Shown here: positions 1-31,538 of the stretch, piece after piece | Layout of the letters: each line of letters starts with the position of its first letter | How positions within the stretch are numbered: the stretch's first letter is position 1 | Source of the DNA: a virus | Lineage: Duplodnaviria > Caudoviricetes | Strand: one strand, 5' to 3' | DNA: 31,538 nucleotides | Virus record (IMG/VR): IMGVR_UViG_3300021354_000022 | Location: 1 to 31,538 of that record | Position numbers and translations under genes: made by a program | The notes under the pieces: model-generated | The model's database searches: none | Told to the model about the DNA's origin: nothing | What the model saw: only the letters and a program-made list of their open reading frames with translations

Positions 1-700
1 CTTCAGCAGCAATACGCTGAATAGCTTGCAATGCGCCTACATAGTAGGAATACAAAGTGTTACCAGCAACAATCAAGTCAGCCTTGTCTGTACCACGAAT
101 CTGCTTAATAGCAGCATTAGTCATAGCAGCAAGAATGGTTGTTGAAGAAGTAGCACCAGAAGTAATCTGGTTTTGCCAGAAAGTCCAAGTAGCGCGGTTA
201 ATACCACCGTAAGTACCTGAAGTTGGGGAAGCAGCAACAGCAGCGCCCAAACCATCCAAGTTCTTACCACCGTTACCAGTACCATCACCATACAAGTCAC
301 CAGAAATGCGGTTCAACAGGCGAGCTTCAGAAACTTGCATACGACCATCTAAAAGGTCAATGATTGCTTCTTTGCTGCTGTTTTGCAACATTTCAAGACC
401 AGACATAGTTACTGAGTCTGCGTATTGTGCAATTTTGTACTGGGCAGCAGAGATAGGGCTATCTGGAGCAATGTTCAATACTTCATATCCGCTATAAGAA
501 TTAGCGTTGTTGGTTGTGCTGTCGTCATACATAATCTCTTCCAAGATTACATTACCGCCTGAGAATGGGCGTACATTGCCCTTCTGTTGCAAGCGCTGAA
601 GAATAGCGTTGTTTTGTGTTAAGTTATCTGCCAATTCACCGCTACGACTTTGAATAGTAGTTGCGATAATATCGGTGATTGCTGAGTTAGCGAATGCCAT
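1..700 (-). CDS. Major capsid (coat) protein, truncated by window edge
   Basis: Not in the ORF track. Manual translation from ATG 700 (RBS AAGGA): MAFANSAITDIIATTIQSRSGELADNLTQNNAILQRL...YGDGTGNGGKNLDGL..., open to base 1; directly follows the scaffold gene. Confidence 0.88.
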   Translation of the reverse strand, partial: MAFANSAITDIIATTIQSRSGELADNLTQNNAILQRLQQKGNVRPFSGGNVILEEIMYDDSTTNNANSYSGYEVLNIAPDSPISAAQYKIAQYADSVTMSGLEMLQNSSKEAIIDLLDGRMQVSEARLLNRISGDLYGDGTGNGGKNLDGLGAAVAASPTSGTYGGINRATWTFWQNQITSGATSSTTILAAMTNAAIKQIRGTDKADLIVAGNTLYSYYVGALQAIQRIAAE

Positions 701-736
701 GATATATCCTTAAAAAAATGTGCCAAAATTGGCTAG

Positions 737-1774
737 TTAAACCCTGCGGCTCATTGCTTCACCTAATTGGTCAGCAATAATAGACCGCCTATCCTTTTTA
801 TCGCCAGGTTCAATCACTCTTCCGCTAGGAGTAACGGATTTTGGACTTACTGCTGCCGCCTTCGCTTTCGCTACTTGCTGTGCTTTGATTGTTGATTGCT
901 TGGCAGAAGTTAGGAGTCTTTCCTGTTCTAATTCCCAAACATCATCATTCATACGCACAGCTTTCTTGTAAGCTGTTTCTAGGTCTTGGGCTTTCCCTAG
1001 CTCAAGTAGTTGAGCCATTTCTTCCCTTACCACATCAAAGTGTGGATACTTCTCCACATCACTCCGATACTTCTCAATTTCAGTCATTAAGCGTTGGTTT
1101 TCCTCTTGGGCAAACCGACCTTTAATGGTTGAAACTTCTTGATTAACCATGTTTAGCTGGTTCATCAGTTGTTGCGTGTAAGGGTCAAACTGTTGCATCT
1201 GACCATTACCATTTAATTGTACGCCATATTCTTGTGCAAGTCTTTGAAAGATTTGGACTTTCTGTTGCATTGGTGCATGAGTCAAAATTTGGTCGGCTCT
1301 TGCTAAATTAGAAATATATTGCTCTGGCTTAATTCCACGCTTTTGCAAGTCTTCAGCATACGGCCCAACAGCTTCTTCATAAGCCTTTGCTCTGTCAGCT
1401 TCAGCTTTGTAAGTGCTTACGCCTTTCTTGTATTCAGACTCTCTTTGATTGGCATATTCAGCAAATTTATTAAAGTCCTCTTTGTTGATTTGTTCGCCTT
1501 TTTCCATTTTGTCCCAAATTTGGACATATTCTTTTTTCCATGTAGAAGGGCGACTTATAGGCTTATCCTGCGGTTCTTCATCCGACTCCGTAAGTTCATT
1601 AGCTTGAAAACTTTTGGCAGATTCTTCTCTATCTTCAAAGCGTACTTCCTCTTGGTCGGACTTCTGGGGTATGTCATTTTCCAAAACCGCTTCCGCTTCC
1701 AAGGGTTCTTGCTCATCTGCTGACTCCATTGCTTGTTCTAATAATGCTCTGCGGTCTAATTGTTCTTCTGACAT
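737..1774 (-). CDS. Capsid scaffolding protein
   Basis: 345 aa; acidic N-terminus, helical Q/E/K-rich body, PSTWKKE motif; directly upstream of the coat gene. Confidence 0.8.
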   Translation of the reverse strand: MSEEQLDRRALLEQAMESADEQEPLEAEAVLENDIPQKSDQEEVRFEDREESAKSFQANELTESDEEPQDKPISRPSTWKKEYVQIWDKMEKGEQINKEDFNKFAEYANQRESEYKKGVSTYKAEADRAKAYEEAVGPYAEDLQKRGIKPEQYISNLARADQILTHAPMQQKVQIFQRLAQEYGVQLNGNGQMQQFDPYTQQLMNQLNMVNQEVSTIKGRFAQEENQRLMTEIEKYRSDVEKYPHFDVVREEMAQLLELGKAQDLETAYKKAVRMNDDVWELEQERLLTSAKQSTIKAQQVAKAKAAAVSPKSVTPSGRVIEPGDKKDRRSIIADQLGEAMSRRV

Positions 1775-1782
1775 GGTTTTTC

Positions 1783-2163
1783 CTATCTATAGTTAAGTTT
1801 TGCATAAGCCAGTTCCGCAATTTGACGCTTTCTTGCTTCTTGGGACTTTGTGCTAATTTGTGCTTCTTGACGCTGCATTGGTACATCGTTGCCTAATTCA
1901 ATACATCCATTACGCTTTAAGTTCTCTCTATGCTTAGAGCGACTGTCAATCCATGAGCCATCAGCCATGCTTATATGGCCTTCAATGTCAGACATAACAG
2001 TAGGAGCAACCCTAGTTTTCATAGCTACTTTGTCTTGCCAGGAAGCCTTTGCTGCTTCTTCTCCAATAGTAGGTGTCCACCAATCAAGAAAAAACTCTTC
2101 GTCTGACTGTTGTTTTTTTGCAACATGATTACTTTCAGAATAACCGCATTTAGGGCAAATCAT
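1783..2163 (-). CDS. Hypothetical head-module protein with N-terminal CxxC
   Basis: 126 aa, MICPKCGY; DGSWIDSRSKHRENLKRNGCIELGND segment resembles small head-region proteins of related podoviruses. Confidence 0.7.
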   Translation of the reverse strand: MICPKCGYSESNHVAKKQQSDEEFFLDWWTPTIGEEAAKASWQDKVAMKTRVAPTVMSDIEGHISMADGSWIDSRSKHRENLKRNGCIELGNDVPMQRQEAQISTKSQEARKRQIAELAYAKLNYR

Positions 2164-3059
2164 TACATTCTCCTTATAAGGTCAGGTACTTGGTTATATT
2201 CTTCTTGACGCAATGCAATAACTGAGTCATACCACTTGCCATTTTTCCAACGCCAGCAGATATACTCTTCTTTAGGTAGCAATACAATCGTTTTAACGCC
2301 CAATGCGCCTGCTAAATGGGCTGTGCCTGTGTCTACTGTCACAATGCCTTTTAAAGCCTTCATGTGGCTTGCTGTGACCTTCCAATCGGTTTTCCATCCA
2401 TCATCAGGCAAAGGATGAAAAAAGCCGTCATGGTCTGGTGATAGGCTATAAGCGTTATCCCCTACTAATTCATACATTTTGTGGTCAGGAATAGACTTAA
2501 TATGAAATAGAATGTTGCGACTTGCGCCCCAATTTACCCCTATTTTTGGCTCAATATTGGAAGGTTTAGCGTCTAAATAACCTTCAGAACCTACTATTTT
2601 TTTAGTTGTTATGGGAAATAATGACTTTGCATACTTATCTGCACATGAAATATAGTAAGGAAGGCTCATATTGCCTAGCCAATAATTACATTCCACTACA
2701 TCAGGGCATTCAGGCTGATTTGTAAGCACATCAATGCATTCAAATTGCCCCAAAATAGGCAGTAATGAACCATGAGTGAGTAATACGACCTTTTTTGCGC
2801 CCATTATTTTAAGAAAAGGTAAGAACCTAGCAAACATAAAGATGTCGCCAAAGCCTTGTTCCATTTGAATAACAATAGACTTGTTTAAAAGACTTTCACC
2901 ACGCCAAATAGCAGGTTTTGGTGGCTTTTTAGTGTATTCGCTTACTTGGTTAGCTAAAACTTCAGGATGCCAACGATATTCAAACAGTCTAAAGCCAGCG
3001 TCATAACGCCCAGCGTGTAGGTGTTCGTAAGCCTCTTTGTATTTTGCGTGTGGATTTAC
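2163..3059 (-). CDS. Glycosyltransferase (GT-B, GT9/heptosyltransferase-like, TPR-GT type)
   Basis: EQGFGD and TVDTGTAHLAGALG...WRW motifs. The frame stays open upstream of the track start (2864) through LHAGRYDAGFRLFEYRW...WRGESL to 3083; true start uncertain. Confidence 0.8.
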   Translation of the reverse strand, partial: VNPHAKYKEAYEHLHAGRYDAGFRLFEYRWHPEVLANQVSEYTKKPPKPAIWRGESLLNKSIVIQMEQGFGDIFMFARFLPFLKIMGAKKVVLLTHGSLLPILGQFECIDVLTNQPECPDVVECNYWLGNMSLPYYISCADKYAKSLFPITTKKIVGSEGYLDAKPSNIEPKIGVNWGASRNILFHIKSIPDHKMYELVGDNAYSLSPDHDGFFHPLPDDGWKTDWKVTASHMKALKGIVTVDTGTAHLAGALGVKTIVLLPKEEYICWRWKNGKWYDSVIALRQEEYNQVPDLIRRM

Positions 3060-3532
3060 AGGATTAGTGCTAATAGGGCCTCTTCATCATCTAATTCTGC
3101 TTGTCGCTTTGCTTCTAAGATTGCTAACTCTTGCTCTAAGCGGAGTTTTGCGGCTCTTATTAATACAGCGTTTTGCAGGTCTTGTTGTTGCGTTACAAGA
3201 TTAGCGATGTATCGGTCAATGTTTGCTAGGTTTGACGGTATATCAACGCTAACTTCTTGATTGGATTGTACTTTGTTTTGTTTGTGCTTGCTTACTTTTG
3301 GGTCTACTAAATCAGCAATAGTTTGCTTCCTAGCTTCTTGGTCTGCCCTTAATGCAGCTATGCGCTTTTCTTCTGCCAGGCGCAGTTTCTTTTGAATACC
3401 TTTAAGTCTTTTTAGCTCTTCCCTTGTATAAGGTGCGTCATCACCACCAACCTTTGTAGGTGTAACTGGGGTAATGACAATTTGGAATGCATCATTTTGA
3501 AATGCATTGACTTGAAAAGCTGTTTGAAACAT
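3056..3532 (-). CDS. Hypothetical virion-associated coiled-coil protein
   Basis: 158 aa; N-terminal FQTAFQVNAFQNDAFQ repeat, coiled coil, C-terminal DDEEALLALIL; coupled to neighbours. Confidence 0.7.
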   Translation of the reverse strand: MFQTAFQVNAFQNDAFQIVITPVTPTKVGGDDAPYTREELKRLKGIQKKLRLAEEKRIAALRADQEARKQTIADLVDPKVSKHKQNKVQSNQEVSVDIPSNLANIDRYIANLVTQQQDLQNAVLIRAAKLRLEQELAILEAKRQAELDDEEALLALIL

Positions 3533-5355
3533 TAGAATGTTCCGCCTGATACCCCTACAAACTTAGTAGCTGTAATGGTAGTTCCAGTAATAGCTGCGGC
3601 TGCTGTACCACCAATAGCAGGTGGACTTGACAAGTCTAAAGTACCGCCTAAAGTAAGGCTTCCTGTGGTTGTAACTGTACCACTAAGTGATATACCTGAA
3701 ACTGTGCCTGTACCGCTTACAGAAGTTACTGAGCCACTTCCCTTGCTATTAAATGTAGTCCAATCTGTGCTTGTAAGGTAGCCGTTTACGCTTCCTGTGG
3801 CGGCAGCCATACTAATTGCTGGAGTTGCACCACCACTACTTACTACAGGAGCAGTACCTGTTACTGAGGTTACCGTTCCCTGTGGATTAGCAGCAGTTGT
3901 AATGCTAGTAACACGCCCATAAGTGTCGATTGTGACTACAGGAATAAGGGTGCTAGAACCAGTTGTGCCAGCCGTTGCCACACCTGAAGCTAAGTCAATA
4001 ACAGGAGTATTACCACCAGTACTGGTTATACGACCAGTAGTTCCACTTACGCTAGTTACAGTACCACCGCTAGATGGGCTTGTATTGGTAATAGTAAAGT
4101 TAGGGTAAGTACCACTAGTTGAAATACCAGTACCAGCAGTTAAAACTACGGTTTGGTCAGGAGCAGTATTGGTTACGGTTACAGCACCAGTTGATGCACT
4201 TACGCTAATTCCTGTGCTTGCCGCTAAAGAATTAACCACATTGGTAAGTCCTGAGCCTGAACCACTAAAGGTTGTAGCTGTAATGGTTGTACCTGTTATG
4301 GCTTTAGGTGTTGTTGCACCAATAGTCATGTTATCCATTGTTCCTACATAAGTAGGGTTTATTTGGATTGAATTAACGCCTGTAGGGTTAATATGAACAT
4401 GACCAGTACCAGTAGGACTAATGTCTATTTGTGCGTTTGTGCCGTTAATGTTAGTAGAAACATTGATTGAAGCATTGTCACCACCGCCAGCACCCATGCT
4501 TATTTGAGTTGTTCCTGCGGAGTTTTTAAGCGATAAACCACCTGAGTTTGATGCTTGTACTGTAGGAGTAGTAAGGCTAGTAGAAGCACTTACAGTAGTA
4601 AATTTACCTGTGCTTGTGGTTGTAGCACCAATCGTTGTGCCATCAATAGCACCGCCTGTAATTGCCACGCTATTAGCGTTTTGCGTAGACATAGTGCCAA
4701 AGCCACTAATGTCGGTATTTGTAAGAACTACTGTTCCTGTGTAGCCATTGACGCTAGTTACAGCATCGGTATTGTCTATCTTCTGCCATGCCGACCCGTT
4801 ATATACCGCCCAATCACCAATTTGCCAATCAGAAATACCGTTGAGAGTAGTGCTGCCAGCAACATTAACAACATAGTAATAACCCTTAGTACCAACAGAA
4901 CTGGTGAGAGTAGGCGTATTAGTACTTGCATTCCATGTTCCTTGATAGCTTAAAGCTCCTAAAACTGCGGCTGGTAACTGACTAACAGGGACTGTTCCAC
5001 TACCATCTAAACTTGCTACTCCGTTAGCTACGCCTTTTGTTGCAGTTGCAACATAATCGCTAATCGTAACGCCAGACATTGAGCCACCAGTTACAACAAT
5101 GTTATTACTGTTTTGCGTGGACATTGTTCCAAGACCAGTAACTGCGGTGCTAGGAATAGTTGTACTAGCTGTCATAGCGGATACACCATTGCCATATACA
5201 TAACCAGTTAAGGTTGATGCACCAGTACCGCCATTGTCTACAGGGATTGTTCCTGTCAATACATGGTCATCATTCCAATCACTAGGGCGTACAACAGTTG
5301 TGTCTGTACCGTCAGGTATCGTTGAAACCTTTGTATGCTTGACTGTTATAGCCAT
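3532..5355 (-). CDS. Thr/Gly/Ser-rich fibre-like virion protein
   Basis: 607 aa; GTVTSV repeats, GVASLD, YQGTWNASTN module, duplicated GTMSTQN, C-terminal SGGTF. Confidence 0.75.
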   Translation of the reverse strand: MAITVKHTKVSTIPDGTDTTVVRPSDWNDDHVLTGTIPVDNGGTGASTLTGYVYGNGVSAMTASTTIPSTAVTGLGTMSTQNSNNIVVTGGSMSGVTISDYVATATKGVANGVASLDGSGTVPVSQLPAAVLGALSYQGTWNASTNTPTLTSSVGTKGYYYVVNVAGSTTLNGISDWQIGDWAVYNGSAWQKIDNTDAVTSVNGYTGTVVLTNTDISGFGTMSTQNANSVAITGGAIDGTTIGATTTSTGKFTTVSASTSLTTPTVQASNSGGLSLKNSAGTTQISMGAGGGDNASINVSTNINGTNAQIDISPTGTGHVHINPTGVNSIQINPTYVGTMDNMTIGATTPKAITGTTITATTFSGSGSGLTNVVNSLAASTGISVSASTGAVTVTNTAPDQTVVLTAGTGISTSGTYPNFTITNTSPSSGGTVTSVSGTTGRITSTGGNTPVIDLASGVATAGTTGSSTLIPVVTIDTYGRVTSITTAANPQGTVTSVTGTAPVVSSGGATPAISMAAATGSVNGYLTSTDWTTFNSKGSGSVTSVSGTGTVSGISLSGTVTTTGSLTLGGTLDLSSPPAIGGTAAAAITGTTITATKFVGVSGGTF

Positions 5356-5356
5356 T

Positions 5357-7627
5357 TTATTGGACTCCGATTATCTTGCCGTCAGCACCTCGAACTACAG
5401 TCTTAGGTCTGTTATGTTGAGCATTAATTGTGTCTACAAGGGCTGAAATTGCTTGTGCCATTTGTTCGTTTCCTTGACCAATAGCATTGGCAATAGGCTG
5501 CATAGGGTGTTCTTGTGCCCTTACATACTCTTCTTCAGTTAAATAGGCTTGCGCTCCATCTGAATCATCAGAACCAATGCGTGCTACTTCAATTTTTGCG
5601 CCATTGTTAATGTGAGCTAACATTACTTGAGTATTACGCTCAGTCATCATCTTCATTTGGGCTACTTTTAGCTCCATTTCTCTGTCAGCAGCGTTTCTTT
5701 GCTGTTCAAGTTGGAATTTAAGTTGGTTTTCTTGTGCCTGGTACTCTTGTTTAGCCTTTTCAAGCTGCATTTGACCCTGTAACTTAGCTTGCTCGACTTG
5801 AGCTTGCATCTGAATCTGTTGCATCTTCGATTGGTTGTCCATCTGCGCTTTTTGTATCTCTGGTGGCGGTGGTTTAGGCTGACCTTGCATCTGTTGTGCT
5901 TTAGTACGCATTTCATCAGCAGTTTGGTCAATAATTCCTTCCAACTGTTTACCTGCTTTGAACGCTGTTACGCCAAACTTAAGCATTTCCATAGCCATAG
6001 GTGCTAATTCAGGTTGTGCTTGAATCATAGGGACTGCTTGTTGCATAAAGCCACTCATTGCTTGCAAGAATTGCATTCTGTCTTGCTTTTCTTGCTGCTC
6101 ATCTTGGTAAATCATTGAGTCAGAGGTGACTTCTATGCGGAAATTCTTAGCTGCTTCATCTCTTAACAGCGCAATCGCTTGTGGAATGTACTGTTGGTCT
6201 TGCGGACTTAGTTGCATTGCACCAGAAATCTTCACTAGCGTGTCATCTGTAAAATGATTGCAAATAATCTGCGCTTTAATGCTTAAAAGGCTAGTAGCAA
6301 AGTCTACAACTGAGTGTTGCATTGTCTTTAAGCGACCAGCAGCGTTATTAGACTTAATAATTTGTGCGCCAAGAGTTTCATTGGGGTCAGTTTGTCCACG
6401 CTGAATGTCAGCAATACCCATTAATTCATAGATTTGACCCTTAACTTGTTCCATTGCTTGATAACAAGATTGCAAAGCGCTTGCAAAAGGAGTTATATCG
6501 ACTAAATCAATAGCGCCTTTCATACCTTGTTTTTCGGCAAATGCCATCCAGTTACTTACTGGAATCATGGTGTTGTTTTCGCCTTCAGAGAACAGTCTTT
6601 GTAGCTCGCTGGCTGATGCATCGTAAACGCCTCGTACCTTCAAAGCGTTAATCAAGCCATCAATTCTGTCACAAAGAGCGTCTAATTCTCTTGCTTGGTC
6701 TTGGTAAATGACAAAGTCAGGAATTGGCTCAAGGCTATCAGTTGTAAGGGTGCTGTATAGGGGTTTAGGACAAGGCCAAAAGTTCTCCAAGCCCAATGGG
6801 TCATCACGCTCATCCAATATCTTTCCGAGTGACTTAGAAATCCACAGTACTTTTCCTGTTTCTTTGTCCCATATTTCATATATCAGCGCCTCATATACTC
6901 CGTCATCAGACTTGTACGACTGTTTTAAATCTTCAGGCTTAGTATCAAGTGGAATCTTATAGCCTAATTCTTCGCCAAAACGCTCACAAAGAGCAGGTCT
7001 AGACATATAGACTCTACGCCATACTGCGGTTACTTCTTCCCAGGTTCTAGCAATTGTGTGTCCAAAGTCTTTCCAATGGACATAATCTACAGGGCAGCAC
7101 TCATATTCAATGCGCTCTGGATTTTCATTGACTTCGCCTTGCATTGTTTCGGCTTCGTCAGAATCTTCAGTTACCTCTAAACCATCTTCAGGTGTGTCGG
7201 TTTCATCAGCTTCACCTACAATGTGTGGCTCATAACGAACCCAACTAACGCCACGACCACCCAATAATCGGTCTAAAACGCTGTTATTCATAGCTGACTT
7301 ATAGTCGCCATAGTGTTCAATTTCAAACTCTAAGGCACGCTCAAGCATCATTGAGGCTACTCTGCCGATTGGGTCATTGTCCCTAAATCTACGGCTTACA
7401 TCAGGTCTTGGAAGTCTTGCAAAGATAGCAGGCTGAATGGTTTGGACATTTGACCAAAGAATATTAAACCGAGCATTAGGATTGCGGTCATAGCGACTGT
7501 CATCTTTATACTTCTTTACTATCCTATCAACTCTGGCTTCCCAACGCTTATATGAGCGTTCATAGCCCATAATGGTTTTGTACCAATCTTCATAAGTGTG
7601 GTCTACAGTTGCCTTGTCATTCGCCAT
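5357..7627 (-). CDS. Portal protein (P22-like)
   Basis: 756 aa directly after terL; Q-rich C-terminal coiled coil like the P22 portal barrel. Confidence 0.9.
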   Translation of the reverse strand: MANDKATVDHTYEDWYKTIMGYERSYKRWEARVDRIVKKYKDDSRYDRNPNARFNILWSNVQTIQPAIFARLPRPDVSRRFRDNDPIGRVASMMLERALEFEIEHYGDYKSAMNNSVLDRLLGGRGVSWVRYEPHIVGEADETDTPEDGLEVTEDSDEAETMQGEVNENPERIEYECCPVDYVHWKDFGHTIARTWEEVTAVWRRVYMSRPALCERFGEELGYKIPLDTKPEDLKQSYKSDDGVYEALIYEIWDKETGKVLWISKSLGKILDERDDPLGLENFWPCPKPLYSTLTTDSLEPIPDFVIYQDQARELDALCDRIDGLINALKVRGVYDASASELQRLFSEGENNTMIPVSNWMAFAEKQGMKGAIDLVDITPFASALQSCYQAMEQVKGQIYELMGIADIQRGQTDPNETLGAQIIKSNNAAGRLKTMQHSVVDFATSLLSIKAQIICNHFTDDTLVKISGAMQLSPQDQQYIPQAIALLRDEAAKNFRIEVTSDSMIYQDEQQEKQDRMQFLQAMSGFMQQAVPMIQAQPELAPMAMEMLKFGVTAFKAGKQLEGIIDQTADEMRTKAQQMQGQPKPPPPEIQKAQMDNQSKMQQIQMQAQVEQAKLQGQMQLEKAKQEYQAQENQLKFQLEQQRNAADREMELKVAQMKMMTERNTQVMLAHINNGAKIEVARIGSDDSDGAQAYLTEEEYVRAQEHPMQPIANAIGQGNEQMAQAISALVDTINAQHNRPKTVVRGADGKIIGVQ

Positions 7628-8970
7628 TAATATCTCCTATTCACTACATTCTTTGTGTCTTTCCACAAATCATTGAGTGATACTTCAGTTTTACCTACAA
7701 ACAGCCCTTTAATGGAGTCATCCTTATGGGGCAACTTCGCTTCTTCTTTCCAGGCAATGCTTAGCATCCTGAAGGCATCAGCACCATGAGAAGTCCAATC
7801 ATGCCTAGGTTTATCCCTAAAGACCTTCTTGTCCTCATCGTACTCACGCTGATACTGCCTTAAACATTCAATGCCATCTTCACACTTATGGTCAAACCAA
7901 GCTCTAGTTAATGCTAGTCGTGTTGCTTGTATTCCATCTTGTAATGACAAACTTGGCACAATTCTTAACGATTTTAACGCAATTTTGTCTGAAAGTTGCT
8001 CAATTATGCTTTTATTTGACGCAAGTGTCTTTGCTCTTGCATCATGAGGTAAATAATGTGTGCCGTAGTTGTAACCTCTTTCCTTCTCTCTTGACTGAAT
8101 AATGCCAGCGTAAAAAGCTACTGGCTGACCATTTGAAGAGTGGTAGTCAAGCATACGAATCTCGCCATGCACCACTTGAAACCACCATATTGCTGTGTCA
8201 TCGGAGTAACCTAAGTCCCAGGCTGTGTGTACAGGGAACATTGGGTCATATTCAATGTCAAGTATTCTGCCTTGGTCAGTAAGCTGACGCATTTCTTTGC
8301 CATAGAAAGCTCCAATAATGGCAGACTCAAAGTCACATTCCCACTCAGCTAAATACTGGTCTTGGGTTTGCATCTTTTTGGCATCGTCTAATTCTTCTTG
8401 GGGAATTAAGCCAGTTTGACTAGCTCGCAGAGTCTTTACATACCAACTGTCATCTTTGGTAGCGTTGTTATATATTTCCCAGAATTGGTTATGTCCCTTT
8501 GGAGTCCCAATAAAGGTAGCCCAACCCCTTCTGTCTGATAATAATGGCCTCAAGACAGCTCCCCATAAGGAAGGCTTCATGTCAGCAAACTCATCTAGCA
8601 CTACACCATCAAGATACAGACCACGCAAACTGTCAGCGTTATCAGCACCAAACAAACGAATCCTTGCCCCATTTATCAATTCCACCCATAGTTCTGAAAC
8701 ATTGTGATTAGCCCTTACAGGCTCTGAAAACTTCATTAAGTAGTCAAAAGCAATGCTTTTAGCCTGGGCGTAGTACGGTGCGAGGTAGGCATATCTGCCA
8801 TCTTCCTTGCCATCAATTAAAGCCTTGTATATAAGGTCATTAATGCAAGCAACAGTCTTGCCGCAGCGTCTATGAGCTACGATTACTGCCCAGCGTTGTT
8901 CTCTTTCATGGAAGTCTAGGAATACATCTCTTGGACAATAGTCCAGTTCTACCTTTAGTTCTTCTTCCAA
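7627..8970 (-). CDS. terL: Terminase large subunit
   Basis: Walker A HRRCGKT, Walker B VVLDE, GTPKG, nuclease motifs WDLG and HDWTSHGADAFR. Confidence 0.95.
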   Translation of the reverse strand: MEEELKVELDYCPRDVFLDFHEREQRWAVIVAHRRCGKTVACINDLIYKALIDGKEDGRYAYLAPYYAQAKSIAFDYLMKFSEPVRANHNVSELWVELINGARIRLFGADNADSLRGLYLDGVVLDEFADMKPSLWGAVLRPLLSDRRGWATFIGTPKGHNQFWEIYNNATKDDSWYVKTLRASQTGLIPQEELDDAKKMQTQDQYLAEWECDFESAIIGAFYGKEMRQLTDQGRILDIEYDPMFPVHTAWDLGYSDDTAIWWFQVVHGEIRMLDYHSSNGQPVAFYAGIIQSREKERGYNYGTHYLPHDARAKTLASNKSIIEQLSDKIALKSLRIVPSLSLQDGIQATRLALTRAWFDHKCEDGIECLRQYQREYDEDKKVFRDKPRHDWTSHGADAFRMLSIAWKEEAKLPHKDDSIKGLFVGKTEVSLNDLWKDTKNVVNRRY

Positions 8971-9287
8971 GACACCACCATGCGTTGAGGTGCTTTAGCA
9001 TCGCCTACTACTTCAGTCCTGGCTAACTTAGGAACAGAGTATTCAACTAGGTTTTGGACAATCTCACAAGCCTTTGCTGGATTAGGCTGCACAATCCACT
9101 TACCAGCTAAATCGTCATAGATGCCTTCAGCGGTACTCTGTATCCACGATTGAATAAAAGGTAGGTTGCTATCAAGAATAGCTTTAACGGCTTCACGAGC
9201 CTCTGTAGTGGCTTTATTAGGTATTCCAGCCTTACGACCAGCCCTATTTAAGTTACCTTCTACAGACTTCGACAGTTTTTTATCCAT
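8955..9287 (-). CDS. terS: Terminase small subunit
   Basis: 110 aa with GRKAGIPNKAT motif, overlaps the terL start. Confidence 0.8.
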   Translation of the reverse strand: MDKKLSKSVEGNLNRAGRKAGIPNKATTEAREAVKAILDSNLPFIQSWIQSTAEGIYDDLAGKWIVQPNPAKACEIVQNLVEYSVPKLARTEVVGDAKAPQRMVVSWKKN

Positions 9288-9294
9288 ACATTCT

Positions 9295-9307
9295 CAAGTA
9301 GTTGATT
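9295..9307 (-). promoter_or_regulatory. IHF-consensus site upstream of terS
   Basis: Minus strand AATCAACTACTTG matches WATCAANNNNTTR. Confidence 0.4.
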
Positions 9308-9329
9308 TGTAAGGGTTTATTCTACACCA

Positions 9330-9365
9330 TTTGCAATAAACCAACAGTTAAGGGTAATTACCTAT
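9330..9365. promoter_or_regulatory. Palindromic operator plus TTAAGGGTAATTACCTAT box between divergent terS and orf9417
   Basis: TTTGC-AATAAA-CCAACA (9330-9346), then an 18-bp box 16/18 identical to 20039-20056. Confidence 0.6.
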
Positions 9366-9416
9366 ACTTTTAACGCTTTATCACTATAAACTGCATACAT
9401 CAACAAGGGGAAACAA

Positions 9417-9578
9417 ATGAACTACAAAAACTTTCAAATTGCATACAAGCCAGAGTTAAACACTTATGTAATTATTGACAGTAAGTTTAATCAAGAAATT
9501 AAATGTAAATCTGTTCAAGCTTGTAAAGTGCGTATTTCTAAACTTATTGCTTCTCGCCAGCGTTTTGCAGCGCTTTAA
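9417..9578 (+). CDS. Small hypothetical protein (53 aa)
   Basis: Not in track: MNYKNFQIAYKPELNTYVIIDSKFNQEIKCKSVQACKVRISKLIASRQRFAAL; RBS AAGGGG, upstream TAAACT -10-like hexamer. Confidence 0.65.
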   Translation: MNYKNFQIAYKPELNTYVIIDSKFNQEIKCKSVQACKVRISKLIASRQRFAAL

Positions 9579-10392
9579 TTTGGCTTTCAATTAATTCTCT
9601 GCGGTCTAGTTTGTTTTCAAACTTATCAAGCATCTTTACTTGGGCTGGGTCAAACATAACATAATTGTTAGTGTCCCTGCCTTGACCTTTTACCATTTGC
9701 ATATTTTCATATTTAATTCCAGGTATACCTTGTTCTAAAAGCCATTTAGAGGCATCTGCTTCAGGTGTTTTTGACCCTGCTTGTTTTAAACTAAATGCTA
9801 TTTCTTTATATAATTTTTCGCCTGTAGTTGGCGATATACCGCTACCAAATTGTTCCATTGCTTTAGCAGAAATGCGTTTTCTAGCATCTTCAGGCACTTC
9901 TTCATACCAATTAAGCATTTTTGGTATTAAAGCATCAGGAATATCTACTTTGTAAAGATTGCCTTCTTTTGGCCCAGAAATCGTATTTCTAGAAGCCATA
10001 TACATTCCAGCAACATCAGGGCTTTCAGCAAAATAAATACCATGACCAAAATTGTTTGCTTTTGCACTTGTACCAGCTTTTGTTATGTCAAAACCTTCTT
10101 TTATTACATTTGGAGTGCCATGCCATGCTGTTAAAGCAGCCACATTTGGTACTTCACCCATAAATCTATTAAAAGCGCCTTGGTCAGTTATTTGCATACC
10201 TTGGGGTGTCATTTGCAATGCAGCATCTATGTCTTGGCGTTGTTTTGCAAGGTTTTGCATTGTTTTCTGCGGCAAACTTGCTATATGTTCTGACAATACT
10301 TTAGTCATTGGTGAGTTTACAGGCGTAGGTATGGCTAGTGTCCCATCCTGAGCGTAACCTGTTTGACGCAGTATTTCAGCCAATGTAGGCAT
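9544..10392 (-). CDS. ADP-ribosyltransferase-fold protein (polyvalent-protein ART-like)
   Basis: AWHGT...FGHGIYFAESPDVAGMY...GIPGIKY...NYVMFDP motif series. Confidence 0.75.
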   Translation of the reverse strand: MPTLAEILRQTGYAQDGTLAIPTPVNSPMTKVLSEHIASLPQKTMQNLAKQRQDIDAALQMTPQGMQITDQGAFNRFMGEVPNVAALTAWHGTPNVIKEGFDITKAGTSAKANNFGHGIYFAESPDVAGMYMASRNTISGPKEGNLYKVDIPDALIPKMLNWYEEVPEDARKRISAKAMEQFGSGISPTTGEKLYKEIAFSLKQAGSKTPEADASKWLLEQGIPGIKYENMQMVKGQGRDTNNYVMFDPAQVKMLDKFENKLDRRELIESQIKALQNAGEKQ

Positions 10393-10395
10393 AGC

Positions 10396-10617
10396 TTACC
10401 CAACAATATCTACATCGTGGTACTTGTTCATAGCCTTTGACAATGCTTCTTTACGCTTCATTCTTTCATTAGCTTTCTTATTCAGAATACCGCTATCTTC
10501 TAGCTCTAATGGAGGATTGTGTTCTTGGCGTTTCTTTTGTTGTTTCTCAAGCGTAGACTCTTTATGCGCTCTAAGCATTGCGTTTTCTGGCGGATAGCTT
10601 CTTGTCATGTGTTTCAT
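10396..10617 (-). CDS. Hypothetical basic protein
   Basis: 73 aa, coupled to the upstream gene by a TAATG overlap. Confidence 0.6.
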   Translation of the reverse strand: MKHMTRSYPPENAMLRAHKESTLEKQQKKRQEHNPPLELEDSGILNKKANERMKRKEALSKAMNKYHDVDIVG

Positions 10618-10802
10618 TAGTCTTTTTCCTTGACATACTTATCATAGGTAGCTTCTAACTTTGACTTACGGCTACCTTTAGCATATTCACGCTCAGTATT
10701 TAACGCAATAGCAATGCTTTGAGCTTTACTTTTGCCAGATTTGCGTTCGGTTTTATAATTAGTCCCAACACTTTGTGCGCTACCGCTTTTGTCCAATGGC
10801 AT
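10617..10802 (-). CDS. Small basic conserved phage protein
   Basis: MPLDKSGS...KSGKSKAQSIAIAL resembles the MPLKKG...QAVAIA family found near packaging genes; RBS AAGGA. Confidence 0.7.
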   Translation of the reverse strand: MPLDKSGSAQSVGTNYKTERKSGKSKAQSIAIALNTEREYAKGSRKSKLEATYDKYVKEKD

Positions 10803-10811
10803 GATGCTTCC

Positions 10812-11177
10812 TTACTTGAGGTATTTGAGTTTGTAGATAGTAGAGTCAATCAGTTGCTGGATTTCGGCAACAATATTGATAAGTTCTTGTTTTTGCGGCA
10901 AATCTGCGTTGGCTTCTGCCACGAAATTCTTTAATGATTCTAAGTACTTGAGTGCATCTTTAGGCTGATGATAGACACTTGGAAACTCTTTAATCTGCTC
11001 ATAGCAACCCATATAAGCCTCGACATAATCATCTACAAGCTCAATGATTTCATCATAGTATTTGCCCAAAGCCTTATGCTGTGAGTAAGAATTTGTTGCC
11101 CAATGGAAGAAATGAGTATTAGTGCTGCTATGCAATAAAGTAGCGGCAAACATAGCGACATTAGGGGTTTCATTCAT
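10812..11177 (-). CDS. Ferritin/Dps-like four-helix protein (DUF5856-like)
   Basis: HFFHW...HKALGKYYD...VDDYVEAYMG...YKLKYLK. Confidence 0.8.
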   Translation of the reverse strand: MNETPNVAMFAATLLHSSTNTHFFHWATNSYSQHKALGKYYDEIIELVDDYVEAYMGCYEQIKEFPSVYHQPKDALKYLESLKNFVAEANADLPQKQELINIVAEIQQLIDSTIYKLKYLK

Positions 11178-11464
11178 ATAGACTCCAGTTCGTACAATTT
11201 TAGCACTTCCATAGCATCTTGCACGGAATTGACCCTATGTAAAGGGCCACCACGCCAATTAGCAAATAGGGTTATTTGTTGTGGCGTTAGCTTTTTATCT
11301 TCACCATCTTTAACTTCGATTAAAATGGTTTGTTCTGCATAGCACACCATCAGGTCAGGGATTCCTCCACCGACCATGTGCAAAAGAAATACATCAGCAC
11401 CATTATCTCGTAGCGCTTTAACAACATCCTTCTGATTTTTATCAACTTTTTTTATAAAAGACAT
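11174..11464 (-). CDS. PD-(D/E)xK endonuclease (VRR-NUC/resolvase-like)
   Basis: KVDKNQ...GIPDL...LIEVKD...LTPQQ. Confidence 0.8.
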   Translation of the reverse strand: MSFIKKVDKNQKDVVKALRDNGADVFLLHMVGGGIPDLMVCYAEQTILIEVKDGEDKKLTPQQITLFANWRGGPLHRVNSVQDAMEVLKLYELESI

Positions 11465-11509
11465 AATAATATGTTAGTGTTTAGCAACTTATAGTATAAG
11501 GGGTATTCA

Positions 11510-12469
11510 ATGACGCAGTATTACTTGCCAGATGAAGAATGGATTGCCCTTTGGAAAGAGTGCGGTTCTGCCAAAATAATGTCCCAAAAGACAGGGATTA
11601 CAGAAAGGTCTGTATATAACCGCAGACGCTCAATAGAATCTAGGTACAAAATTGAATTACCTTCAGTTGATGACCAGCGCTTTGACCAGTTAAAGAAAAT
11701 AGCCCAGACCACAGGACATACACGCAGGGGCATGGAAATAGAAAAAGGTAAAGTCATTGTCTTTAGTGATGCTCACTTTTGGCCTGACGATACCACCACA
11801 GCATTCAAAGCCCTGTTAGAAATGATTAAAGAGCATAAGCCTACTGCCATAGTCTGTAATGGGGATGCGCTTGATGGGGCTAATCTTAGTCGTTTTCCAC
11901 GCCAGGATTGGAATAAAGTCCCAACAGTCAAAGAAGAGTTAGACGCTTGTCAGTATTACTTGGGCGAAATTGAAGCGGTAGCCAAAGGAGCTAAGTTATT
12001 TTGGCCCATTGGCAACCATGACCAAAGACTTGAAATGAGTATTATTGCCAACCTTCCATCATTTGAAGGTGTCAAAGGCACAAGTCTTAAAGACTATTTT
12101 CCTATGTGGCAGCCTTGTTGGAGCTTTTGGCTCAATGAAGATGTTTGCATAAAGCATCGTTGGAAAGGTGGTTGGACAGGTGGTCGTAACAACGCTGTCA
12201 ATAGCGGTTGCTCTATGCTTACAGGTCATACCCATGTACTGAGTGCTATACCTTTTAATGACTATAACGGCACACGCTGGGGTGTTCAGACAGGCACTTT
12301 AGCTGACCCAATGGGGCAACAGTTCAGTTATACCGAGGACACGCCTAAAGATTGGAATAGTGGCTTTGTAATGCTTTCATTTGAGCGCAGCAAAATGCTT
12401 CAACCTGAACTCATTAGAGTATGCGGTGAAGATGAGGTAGATTTTAGAGGAAAGATTCATAGAGTATGA
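11510..12469 (+). CDS. Calcineurin-like metallophosphoesterase with N-terminal HTH-like segment
   Basis: Motifs SDAH, GDALD, GNHD, KH and GHTH. Confidence 0.88.
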   Translation: MTQYYLPDEEWIALWKECGSAKIMSQKTGITERSVYNRRRSIESRYKIELPSVDDQRFDQLKKIAQTTGHTRRGMEIEKGKVIVFSDAHFWPDDTTTAFKALLEMIKEHKPTAIVCNGDALDGANLSRFPRQDWNKVPTVKEELDACQYYLGEIEAVAKGAKLFWPIGNHDQRLEMSIIANLPSFEGVKGTSLKDYFPMWQPCWSFWLNEDVCIKHRWKGGWTGGRNNAVNSGCSMLTGHTHVLSAIPFNDYNGTRWGVQTGTLADPMGQQFSYTEDTPKDWNSGFVMLSFERSKMLQPELIRVCGEDEVDFRGKIHRV

Positions 12470-12813
12470 AGCTAACTCCAGCTATTCTTAGCAATTTGTA
12501 TAGTGCTATTTATTGTATGAAACCTTTTGACAGGTGGTCTATGCCATTGCCAGAAGAAATTGAGTTTCTTATAGACAAAGACCCAAATGTAATGGGTTCA
12601 TATAGCTACGATACTGGCGAGGATATAGAACACACTATTATTATTTCGTCTGCTCGCTGTGGTCATCTAGACACGGTGATTCGAGTGCTTTGCCATGAGT
12701 GCATACATATGAGCCGTCATCGCACAAATAAATGGACTCACCATGATAAGGAGTTTCGTAAAAGAGCGCTCCGTATCTCGTCTGAATTGGGTTTTGACCC
12801 TTTAGAATTGTAG
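12466..12813 (+). CDS. SprT-like zincin metallopeptidase
   Basis: VLCHECIH (HExxH) and HDKEF; ATGA overlap with the phosphoesterase. Confidence 0.75.
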   Translation: MKLTPAILSNLYSAIYCMKPFDRWSMPLPEEIEFLIDKDPNVMGSYSYDTGEDIEHTIIISSARCGHLDTVIRVLCHECIHMSRHRTNKWTHHDKEFRKRALRISSELGFDPLEL

Positions 12814-12882
12814 TGTTATCCATACGGCTATTATAGGCAGTAATATAACTAACACACCAAAAGCTAATAAAATATCATTCAC
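12802..12882 (-). CDS. 26-aa single-pass membrane peptide
   Basis: GTG start overlapping the ref-like stop (GTGA): MNDILLAFGVLVILLPIIAVWITLQF. Confidence 0.45.
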   Translation of the reverse strand: MNDILLAFGVLVILLPIIAVWITLQF

Positions 12883-13151
12883 ACCAGGCTCTCTTGAACT
12901 TTCTGTAGTAACGCTTCCTCGGTGGTATTCCATTTTCTTTCAAAACCCTTTCTACCCAGACCGTGAATTCCATTGTTTCCTCTGTGATGTTCAGGACACA
13001 AGGGGATAATGGGGCTTGTAGCACGGACACCAGCTCGTCTAATGTGGTGAAGTTCGGCAGGACTGTCTTCATACCCAAGCACGGAACTGCACAATATACA
13101 ACCGAGTCTGGCAACTCTTGCCATATAGTTCTTTTCATTTTTTGTAGCCAT
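12879..13151 (-). CDS. Ref-like HNH nuclease (recombination enhancement family)
   Basis: GCILC...AELHH...PLCPEHHR...IHG; start more likely MATKNEK at 13151 than 13208. Confidence 0.8.
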   Translation of the reverse strand: MATKNEKNYMARVARLGCILCSSVLGYEDSPAELHHIRRAGVRATSPIIPLCPEHHRGNNGIHGLGRKGFERKWNTTEEALLQKVQESLV

Positions 13152-13512
13152 CAGCAAGTTCGTACCATAGTCTATACCATTCTTTAAATGACTCAAATCC
13201 TGTGCCACATCTGAACGGTTTACCTTCAGGTGTTAATTGGAAAAATGCATCTATTACTGTGCCATTATCTGTATTGCCATAAATAATAACCACCATAAAC
13301 CTAGGATTAGCAGCAAGGGCTTGCAATAATCGCTTTTGTCCTTCGCTAACTTTTTCATTAGGCCGTTTCCATTCTAATATTAAAAAATGCCCATTGCGTT
13401 CTGCTATGCCATCCACATTACTAGGTAAAAATGCAGGGTTGCTTGGTATTAAACCCTTAAAATCGCCATAGTCTGTATGCGTGGCAAACATATTACGCAT
13501 TAGGTTAGCCAT
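13135..13512 (-). CDS. Hypothetical protein, restriction-endonuclease-like fold
   Basis: NVDG...LILEWK...SEGQ pattern (D...ExK...Q). Confidence 0.6.
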   Translation of the reverse strand: MANLMRNMFATHTDYGDFKGLIPSNPAFLPSNVDGIAERNGHFLILEWKRPNEKVSEGQKRLLQALAANPRFMVVIIYGNTDNGTVIDAFFQLTPEGKPFRCGTGFESFKEWYRLWYELADGYKK

Positions 13513-13676
13513 TGTTTCCTTACCTGGTCATAAGTAGAAAACTCTAACTTTATGGTTTCTTCAGCTAAATCATGGGCTATGAGTGTAGCCTTTTCATACT
13601 GTTTTTTAAGAGTAGCGTTGTGATAACACCGTAATAACTTTTGAATACGCAGGTAGTTTTCAGAATAATCAGTCAT
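13500..13676 (-). CDS. Hypothetical protein (58 aa)
   Basis: Not in track: MTDYSENYLRIQKLLRCYHNATLKKQYEKATLIAHDLAEETIKLEFSTYDQVRKQWLT; ATGA overlap with the queD stop. Confidence 0.65.
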   Translation of the reverse strand: MTDYSENYLRIQKLLRCYHNATLKKQYEKATLIAHDLAEETIKLEFSTYDQVRKQWLT

Positions 13677-14038
13677 TCAATCTCCAAAGTGCATTTGTCG
13701 CCAGAGGCTTTTCTTTCTACAGTTACTTCACATAATCCTTTTACATCTTTGCAAAAATCAGTTATGTAAAGACATAAATTTTCTAATGTTGGTCTGCCTA
13801 AACCTTCAACATTATCTAAAAATTTGTGGTCAAGTCTAATTTTTAATGGGTCAATCACCCAAGCAAAATGCCCAAAATCTTTAACCATTCCATCTTCATT
13901 TGGTTCGCCTCTAACTGAAATGCTTGCATGGTAAGTATGCCCATGTATATTTTCTGATTGCATTTTGGTGTGTACATCCACATACCTACCTTTTAATGTA
14001 TGTGCAGCGTCAAAATAAAATGTTTGTGTAAGTTTCAA
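13673..14038 (-). CDS. queD: 6-carboxy-5,6,7,8-tetrahydropterin synthase (QueD/PTPS family)
   Basis: FDAAH...HGHTY...GMVKDF...LDHKFL...PTLENL; TTG start with GAGGGG RBS. Confidence 0.9.
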   Translation of the reverse strand: MKLTQTFYFDAAHTLKGRYVDVHTKMQSENIHGHTYHASISVRGEPNEDGMVKDFGHFAWVIDPLKIRLDHKFLDNVEGLGRPTLENLCLYITDFCKDVKGLCEVTVERKASGDKCTLEIE

Positions 14039-14772
14039 AATAACCCCTCTTGTTCAACTTGCATAAAATTCCAAGTAGATGGTGCATTATGAGCTTCAAT
14101 TCTTGACCTCATTACTTGCGCTCTAGCTTCTTTTGTTGGGGGTGGGTAATTGCCGTTTTTCCAATTTTTGTCAATTCCTACATTTCTAGCAATGTTTGTG
14201 CTGTCCGTAGAAGCAAAAGGCAATTTAGTAAATATTGCTGGGTCTAACATACGCAGACCATGAAGTTTGCATATTGGCCTACCCATATCATCGCAAATAA
14301 CACGCATTGCTTGACCCATTTTTGACCACCAGGCAGATGTTCCAACTGTAGCGTATTCACCAGAACTACCAATACATACACGCACATAATAATTGGCTAA
14401 TTGTTCCAACCTTTCTAATGATTCATGCATATGCCATACAGGAGCTCCAAACCATTTAGGTAATGGGCAATCTTCAAGCAACGCATCATTGTCAGCCTCT
14501 GTTCCATCAATGACATCAGGAATACAAGCAAAATCACAAGATGGTACTTTTTTAAGGTTTAATGCCCAATCATAATAAGCATCCCAATTAGTAACTGGTT
14601 TACCGCTTTTCCAAGCACTAAAAGCGCCATTGTCTATAGCAAAAGATTGACATACTTCAATTGCTGTGCCAATTTGGTCTGCATGAGCATAAGACACAAA
14701 GGCATGACCAGCTTGTACAGCGTAATTAGCAACTGTGGCTGGGGTTATAGGAAGCCCATGATAATGAATCAT
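14035..14772 (-). CDS. TGT-fold transglycosylase-like protein (DpdA-like)
   Basis: DNGAFS, PDVIDG, PVWH, CIGSSG, LHGL and STDST motifs of the TGT/DpdA barrel; overlaps queD. Confidence 0.7.
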   Translation of the reverse strand: MIHYHGLPITPATVANYAVQAGHAFVSYAHADQIGTAIEVCQSFAIDNGAFSAWKSGKPVTNWDAYYDWALNLKKVPSCDFACIPDVIDGTEADNDALLEDCPLPKWFGAPVWHMHESLERLEQLANYYVRVCIGSSGEYATVGTSAWWSKMGQAMRVICDDMGRPICKLHGLRMLDPAIFTKLPFASTDSTNIARNVGIDKNWKNGNYPPPTKEARAQVMRSRIEAHNAPSTWNFMQVEQEGLF

Positions 14773-14954
14773 AAATAATTTTCTTTTTGAATGTTTTGTC
14801 TTGCAAAATGTCGTTTAAATTTACGCATTGCCCCTTTTAATGCTGTTTCTACTTCTGTTTGCGTAAGGTTTAATTGTTTAGCAATATCAGCAATATTCAT
14901 ATCAATACCTTCCTTTATATAAGGATTAAGGTTTTTTGTGCCCTTTTTCCTCAT
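14769..14954 (-). CDS. Small HTH protein (sigma-70 region-4-like)
   Basis: MNIADIAKQLNLTQTEVETALKGAMRKF. Confidence 0.6.
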   Translation of the reverse strand: MRKKGTKNLNPYIKEGIDMNIADIAKQLNLTQTEVETALKGAMRKFKRHFARQNIQKENYL

Positions 14955-15280
14955 CGGGTTATTCTTTCAATGTTTCTGTTGCTTGCTTCTTGGGTTCTGT
15001 ATAGTTCAAACCTCATCTTAGCGGCTTCTAATTGCCATTTAAGGGCTTCTGCTTCTTCTGTCGCCAATCCAATGGCCTCACATAACTCTTGGTAAGGCTG
15101 CGACTTATACGCATCCATTTCTTTCGCCCCAATAGTATTTGCCGTTGATTTAGACATTTCAATAGCCTTGAGAGAATGCTTAAACGCCTCGAATTGAGCA
15201 AGTTCACCTTTCGCCTTTGCGTATAATGGCGCTGTTTTAAAAATGAAATCAATAGCGTCATTTGGGTCATATTCTCTCAT
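14951..15280 (-). CDS. Helical hypothetical protein (UvsY-like)
   Basis: 109 aa; EMDAY...Y...RTQEASNR pattern. Confidence 0.6.
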   Translation of the reverse strand: MREYDPNDAIDFIFKTAPLYAKAKGELAQFEAFKHSLKAIEMSKSTANTIGAKEMDAYKSQPYQELCEAIGLATEEAEALKWQLEAAKMRFELYRTQEASNRNIERITR

Positions 15281-15423
15281 TTAAGGTTCATCCATAATCC
15301 GACCTGGGCCGCAGCATAGCCAACCCAAATCAAAGCGTTAGAGTTTGAACCTTTAAAGTATTGTGCTAACCCAACCACTAAATACCCAAGCCCTGTTGCT
15401 GCAACAATATACCTTTCAAGCAT
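15277..15423 (-). CDS. 48-aa two-TM membrane protein
   Basis: Not in track: MLERYIVAATGLGYLVVGLAQYFKGSNSNALIWVGYAAAQVGLWMNLK; ATGA overlap downstream. Confidence 0.65.
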   Translation of the reverse strand: MLERYIVAATGLGYLVVGLAQYFKGSNSNALIWVGYAAAQVGLWMNLK

Positions 15424-15590
15424 CCCCATTCTCCCCTGTTACCAGCTTCATAAGCTGTATAAAAATCACGCAAAAGTTGTTCATCAAACTTGTGTTCGCT
15501 TATGTATTTACGAAACCAAATCAAACCTTTTTTGTGTCTTAAAGCACATAAATACCTTATGCCGCACTCATGCCTAAAGCCTTCATGCAT
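15378..15590 (-). CDS. Hypothetical protein
   Basis: 70 aa, RHECGIRY...GNRGEWG, in operon. Confidence 0.55.
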   Translation of the reverse strand: MHEGFRHECGIRYLCALRHKKGLIWFRKYISEHKFDEQLLRDFYTAYEAGNRGEWGCLKGILLQQQGLGI

Positions 15591-15928
15591 TTTGCTTTGA
15601 GGCTTGCATAGGTGTCATAGCCATTACCCATAATCCCCAATTCAATAGCTTTAGCTTCAATGCCTTCATTGCTAAACATCCATTCTTTAGATTCTTTTAC
15701 TTTCTTTGGCTCAATTACCAATTCATCTTCCCATCGCTCTTGGTTTAACCAGGTAGCAGGATGGGGTATAAATTCTAACTCGGTTTCTTTTGCGCTCCAG
15801 TATTGGCAATGTGTGTCAATAGCTTTTGCAGCCATAAGTTGTTGTTCATCGGTAAGTCGTTGCCAGGCTTTTCTTGCAACTGCTTTAGCAATTTTTCGTG
15901 GATATAAAGACCAGAATTCATCAAACAT
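15557..15928 (-). CDS. Replication-initiator C-terminal-domain-like protein
   Basis: FDEFWSLYPRKIAKAVARKAW...FIPHPATWLNQERWEDE. Confidence 0.75.
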   Translation of the reverse strand: MFDEFWSLYPRKIAKAVARKAWQRLTDEQQLMAAKAIDTHCQYWSAKETELEFIPHPATWLNQERWEDELVIEPKKVKESKEWMFSNEGIEAKAIELGIMGNGYDTYASLKAKCMKALGMSAA

Positions 15929-16040
15929 TCCTATGATACCTATTTAAAGGGTTATTAATCATGCTATTAATTAGCTCGTCTATACTAAAAAACCATTGAG
16001 TTTCTTTCATACCATCATGCGTATAAACACTAAAACTCAT
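15921..16040 (-). CDS. Small hypothetical protein (39 aa)
   Basis: MSFSVYTHDGMKETQWFFSIDELINSMINNPLNRYHRNV; fills the gap and overlaps both neighbours. Confidence 0.5.
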   Translation of the reverse strand: MSFSVYTHDGMKETQWFFSIDELINSMINNPLNRYHRNV

Positions 16041-16348
16041 TGCAACACACGAGGACTTGGCGGTGTTGATGGGCTAGGCGGTACTGTATAGCCTGTGTTA
16101 CCAACAACGCTTTGTGTATAACCACTTGGTGTCGTGATTACGACTTGGTTAGGATATATTGTAGCAGTCTGAGTAGTAATACCCATTGGGTTTACGAACT
16201 GTGCGGTGTTGCCATTAATTTGTACAGTTCCTAAGTTATAACCACGACTGTCAGTCATTTGAACCTGTTGTGCATTAGCAGGTATGCCATAACAAAACAT
16301 AGCTGCAAATAAAACGCCTAATAAACAACTACCTATAAAATCTTTCAT
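16037..16348 (-). CDS. Exported/periplasmic protein
   Basis: Start at 16348 (RBS AAAGGGG) gives the signal peptide MKDFIGSCLLGVLFAAMFCYGIPANA, then beta-hairpin-like repeats and a Pro-rich tail. Confidence 0.7.
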   Translation of the reverse strand: MKDFIGSCLLGVLFAAMFCYGIPANAQQVQMTDSRGYNLGTVQINGNTAQFVNPMGITTQTATIYPNQVVITTPSGYTQSVVGNTGYTVPPSPSTPPSPRVLQ

Positions 16349-16392
16349 TTGAATCCCCTTTGTTAAAAACCTAGTTTCTGACTTTCTACAAG

Positions 16393-16434
16393 CTAAGTAA
16401 ATACTCCAAAACCCTAAGTTGCAAATACGCAACA
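16393..16434 (-). promoter_or_regulatory. Palindromic operator plus AGGGT-box variant
   Basis: GTTGC-AAATAC-GCAACA (16418-16434), followed on the minus strand by TTAGGGTTTTGGAGTATTTACTTAG. Confidence 0.55.
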
Positions 16435-16450
16435 TGTACACTTTTTGGCG

Positions 16451-16482
16451 TTTTTTATACATATAGGTATCAATATGTATAC
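16451..16482 (-). repeat. 32-bp inverted repeat, left copy
   Basis: Minus strand GTATACATATTGATACCTATATGTATAAAAAA, 29/32 identical to 19876-19907. Confidence 0.85.
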
Positions 16483-16514
16483 GCAATCAATACTTATAGG
16501 TACTAAAAGACATA

Positions 16515-16740
16515 GTTTGACCAAGGGTGATAGGGAACTATCAACCGACCCAATGTCTATGACATCTAGTCCTTCACTAAGATAATGGTCATTCGATGGA
16601 GAAGTTGTATCACCCAAGTCCTCTCCGTCTTGTGTAGTCGCCATTTAACGCTACGAGGCTTGCAATGGGGTTATCACCAGCCTATCTTTTCTTCCACGCC
16701 ACCGATTTAGGTGCTTAGTACGCCTGGAGTGCGGACTGCA
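16515..16740 (-). ncRNA. Candidate ~225-nt structured RNA
   Basis: GC-richer intergenic tract with at least 6 stems; G-U pairs favour the minus strand. Confidence 0.55.
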
Positions 16741-16743
16741 ATA

Positions 16744-17469
16744 TTACTCTTTTATATCTTCCTCTGCCATGTGGCAAAAAATACCGCATTGTATGTCTTG
16801 TTCTTGGGGATAATTACCAGCTTCAGGTGGCAATTCATCCAAATATACATCTTTTAAAACTGTTTGTTTCTTTTTGCGCTCAAGTTGAGCCATACGGTCA
16901 AATTGCACAGGAAAGTCTACTTTAATCTTATTCCAATAGCCTTTACCGCCTTTAACGCAACCAATACAGTTGTTGTTATGGTAGCCTAGCTTATACATAA
17001 CTGGAAGCTCTATACCAGCGTTTTGAAGCATTGCAAGGCAATCTACTTTACCAAGTCCTTTATCAATTAAAGGCGCTTTAGCATCAATATTATTGGCATC
17101 AAGAAAACGGTCATAGCGGTCTTGTTCTTCCATCGTATAGCCAAATACTTGAATATCTGTAGGTTGCTCAAATTTAAGCCTAACATCCTTTTTTAGTTTT
17201 CTAGTGCATGGGCTTGCACCTTTAATATTCATGGCTGAAGTTTCAAAACACTTATAAATTGACCTTTCATAACGGTCATTGCCCAAAATAAGTATTTTTT
17301 GACCAAACCATTTTTCGCAATCAGCAAGAAAACGCTTGTTATCAAAGTGTTCTTCAATTACTTCTGTGTACACAACAATAACTTCTTTGTCTTTAAATTG
17401 TGCTAAAGCCAACTTTGTAGCTACAGCACTAGCAGCGCCACAAGAAAACCAACAAACAACTCTAGGCAT
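16744..17469 (-). CDS. PAPS-reductase-like PP-loop (adenine nucleotide alpha-hydrolase) enzyme
   Basis: WFSCGAAS loop, PCTRKLK, GYHNNNCIGCVKGG, C-terminal CGIFC. Confidence 0.8.
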   Translation of the reverse strand: MPRVVCWFSCGAASAVATKLALAQFKDKEVIVVYTEVIEEHFDNKRFLADCEKWFGQKILILGNDRYERSIYKCFETSAMNIKGASPCTRKLKKDVRLKFEQPTDIQVFGYTMEEQDRYDRFLDANNIDAKAPLIDKGLGKVDCLAMLQNAGIELPVMYKLGYHNNNCIGCVKGGKGYWNKIKVDFPVQFDRMAQLERKKKQTVLKDVYLDELPPEAGNYPQEQDIQCGIFCHMAEEDIKE

Positions 17470-17471
17470 AA

Positions 17472-17744
17472 TTAATCTTCAATTTGTATAAAAGCGTTGC
17501 TTTTAGGCAACAATTCAGGCCATATTAAAAAGTAGTTATTTGGAAACATATCTTGGCGAGTTACCAAACCATTGCTTTCTTTTTCAATTCTTGCGCCCAA
17601 AAACATAAACCTGTCGGCTGGGATGCCACGCACACGCCAGTTGGATACGGCTGCATTGTCTACTTTGCACATTTTTGCCACTTTTGCCGTACCACCTAAC
17701 AAATCAATAATGGCGTTATCGGTAAGTTTTAATTTTGTGTCCAT
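17472..17744 (-). CDS. Cro/YdaS-like HTH regulator
   Basis: IIDLLGGTAKVAKMCKVDNAAVSNWRVRGIP...IWPEL; first gene of the leftward operon. Confidence 0.85.
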   Translation of the reverse strand: MDTKLKLTDNAIIDLLGGTAKVAKMCKVDNAAVSNWRVRGIPADRFMFLGARIEKESNGLVTRQDMFPNNYFLIWPELLPKSNAFIQIED

Positions 17745-17751
17745 TCACGCA

Positions 17752-17812
17752 GTTTAACTTAAATGTTGTTTATTTGCAAAGACTTTGCTTTTTTAGTTTT
17801 CCCATGTTAATA
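17752..17812. promoter_or_regulatory. Divergent sigma-70 promoters with operator
   Basis: Minus TTGCAA-17-TAAACT; plus TTGCTT-17/18-TAATAT; operator TGTTGT-TTATTT-GCAAA (17764-17780) overlaps the leftward -35. Confidence 0.65.
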
Positions 17813-17854
17813 TGCCTATATAGCAATTTCGCTATGTATTTAAGGGGAACTTAA

Positions 17855-18058
17855 ATGGGTGAACTAAACCAACTAATGTTGGAAATGGAAGAGCGTTTAG
17901 AAATAGCGCTTAACAATATGGAATTTGGCACAGAGCTTGCACAAGACGATATTGATGTTATTCGTGCAGCTTGTGGCAAACCACGAAACAGTCGTGTCAA
18001 TCCTTTACTGCGTGATGTTATTAATGACTTTGGCGCAATTTTTGGAGGCTCGAAATGA
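17855..18058 (+). CDS. Hypothetical early protein
   Basis: 67 aa, RBS AAGGGG. Confidence 0.7.
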   Translation: MGELNQLMLEMEERLEIALNNMEFGTELAQDDIDVIRAACGKPRNSRVNPLLRDVINDFGAIFGGSK

Positions 18059-18483
18059 ACCAATCAGAAAGCATTGCTAATTTAGCTAAATCACTAAGTG
18101 CGGTACAAGGAAAACTAACTTATGCAAAAAAAGACAGTAAAAACCCTTTTTTCAAATCTAATTATGCTGACCTTGAGTCTGTTTGGGATGCTTGTCGTGA
18201 CCTGCTTAGTAGTAATGGTTTGGCTGTTTCTCAATTCCCTGGACTATATTCTGAGCTAGACAAGTCCATGTCTTTAATAACAATCCTGACCCATACTTCT
18301 GGCGAATGGATTAGCCAAGAAATGTCTGTGCCTATGTCAAAACCTGACGCACAGGGCGCAGGCAGTTGTTTGACCTATATGCGTAGGTACGCATTAGCAG
18401 CAGTAGTAGGAGTAGTACAAGCAGACGATGATGGTAATGCCGCATCGTCACCTAAACCAGTAGTAAAAGCAAAGGAAATCTAA
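18055..18483 (+). CDS. erf: ERF-family ssDNA-annealing recombinase
   Basis: KNPFFKSNYADL...GSCLTYMRRYAL...DDDGN. Confidence 0.9.
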   Translation: MNQSESIANLAKSLSAVQGKLTYAKKDSKNPFFKSNYADLESVWDACRDLLSSNGLAVSQFPGLYSELDKSMSLITILTHTSGEWISQEMSVPMSKPDAQGAGSCLTYMRRYALAAVVGVVQADDDGNAASSPKPVVKAKEI

Positions 18484-18728
18484 TGGCTTACGAAATAAAA
18501 GAAGGCAGCGCTTCGCTGTTTAAAAATACTCGCAAACAAAGTGAAAATCACCCAGATTATACAGGGTCAATAATGTTGCAAGGTAAAGAACATTATTTGT
18601 CAGCGTGGATTAAAGAATCACCTAAAGCCGGTAAGTTTTTTAGCATTTCTGTAGGAAAAGTAAAAGAACCTGTAGGTTTTGTACCTAAAGGTGCTGATGA
18701 AATCGTAGACTCTGACTTGCCGTTTTGA
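18483..18728 (+). CDS. Small single-stranded DNA-binding protein
   Basis: SLFKN...HPDYTG...SAW; acidic C-terminal DSDLPF. Confidence 0.75.
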   Translation: MAYEIKEGSASLFKNTRKQSENHPDYTGSIMLQGKEHYLSAWIKESPKAGKFFSISVGKVKEPVGFVPKGADEIVDSDLPF

Positions 18729-18732
18729 GGAG

Positions 18733-18936
18733 ATGAATATGCTAAGTCAAATCAAAGATGTTATTGGCGATAAGGCCAGAATTTCTACAGAACCATTCGG
18801 AGTGGATGAAGAAAGACAATTAATAGCGTTTGAGGTCAATGACTTAGCTGCTGTACTTCAAGATGTTATTAGGGTTTGTGCAGACTGTTGCTTAAATACC
18901 ACAGACAGAGAAGCAATACTAGAATTACTTAATTAA
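18733..18936 (+). CDS. Hypothetical protein
   Basis: 67 aa, RBS GAGGAG. Confidence 0.6.
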   Translation: MNMLSQIKDVIGDKARISTEPFGVDEERQLIAFEVNDLAAVLQDVIRVCADCCLNTTDREAILELLN

Positions 18937-18955
18937 GCAGTTTAAAGGGGAAAAT

Positions 18956-19702
18956 ATGAGTCAGCATTGGTACTGTGCCATTACAGGCGCACCACGATAT
19001 ACGATGGTCGGCAAAAATGGCAAAGAAAGAAGCGTAACTTTGCGTGATGCCAAAGCAGCGCCAGGTACTTTAGTTCCATCTGTGTCCACCATAAATGGAC
19101 AGCTTTCTAAAGATGGATTAAATACATGGCTTCAAACAGAGGCTATTAAAGCTGCTGCGGAAAATCCTAGGGGTCTACAAGAAGAAGAAAAAGACTACAT
19201 TAGCCGTATTCTTGACTTGTCTAAGAAAAAGTCCCAAGAAGCCATGACTAGGGGAACTCTTATACATGACTTCATAGAGAGCTTTTACAACCAAGAATAC
19301 CTACCAGAGATGCCTACCTATGTCCGCAAGGTAGATGACGCTATAACGGCTCATTTTGGGGCGCAGCTATGGATTGCCGAACAGTCTTTAGTCAATCAAG
19401 AAGGCTATGGTGGTAAGTGCGATTTATATTGCAAAGCAAAGCATGACTTCCCTGGGGTAGTAATTGACTTTAAAACGACAGAAAAATCCCCTGGTGAACT
19501 AACACCCTATCTAGAGCATACACTACAGCTTGCAGCCTATAGAGAAGTTCTAGCACCCCAAGCTAGATGTGCCAATGTCTACATTAATGGCGAAACTGGT
19601 GAGGTTGCAATATACGAACATACAGAGCAAGCCATTAGGGATGGCTATGAAATGTTCCTAAGTCTTTTAAAAATATACAAGCTCAAAACTGGGTTAAACT
19701 AA
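18956..19702 (+). CDS. PD-(D/E)xK exonuclease
   Basis: PSVST, RGTLIH, YGGKCD, IDFKT, QLAAY. Confidence 0.85.
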   Translation: MSQHWYCAITGAPRYTMVGKNGKERSVTLRDAKAAPGTLVPSVSTINGQLSKDGLNTWLQTEAIKAAAENPRGLQEEEKDYISRILDLSKKKSQEAMTRGTLIHDFIESFYNQEYLPEMPTYVRKVDDAITAHFGAQLWIAEQSLVNQEGYGGKCDLYCKAKHDFPGVVIDFKTTEKSPGELTPYLEHTLQLAAYREVLAPQARCANVYINGETGEVAIYEHTEQAIRDGYEMFLSLLKIYKLKTGLN

Positions 19703-19707
19703 ACAAT

Positions 19708-19767
19708 GAGGTGGTAGGTGTGCTTTCCCCTTTGCACAACCATACATTCACGGAGTCCTGCCACCTC
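19708..19767 (+). ncRNA. Candidate anti-Shine-Dalgarno sRNA hairpin
   Basis: 11-bp stem (19708-19718/19757-19767) enclosing UGUGC-UUUCCCCUUU-GCACA. Confidence 0.6.
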
Positions 19768-19778
19768 GCCTCTTTTCA

Positions 19779-19866
19779 AGGGCGTTAAGCCGCCATAACA
19801 GGATGCAGTAAGTTAGGGTTTTTGCGGCTTTCCACCTAATAGCTAGTAACTGCCAAATGTTGCCCT
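19779..19866 (+). ncRNA. Candidate pseudoknotted RNA
   Basis: Nested stems AGGGC/GCCCU, AACA/UGUU, GCAGU/ACUGC, UUAGG/CCUAA; loop GCGGCUU pairs with upstream AAGCCGC. Confidence 0.55.
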
Positions 19867-19875
19867 ATATATTTT

Positions 19876-19907
19876 GTATATACATTGATGCCTATATGTA
19901 TAAAAAA
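19876..19907 (+). repeat. 32-bp inverted repeat, right copy
   Basis: GTATATACATTGATGCCTATATGTATAAAAAA. Confidence 0.85.
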
Positions 19908-20020
19908 TTGCACTTTCTATGCTTGTCAATGTCACATTTTTGCATGATTTTTTCTTTAAATTTCATGCACTTACAACAATAAATTTTTTATGTGGTTTTT
20001 GTTTCTCATAGTTTACAAAT

Positions 20021-20056
20021 TGTTGTTTTTTTGCCAAATTAAGGGTAAACACCTAT
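20021..20056 (+). promoter_or_regulatory. Operator plus TTAAGGGTAAACACCTAT box
   Basis: TGTTGT-TTTTTT-GCCAA, then a box matching 9348-9365. Confidence 0.6.
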
Positions 20057-20092
20057 TAAAAACACTTACAAATAAGAATAAATTTTACTCAT

Positions 20093-20166
20093 AGCAGGTC
20101 TTGACACTATTCAGCTCTATGGCTCTTTGAGATTTCAGACTAAAAAGACCTGACCTGCTTTTTTTT
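20093..20166 (+). terminator. Structured leader/sRNA ending in a terminator-like U-tract
   Basis: AGCAGGTC...GACCTGCT followed by a T-run; alternative pairing CAGGTCTT/AAGACCTG. Confidence 0.5.
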
Positions 20167-20175
20167 AAAGGAATT

Positions 20176-20412
20176 ATGGAAACTTATGTAAGGCGAGTGT
20201 TTGAAGGTGAAGCGCCATGCGACAAATGCGACCAAGCTCAAACCTGTCAAGACAATGAATGGGCTTGTAGGGCGTTTTCTTTTTATGTATTGCATGGCGT
20301 TTTTGAGGACTACACGGCTCGTATGCCATCTAGAGAAATGTTTATTAAAATTTTTAAAGAAGATGACAAAGCTCTTAAAAACTATTTAAAAGCTATAAGG
20401 GAAAAGAAATGA
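20176..20412 (+). CDS. Cys-rich hypothetical protein
   Basis: PCDKC...C...C; RBS AAGGA. Confidence 0.65.
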   Translation: METYVRRVFEGEAPCDKCDQAQTCQDNEWACRAFSFYVLHGVFEDYTARMPSREMFIKIFKEDDKALKNYLKAIREKK

Positions 20413-20573
20413 ATATTCAAATTGAAATAGTCAAAGAACATGAAGATGGGTCAGCAGACGCTTTAGTTCATTTTGACGCTGAAGGACTAGGAATATTGGT
20501 AGAAGCTGGTATTTTAAGCATATTGCGCCAATACATAGAACAGGAAAAGAAAAAGGCAAAGAAAAAGAAATGA
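20409..20573 (+). CDS. Hypothetical protein (54 aa)
   Basis: Not in track: MNIQIEIVKEHEDGSADALVHFDAEGLGILVEAGILSILRQYIEQEKKKAKKKK; ATGA overlaps. Confidence 0.65.
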   Translation: MNIQIEIVKEHEDGSADALVHFDAEGLGILVEAGILSILRQYIEQEKKKAKKKK

Positions 20574-20809
20574 TTACCGAAAAAGATGGTAGTTTTACTA
20601 TTAACTGTAAACAAGGGGAAGCAACTATGAGTACACGCAGTTTTGGAATGGTAGGAAAAACCTATAAAACGGCTTCAGAGGCGTTTAAAGAGCCTGACTA
20701 CTACACAGCTATACAAAGACCCCAACAAAGCGAATACAGCCACTTGTGGTGCGTTTTAGGGGTAATTTCTGTATTAACCTTAATTGTGTTTGTATTTAAC
20801 CGTTCTTAG
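20570..20809 (+). CDS. Small C-terminally anchored membrane protein
   Basis: C-terminal TM helix; internal ATG 20627 with RBS AAGGGG is an alternative start. Confidence 0.6.
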   Translation: MITEKDGSFTINCKQGEATMSTRSFGMVGKTYKTASEAFKEPDYYTAIQRPQQSEYSHLWCVLGVISVLTLIVFVFNRS

Positions 20810-21308
20810 CCATATTTAAAGACTCAGTTTCTTCAGTAGCTACACGGCTAAGCCACCCTTTGCCAAAAATAGGAAATGTCTTTAGTGAACGGTAGTAGTC
20901 CCTGCGAGCTTCTGAGAATTGAGCGATAAGAGTTGCACTATTACTGGCGAGAATAAGCTCTCTTGTCTTTGGGCCGATAATTCCGTCAGGTACGCATCCA
21001 ATAGCGGACTGAAGCAATTTAACGCTTCTGCCTGGCCCTGCATTAACTCCCATGGAAAATACAACAAAATCGAGTCCCCTAGGTAAAACTTCTCCATAGC
21101 AAGGCCTCCAATATTTCTGTTCATATAAGGGTGCTACTTCAGCTTCTGTAAGGTTTTTCATGGTTTCAACAGGATGACCTACCCATTCTTCCCAAACACG
21201 CTTAGTAACGCCTAAATTTGTTTCACCACCTTGGTCGTTTGGATTATTTACCCAACCACCTTCAGACTTTAATACTAACGCTAAACACTCTTTAAAGTTA
21301 CCTGTCAT
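20796..21308 (-). CDS. Endolysin, glycoside hydrolase family 108
   Basis: EGGWVNNPNDQGGETNLGVT, DGIIGPKT, FGKGWLSR. Confidence 0.92.
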   Translation of the reverse strand: MTGNFKECLALVLKSEGGWVNNPNDQGGETNLGVTKRVWEEWVGHPVETMKNLTEAEVAPLYEQKYWRPCYGEVLPRGLDFVVFSMGVNAGPGRSVKLLQSAIGCVPDGIIGPKTRELILASNSATLIAQFSEARRDYYRSLKTFPIFGKGWLSRVATEETESLNMAKNG

Positions 21309-21703
21309 TTAAGCCCTAATTGTTCCTTAGTCCACTCTTGTAAACTAACTAATTGCTGCGTGGTTTGAGCGCATTGTCCAATAAGTTCTGAGTAGGCGGT
21401 ATTTGCATCAAAGAGCTTGGTGGTGTTGGAAAGGTTGGACACGCTGCTGGTATTGGGCTGGCGCACCCCATTAGCGTAATACTGGCGCAACAAAGCAAGT
21501 TTCGCATCATATTCATTTTGTATTCCTTTAGTTACGAGTTCCTGCTGTGACCGAATGGATTCAACTTTTGCTTCTTGTGTTTTGGCGGCAACTTCAACTG
21601 ACTTCTTGTATTCAATATATCGTGAATAACCCATCCACCACCCAGAACCGAAAGCAATAGATAAAACAACGCCAATAATTGCCAACTTAGCATAATCAAT
21701 CAT
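21305..21703 (-). CDS. Rz-like inner-membrane spanin
   Basis: N-terminal TM helix, coiled coil, C-terminal Cys; contains an embedded lipoprotein gene. Confidence 0.8.
   Translation of the reverse strand: MIDYAKLAIIGVVLSIAFGSGWWMGYSRYIEYKKSVEVAAKTQEAKVESIRSQQELVTKGIQNEYDAKLALLRQYYANGVRQPNTSSVSNLSNTTKLFDANTAYSELIGQCAQTTQQLVSLQEWTKEQLGLK
21349..21516 (-). CDS. Rz1-like outer-membrane spanin embedded in +1 frame
   Basis: Not in track: MNMMRNLLCCASITLMGC-ASPIPAACPTFPTPP...; lipobox LMGC, Pro-rich, RBS AAGGA. Confidence 0.8.
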   Translation of the reverse strand: MNMMRNLLCCASITLMGCASPIPAACPTFPTPPSSLMQIPPTQNLLDNALKPRSN

Positions 21704-21891
21704 TTCTCACCTAATGGCTGAGTTGTTATAAAGCGGAGTACAGCGCAAATAATGCCGATAACAACAAAAGACACACCATAGTATCTAGGGTCAATAATAT
21801 TTTGAACATAGGAAAAATTTTCAAATAAAGAACCAAATATAACTAATAAAAAAGAAAACCACATTGTTTTACTACGCATTATTGGTTTCAT
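21700..21891 (-). CDS. Holin-like two-TM protein
   Basis: MKPIMRSKTMWFSFLL...LRFITTQPL; start 21891 by ATGA coupling. Confidence 0.7.
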   Translation of the reverse strand: MKPIMRSKTMWFSFLLVIFGSLFENFSYVQNIIDPRYYGVSFVVIGIICAVLRFITTQPLGEK

Positions 21892-22052
21892 TTTGGCAAC
21901 TGAAATCCATGTGTTGAAATCCATGCATAACCTATTAATGCCACAAAAGCATAGCCAATAGTCTTTAAAGAAAACCATCCAAACTGGGTGACTTTCTCAT
22001 TTAACCATTCTTTAATAGCTTCTTTTACAACATCTTTGTCTAGGTCGTTCAT
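21888..22052 (-). CDS. 54-aa membrane protein (holin/antiholin candidate)
   Basis: Not in track: MNDLDKDVVKEAIKEWLNEKVTQFGWFSLKTIGYAFVALIGYAWISTHGFQLPK. Confidence 0.65.
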   Translation of the reverse strand: MNDLDKDVVKEAIKEWLNEKVTQFGWFSLKTIGYAFVALIGYAWISTHGFQLPK

Positions 22053-22059
22053 GGCTTAA

Positions 22060-22200
22060 TCACTTTTTAAGTCGTGTAGTGGCTTTTTTAACTGTTTTCT
22101 TTGCGGCAACTTTTTTGGCTTTAGAAACAGGAAAATCAAAGGTTTCAATCTTAGGTTGAAAGCCAAATTTGTCTAATATCCATGTGAATGTAAAGTTCAT
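22060..22200 (-). CDS. 46-aa Lys-rich peptide
   Basis: MNFTFTWILDKFGFQPKIETFDFPVSKAKKVAARKTVKKATTRLKK; ATGA overlap. Confidence 0.55.
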   Translation of the reverse strand: MNFTFTWILDKFGFQPKIETFDFPVSKAKKVAAKKTVKKATTRLKK

Positions 22201-22412
22201 TGAATCACCTCTACTTTAGCAAGTGATTCTTTAAGCATAGTCAGAAATGCTTGTTTGCCGACTTGTAACTGTTCAATGTTGAACTGTGAACTACCAATTT
22301 TGCGGTCTAGGTCAATTAAATGATTAACCATAGCTTGCTGTTCAGTAGTCATATTTTCGAACTCGTAACTTACATCGTCAATAGTAACTTGGTTTTTCTT
22401 TATGTTTTCCAT
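22197..22412 (-). CDS. Small tail-fibre-associated protein
   Basis: VTIDDVSY...coiled coil, downstream of the fibre gene. Confidence 0.65.
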   Translation of the reverse strand: MENIKKNQVTIDDVSYEFENMTTEQQAMVNHLIDLDRKIGSSQFNIEQLQVGKQAFLTMLKESLAKVEVIQ

Positions 22413-22429
22413 GTTATTTCTTCAAAATA

Positions 22430-22447
22430 ATCCTGAAAGCGCAGGAT
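22430..22447 (-). terminator. Hairpin after tail-fibre accessory gene
   Basis: ATCCTG-N6-CAGGAT, followed on the minus strand by TATTTT. Confidence 0.35.
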
Positions 22448-22448
22448 A

Positions 22449-22748
22449 TTACGCAGTTGCCCAAGGTAGTCCTGTTTCTTGTACAGGGTTCTTTTGTGCT
22501 TCAATATTGGCAGTCAGACTAGCTTCTACTGTGTCTTTGCCTAATGAATTTTGTACCCAGCCAATAACTTGTTCTTGCGTTAAATCAGCGTAAGGGATGT
22601 ATTCTTTAGTTTCTTGAATGTAGCCTACAGTTCCGTAAGTTGAGGCGTTATAGTCACCATCCACAGCGTTTACTGTGTAATGTACTGTGACTACAAAGCC
22701 ATCAGAAGTAAGTCTGTCCATTTGTATTACATTCCAAGTAAAGTTCAT
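22449..22748 (-). CDS. Tail-fibre assembly/accessory protein
   Basis: FTWNV...IPYADLTQEQVIGWV...GLPW. Confidence 0.7.
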   Translation of the reverse strand: MNFTWNVIQMDRLTSDGFVVTVHYTVNAVDGDYNASTYGTVGYIQETKEYIPYADLTQEQVIGWVQNSLGKDTVEASLTANIEAQKNPVQETGLPWATA

Positions 22749-23824
22749 TTGTTCTCCAATGCTATTATTTTTTGTTTTAATTCTTCAATAGTAAGTAAAG
22801 CATTTTTTAAAGACATTACAGTTATAGCTAATACTGACCTATCATGGTAACCCCAAGGCTTTCCTTTTTCAGGTGTTGGTGCGGCTTCTTCACCAATAGC
22901 TTCATGCACATTTTGTGCATAAAAACCTAATTGTCTTTCTTTTCCAAAAATAGGTGCTTTTTCTTTATTGTAAAACCAATATCCAGCTTCTAATTTTTGC
23001 AACATTGCTTCAGGATTAACAGGAGTTCCATCTTTAATTTTCCATGTTTCATCAGATACAGAGCTAATTACACCAGCAGAAGAAAAAGTTGCTGCACCAG
23101 CACCATAAGCAGACATAGTAACTATGCCACTAGAGTCAATACGCATTTTTTCCGTTAATCCAACATTGGCTGTAAAGTTTTGAAAAATTAAACCACGCTG
23201 GTCACCAGCACCATCACGAATGGTATACATACCAGCATAAGTAGTGGTTGAGCTTTGAGCCGTAATTAAAGGAGATATTGTGTTTTGAACTGCTGAAGTT
23301 AATACAGAAAGCAAAGTATTTGGAGCAGTAACACCAATGCCTAAACTGCCAGCACTATTAATTCTCATTACTTCGCCTCTATTAGTTTGTATAAATAATA
23401 GATTTGCACCATTTGCACCTGTAGCACCAGTATTTTGAATATATGTTTGATTAGTATTATCTGAATTACTACAAGCTACAGTAGCACTTCCAGCAGCATT
23501 AAGTTGGGAATTTACATTTACAGTTTGAACTCCAAGACTGCTTCCATTAAAAGTTAAATTAGCATTATCTTGTAATAATCCGCCTGTACCAGCATAAGTT
23601 ACACGACCACTTGTTAATCCTGAATCAGTAACGGATGTAAATACACCAGCAGAACTTGATTTAGAAGCAATAGTTTGCACCACTCCTGCGGAATCTTTGT
23701 AGTACAACTTTCCATCGTTGGTGTTTATAGCTAATTCGCCAGCAACTAAGTTACCAGCCGTAGGAGTATTACTAGCAGTAGAACTGTAGTAAATCGAAAT
23801 TGGAGTGTAGCCTGTCTGTGCCAT
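22745..23824 (-). CDS. Tail fibre with Mtd_N-like N-terminus and C-terminal intramolecular chaperone (peptidase S74-like)
   Basis: LVAGELAINTNDGKLYYK; EKMRIDSSG-type repeats; SDETWK...GFYAQ...coiled coil. Confidence 0.85.
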   Translation of the reverse strand: MAQTGYTPISIYYSSTASNTPTAGNLVAGELAINTNDGKLYYKDSAGVVQTIASKSSSAGVFTSVTDSGLTSGRVTYAGTGGLLQDNANLTFNGSSLGVQTVNVNSQLNAAGSATVACSNSDNTNQTYIQNTGATGANGANLLFIQTNRGEVMRINSAGSLGIGVTAPNTLLSVLTSAVQNTISPLITAQSSTTTYAGMYTIRDGAGDQRGLIFQNFTANVGLTEKMRIDSSGIVTMSAYGAGAATFSSAGVISSVSDETWKIKDGTPVNPEAMLQKLEAGYWFYNKEKAPIFGKERQLGFYAQNVHEAIGEEAAPTPEKGKPWGYHDRSVLAITVMSLKNALLTIEELKQKIIALENK

Positions 23825-23826
23825 GA

Positions 23827-24066
23827 TTAGTATGTTCCGCCAAAGATGCCTGTTAAGGCTGTTAGTGTACCAACATTATTAATGTCGTTTGTTGCCATAT
23901 TCAATGCCCCTGACATAGGAGTTTGACCATCTGCTGCTACTGACTGAGTTAGACCATCAGCAATATTTTGCATGGTTGTATTAGCCCAGCTACTTGTAAT
24001 AGTTGTGCCAGTTACTACTGGATTGCCAGCAGGAAGATTGTATACGCCTGAGCCATTTCGGGACAT
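23827..24066 (-). CDS. Tail-fibre anchor/adaptor protein
   Basis: MSRNGSGVYNLPAGNPVVTGTTI...DGQTPMSGALNM fibre N-terminal-type domain as a stand-alone 79-aa gene ending GGTY. Confidence 0.7.
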   Translation of the reverse strand: MSRNGSGVYNLPAGNPVVTGTTITSSWANTTMQNIADGLTQSVAADGQTPMSGALNMATNDINNVGTLTALTGIFGGTY

Positions 24067-24117
24067 GGTTGCTTTCCTTTACGATTTAATGCTATAATCT
24101 CTAAAAAGGAGATTACT

Positions 24118-24696
24118 ATGCCATTTAAAAACCAACATCCTCTTTACCAAGTTTGGCAAGGAATGAAGGCAAGATGTCTTAATCCAAATAATCCACATTA
24201 CGCAAATTACGGAAAAAGAGGAATAAAAATTTGTGACCAATGGATAAACAATTTTAACCAATTTGTTAAAGATATGGGTGAAAGACCAGCAGGCAATTCT
24301 ATTGACAGAATTAATAACAATGGTGATTACACGCCACAAAATTGCAAATGGTCTACTAAAAAAGAACAACAAAGAAATCGCAGAGTTACTAAACATATAA
24401 ACATTGAAGGTGTTAGCTATCTTATTTGTGAGATTGCTGAAAAATATGGGTTTAAATATGACACTATAGAAAATAGAGCCAAAACTGCAAAAACTTTTAA
24501 TGAGCTTGTAGACAAAACTCGCAAAGTTTATAAAGAAGGTCTTGCGCTTGGCGGTAAAGCTAGTGGCGCAAAAAAACAAGTTATGACCCATTGCAAGGCT
24601 GGGCATGAATTTACCGAAGCAAATACCCATATTTACAAAGGATGGAGGCGTTGTCGTACTTGTCATAGAATTAGACAATATAATCGTACTCATTAA
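24118..24696 (+). CDS. Free-standing HNH homing endonuclease
   Basis: WQGMKARC...YGKRGIKIC...SIDRINNNGDYTPQNCKW; C-terminal THCKAGH...RRCRTC; opposite strand, AT-richer. Confidence 0.88.
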   Translation: MPFKNQHPLYQVWQGMKARCLNPNNPHYANYGKRGIKICDQWINNFNQFVKDMGERPAGNSIDRINNNGDYTPQNCKWSTKKEQQRNRRVTKHINIEGVSYLICEIAEKYGFKYDTIENRAKTAKTFNELVDKTRKVYKEGLALGGKASGAKKQVMTHCKAGHEFTEANTHIYKGWRRCRTCHRIRQYNRTH

Positions 24697-24707
24697 CGCT
24701 ACCATTT

Positions 24708-26321
24708 CTACTCATTTGTTGCTCCTTGTGCGCCACGAATCATTAATAATTCGGCTAATCTTTTTTGTTCATCTGTCATTTTAGGTGCTTTTGCGGCAAT
24801 TTGCCCTGCTTTATAGGCAGTTTCGCCCATTAAACGAGGACTTGTAGTGGCCATTGTTGCTAATGTGGCAGGAATGTGTGCTCCACCTGTTAATGCTGTT
24901 CCTAACAATGCGCTTACATCCAACCCTTGACCAACCAATCCTCTTGGTGTTTTGGCACTTAATGCCTGTCCAGCAATTGCTGGCATTAAATCACCACCAC
25001 TTGATTGCATTAATTTATTAGCTAATTCTTGGCGATAACCATAATTGGTATTTACATTGTTTCGCATTAAAGACTGAAGTTTATTCAAACCAGTAGCTAC
25101 AGAAGCCTTATCGCCTAAACTTAAAGAACGACTAATTTCTTTAACTAAATCTTGACCTTCTGAATAGCCTTTCATTACTTCATTGTATTTAGGGGCTTGG
25201 TCAGCTATTTCATTTTTAATGGAATGGTAAATATTTTGTGCAATAGTGCGAGCTTTTCCTGATTCAAAAGGGATTGTTTCAAGAATAGCGCCTACTTTTT
25301 GTTTTAAAGCATCCATACCTTCTGGGGTATGAAACTCTTTAGCAGGTAAGTTTTTCCATTCATCCACAGTTGAGCGAATTTCTTGCAATGCTTGACCAGC
25401 TTTAGGGTTAATGTTTTGACCCTTATAAGAAGCAATGTCTTTAGCTTCACTAATAGCTTTATCAATCCCTTGAAAACTTAATACAGACTTATCTGTACCA
25501 ACATCCATCATTCCCAATTTATATTCTTTGGAAATGTCTTGTTTCATGTTAGAAAGAGCGCCTTTGGCTTGGTTTAAAACATCTTCCATTGGTGCTAAAC
25601 CGCGCATATTTTCAACAAATGCTTGATTGTTTGTTTTGCCAGCTTTATATGCCTGGCTTAATGCTTCTTCTCCAGCACCAGTAGCCATGCCAACTTCTTT
25701 TCTTAATAAAGAAGCAAGCCCTTTTCCTCCTGCTACAACACCAGCAGGTACAGCACCTAATGCTGCATTTATAGGTGCTTCTTGTATTTTTTGTCCATAA
25801 AACTGACTACCTGTTTTGCCTGTTTCTTCAGGCATTAATGCGCTTTGCGCTACAGCACCACCCATTGTTTGTAAAACAGGCGCTGCTTTGGCAAAGCTAG
25901 GAATCATACCAATGCCTTTAGCAATACCAGCCGCAGGAGCTATAGCACCAGCAACTTGACCACCTAAATAAGACATTGGATTAGCTTCTTGATAAGGTTT
26001 AGCTTGTTCTGCCATACTTTGTGCAGTTTGACCGCCTACATTACCACCAGTAGCTAATTGAGCAGCACCTATAGGCACATCAACCATAGACTTTGTAAGA
26101 CCAGCCATAGCTGACTCTAATGGGCGTGGTTGCGCTTGAATATTTAATTGACCACGATTAATGGGGCGACCAAAAGCAGCACCACCAGCATTTTCACCAA
26201 ACTGACCACTAGAAGCAGGTGTAGGGGCTTGAGAAACTCCTAATTTAGCTTCTAATTGCGCTTTTGTTGTACCTTCAGGAACATTTTGTACAAGAGTGCC
26301 ATCTGGCATTAATACATCCAT
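24708..26321 (-). CDS. DNA ejection/internal virion protein (P22 gp16-like position)
   Basis: 537 aa Ala/Gly-rich helical protein; MPDG N-terminus, SPRLMGE motif; synteny. Confidence 0.7.
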   Translation of the reverse strand: MDVLMPDGTLVQNVPEGTTKAQLEAKLGVSQAPTPASSGQFGENAGGAAFGRPINRGQLNIQAQPRPLESAMAGLTKSMVDVPIGAAQLATGGNVGGQTAQSMAEQAKPYQEANPMSYLGGQVAGAIAPAAGIAKGIGMIPSFAKAAPVLQTMGGAVAQSALMPEETGKTGSQFYGQKIQEAPINAALGAVPAGVVAGGKGLASLLRKEVGMATGAGEEALSQAYKAGKTNNQAFVENMRGLAPMEDVLNQAKGALSNMKQDISKEYKLGMMDVGTDKSVLSFQGIDKAISEAKDIASYKGQNINPKAGQALQEIRSTVDEWKNLPAKEFHTPEGMDALKQKVGAILETIPFESGKARTIAQNIYHSIKNEIADQAPKYNEVMKGYSEGQDLVKEISRSLSLGDKASVATGLNKLQSLMRNNVNTNYGYRQELANKLMQSSGGDLMPAIAGQALSAKTPRGLVGQGLDVSALLGTALTGGAHIPATLATMATTSPRLMGETAYKAGQIAAKAPKMTDEQKRLAELLMIRGAQGATNE

Positions 26322-26330
26322 GTCTATTCC

Positions 26331-27443
26331 TTATGGCAAATCGTTAAAATTAACCACTTTTTTAGGTGCTTGTGGTACTTGTGAAGTTTGCGGCATTTGT
26401 GGCATTTGACCACTTACAGGCGCTCTAGCACCTTTTTCTAAATCAGACAAATAGCCTTTAAACCCATTTAGTTTATCTTCAATAGTTTTTGCATTGTCAT
26501 ATTCAGAAGGCAAGAATGAACTTAAGCGTTGCAATTCTTGTTTACTTTGAGCAGCACCTGCTCTTTCATTAATAACTTTTGACACCACATTGTATACATA
26601 AGAACGAGCAGCAGTTTGGTCAGCAGATTGAGTTCTACCAGCAAGGGTTTCACCTAATGGCATATTACCTGCAATGCCACGACCTAAACTAAACGCATTT
26701 GGCGTTTCTTTAACTGCTTTTAAAGCGCCTTCTATAACTGAGCGTTGTTGATTTATGCTAGAAACTTCATTTTTTTGCTTTGTGTCCAATGTTGCTGGTA
26801 ATGGTTGTCCACCAGCCATAACTGGTTGTGCTTGACCTGTACGAGTATTTACTAGCATAGGGCCATTGGCGGTTTCAACTACTTGGCCTGCTACAGGTTG
26901 ATGTGCTTTAGGGTATTCGGCAATTTTTTGTTTAGTAACAGGGTCTAGCAAAATGGTTGAATTGCCTGTGTCAATGCTAATTGGGGCATGATATTTAGTG
27001 CCGCCTTGACCAATAGTTTCCATTTGACCTGTAGCAATATTTCTGCGCTGACCAATTTCGCCTTCGCCATATTTTTGTGTTTTTAAATCTTCTGCAACCA
27101 ATGCTTTTATTGTTGGGTTTTGTGATTTAAGTCCAAATTGAATAGCTTTAGCAGGGTCAGTTTTTAACAATTCTGAATAAGTTTGAATATCTCCACGCAA
27201 AGCAGCAGCCAATTCAGCTTGCTTAGTATCTGCACGACCACTAATAGCTTCTCCTGCCAATACATTAGCCATAGGGTTTAATTGCTGAGTCCAGCTAGGA
27301 GCAACATAATGACCACTAATCATTTGACCTTGTGGTTGTTGCATACCTTTAGCCATTAGCAATTCAGCTAATTTGCGTTCACGACTTAAACCCTGTAATT
27401 CAGGATTGTAGTCAAGTGCTTCTTGTTCAGGAGTTAGTGCCAT
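26331..27443 (-). CDS. DNA ejection/internal virion protein (gp20-like position)
   Basis: 370 aa; PQGQMISGHYVAPSW; synteny. Confidence 0.7.
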   Translation of the reverse strand: MALTPEQEALDYNPELQGLSRERKLAELLMAKGMQQPQGQMISGHYVAPSWTQQLNPMANVLAGEAISGRADTKQAELAAALRGDIQTYSELLKTDPAKAIQFGLKSQNPTIKALVAEDLKTQKYGEGEIGQRRNIATGQMETIGQGGTKYHAPISIDTGNSTILLDPVTKQKIAEYPKAHQPVAGQVVETANGPMLVNTRTGQAQPVMAGGQPLPATLDTKQKNEVSSINQQRSVIEGALKAVKETPNAFSLGRGIAGNMPLGETLAGRTQSADQTAARSYVYNVVSKVINERAGAAQSKQELQRLSSFLPSEYDNAKTIEDKLNGFKGYLSDLEKGARAPVSGQMPQMPQTSQVPQAPKKVVNFNDLP

Positions 27444-28915
27444 TATGCTGTCCTTAATGCGTTTGCCATTGGGTTTATGCCAGAAACATCGTACATACCT
27501 TTAGTAGCTTGTGTTTGACCTGGAGTATTAAATGTAAATGGGTTTTGGTTCATTTTAATTTGATAGGGTACTGCACCAGCTTGTGCAGGAGCTATACTGC
27601 CTAAATACTTTGCTAAATCTTGTGGACTTAATCCACCTGTACCAGTTGTTGTTCCACCAGTTTTAGCTCCACCAGTTGCACTACCAGCAGCACTACCACC
27701 CAATAATTTAGCTAAAGTGCTTGCTGTACTAATACCTTGTTTTACTTGATTTGCTGTTTTTAAAATGTCTGCAAGTGATAATCCAGTAGAAGGAGCAAAT
27801 CCACCAATACCTACAGAACTTGCTGGAATTGCAGCACCTGAAGCATCTAAAGCAAATTGACCAGGTGCAGAAGAAGCATAAGTAGCACCAATAGTTGTAC
27901 CTAATGTGCCATCACCAACCATTACATTAGCTGGTAAAGCGCCTGTTAAACCGCCTTCGCCTAATGTTGTAGCACCAGCACCAGGAACTGCTCCAGAACC
28001 TTCTAAAGGCGCTGTTATTCCACCTGAAGCTCCTGAAGGCATACCAGTACCAAAACTAGAAATTTGTACATCAGGTGCATTTAATATTGCATCAGCACCA
28101 GGATACGAACTAGCATTTAAACTAGAACTAGCCAATTCAGGCACAGTAAAAGCAGAACCGCCAAATGAACCAGCATCTAATCCTGCGCCAGCCATGTAAG
28201 CATCTATGCTGCCAGCACCAGTAGCGCCAAGAGCAGTTTCTCCAGCAACAGTACCAGCCTCTAAAGCAGCAGCAGCAGGAGCTAAAGCACCAGCAGTAAT
28301 CATTGCAGCAAAAGCAGGAGCTACTTTCTCTATACCGCCTAAAGTAGCACCTTGACCTTGTCTTTGGGCTATATTAGTAGCGTGCCATTGTGCTGTATTT
28401 GCATAATTATTGGCAACTAAATTTTGAATTTGATTTGGGTCAAAACCAGCCTTTAAAGCATCTTGCATATTGCTTTGTATTCTTGCATTGGTATCAGCAT
28501 TAGTTTTACCTTGACCTGCATCCCAACCTGCTTTTCTTAAATCAAGGCTTAACTGTGCGTTGTAATAAGCATTAGGGTCTATTTGTTTGAAAGCGTCAAG
28601 TGCTACTGTATTTTCGGCTTCATTGGTAGATGTGCCACCAAATCCATGACCATTATTTGTAAATGAAGTAAATAAATCATCTGCTAATGATTGCGCTTTT
28701 TGAGCGTTATAAGCCTTGGGGTCAGTTTGTTGTAATTGAGCATCTGCTTGTGCTTTGGCATCATTTTGTTGCTGCATTTGATACAACATATAATCATATT
28801 CAGGATTTGATGAATTAGGATTTTGTTGAACAAATTGTTCTTGCGTCATAGGCGCATTAGACACATCCTGAACAGGTTGGTCAGGTCTACTAGCAAGGTC
28901 AGAAAATAATCCCAT
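27443..28915 (-). CDS. Gly/Ala-rich internal virion protein
   Basis: 490 aa low-complexity protein within the ejection cluster. Confidence 0.65.
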   Translation of the reverse strand: MGLFSDLASRPDQPVQDVSNAPMTQEQFVQQNPNSSNPEYDYMLYQMQQQNDAKAQADAQLQQTDPKAYNAQKAQSLADDLFTSFTNNGHGFGGTSTNEAENTVALDAFKQIDPNAYYNAQLSLDLRKAGWDAGQGKTNADTNARIQSNMQDALKAGFDPNQIQNLVANNYANTAQWHATNIAQRQGQGATLGGIEKVAPAFAAMITAGALAPAAAALEAGTVAGETALGATGAGSIDAYMAGAGLDAGSFGGSAFTVPELASSSLNASSYPGADAILNAPDVQISSFGTGMPSGASGGITAPLEGSGAVPGAGATTLGEGGLTGALPANVMVGDGTLGTTIGATYASSAPGQFALDASGAAIPASSVGIGGFAPSTGLSLADILKTANQVKQGISTASTLAKLLGGSAAGSATGGAKTGGTTTGTGGLSPQDLAKYLGSIAPAQAGAVPYQIKMNQNPFTFNTPGQTQATKGMYDVSGINPMANALRTA

Positions 28916-28922
28916 GATTTAT

Positions 28923-30593
28923 TTAACCGCCAATACCAGTTGTTCCACCAAATGCGCTTGCCCAATCAGTAGCAGCAGGTGCAGCATTACCAGTACCAGT
29001 TAAATTACCAAAAGCATCATAAGCGTTGCCTGTAACACCACCATTAGTAAGTCCTGCACCACCACTACTACCAAAATTTAAATTATTCCACCAGTTATTT
29101 ATGCCACCAGCAGCACCAGTTAAAGCACTTCCAAGACCTAAAAGACCTGTTCCTGCATTTGCCGCAGTTCCTGCTGTTCCTAATAAATTAGTTAAACCAC
29201 CACTACCTAACAAAGCAGCGCCACCTAGTCCATATAGACCTGATTGTGTATTAGCTGTTTTTGCATTGGCGGCATTTTGCGCTGCAATAGCTTGAGCATT
29301 TTGAGTAGAGTAAGCACCTAAATAATCAGGGCCAGCTACCGTTGCTTGTGTGTAAGGGTTTACATAACCAGGTTGTGTACCACTTTGGAAAGCACCTAAT
29401 TGCTGTAATGGACTGTTATAAGCATTATAATTTTGCGTAAAGTTTTGAGCTTGTGCAGCGTTATTGGCTTGAGTACCAGCTAATTGATTGGAAAAACCTT
29501 GTTGTCCTGTGGCGTTATTAAATCCAAGCCCAGCTAACTGATTTGTATAATTTTGCTGTGCAGCTTGGTTTCCAAGTTGTGTACCAGCCAACTGATTAGT
29601 ATAATTTTGTTGTGCAGCTTGATTTTGTAACTGTTGTGATTGCAAACCTTGACCAAAATTTTGAGCAATAGCAGAATTACTTAGTCCTAAATTAGCTAAT
29701 TGATTGCTATTTTGTTGAGTCAAAGCTGCATTATTAGCTTGCGTTCCAGCTAACTGATTTTGATAACCTTGCTGACCTAATTGATTATTAAAACCAAGAT
29801 TAGCTAATTGGTTGCTATTTTGTTGTGTAACAGCTTGATTACCAAATTGTCCAGCAGCCAAATTTTGATTAAACATTTGGTTTTGAACTTGAGAACCTTG
29901 TAATTGAGCTTGAGTTACTAAATCGTTTTGACCTTGGTTAAAGGTACGCATAGCGTTGTTATAGGCTTGAGTGCCAGGCACAATACCTTGGTTAGCTAAA
30001 GCAGCATTTTGTGATTCTTTGTCCTGCGCCATTTGTGGACTTAAACGGCTCATTAACAAATTGGTTGCAGCATCCCATCCTTGCATACCTGTTCCAGCAA
30101 CGCCAGTTTGCAAATTTCCAGCATTACCAATTCCAGCAAATTGTGGCCCTTGCCCAACTTGTCCTAATTGTGCTGCATTTCCCATTCCTTGAGCTTGTTG
30201 TCCTGCTCCAATACCATAGGCTTGTTGTGCTTGTCCTGCGCCTTGAGCTTGTTGAGCATTGCCAATTTGATTAAATTGTGGCCCTTGTCCTACTTGACCA
30301 GCTTGGTAAGGACTAGCACTAAATGGATTTGCAGAATTATTTGCTACATTTTGTTGAATATTATTTAACGCACCACCTAATTGACCATTTAAAGACTGAT
30401 TAGCAGTCCATACAGGGTTTCCATTAGCATCAGTAGATTGCGTGTAACTTAAATTGGCATAAGGAGTATTTTGATTTATTCGATTAGCAGCAGTAGCAGC
30501 TTGTGCTTGTTGCACATTGCCAGCCGTTGTTTGTTGCGCTGCATCTAAATAGGGGTTGCCAGTAGAATCTAATTTTTGTAAAGGAAGAGACAT
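28923..30593 (-). CDS. Gln/Asn-rich ejection (pilot, gp7-like position) protein
   Basis: NRINQNTPY, LANQGIVPG, NQLAG/NQLAN repeats, AGPDYLGA. Confidence 0.7.
   Translation of the reverse strand: MSLPLQKLDSTGNPYLDAAQQTTAGNVQQAQAATAANRINQNTPYANLSYTQSTDANGNPVWTANQSLNGQLGGALNNIQQNVANNSANPFSASPYQAGQVGQGPQFNQIGNAQQAQGAGQAQQAYGIGAGQQAQGMGNAAQLGQVGQGPQFAGIGNAGNLQTGVAGTGMQGWDAATNLLMSRLSPQMAQDKESQNAALANQGIVPGTQAYNNAMRTFNQGQNDLVTQAQLQGSQVQNQMFNQNLAAGQFGNQAVTQQNSNQLANLGFNNQLGQQGYQNQLAGTQANNAALTQQNSNQLANLGLSNSAIAQNFGQGLQSQQLQNQAAQQNYTNQLAGTQLGNQAAQQNYTNQLAGLGFNNATGQQGFSNQLAGTQANNAAQAQNFTQNYNAYNSPLQQLGAFQSGTQPGYVNPYTQATVAGPDYLGAYSTQNAQAIAAQNAANAKTANTQSGLYGLGGAALLGSGGLTNLLGTAGTAANAGTGLLGLGSALTGAAGGINNWWNNLNFGSSGGAGLTNGGVTGNAYDAFGNLTGTGNAAPAATDWASAFGGTTGIGG
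29455..29830 (-). repeat. Degenerate tandem coding repeats (NQLAGTQ / NQLANLG)
   Basis: About six imperfect copies within the 556-aa protein. Confidence 0.7.
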
Positions 30594-30654
30594 TATTTAC
30601 TCCAAATGAAAGTATTTTCTTTAACACCAAGGAGTCGGCAAATATGATTATATA

Positions 30655-31538
30655 TCATACTACGCCACCTTTTTCCATAACATAGTCTGTACTAGCCCAA
30701 TGTAATTCAATGTTACGACTTGCTGCGTTTAAATTGACTGAACCTGTGTACCCAATTCCAGTAACACCTTGCCAAATTTTGGTAGTAATTAAACCGCCAG
30801 CCCAGTTATTGTTATCCCATTTAGCGGTGTCCCAAATACCATCTGCTTGAGTGCTAGGGTTAAAAGAAACCGCACCTAATTGAGATTGAGTGTCAAAATC
30901 CACGCTAATACCGCATAAAACGGCTGGTATTCCACCTGTAGACTGTAGAATAGGTCTAACCATAGTAAATCGTTTTAACTGACCAGGACTATCAAAATAG
31001 CTATATGCTTGTTGTGCAGTTGCAGTAATATTTCCACCATCGTCTGACATATCACTATAAAAAGCGCCTACATAGCCATCACCACCAAAGTGCATATCAG
31101 AATTGCCTGAAACTTCCCATGCATAGGCTTGAATACCTGTAAACCTAGCCCATGACTTTGTAATGGTGTGCATTACATATTGTTCCATTCCGTTAGTAAT
31201 GGGAATGTTTAATATCAGCATATTTTCAGAGGCAAAATAGTTGATTTGCCAGCCAAAATTAGCATAATAGTTAGTTGCTGCAACGCTAATAGGGTAATAA
31301 ATCTTGTCTGTTAAGTTAATTCTTGGGTCTAAGCGGCTTGATTGCAAAGCTGAAGCCAATGGTACTAAACCGTCTTGAGTTAGCAAAAGAAGGTCACCAG
31401 CCCATTTAAAAAAGCATCTACGGTTAAAGGTTTGACCTAATTGCCATACGCCTTTTAATGCCCAAGTAGCTGCTGTATTAGGGTCTGTACCGTTATATAC
31501 AATAGCTTCACCCATACTGGTTACAAACACAGCATAAT
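30655..31538 (-). CDS. Tail hub/DNA-stabilisation protein (P22 gp10-like), 5'-truncated by window
   Basis: Beta-rich; GTDP...W, GDLLLLTQDG, KRFTMVRP, WDTAKWD; frame open to the window end. Confidence 0.8.
   Translation of the reverse strand, partial: YAVFVTSMGEAIVYNGTDPNTAATWALKGVWQLGQTFNRRCFFKWAGDLLLLTQDGLVPLASALQSSRLDPRINLTDKIYYPISVAATNYYANFGWQINYFASENMLILNIPITNGMEQYVMHTITKSWARFTGIQAYAWEVSGNSDMHFGGDGYVGAFYSDMSDDGGNITATAQQAYSYFDSPGQLKRFTMVRPILQSTGGIPAVLCGISVDFDTQSQLGAVSFNPSTQADGIWDTAKWDNNNWAGGLITTKIWQGVTGIGYTGSVNLNAASRNIELHWASTDYVMEKGGVV

Follow-up and report, generated by a model that had tools for sequence, protein, structure and literature searches.

The window, by which is meant the whole 31.5-kb stretch of DNA analyzed here, is a virus record that is 92% complete. 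Its PHROG profile matches comprise terminase, portal, tail, endolysin, Erf, SSB, exonuclease, a Cro-like gene and a fragment of a replication initiator; none of the 52 window ORFs that were profile-scanned matched an integrase, antiterminator, helicase, primase or loader. Neither the window nor its complete circular relative, MW202674, gave a helicase, primase, loader or polymerase match, and no par cassette or repressor was seen in either. GC skew along the window tracked the coding strand and gave no origin signal. The element described here lies on the minus strand, flanked on one side by a PAPS-reductase-like gene and on the other by a 106-aa gene that precedes the initiator fragment, in the following setting.

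17472..17744, minus strand: Cro/YdaS-like HTH gene, the landmark upstream of the slot
16744..17469, minus strand: PAPS-reductase-like accessory gene, a replaceable occupant of the cro-to-element interval
16741..16746, minus strand: TAATAT, a -10-like hexamer that overlaps the stop codon upstream and precedes the first stem by 7 nt
16511..16733, minus strand: complete structured element ('type A'), first paired base through predicted pause, as defined by homolog conservation and covariation
16511..16522, minus strand: GG-N5-CTATG, predicted elemental pause between the last T and the G, and candidate RNA 3' end
16414..16644, minus strand: 76-aa ORF overlapping the element, not a gene
16380..16510, minus strand: A+T-rich tract, candidate unwinding region, with the probable promoter of the next gene inside
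15557..15928, minus strand: half-size initiator-like protein of 123 aa, matching the C-terminal part of phage replication-initiator profiles only

Elsewhere in the window, QueD-like and queuine tRNA-ribosyltransferase-like genes (13673-14772, minus strand) may form a DNA-modification module together with the PAPS-reductase-like gene. A metallophosphoesterase gene and a small SprT-like gene (11510-12813, plus strand) run opposite to the main strand, and the same convergent pair occurs in G156 and in MW202674-type genomes; a Dps-like 'starvation-inducible' gene (10812-11177, minus strand) lies ahead of the terminase region.

The initial annotation had proposed at this locus a multi-stem RNA of no recognized family, at the place that cII and the start of O occupy in lambdoid phages. 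The position is correct and became the functional clue, and Rfam 15 indeed returned no match in the window, nor any at E-values up to 10 in 16300-16900. As a single sequence, the minus strand folded at -65.4 kcal/mol, which is shuffle level (z -1.28, with 22 of 200 shuffles equally good; z -0.91 for the plus strand); the expectation that it would fold better than shuffles thus failed, but the comparative evidence from homologs outweighs this result. Among 80 loci retrieved via the downstream protein, 14 carry the type A element, and three pattern scans enlarged the homolog set to 222 matches in 405 loci (106 unique). An alignment of 45 diverged phage copies, with a mean column identity of 56%, was analyzed for covariation by an in-house G-test with average-product correction and a tree-based null, in place of R-scape, and the structural model consists of the parts listed below.

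16693..16733, minus strand: 5' knot, in which P0 crosses P1a, with a lone pair and the P1b hairpin
16733-16731 with 16723-16721, minus strand: P0 (two-sided changes at 2/3 pairs)
16728-16725 with 16696-16693, minus strand: P1a (two-sided changes at 4/4 pairs)
16724:16718, minus strand: lone pair (two-sided changes 1/1)
16713-16710 with 16703-16700, minus strand: P1b hairpin (two-sided changes at 3/4 pairs)
16684..16708, minus strand: PK1, P1b loop positions 16708, 16705 and 16704 with 16684-16686
16657..16682, minus strand: P2 hairpin, its loop ACC a direct repeat of the 3' CACC
16634..16654, minus strand: P3 hairpin with bulged A and AAAU loop (99.4% of cells paired; two-sided changes at 6/7 pairs)
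16584..16645, minus strand: PK2, P3 loop AAUG (16645-16642) with CAUU (16587-16584)
16595..16629, minus strand: P4 hairpin, its loop with invariant GGUG(A/G) at 16614-16610
16582-16574, minus strand: P5 mini-hairpin (98.9% of cells paired); P5 and P6 together span 16547..16582
16571-16547, minus strand: P6, with a tip of variable length (97.0% of cells paired)
16525..16546, minus strand: P7 hairpin; (Y)CACC of its 3' strand (16530-16526) can alternatively pair with the P4 loop (PK3), the two pairings being mutually exclusive

All 13 column pairs at E <=0.03 are base pairs of this model. In the 49-pair structure, which was derived from the same alignment on which it was scored, 93.5% of cells were paired, shuffles reaching 73.6% and slid controls 30-43%, and the covariation expected of a structured RNA was found as two-sided changes at 37 of the 49 pairs in the 45 homologs. 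It is to be noted that the invariance of P3 and of the CAUU/P6 segment is partly selected, since both served as search anchors. G.U cells far outnumbered A.C cells (223 versus 24), which identifies the minus strand as the sense strand. Since the structure is kept across 45 diverged homologs, its shuffle-level folding does not count against it, and the sequence comparisons identify the element as a real, conserved, structured non-coding element of no Rfam family.

All of the stems proposed by the initial annotation are present in the minus-strand sequence, and two-sided changes in the 45 homologs support CACC/GGUG (P1b), AGGCU/AGCCU (P2), GUAG-CGUU/GGCG-CUAC (P3), GGAGAGG/CUUCUCC (P4) and GACUAGAUGUC/GACAUUGGGUC (P6), while UGAUAG/CUAUCA (P7), which varies in length and stands outside the counted structure, is backed by per-sequence folding. 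The closing stem UGACCA/UGGUCA did not survive: in the 42 homologs that could be parsed there (5 of 47 could not), three of its pairs can form in 12, 12 and 5, and a fourth in 32; its 5' strand pairs with the P3 loop instead. Of the two loops said to contain GGUGAUA, the P4-loop copy is conserved (GGUG in 47/47), but the other belongs to the variable upper stem of P2. In P4 itself 71.7% of cells were paired, the alignment being out of register there. The 76-aa ORF, which had been kept in view as a possible conserved protein, has no PHROG match and is open for at least 60 codons in only 2 of 47 homologs, and was rejected as a gene.

Four pseudoknot-type pairings, absent from the original list of stems, complete the structure. 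The covarying positions of PK1 are 39 A-U/5 G-C and 28 G-C/16 C-G (44/44 parsed), and the neighboring P2 loop reads CACC, AACC or ACC in 45 of 47 homologs. PK2, with 98.9% pairing and a two-sided change at only 1 of 4 pairs, has the weaker support, because it is nearly invariant and both of its strands were search anchors. The pair that flanks PK3 is 35 A-U/12 G-C and forms in 47/47 homologs, its Y being paired also within P7 in 42 of 46 folds. With two mutually exclusive partners for (Y)CACC, the element may act as a switch, or the loop may pair to a second copy of that sequence, such as the displaced DNA strand.

By blastn, type A had no match in GenBank phages or in 72,556 plasmids, and its homolog in MW202674, a complete circular GenBank podovirus, was recovered by the covariance model only (5125-5395). 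Two annotated hypothetical ORFs of MW202674.1 (5130-5279 and 5279-5377, minus strand) overlie this copy and are unlikely to be genes. When bacterial genomes were scanned by pattern, 52 and 21 chance matches came up and no full homolog; two actinobacterial near-matches were rejected as they fell within coding sequence, the covariance model found nothing in 151 sampled bacterial genomes of one order, and no prophage relative that would name a host was found. Contigs from four RNA-library runs (three studies) overlap part of the element, one at 100% identity; two also span flanking genes and one continues upstream. These runs were picked by similarity, and such contigs cannot tell level, strand, ends or DNA carry-over. 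The literature searched gave no account of the element, nor of RNA origins that can replace one another in lambdoid-type phages, with the proviso that the candidate lists of PMC5737381 and PMC10690425 may hold pieces of the motif; the motif pattern had no match in the four literature data files that were scanned.

Both ends of the element bear signals suggestive of transcription. From its sequence and placement, the TAATAT hexamer is likely the element's own promoter; a consensus promoter scan did not pick it up. Among 44 anchored homologs, a TAnnnT hexamer lies 4-8 nt upstream in 12 and a U-tract in 22, while 10 have neither. The 3' end of type A, CACCCTWGG-N5-CTATG, agrees with the elemental pause consensus GGnnnnnntgYR (PMC9974457). 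In 47 non-redundant homologs, this signature is conserved at G-10 (98%), T-3 (87%), T-1 (94%) and G+1 (79%), whereas G-11 was part of the search anchor, which matched 92/92. Beyond the pause, A is found at +5 to +8 in 57-83% of type A copies, that of the window having no A-run, and mean G+C is 0.33 downstream, the motif itself having 0.48 and the loci 0.41. A conserved CAAC(W)WAGGG box (16400-16430 in the window, and in homologs) precedes a weak downstream promoter-like site in all element types, and is possibly a binding site for a regulator or initiator. On the plus strand, one promoter-like site for an antisense RNA was seen, with 2.3 expected by chance; this candidate (16559-16586) was set aside as apparently unconserved, its -35 falling within the variable P6 tip.

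The slot between cro and the initiator can be filled by other elements. Type B is Betaproteobacteria-1 of Rfam (RF02932), found in 8 of the 20 slot loci scanned, on the same strand and with TTGG and T-3/T-1 in common at the 3' end; it lacks the +1 purine, with T in 86%, which weakens the common pause signal, and gave no blastn match in GenBank phages. The literature searched names no function for it. The two types are distinct, in that the RF02932 model matched neither the window nor the type A loci L032, L064 and L068, and the type A model matched none of the type B loci. RF02932 covers only the first 120 of ~200 nt: in type B loci, including L057, L004 and L007, conservation extends ~80 nt past the 120-position model, up to the TTGG end. 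A third element of ~190 nt, type C, which has no Rfam match, occupies the cro-to-short-initiator interval of L013, L496, L509 and L519 and ends in TTGG-N5-CTATG; in L519/L520, 10 nt separate its end from the start codon of the initiator. The fourth, type D, is a conserved element of ~250 nt (L624:6046-6296 of genome G164, and 22 loci of the second-clade search described below) that ends in AGG-N5-CT(A/T)TG. The 3' ends of types C and D resemble that of type A, and both types exhibit apparent compensatory changes as judged by eye only. Each genome carries one copy of its element.

The gene downstream of the slot encodes no complete protein initiator, as the window matches only C-terminal profile halves (phrog_270 positions 179-260 of 383 and phrog_9327 positions 174-243 of 276); a canonical relative has a 264-aa initiator and a loader. 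The short initiator, compared with solved DnaT and DnaD domains as a candidate relative of these, had no PDB sequence match and no Foldseek match, and in a fold search the best score (VIA Z 5.5) was to unrelated helical proteins. BLAST of the short initiator against a full one returned a 23-residue tail match only (E 0.013). Residues 73-121 (window 15560-15710) appear as a separate small helical domain, with weak SAP/Rho-N-like scores (Z <4), that is common to the tails of several full-length initiators.

Occupancy of the slot was then compared with the type of initiator in two overlapping sets of loci and in a second clade. The cro-anchored set started from 80 loci, from which 20 were removed as too short (<1.5 kb downstream) and to which two whole genomes were added, making 62. 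In 51 of them, one of types A, B or C accompanies a half-size initiator and there is no repeat array; 10 are without an element and encode a full DUF1376 initiator that contains a tandem 7-bp array; the remaining one has a half-size initiator and the fourth element. The element-less group consists of nine loci and the complete genome G161, with initiators of 225-255 aa, DUF1376 at the N-terminus and the array in the linker. The window, MW202674, G164 and the 51 element-bearing loci all lack the array. From its position, it would be the iteron set bound by DUF1376 and the equivalent of the lambda origin, which is located inside O (PMC7157519). The short-initiator-anchored set, which overlaps the first, likewise began with 80 loci, of which 68 reach cro; every one of these 68 has exactly one element in sense orientation (45 B, 15 A and 8 C). 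Since G164 has a short initiator but none of types A-C, a fourth element was predicted there, and was indeed found, ending in GG-N5-CTATG. A search from the G164 initiator yielded 80 loci of a second clade, 17 of which do not reach cro; in 62 of the other 63, exactly one element is present (27 A, 22 D including the seed, 9 B and 4 C), and none has DUF1376 or the 7-bp array. The sole exception, L691, has a G7-TA-G7 run in place of types A-D.

On a cro+erf tree of 59 rows, the type of element changes at least 18 times, and the slot is never empty beside a short initiator, so that the link of element and initiator is more than the shared descent of one cassette. The presence of an element changes 4 times on this tree, and the co-occurrence rests on these changes, with element and initiator linked at a distance of ~0.1-1.4 kb; the three independent starred tree pairs are all concordant but too few for significance (p 0.25). 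Type A also extends to other settings. In G156-G158, helicase and primase genes follow it, with a ParB-like gene in between in one case, and neither DUF1376 nor HTH_36 is found in G156, G157, G160 or G164. Evidence against an origin role comes from G159 and G160, where type A lies away from replication genes and ahead of terminase genes, and from the one bacterial copy of Betaproteobacteria-1 found (chromosomal, in G125, 1 of 151 genomes), with no recognized replication gene among the 13 neighbors scanned. In G160, a 149-aa O-like gene with an Arc-like N-terminus lies 1.8 kb from the element on the opposite strand; its product may bind DNA and counts against a clean element/initiator rule. Overall, the element accompanies initiators that lack the N-terminal half and the repeat array, and is missing where these are found.

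As its candidate function, we favor, with somewhat better than even confidence, that the element is an RNA-based replication origin that replaces the origin-binding domain of the initiator together with the repeat array; by analogy to known systems, it likely works like such an origin. Taking as established the fold, the single element per slot, its tracking of the initiator type and the conserved 3' signature, we infer all mechanistic steps beyond the fold and co-occurrence as follows. Host RNA polymerase would transcribe the element, either from its own promoter or by read-through of an upstream hairpin, and would pause at GG-N5-CTATG (16512). The folded RNA would keep its 3' end hybridized to the template as an R-loop, with GGUG(A/G) of the P4 loop pairing either to (Y)CACC in the RNA, thereby opening P7, or to the same sequence on the displaced DNA strand. 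Next, in the manner of ColE1, a primer would be produced and elongated by RNase H and Pol I; the A+T-rich tract would open, and the fork would be loaded by the half-size initiator or, in the other clades, by a helicase/primase of the phage. For priming of the ColE1 kind in particular, also argued by analogy, our confidence falls just short of even.

The resemblance to ColE1 RNA II lies in a structured transcript that ends at a GG...CTATG site followed by A-rich DNA, and in the lack of an origin-binding initiator, with R-loop priming presumed for the element. When the ColE1 sequence was scored with the weight matrix of type A 3' ends, GGCGGAGCCTATGG, which we take to lie at the ColE1 origin, ranked first of 13,264 positions, in a post hoc comparison that allowed a 5- or 6-base spacer, the ColE1 spacer being one base longer. 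Unlike RNA II, the element is ~220 nt rather than ~550, has no likeness to it in sequence or fold beyond the 3' box, and comes with no conserved antisense RNA I or its promoter and no Rop. It also has no G-stretch (the window copy lacks any G-run >=5), for which the CACC repeat and the GGUG loop are the proposed substitute; moreover, the element-bearing phages retain a half-size initiator, and no plasmid match was found. By sequence, the element is a member neither of any Rfam family nor of the ColE1 family. In ColE1 itself, the transcript forms an R-loop, RNase H cuts it and Pol I extends it (PMC6317783, PMC7157519, PMC8683028).

RNA-based origins as such are already known, from ColE1, MRB plasmids and mycobacterial prophages, although this element is uncatalogued. 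A precedent for the interchange of RepA and RNA is described for mycobacterial prophages (PMC7157519): in cluster A, as here, a protein initiator and a non-coding RNA are alternatives in related phages, and the ParB-like gene that adjoins the element in one type A clade is a further parallel. In their actinobacterial hosts, the cluster A origins support maintenance of the prophage as a plasmid, next to parABS (PMC7157519); the phage collection gave no blastn match to the element. Structured RNAs of 223-349 nt are likewise found in Rep-less replication regions, namely those of the MRB replicons and of three plasmid motifs, PAGEV, ARRPOF and GEBRO, for which an RNA-based origin has been suggested (PMC5737381, PMC3035462). 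Unlike the element, these are all plasmid-borne, and the element has no Rfam match; the MRB replicons have a 68-nt antisense RNA (PMC3035462).

The same co-occurrence data would fit an origin element functioning in the form of folded single-stranded DNA, or one whose RNA is a scaffold for recruiting the short initiator or the host primosome and is not itself the primer. Covariation cannot distinguish RNA from single-stranded DNA (PMC5737381), and GNRA/UNCG loops, being no commoner on the sense strand (12 versus 11 of 46), did not separate the two. However, there are transcription signals at both ends, namely a promoter- or terminator-like 5' boundary in 34 of 44 homologs and a pause-consensus 3' boundary, and a scaffold with a specific protein partner is disfavored because near-identical short initiators accompany different types of element; indeed, the short initiator of L446 is 100% identical to that of the window, yet stands beside a type B element. 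We regard this reading as unlikely, and infer that the element acts as RNA rather than as single-stranded DNA.

Similarly unlikely is a cis-acting antiterminator like put of HK022, in which the nascent RNA would bind the paused polymerase and allow read-through of a long downstream unit; put antiterminates independently of other factors, through the beta' zinc-binding domain. Here too a nascent structured RNA would lie behind the cro region with a pause-like signal after a hairpin, and putR occupies a comparable place, ~270 nt downstream of PR (PMC9378689). PF06530 is absent in 5/5 genomes; type A lies upstream of terminase genes in G159 and G160; and in MW202674 a 32-kb, mostly same-strand unit follows the element, its 56 annotated genes including no integrase, repressor, N, Q, helicase, primase or polymerase. 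The put model thus accounts for the position and for the pause, but leaves the dependence on initiator type unexplained, because element-less relatives have the same kind of downstream genes and G161, which is one of them, is also without a Q match; presence follows the type of initiator and not a regulator. Furthermore, a promoter-like sequence comes after the element, and in L107 a convergent gene lies within 3 nt. Finally, put is ~70 nt with two stems and occurs in two copies per genome, after both early promoters (PMC9378689), as compared with a single copy of 220 nt for the element.

A trans-acting phage RNA with no origin role, such as a decoy, an anti-defence, superinfection-control or packaging RNA, ranks just after put and is likewise improbable. 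It would suit the element's own boundaries, its varied gene contexts and the fact that its slot-mate Betaproteobacteria-1 is typed as an sRNA by Rfam. A trans-acting role would, however, leave unexplained why the element is absent in 10/10 full-initiator loci and present in 62/63 and 68/68 short-initiator loci; moreover, the conserved loops are consumed by internal pairings, and the longest match to the element elsewhere in the genome is 13 nt. Lastly, a self-cleaving or otherwise catalytic RNA, which would cleave the early transcript or form its 3' end by itself, is compatible with the origin model and suggested by the dense tertiary pairing and invariant unpaired bases, but is very improbable, in that no Rfam ribozyme matched even at E 10 and the four unrelated folds have in common the slot and the 3' signature rather than a catalytic core.

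Returning to the RNA-based origin, a broader scenario is tentative and, in our judgment, somewhat less probable than ColE1-like priming: a P22-like podovirus lineage would have swapped its lambda-style initiator-plus-iteron origin for a plug-in RNA origin, for which at least four unrelated folds and a G-run element would serve as interchangeable primers, with one pause signal in common and an R-loop anchored by pairing between an RNA loop and the displaced DNA. The natural swap of the element against half of an initiator provides a functional handle that is rare for orphan structured RNAs. If the origin model is true, the element would represent a compact class of RNA origin, less than half the size of ColE1 RNA II, with a direct functional test for the Rfam orphan Betaproteobacteria-1 and two further new RNA families, and might yield minimal replicons for hosts that have no vectors.

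The filler of L691 (~1450-1640) is a fifth kind, a pyrimidine-rich tract with the G7-TA-G7 run. This run, seen at a single locus, is like the G-runs that anchor priming R-loops (PMC6317783); its pattern was found in no other viral contig, and a similar G-run is present in L703. The tract of L691 lies behind a leader hairpin that is also met elsewhere: an optional leader of ~145 nt, absent from the window, occupies the cro-to-element interval in L519, L520, L012, L067 and L691. It comprises a promoter-like site and a T-arm-like hairpin, the loop of which is complementary to the bulge of a long hairpin ending in a U-tract, and in this arrangement it looks like an attenuator.

Follow-up and report, generated by a model that had tools for sequence, protein, structure and literature searches.

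A candidate phage small RNA whose C-rich loop is complementary to a GGGG class of ribosome-binding sites

The window, by which we mean the whole stretch of DNA analysed here, is a linear virus record from IMG/VR, 31.5 kb long (IMGVR_UViG_3300021354_000022; 31,538 nucleotides), with a CheckV completeness of 92%. Its layout is podovirus-like: portal, terminase and virion genes lie on the minus strand, and the early region is divergent. The early region holds ERF and SSB genes, a Cro/YdaS-like HTH gene (17472–17744, minus strand) and a PD-(D/E)XK exonuclease gene (18956–19702, plus strand; PHROG 298, PF12705). No close isolate phage was found, the portal and lysin matches being distant, and a blastn comparison of the intergenic region with named phages gave no match. 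The exonuclease outgroups are located in betaproteobacterial genomes, and the Rfam Betaproteobacteria-1 RNA is present in 3 of 10 related loci, upstream of the exonuclease and on the opposite strand (L022 8208–8334; L038 1497–1623; L286 13–134, minus strand); it was not found in window positions 16300–16800. Together, the outgroups and this RNA hint at a betaproteobacterial host.

Two further groups of genes deserve mention. At 13673–14772 and 16744–17469 (minus strand) lie QueD-like, queuine tRNA-ribosyltransferase-like and PAPS-reductase-like genes, which may point to DNA base modification. The product of 9544–10392 (minus strand) has weak ADP-ribosyltransferase matches (PARP, ART-PolyVal) and its gene sits among late genes. 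Integrase, S24 peptidase, ParA and resolvase domains are absent from all five complete relatives, two of which carry a short HTH_3.

Five nucleotides past the exonuclease stop begins an element of the plus strand that we call RNA A (19708–19770); this spacing makes its co-transcription with the exonuclease likely. The sequence-only reading had described a hairpin at 19708–19767, in which an 11-bp stem with one G-U pair presents a sub-hairpin. The minimum free energy (MFE) fold of this segment (−23.7 kcal/mol, z −3.5; 2 of 200 shuffles equally good) bears out the stem and the sub-hairpin, but the element is really a three-way junction that extends to 19770. The closing stem P1 pairs 19708–19718 with 19757–19767 (11 bp, one U-G pair), and P2 pairs 19719–19723 with 19734–19738 (5 bp). 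A linker (19739–19743) leads to a weak P3 (19744–19756), which has just 2 bp in the window and 3–6 bp in many relatives, and a tRNA-like R-CC 3′ end closes the element at 19768–19770. The C-rich seed loop UUUCCCCUUU (19724–19733) has an unpaired probability of 1.0 and is predicted to be fully open, flanks included. The P3 loop (19746–19754) bears a UCACG(G) motif that is more widely conserved than the C loop. The minus strand of 19708–19767 folds as well, at −21.6 kcal/mol (z −2.4).

A covariance model finds a single copy of RNA A in the window, and Rfam returns no match for it, either at the gathering threshold or at E up to 10. Two other identities were considered and rejected: ARAGORN finds no tRNA or tmRNA in the window (a cloverleaf with D and T arms), and no intrinsic terminator is called at RNA A, behind which another cassette continues on the same strand.

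Eighty loci were fetched through similarity to the exonuclease (79–98% identity). RNA A follows the exonuclease in 78 of them, and the remaining two contigs break off at this point. An extra ORF intervenes in two of the 78, with RNA A directly after the stop of that ORF. An inserted ORF of about 470–490 nt separates exonuclease and RNA in L057, L066, L332 and L334, where the RNA still lies right behind a stop codon. In the clade B loci L210, L222, L227 and L300, the closing stem of the RNA overlaps the exonuclease stop codon.

Loci selected by exonuclease and loci selected by pattern together yield 49 distinct versions of RNA A. All 49 have G at +1, and 48 end in ACC; the window ends in GCC. 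UCCCCUU falls within the hairpin loop in 48 of the 49 distinct MFE folds, and this one constant loop is closed by 20 different P2 helices. The plus strand is the more stable one in 48 of the 49 versions, with 53 G-U pairs and a single C-A mismatch. On a plain alignment, 64 cells show two-sided changes, compared with 27.6 in shuffles; seven pairs change on both sides, which is no excess over shuffles because subfamilies are misaligned. A model-fitted alignment gives two-sided changes at 17 of 18 pairs, and none of 500 shuffles reaches as high, although the fitting itself favours structure. The loop is invariant and the stems covary; an unconserved loop, which the sequence-only reading had named as refuting it, is not seen. 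We regard it as close to certain that RNA A is a real structured RNA.

The covariance model picks up six of the 11 clade E loci, every one of them type E1 (E 0.003–0.04), and 6 of 9 clade B loci (E 0.01–0.6). It matches no clade C, D, F or E2 locus, so that the homology of their RNAs rests on position and shared motifs. A P3-type pattern occurs in 72 of the 73 loci of clade A and in 55 of the 58 of clade C. The pattern scan gives many chance matches; among the matches listed, the well-folded ones adjoin an exonuclease. In one subfamily the P3 loop is reverse-complemented in an inversion-like manner (L013 5119–5182, TCCGTG; L004 2452–2518, CACGGA).

RNA A heads a cassette array with AU-rich linkers, which includes a pseudoknotted module and a variable stem module. 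The former, module B (19780–19865, plus strand), is a likely pseudoknot present in 66 of the 73 clade A loci and in 41 of the 58 from clade C; its two pairing halves have changed in concert in 11 of 111, and it has no Rfam match. A third hairpin cassette (20093–20159, plus strand) precedes a T run and ORF 20176, and its pattern recurs in 25 of 73 clade A loci. Conserved as a hairpin and variable in its interior, it may represent an attenuator or an additional small RNA. The array also contains tRNA-Asn(GTT) in three loci (L079 10243–10318; L080 10817–10892; L286 2625–2700), in the first two of which it begins 4 nt past the end of RNA A. The variable cassette has a stem between GAAA and AGTA, inserts of widely differing length and an end that is ACC-like too. 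It is seen in L034 after 6114, in L038 after 4162, and after the exonuclease in L240 and L263; we take its flanked stem in these four loci to be loop-E-like.

The sequence-only reading placed complements of the seed loop at the ribosome-binding sites (RBSs) of six dispersed non-structural genes, and all six were recovered; they are the predicted targets of the loop. The exonuclease RBS (18944–18953, plus strand) is complementary at 10 of 10 positions and, adjoining RNA A, forms the best loop duplex in the window; all 75 orthologs whose start could be located have AAGGGG. The site at 17842–17849 (plus strand) belongs to ORF 17855–18058, the first gene of the rightward early operon, and is kept in 65 of 69 orthologs. 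That of ORF 16348–16037 (16354–16362, minus strand) is kept in 40 of 46. The metallophosphoesterase gene 11510–12469 has a match of 6 nt only in the window (11498–11503, plus strand), with the site in 11 of 16 orthologs. Accessory ORF 9417–9578 is a predicted target through complementarity at 9405–9413 (plus strand) and through its counterpart in L047, described below. The last of the six, at 20613–20620 (plus strand; 11 of 29 orthologs), serves ORF 20627–20809: it fits the ATG at 20627 rather than the ORF start at 20570, and relatives start at 20627 too.

When 49 window starts were scored, the six sites fell within the eight best loop duplexes, the other two being at 15429 and 14038 (both minus strand). 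The former is a possible further target: AGGGG at 15433–15437 (minus strand) precedes ORF 15429–15277, with a duplex of −12.6 kcal/mol, and orthologs show AGGGG in 30 of 42 and AAGGGG in 4 of 42. All loop–RBS duplexes span 6–10 bp only, inside a loop of 9–11 nt. Structural genes do use AGGA or GGAG, as had been observed: the coat gene has AAGGAT, and 1774, 24066, 26321 and 30593 behave likewise. In the window, AAGGGG stands ahead of an ATG in 6 of 9 non-self copies, and AAGGAA in 11 of 22. Taken alone, therefore, the window establishes AAGGGG as an RBS and no more, and the case for a regulated class rests on the relatives.

Among 77 dereplicated clade A loci, 326 of 517 AAGGGG copies precede a start. 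Such start sites occur in 77 of 77 clade A loci and 13 of 61 loci of sister clade C, at rates of 3.94 and 0.29 per 10 kb, respectively. Equal frequency of such sites in relatives without the C loop would have spoken against the idea; they are about 13-fold rarer there. At the position of RNA A, clade C has, among the loci listed, either a similar junction with an A-rich loop or the P3 hairpin alone. Its orthologs carry AAGGGG in 2 of 60 cases for the exonuclease, 0 of 46 for the first early gene, 0 of 19 for ORF 16348 and 0 of 6 for the phosphoesterase.

No AAGGGG is found in the structural, terminase or lysis ortholog rows. The Cro/YdaS-like gene, apparently almost leaderless, has a GGGG site in 0 of 68 orthologs. 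The earlier proposal that the loop addresses one RBS class withstands these tests, but the class does not cover all early genes, AAGGGG being mostly missing from the ERF (2 of 69) and SSB (8 of 73) orthologs. In L047, the position of the window's single ORF 9417 is occupied by an accessory operon of seven small genes (1078–2952), the last of them an HTH gene. All seven have GGGG sites, five of which are AAGGGG; as the seven genes are consecutive, the site marks genes and not only promoter leaders. A strict promoter motif lies upstream of 0 of 75 exonuclease sites, in a strict scan that is mostly blank overall.

Loop and site change together between clades, in line with the co-conservation test that the sequence-only reading had suggested. 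Clade E1 has the loop UUUCCCCCGA, and its first-early-gene orthologs have the site TCGGGGGAAC in 6 of 6 cases. This site is absent from all 68 clade A first-gene orthologs and from every start in 810 kb of clade A. The mean duplex of the E1 loop is −17.1 on cognate sites and −9.9 on clade A sites. Both clade E2 loci have the site GGGGGATC at one ortholog, alongside the loop UGAUCCCCCG. The counts for clade B are taken from the exonuclease RBS, which has three G in 11 of 13 loci with a three-C loop and four G in 5 of 6 loci whose loop has four or five C; L219 and L221 violate the C/G count rule. Exonuclease starts were recovered in only 2 of 9 E1 and 0 of 2 E2 loci. The matched changes appear to join separate molecules, and in our assessment the loop very probably pairs with the GGGG site class.

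The number of independent observations behind this association is small. The exonuclease tree has the topology (D,(A,(B,C))); it includes 58 rows (15 of 77 from clade A, 18 of 61 from clade C), and clades E and F, fetched later, are unplaced. On this topology the contrast of A and B with C amounts to one loss or two gains. With only about four independent contrasts, Fisher p-values for the association of loop and site overstate it. Within clade A, the U/A that precedes UCCCC shows no significant fine covariation (p 0.17). Clade E1 retains five AAGGGGA sites in 3 of 9 loci, and both E2 first genes retain AAGGGGAAT. Clade F has seven AAGGGGA starts in 6 of 11 loci, where the hairpins are only terminator-like and RNA A is missing.

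Other clades have leader signals of their own. In clade D, the site class is AGGTGA (28 sites, 6 of 6 loci), to which the C-rich RNA of that clade is not complementary. In L082 and L201–L206, where early genes share an AGGTGA site, GUCCCC motifs occur in the RNA behind the exonuclease. A UUGUUCCC stretch matching the exonuclease RBS GGGAACAA is found in L082, L201 and L202; L203–L206 lack both sequences. Clade C has a short hairpin followed by GTGAGATAG in leaders of early-region genes (78 copies in 41 of 57 loci, for example L268, L259 and L295). This leader is absent from clades A, B, D, E and F and has no clear complement, with at most a 4–5 nt match to the clade C P3 loop; it is possibly an antitermination signal or a second address signal. 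As for further targets of RNA A, a second single-stranded region with an 8-nt match to the cro start was discarded, as it shows no covariation across cro leaders, and no clear second motif accompanies the GGGG sites (327 sites, 341 controls).

We propose that the C-loop RNA, cut from the early transcript, would block translation of the GGGG-class early and accessory genes as it accumulates, which we consider probable. RNA A would be made at the end of the early operon by co-transcription and freed by RNase P-type processing. Such tRNA-like processing is suggested by the G at +1, the closing stem of 7–11 bp stacked on P3, the R-CC end and, in two relatives, the true tRNA close behind. Once freed, it would pair over 6–10 nt across the Shine-Dalgarno sequence of GGGG-class mRNAs. 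A canonical anti-Shine-Dalgarno motif pairs GGGG sites about as well as AGGAG, by G-U wobble. The ribosome may thereby read AAGGAG and AAGGGG alike, with CCCC pairing the GGGG form only. Because CCCC cannot pair GGAG, late genes, most host genes and the almost leaderless cro would escape. Where the blocked gene is the first of its operon, Rho polarity may come on top, as in C4 and CI. The outcome would be a delayed negative feedback that ends early expression in the lytic cycle.

The sequence-only reading had the RNA possibly substituting for a missing CI. The lack of lysogeny domains in the five complete relatives disfavours that role and makes early-to-late lytic timing likelier, so that the purpose of RNA A is likely an early-to-late switch. 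Repression of the phage's own genes is probably its main role, and exclusion of related phages is compatible as a second one.

Exclusion could also be the principal function, with self-regulation secondary: pairing of the loop with the GGGG class would serve mainly to silence either related phages entering the cell or those host mRNAs in which the site also occurs. Four loop types matched with four site types resemble the heteroimmunity of P1 and P7 via C4 (PMC12197685), and clade E2 mixes allele types, as exchange between co-infecting phages would give. We judge this unlikely as the main role, since the matching sites sit on the phage's own genes and the lysogeny and partition domains missing from the five complete relatives indicate no stable carrier state. 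Doubtful, too, is that the site classes have another cause, such as a reading protein or copied leader cassettes, so that RNA A is a 3′-end stabiliser or tRNA mimic with an inherited or copied complementarity that goes unused. Clades C and D do own leader classes without a matching loop, several target genes head transcription units, and the P3 motif outlasts the C loop in conservation. Yet the complementarity is limited to the loop, next to a stem that varies freely, and the matched changes are repeated in E1, E2 and B. Moreover, internal genes have the site, namely the exonuclease and those of the L047 operon, and the strict promoter motif is absent upstream of the exonuclease sites.

That the best window duplex is with the adjacent exonuclease RBS, kept in every ortholog with a start found, would suit a 3′ untranslated region folding back on its own mRNA in cis, the other sites being bystanders. 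The clearest compensation, however, concerns the first gene and further genes, some sites belong to different transcripts and to the opposite strand, and the RNA ends look processed, which leaves a purely cis action very unlikely. The sign of the effect is not given by sequence, and pairing might activate or stabilise mRNAs, RNA A being an adaptor or protector. But the predicted duplex covers the Shine-Dalgarno sequence itself, and a duplex there excludes 30S binding. The RNA also lies at the end of the operon that would need activation, and we hold this role to be very improbable indeed. The reading we find hardest to credit is a minus-strand RNA showing AAAGGGGAAA in its loop as a CsrB-like sponge for a site-binding protein. 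The minus strand does fold as well, as noted above, but the G-U bias, the stability of nearly all versions, the R-CC end and the tRNA neighbour all favour the plus strand.

Taken as a repressor of its own phage's genes, RNA A recalls several known systems. C4 of P1 and P7 has three stems and is processed by RNase P from a larger transcript, and its loop pairing partly occludes an RBS, as described in PMC5320573 and PMC12197685; in the latter, divergence of the C4 loop gives specificity and underlies P1/P7 heteroimmunity. Like C4 (RF01695), RNA A has a three-stem junction, with P3 weak in the window, and a loop complementary to an RBS, whose divergence fits specificity. The likeness to C4 and CI in processing would follow from sequence hints only (the G at +1 and the ACC end). 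Unlike C4, RNA A gives no RF01695 model match in the window or in 10 related loci, and has one seed loop, with no second (a′/b′) target site found. Its predicted targets are many, dispersed and defined by RBS class, and lysogeny domains are lacking in the five complete relatives. For these reasons, namely no model match, no second site and no lysogeny genes, RNA A is not a member of the C4 family.

The CI of P4 is a small RNA processed from the operon under its control, and pairs with sites on that transcript (PMC4825925). RNA A is likewise likely to be processed from an operon that it controls. P4 CI, however, causes premature termination through seqA and seqC in lysogeny, whereas the sites of RNA A are RBSs, and the genes they serve are spread over several operons. 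T4 uses RegB to inactivate early mRNAs, recognised by a Shine-Dalgarno motif, in the passage from early to later stages (PMC9409239). RNA A would be its RNA counterpart, early mRNAs being again addressed by a Shine-Dalgarno motif. The difference is that RegB is a protein nuclease cutting GGAG/U, whereas RNA A is predicted to mask GGGG, with an address that differs between clades.

In C-rich-loop sRNAs (RsaE/RoxS, RNAIII, cuckoo RNAs), an unpaired C-rich loop pairs with the G-rich RBSs of several mRNAs. RNA A shares with them a conserved, C-rich loop of predicted accessibility and several G-rich RBS targets. They are regulators encoded by the host, each with a promoter and terminator of its own, whereas RNA A is phage-encoded, has a tRNA-like end and addresses sites that appear reshaped into a class. 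To our knowledge, the phage antisense RNAs described so far guard one or two sites, and where early mRNAs are known to be shut off via the Shine-Dalgarno motif, it is a protein that does so (T4 RegB). We found no description of RNA A in the literature, and nothing alike in the available portions of PMC2864571 or PMC5737381. Four supplements of PMC10690425 contain no match; RNA A may be among its candidates in other files.

Altogether, we lean, at somewhat better than even confidence, towards the following view. In one set of genes, the Shine-Dalgarno sequence would have been recoded to a wobble-variant postcode, and one RNA with tRNA-like processing would read it and silence the set. On several occasions loop and sites would have been re-keyed jointly, with orthogonal regulons, and perhaps exclusion groups, as the result, within a swappable array of undescribed small RNAs. 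The cassette array contains further conserved RNAs without an Rfam match, and orthogonal translational switches could be made from the alleles of clades A and E1. The phage group concerned is abundant, uncultured and found in freshwater. If the view is true, lytic timing would here be achieved by a new route: one RNA addressing a genome-wide RBS class, for which compensatory alleles exist in nature.

Follow-up and report, generated by a model that had tools for sequence, protein, structure and literature searches.

A knotted non-coding RNA gene of phages and its distant kinship with the Atu_At1 family

The stretch of DNA considered here (the window) is a virus record of 31.5 kb and 92% completeness, in which terminase, portal and endolysin genes are present. 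Starting 77 nt past the stop codon of its exonuclease gene lies a segment for which an earlier note had drawn four nested stems and a loop-to-junction pairing, offering as possible roles a riboswitch-like element, a ribozyme, a nuclease-resistant end or a protein decoy. The locus thus raises the questions of whether this segment is an RNA gene in its own right, whether it has relatives among catalogued RNAs, and what it might do for a phage.

Fold and covariation of the RNA

Positions 19779-19866 are a real, tightly knotted non-coding RNA gene, in which all four stems and the pseudoknot covary (Table 1). The nested stems and the perfect 7-bp pairing drawn in the earlier note are present in the sequence, and every one of these helices is borne out by comparison with other copies. 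In alignment A1, which comprises 109 distinct close copies picked by sequence pattern rather than by pairing, both sides vary in 18 of the 27 pairs and the pseudoknot cells are paired in 763 of 763 cases. Alignment A2 holds 39 of 40 diverse copies (L757, with a long insertion, was omitted), pre-filtered for at least 6 of 7 pseudoknot and at least 3 of 4 P2 pairs; here both sides vary in 23 of the 27 pairs, 272 of 273 pseudoknot cells are paired, and pairing drops to 37-47% in slid controls. The top 20 column pairs of A2 by APC mutual information are all helix pairs, one of them being a one-pair extension of P1. Relaxed scans, in which only the unpaired core bases and two A-U pairs were fixed, five pseudoknot pairs were free and matches were unfiltered for pairing, returned a complete 7/7 pseudoknot in 55 of 76 and in 35 of 44 distinct matches, in many different sequences. 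G-U cells exceed A-C cells by 73 to 4 in A1 and by 29 to 3 in A2, an excess that assigns the RNA to the plus strand, as had been proposed from its G-U pairs. Within the window, the AAGCCGC..GCGGCUU pair arose in 1 of 100 shuffles and the folding energy is unremarkable (MFE z = 0.43), the MFE structure taking the pseudoknot helix as a nested stem; computed energies are -16.4 kcal/mol for nested P1-P4 and -10.9 kcal/mol for the pseudoknot duplex.

Table 1. Coordinates of the RNA, its structural elements and its neighbours in the window
Feature	Position	Strand	Remarks
PD-(D/E)XK (Cas4-like) exonuclease gene	18956..19702	+	closes the Erf-SSB-exonuclease operon, upstream of the pseudoknot RNA, which sits in the operon's 3' array
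Anti-SD hairpin	19708..19767	+	loop 19724-19733; separate neighbouring module of the same array, of which the pseudoknot RNA is independent
At1-like pseudoknotted ncRNA, whole	19779..19866	+	88 nt; 5' and 3' ends pair together
P1	19779-19783 / 19862-19866	+	5/5 pairs vary on both sides
Bulge G8-U9-Y10-[AAGCCGC]-C18	19784..19794	+	contains the pseudoknot 5' strand, 19787-19793
P2	19797-19800 / 19858-19861	+	predicted coaxial on P1
Internal loop, 4x4	GGAU 19801..19804 / YAAA 19854-19857	+	near-invariant among phage copies
P3	19805-19809 / 19849-19853	+	5/5 pairs vary on both sides in A2
P4	19812-19817 / 19835-19840	+	covarying; P3/P4 hinge accepts insertions and rearrangement
UUUU, pseudoknot 3' strand and U55-C56	19820..19832	+	UUUU is the predicted third strand of a triple helix
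Pseudoknot, 7 bp	AAGCCGC 19787-19793 / GCGGCUU 19824-19830	+	loop-to-junction pairing

Helix sequences drift, and what stays fixed is a core of about 24 nucleotides that comprises G-U-Y-A-A, C18, UUUU and UUUC, plus GGAU/YAAA in phages. The bulge of 13 nt has the layout G8-U9-Y10-A-A-N5-C18-N2, with seven of its bases pairing into the loop of P4, itself laid out as NN-UUUU-N5-UU-UC-NN. Since the pseudoknot strands always match each other, we regard them as structural elements and not as guides. This bears on the possibility of an Hfq-type base-pairing sRNA resembling the adjoining anti-SD modules, for which the arrays common with anti-SD loop modules and a CUUUCC run in L4 of the window might speak; it is made highly improbable by loops that vary only in step with their internal partner, and by the fact that the sole long single strand, J4/3, is conserved in neither sequence nor length.

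Several invariant columns were forced by the search patterns, and the unbiased check on them is provided by copies found via the exonuclease protein: the 39 distinct copies of that set show six core changes in total, two of them in one apparently decayed copy. A scan with other spacings gave 88 distinct matches, in 9 of which all five free pairs matched; six of these look like genuine members, their P3/P4 hinge being longer or rearranged, and the model confirms two. Hinge variants include L757, L838, L776 and L780. Taken with the few core changes, the altered P3/P4 of these apparent members indicates that plasticity belongs to the hinge and not to the core.

Comparison of columns also points to finer features of the fold. 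A 3' spacer between P1 and P2 is absent, and the two helices are likely to stack. A lone G8-C18 pair likely closes the bulge loop, as suggested by one compensatory event in which G8/C18 became A/U in a rhizobial copy (L928). Likewise, columns U47/A12/U53, which read UAU in 32 of 33 rows, read CGC in one rhizobial copy (L925), and this single event, being the change expected of a major-groove triple, supports a likely U47/A12/U53 base triple. Helix lengths are compatible with a predicted arrangement of two side-by-side stacks, P1-P2-P3 on one side and P4 with the pseudoknot on the other, in which case A-form geometry would bring GUYAA, UUUU, UUUC and the GGAU/YAAA loop together at one level.

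Distribution and genomic contexts in phages

Of 80 loci found through the exonuclease protein, 71 carry the RNA, 2 are truncated and 7 are without it within 1.5 kb. In total we collected 369 instances (filtered for pairing), representing 174 distinct cores in 33 sequence clusters and occurring in unrelated gene contexts. The window has a single copy, as has each of 13 carrier records searched with the model, and the model did not find the RNA in the close relatives G416 (87% complete) and G417 (92%). Twelve carrier records fall into groups with few common protein families, none of which is carrier-specific, and the only near-universal protein cluster among carrier records is tail-fibre-like and is present in non-carriers too.

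Phages of the exonuclease type usually carry the RNA at the end of a variable array whose other modules are anti-SD hairpins, loop-E-like stems and, in some cases, tRNA-Asn; array copies often precede U-rich tracts. Elsewhere the RNA sits 1-2 nt past other stop codons, ahead of HNH/terminase-type genes, behind a capsid-like gene or flanked by opposite-strand genes. A -10 box lies 4-8 nt ahead of P1 in 12 of the 20 clusters outside exonuclease arrays, against 1.35 expected on the basis of offset windows, and in none of the 13 exonuclease-array clusters, and a terminator-like hairpin directly follows P1 in five copies of one group (L582, L581, L591, L607 and L638), three of which (L581, L591 and L638) have both promoter and terminator and lack a same-strand ORF of at least 30 aa within 300 nt. 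Its single copy, scattered contexts and own promoters, together with the few genes common to its carriers, mean that the RNA behaves as a mobile stand-alone gene. It is an accessory gene in groups of uncultured phages with few common genes, and is independent of the anti-SD hairpin.

The next gene lies on the same strand in 23 of the 33 clusters, where a cis role is possible, and on the opposite strand in 9. One such role would be that of an end protector or processing signal, the knot stopping exonucleases at the 3' end of the early operon or, for an operon lying downstream, at its 5' end, which would fit a final position in exonuclease-operon arrays, often before U-rich tracts, a start directly after other stop codons, and elsewhere a leading position in HNH/terminase-type operons. 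We consider this unlikely, given that the three copies with both promoter and terminator leave nothing to protect, that the rhizobial homolog At1 (see below) is a discrete RNA, and that the conserved core much exceeds the needs of end protection. A second cis role, a riboswitch controlling the downstream gene (for example through preQ0/preQ1), could draw on a few phage copies near a start codon (L586, L622 and L644) and on the position of At1, which precedes ligD by 51 nt on the same strand. Downstream genes are nevertheless unrelated or convergent, a conserved alternative pairing was not seen, and a TGT-like gene occurs in only 1 of the 14 phage records compared, so that the preQ0/preQ1 idea of the earlier note is not supported. 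A consistent position 5' of functionally related same-strand genes, expected of the preQ1 classes as of a new riboswitch class, was not found, and without a fixed downstream gene the riboswitch-like reading proposed earlier becomes extremely unlikely.

We also looked for a phage gene that might be the partner of the RNA. The TGT-like and PAPS-reductase-like genes were rejected, as they occur in a single record of 14, and an HNH gene is adjacent in only 8 of 33 clusters. A Dps-like gene is found in 24 of 33 related records, but at least six near-complete carriers (G433, G439, G444 and G446-G448) lack it; it is partly present in the non-carrier G417, and G449, in the compared set, is also a non-carrier. 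As to the genes themselves, the TGT-like and PAPS-reductase-like genes of the window (14035-14772 and 16744-17469, both on the minus strand) are absent from the 13 other phage records compared, and suggest a DNA-modification pathway. The window also encodes an ADP-ribosyltransferase-like protein (9544-10392, minus strand) with PARP and ART-PolyVal matches and a relative in G417, and the Dps-like 'starvation-inducible' protein (10812-11177, minus strand) is a second stress-type cargo, which the RNA does not need.

Beyond these records, a full-length match was not found by blastn against annotated phages and plasmids, and the RNA was absent from annotated phage regions around two distant exonuclease relatives. 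A pattern with P3 fixed, run over metagenomes and genomes, gave 239 matches of which 4 are real, the sole one from a genome lying on a 4.8-kb contig with phage genes. In a sample of 401 genomes of one gammaproteobacterial class the strict pattern found none, and a loose pattern matched at background level.

The arrays merit description in their own right. Interchangeable modules follow the exonuclease stop codon at L018, L021, L026, L037, L042, L049, L078, L081, L146 and L255, and among them are stems with a terminal ACC, loop-E-like stems of the GAAAG/AAGUA type whose inserts vary (often being GCUUCACAUAC), tRNA-Asn, and a UCACGG hairpin that recurs; compared with Rfam, only the tRNA matched. 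The arrays look like a cassette system of phage sRNAs. At L056 and L065 an HNH-like gene (judged by eye) is inserted between exonuclease and array, and the RNA of L065, with core changes and a damaged P1, is possibly decaying. In the window, the loop of the anti-SD hairpin, UUUCCCCUUU, is the exact complement of the exonuclease gene's ribosome-binding site (18944-18953) and, if one mismatch is allowed, also complements a site at 9404; this hairpin is kept in relatives, where its stems covary. An AT-rich element of 55-65 bp with the inverted repeat TGCATGA...TCATGCA (window 19919-19985), possibly an operator, promoter or origin, recurs in relatives in either orientation and at shifting positions, sometimes splitting the hairpin from the pseudoknot RNA. 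A further hairpin, GCAGGUC...GACCUGC followed by a U run (20095-20165, plus strand), precedes an ORF at 20176, and similar sequence is found in L033, L035 and L040. Finally, the relaxed scan brought up a different recurring non-coding motif, GCUAAACAAACGAGUAGGGAUG...GCCUACAUCGCCC, in L595, L618, L643, L655, L662 and L694, which fails the RNA model.

Relationship to Rfam RF02496 Atu_At1

At cut-off, the Rfam search that the earlier note had proposed returned only a tRNA for the window and 40 related loci, and a search of the window at E<=10 gave no family. The first sign of kinship, which that note had missed, came in E-value mode from a GC-rich phage copy compared with RF02496. Of 6 phage loci, 3 align with this model over its whole length, with scores of 27.7-33.4 bits, the gathering cut-off being 60 bits. 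Its one match in the window at E<=10 (19774-19867, 12.8 bits, E 0.47) is not significant alone, and at that limit the control also matched in 7 of 14 genomes; with so weak a score, the membership of the window copy rests on intermediate copies. In the reverse direction, phage model R2 aligns At1 end to end (22 bits, E 0.003), and a search of 12 rhizobial loci with the phage model gave 5 matches at E<=1. RF02496 matches were present in 11 of 151 genomes of one rhizobial order, and pseudoknot cells are paired in 83 of 84 cases in 12 rhizobial copies (At1 included) and in 147 of 147 in 21 phage copies.

Atu_At1 and the phage RNA have in common the order P1-P2-P3-P4, the GUYAA-N5-C and UUUU-N5-UUUC core and the 7-bp pseudoknot. 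The rhizobial copies carry an extra J4/3 hairpin (from P4 to the P3 3' strand) that is absent in the window and the aligned phage copies, and the phage copies, at about 88 nt, are AU-richer and have sigma70-type promoters or arrays instead of an EcfG-type motif. Upstream of 9 of the 12 rhizobial copies we find GGAAC-N17-19-TT (2 of 312 control windows), in agreement with the EcfG motif as given in PMC6599016, whereas GGAAC is absent from the 50 nt preceding 19779. At1 itself keeps the GGAU/CAA internal loop, but most other rhizobial copies vary there; as GGAU/YAAA is fixed in phages, the two branches may differ in function. The window RNA is a distant branch of the Atu_At1 lineage, far below the family cut-off. 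The family is already catalogued, and its Rfam structure is without the pseudoknot, triple and lone pair: in the RF02496 consensus the pseudoknot strands are complementary, yet the pseudoknot is omitted and a hairpin is drawn over its 5' strand. A description of the pseudoknot or the phage branch was not found in the literature, where it may be listed among 10,006 viral candidate RNAs (PMC10690425). These results tie an orphan alphaproteobacterial stress sRNA to a large branch in phages that escapes Rfam, and they correct the family structure by adding the covarying pseudoknot of 7 bp, a likely base triple and the lone G-C pair.

What has been reported of At1 bears directly on function. In Agrobacterium, At1 was placed at pAt 55274-55161, with a length of 113 nt in dRNA-seq and of 115 nt on the Northern blot; it is strongest at high density and, in the available part of that report, is not among the RNAs with several bands (PMC3384568). 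A second study, in its accessible text, gives it as pAt_55271R (55271-55154, RACE-validated, about 140 nt on Northern blot), with RPKM values of 45 in log phase, 866 in stationary phase, 3597 in AB medium and 877 in induction medium (PMC3738593). The reported RACE ends coincide with P1. At1 (L921:6162-6275, on pAt of A. fabrum C58) sits in a cluster with two Ku genes and, besides the ligD gene downstream of it, a second ligD; genes of the Ku/LigD type are described as partly controlled by the general stress regulator in S. meliloti (PMC6379672). The genes beside other rhizobial copies differ from one copy to the next, and many are convergent. The supplements of the Hfq paper were searched for At1 and it was not found there, nor did the literature searches yield a function for it.

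In bacteria the RNA is discrete, intact and induced by stress, and in phages it stands alone or forms a module of an array. Both facts speak against a riboswitch and against constitutive self-cleavage, two of the functions offered in the earlier note; of the functions offered there, the protein decoy remains the best. A new class of self-cleaving ribozyme maturing the array might be suggested by the compact pseudoknot with its many invariant bases, and ribozymes have been noted near phage genes, where they may process polycistronic RNA (PMC6765202, in part). We hold it to be very unlikely, as At1 is reported as one near full-length band with RACE ends at P1, promoter-driven stand-alone copies are without upstream RNA to release, a Rfam ribozyme match is absent and the GGAU/YAAA loop varies among rhizobial copies. 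Nor is there support for the idea that the RNA matures the upstream sRNA: many copies have a promoter of their own and lack upstream RNA, some lie 1-2 nt after a stop codon, and the homolog At1 is described as a single full-length band (PMC3384568 and PMC3738593, in the parts available).

Proposed function and comparison with known RNA systems

Our preferred reading, in which we have about even confidence, is that stand-alone RNAs of the At1 lineage are accessory phage genes that would act in trans to bind and titrate a putative host protein of the stress or stationary-phase programme, to which they would present a fixed folded surface. P1-P2-P3 are predicted to form one stack, with P4 and the pseudoknot folding back alongside, and the UUUU would lie in the pseudoknot groove as U.A-U triples, bringing the conserved bases together at one spot. 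As the last array module on the Erf-SSB-exonuclease transcript of the window, the RNA would be excised by host nucleases, a step we infer because hairpin-type RNase P substrates are known (PMC5499578, in part); tRNA modules of sister arrays would be cut out likewise, and elsewhere the RNA has its own promoter. The least certain step is the host-protein partner, proposed because carriers are without a common phage partner gene and the RNA is without a variable guide segment; what the fixed three-dimensional core would then bind is a host factor. A pseudoknot with many highly conserved bases has been called a mark of demanding biochemistry (Weinberg 2017, PMC5737381, in part), and strong selection on the core of about 24 bases, across phages with few common genes, suggests that the RNA has a particular biochemical task.

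A protein and a small-molecule ligand are indistinguishable from sequence, and the core might instead be the pocket of a free-standing aptamer for an alarmone, a defence second messenger or a metal ion, serving as a sponge or sensor that lacks an expression platform. Several riboswitch pockets are lined by U.A-U triplexes, and the convergence of some 24 fixed nucleotides on a pseudoknot/triple-helix junction, like the stress-type promoter motif at rhizobial copies, would be in keeping with such a pocket; a metabolic gene association is lacking, however, and most rhizobial copies do not conserve the internal loop. We also know of no natural stand-alone ligand-sponge RNA, and we regard the aptamer as unlikely. 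A wider and rather improbable reading holds that RNAs of the At1 family work without protein, as sponges or aptamers for a signal of stress or of anti-phage defence, or else inhibit a host enzyme induced by stress (e.g. Ku/LigD end joining, next to whose genes At1 lies), and that unrelated phages captured a streamlined version for use from modular sRNA arrays in overriding host dormancy or defence. If true, this would be the RNA counterpart of phage sponge proteins, and an orphan sRNA would gain a triple-helix pocket and a job.

Among known RNA systems, the small self-cleaving ribozymes (twister, pistol, twister-sister, hatchet, hammerhead, HDV-like and hairpin) are alike in size, pseudoknot, invariant bases and phage context. 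They self-cleave, whereas the homolog At1 is reported to accumulate intact, and the helix order of the At1-like RNA is one that we take to differ from every such class. The earlier judgement by eye that hammerhead, twister and pistol cores do not match holds, since Rfam returned no ribozyme family at E<=10 over 19600-20200, nor at cut-off in the 40 related loci. A packaging RNA of the phi29 type, essential in all members of its group, was rejected on the absence of our RNA from G416, G417 and 7 of 78 untruncated loci, and what we took to be resemblances to a CsrA site, an SRP loop, the L11 domain, loop A of the hairpin ribozyme and pRNA were dropped.

Closer in biology are C4 RNA of phages P1/P7 and CI RNA of P4, which act through antisense loops. 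Unlike them, the At1-like RNA has no free variable loop, and a Rfam C4 match was not found in the window or the related loci. C4 and CI are small stable phage RNAs released from longer transcripts, as the At1-like RNA would be in the arrays, and are described as RNase P-type hairpin substrates (PMC5499578, in part); array modules here end in a stem followed by ACC, and several At1-like copies do likewise.

A type III antitoxin or pseudo-antitoxin as such was rejected, as tandem short repeats are absent, the RNA is single-copy and annotated neighbours are not toxins; in particular, a toxin gene was not found beside rhizobial copies with annotated neighbours. Pseudo-ToxI of phage PhiTE, described as a mimic of a type III antitoxin (PMC3475682, in part), is a short expanding repeat, whereas the At1-like RNA is a single copy with five helices. 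Both are nonetheless phage-borne relatives of a bacterial ncRNA, and pseudo-ToxI provides a precedent for an RNA decoy on a host protein.
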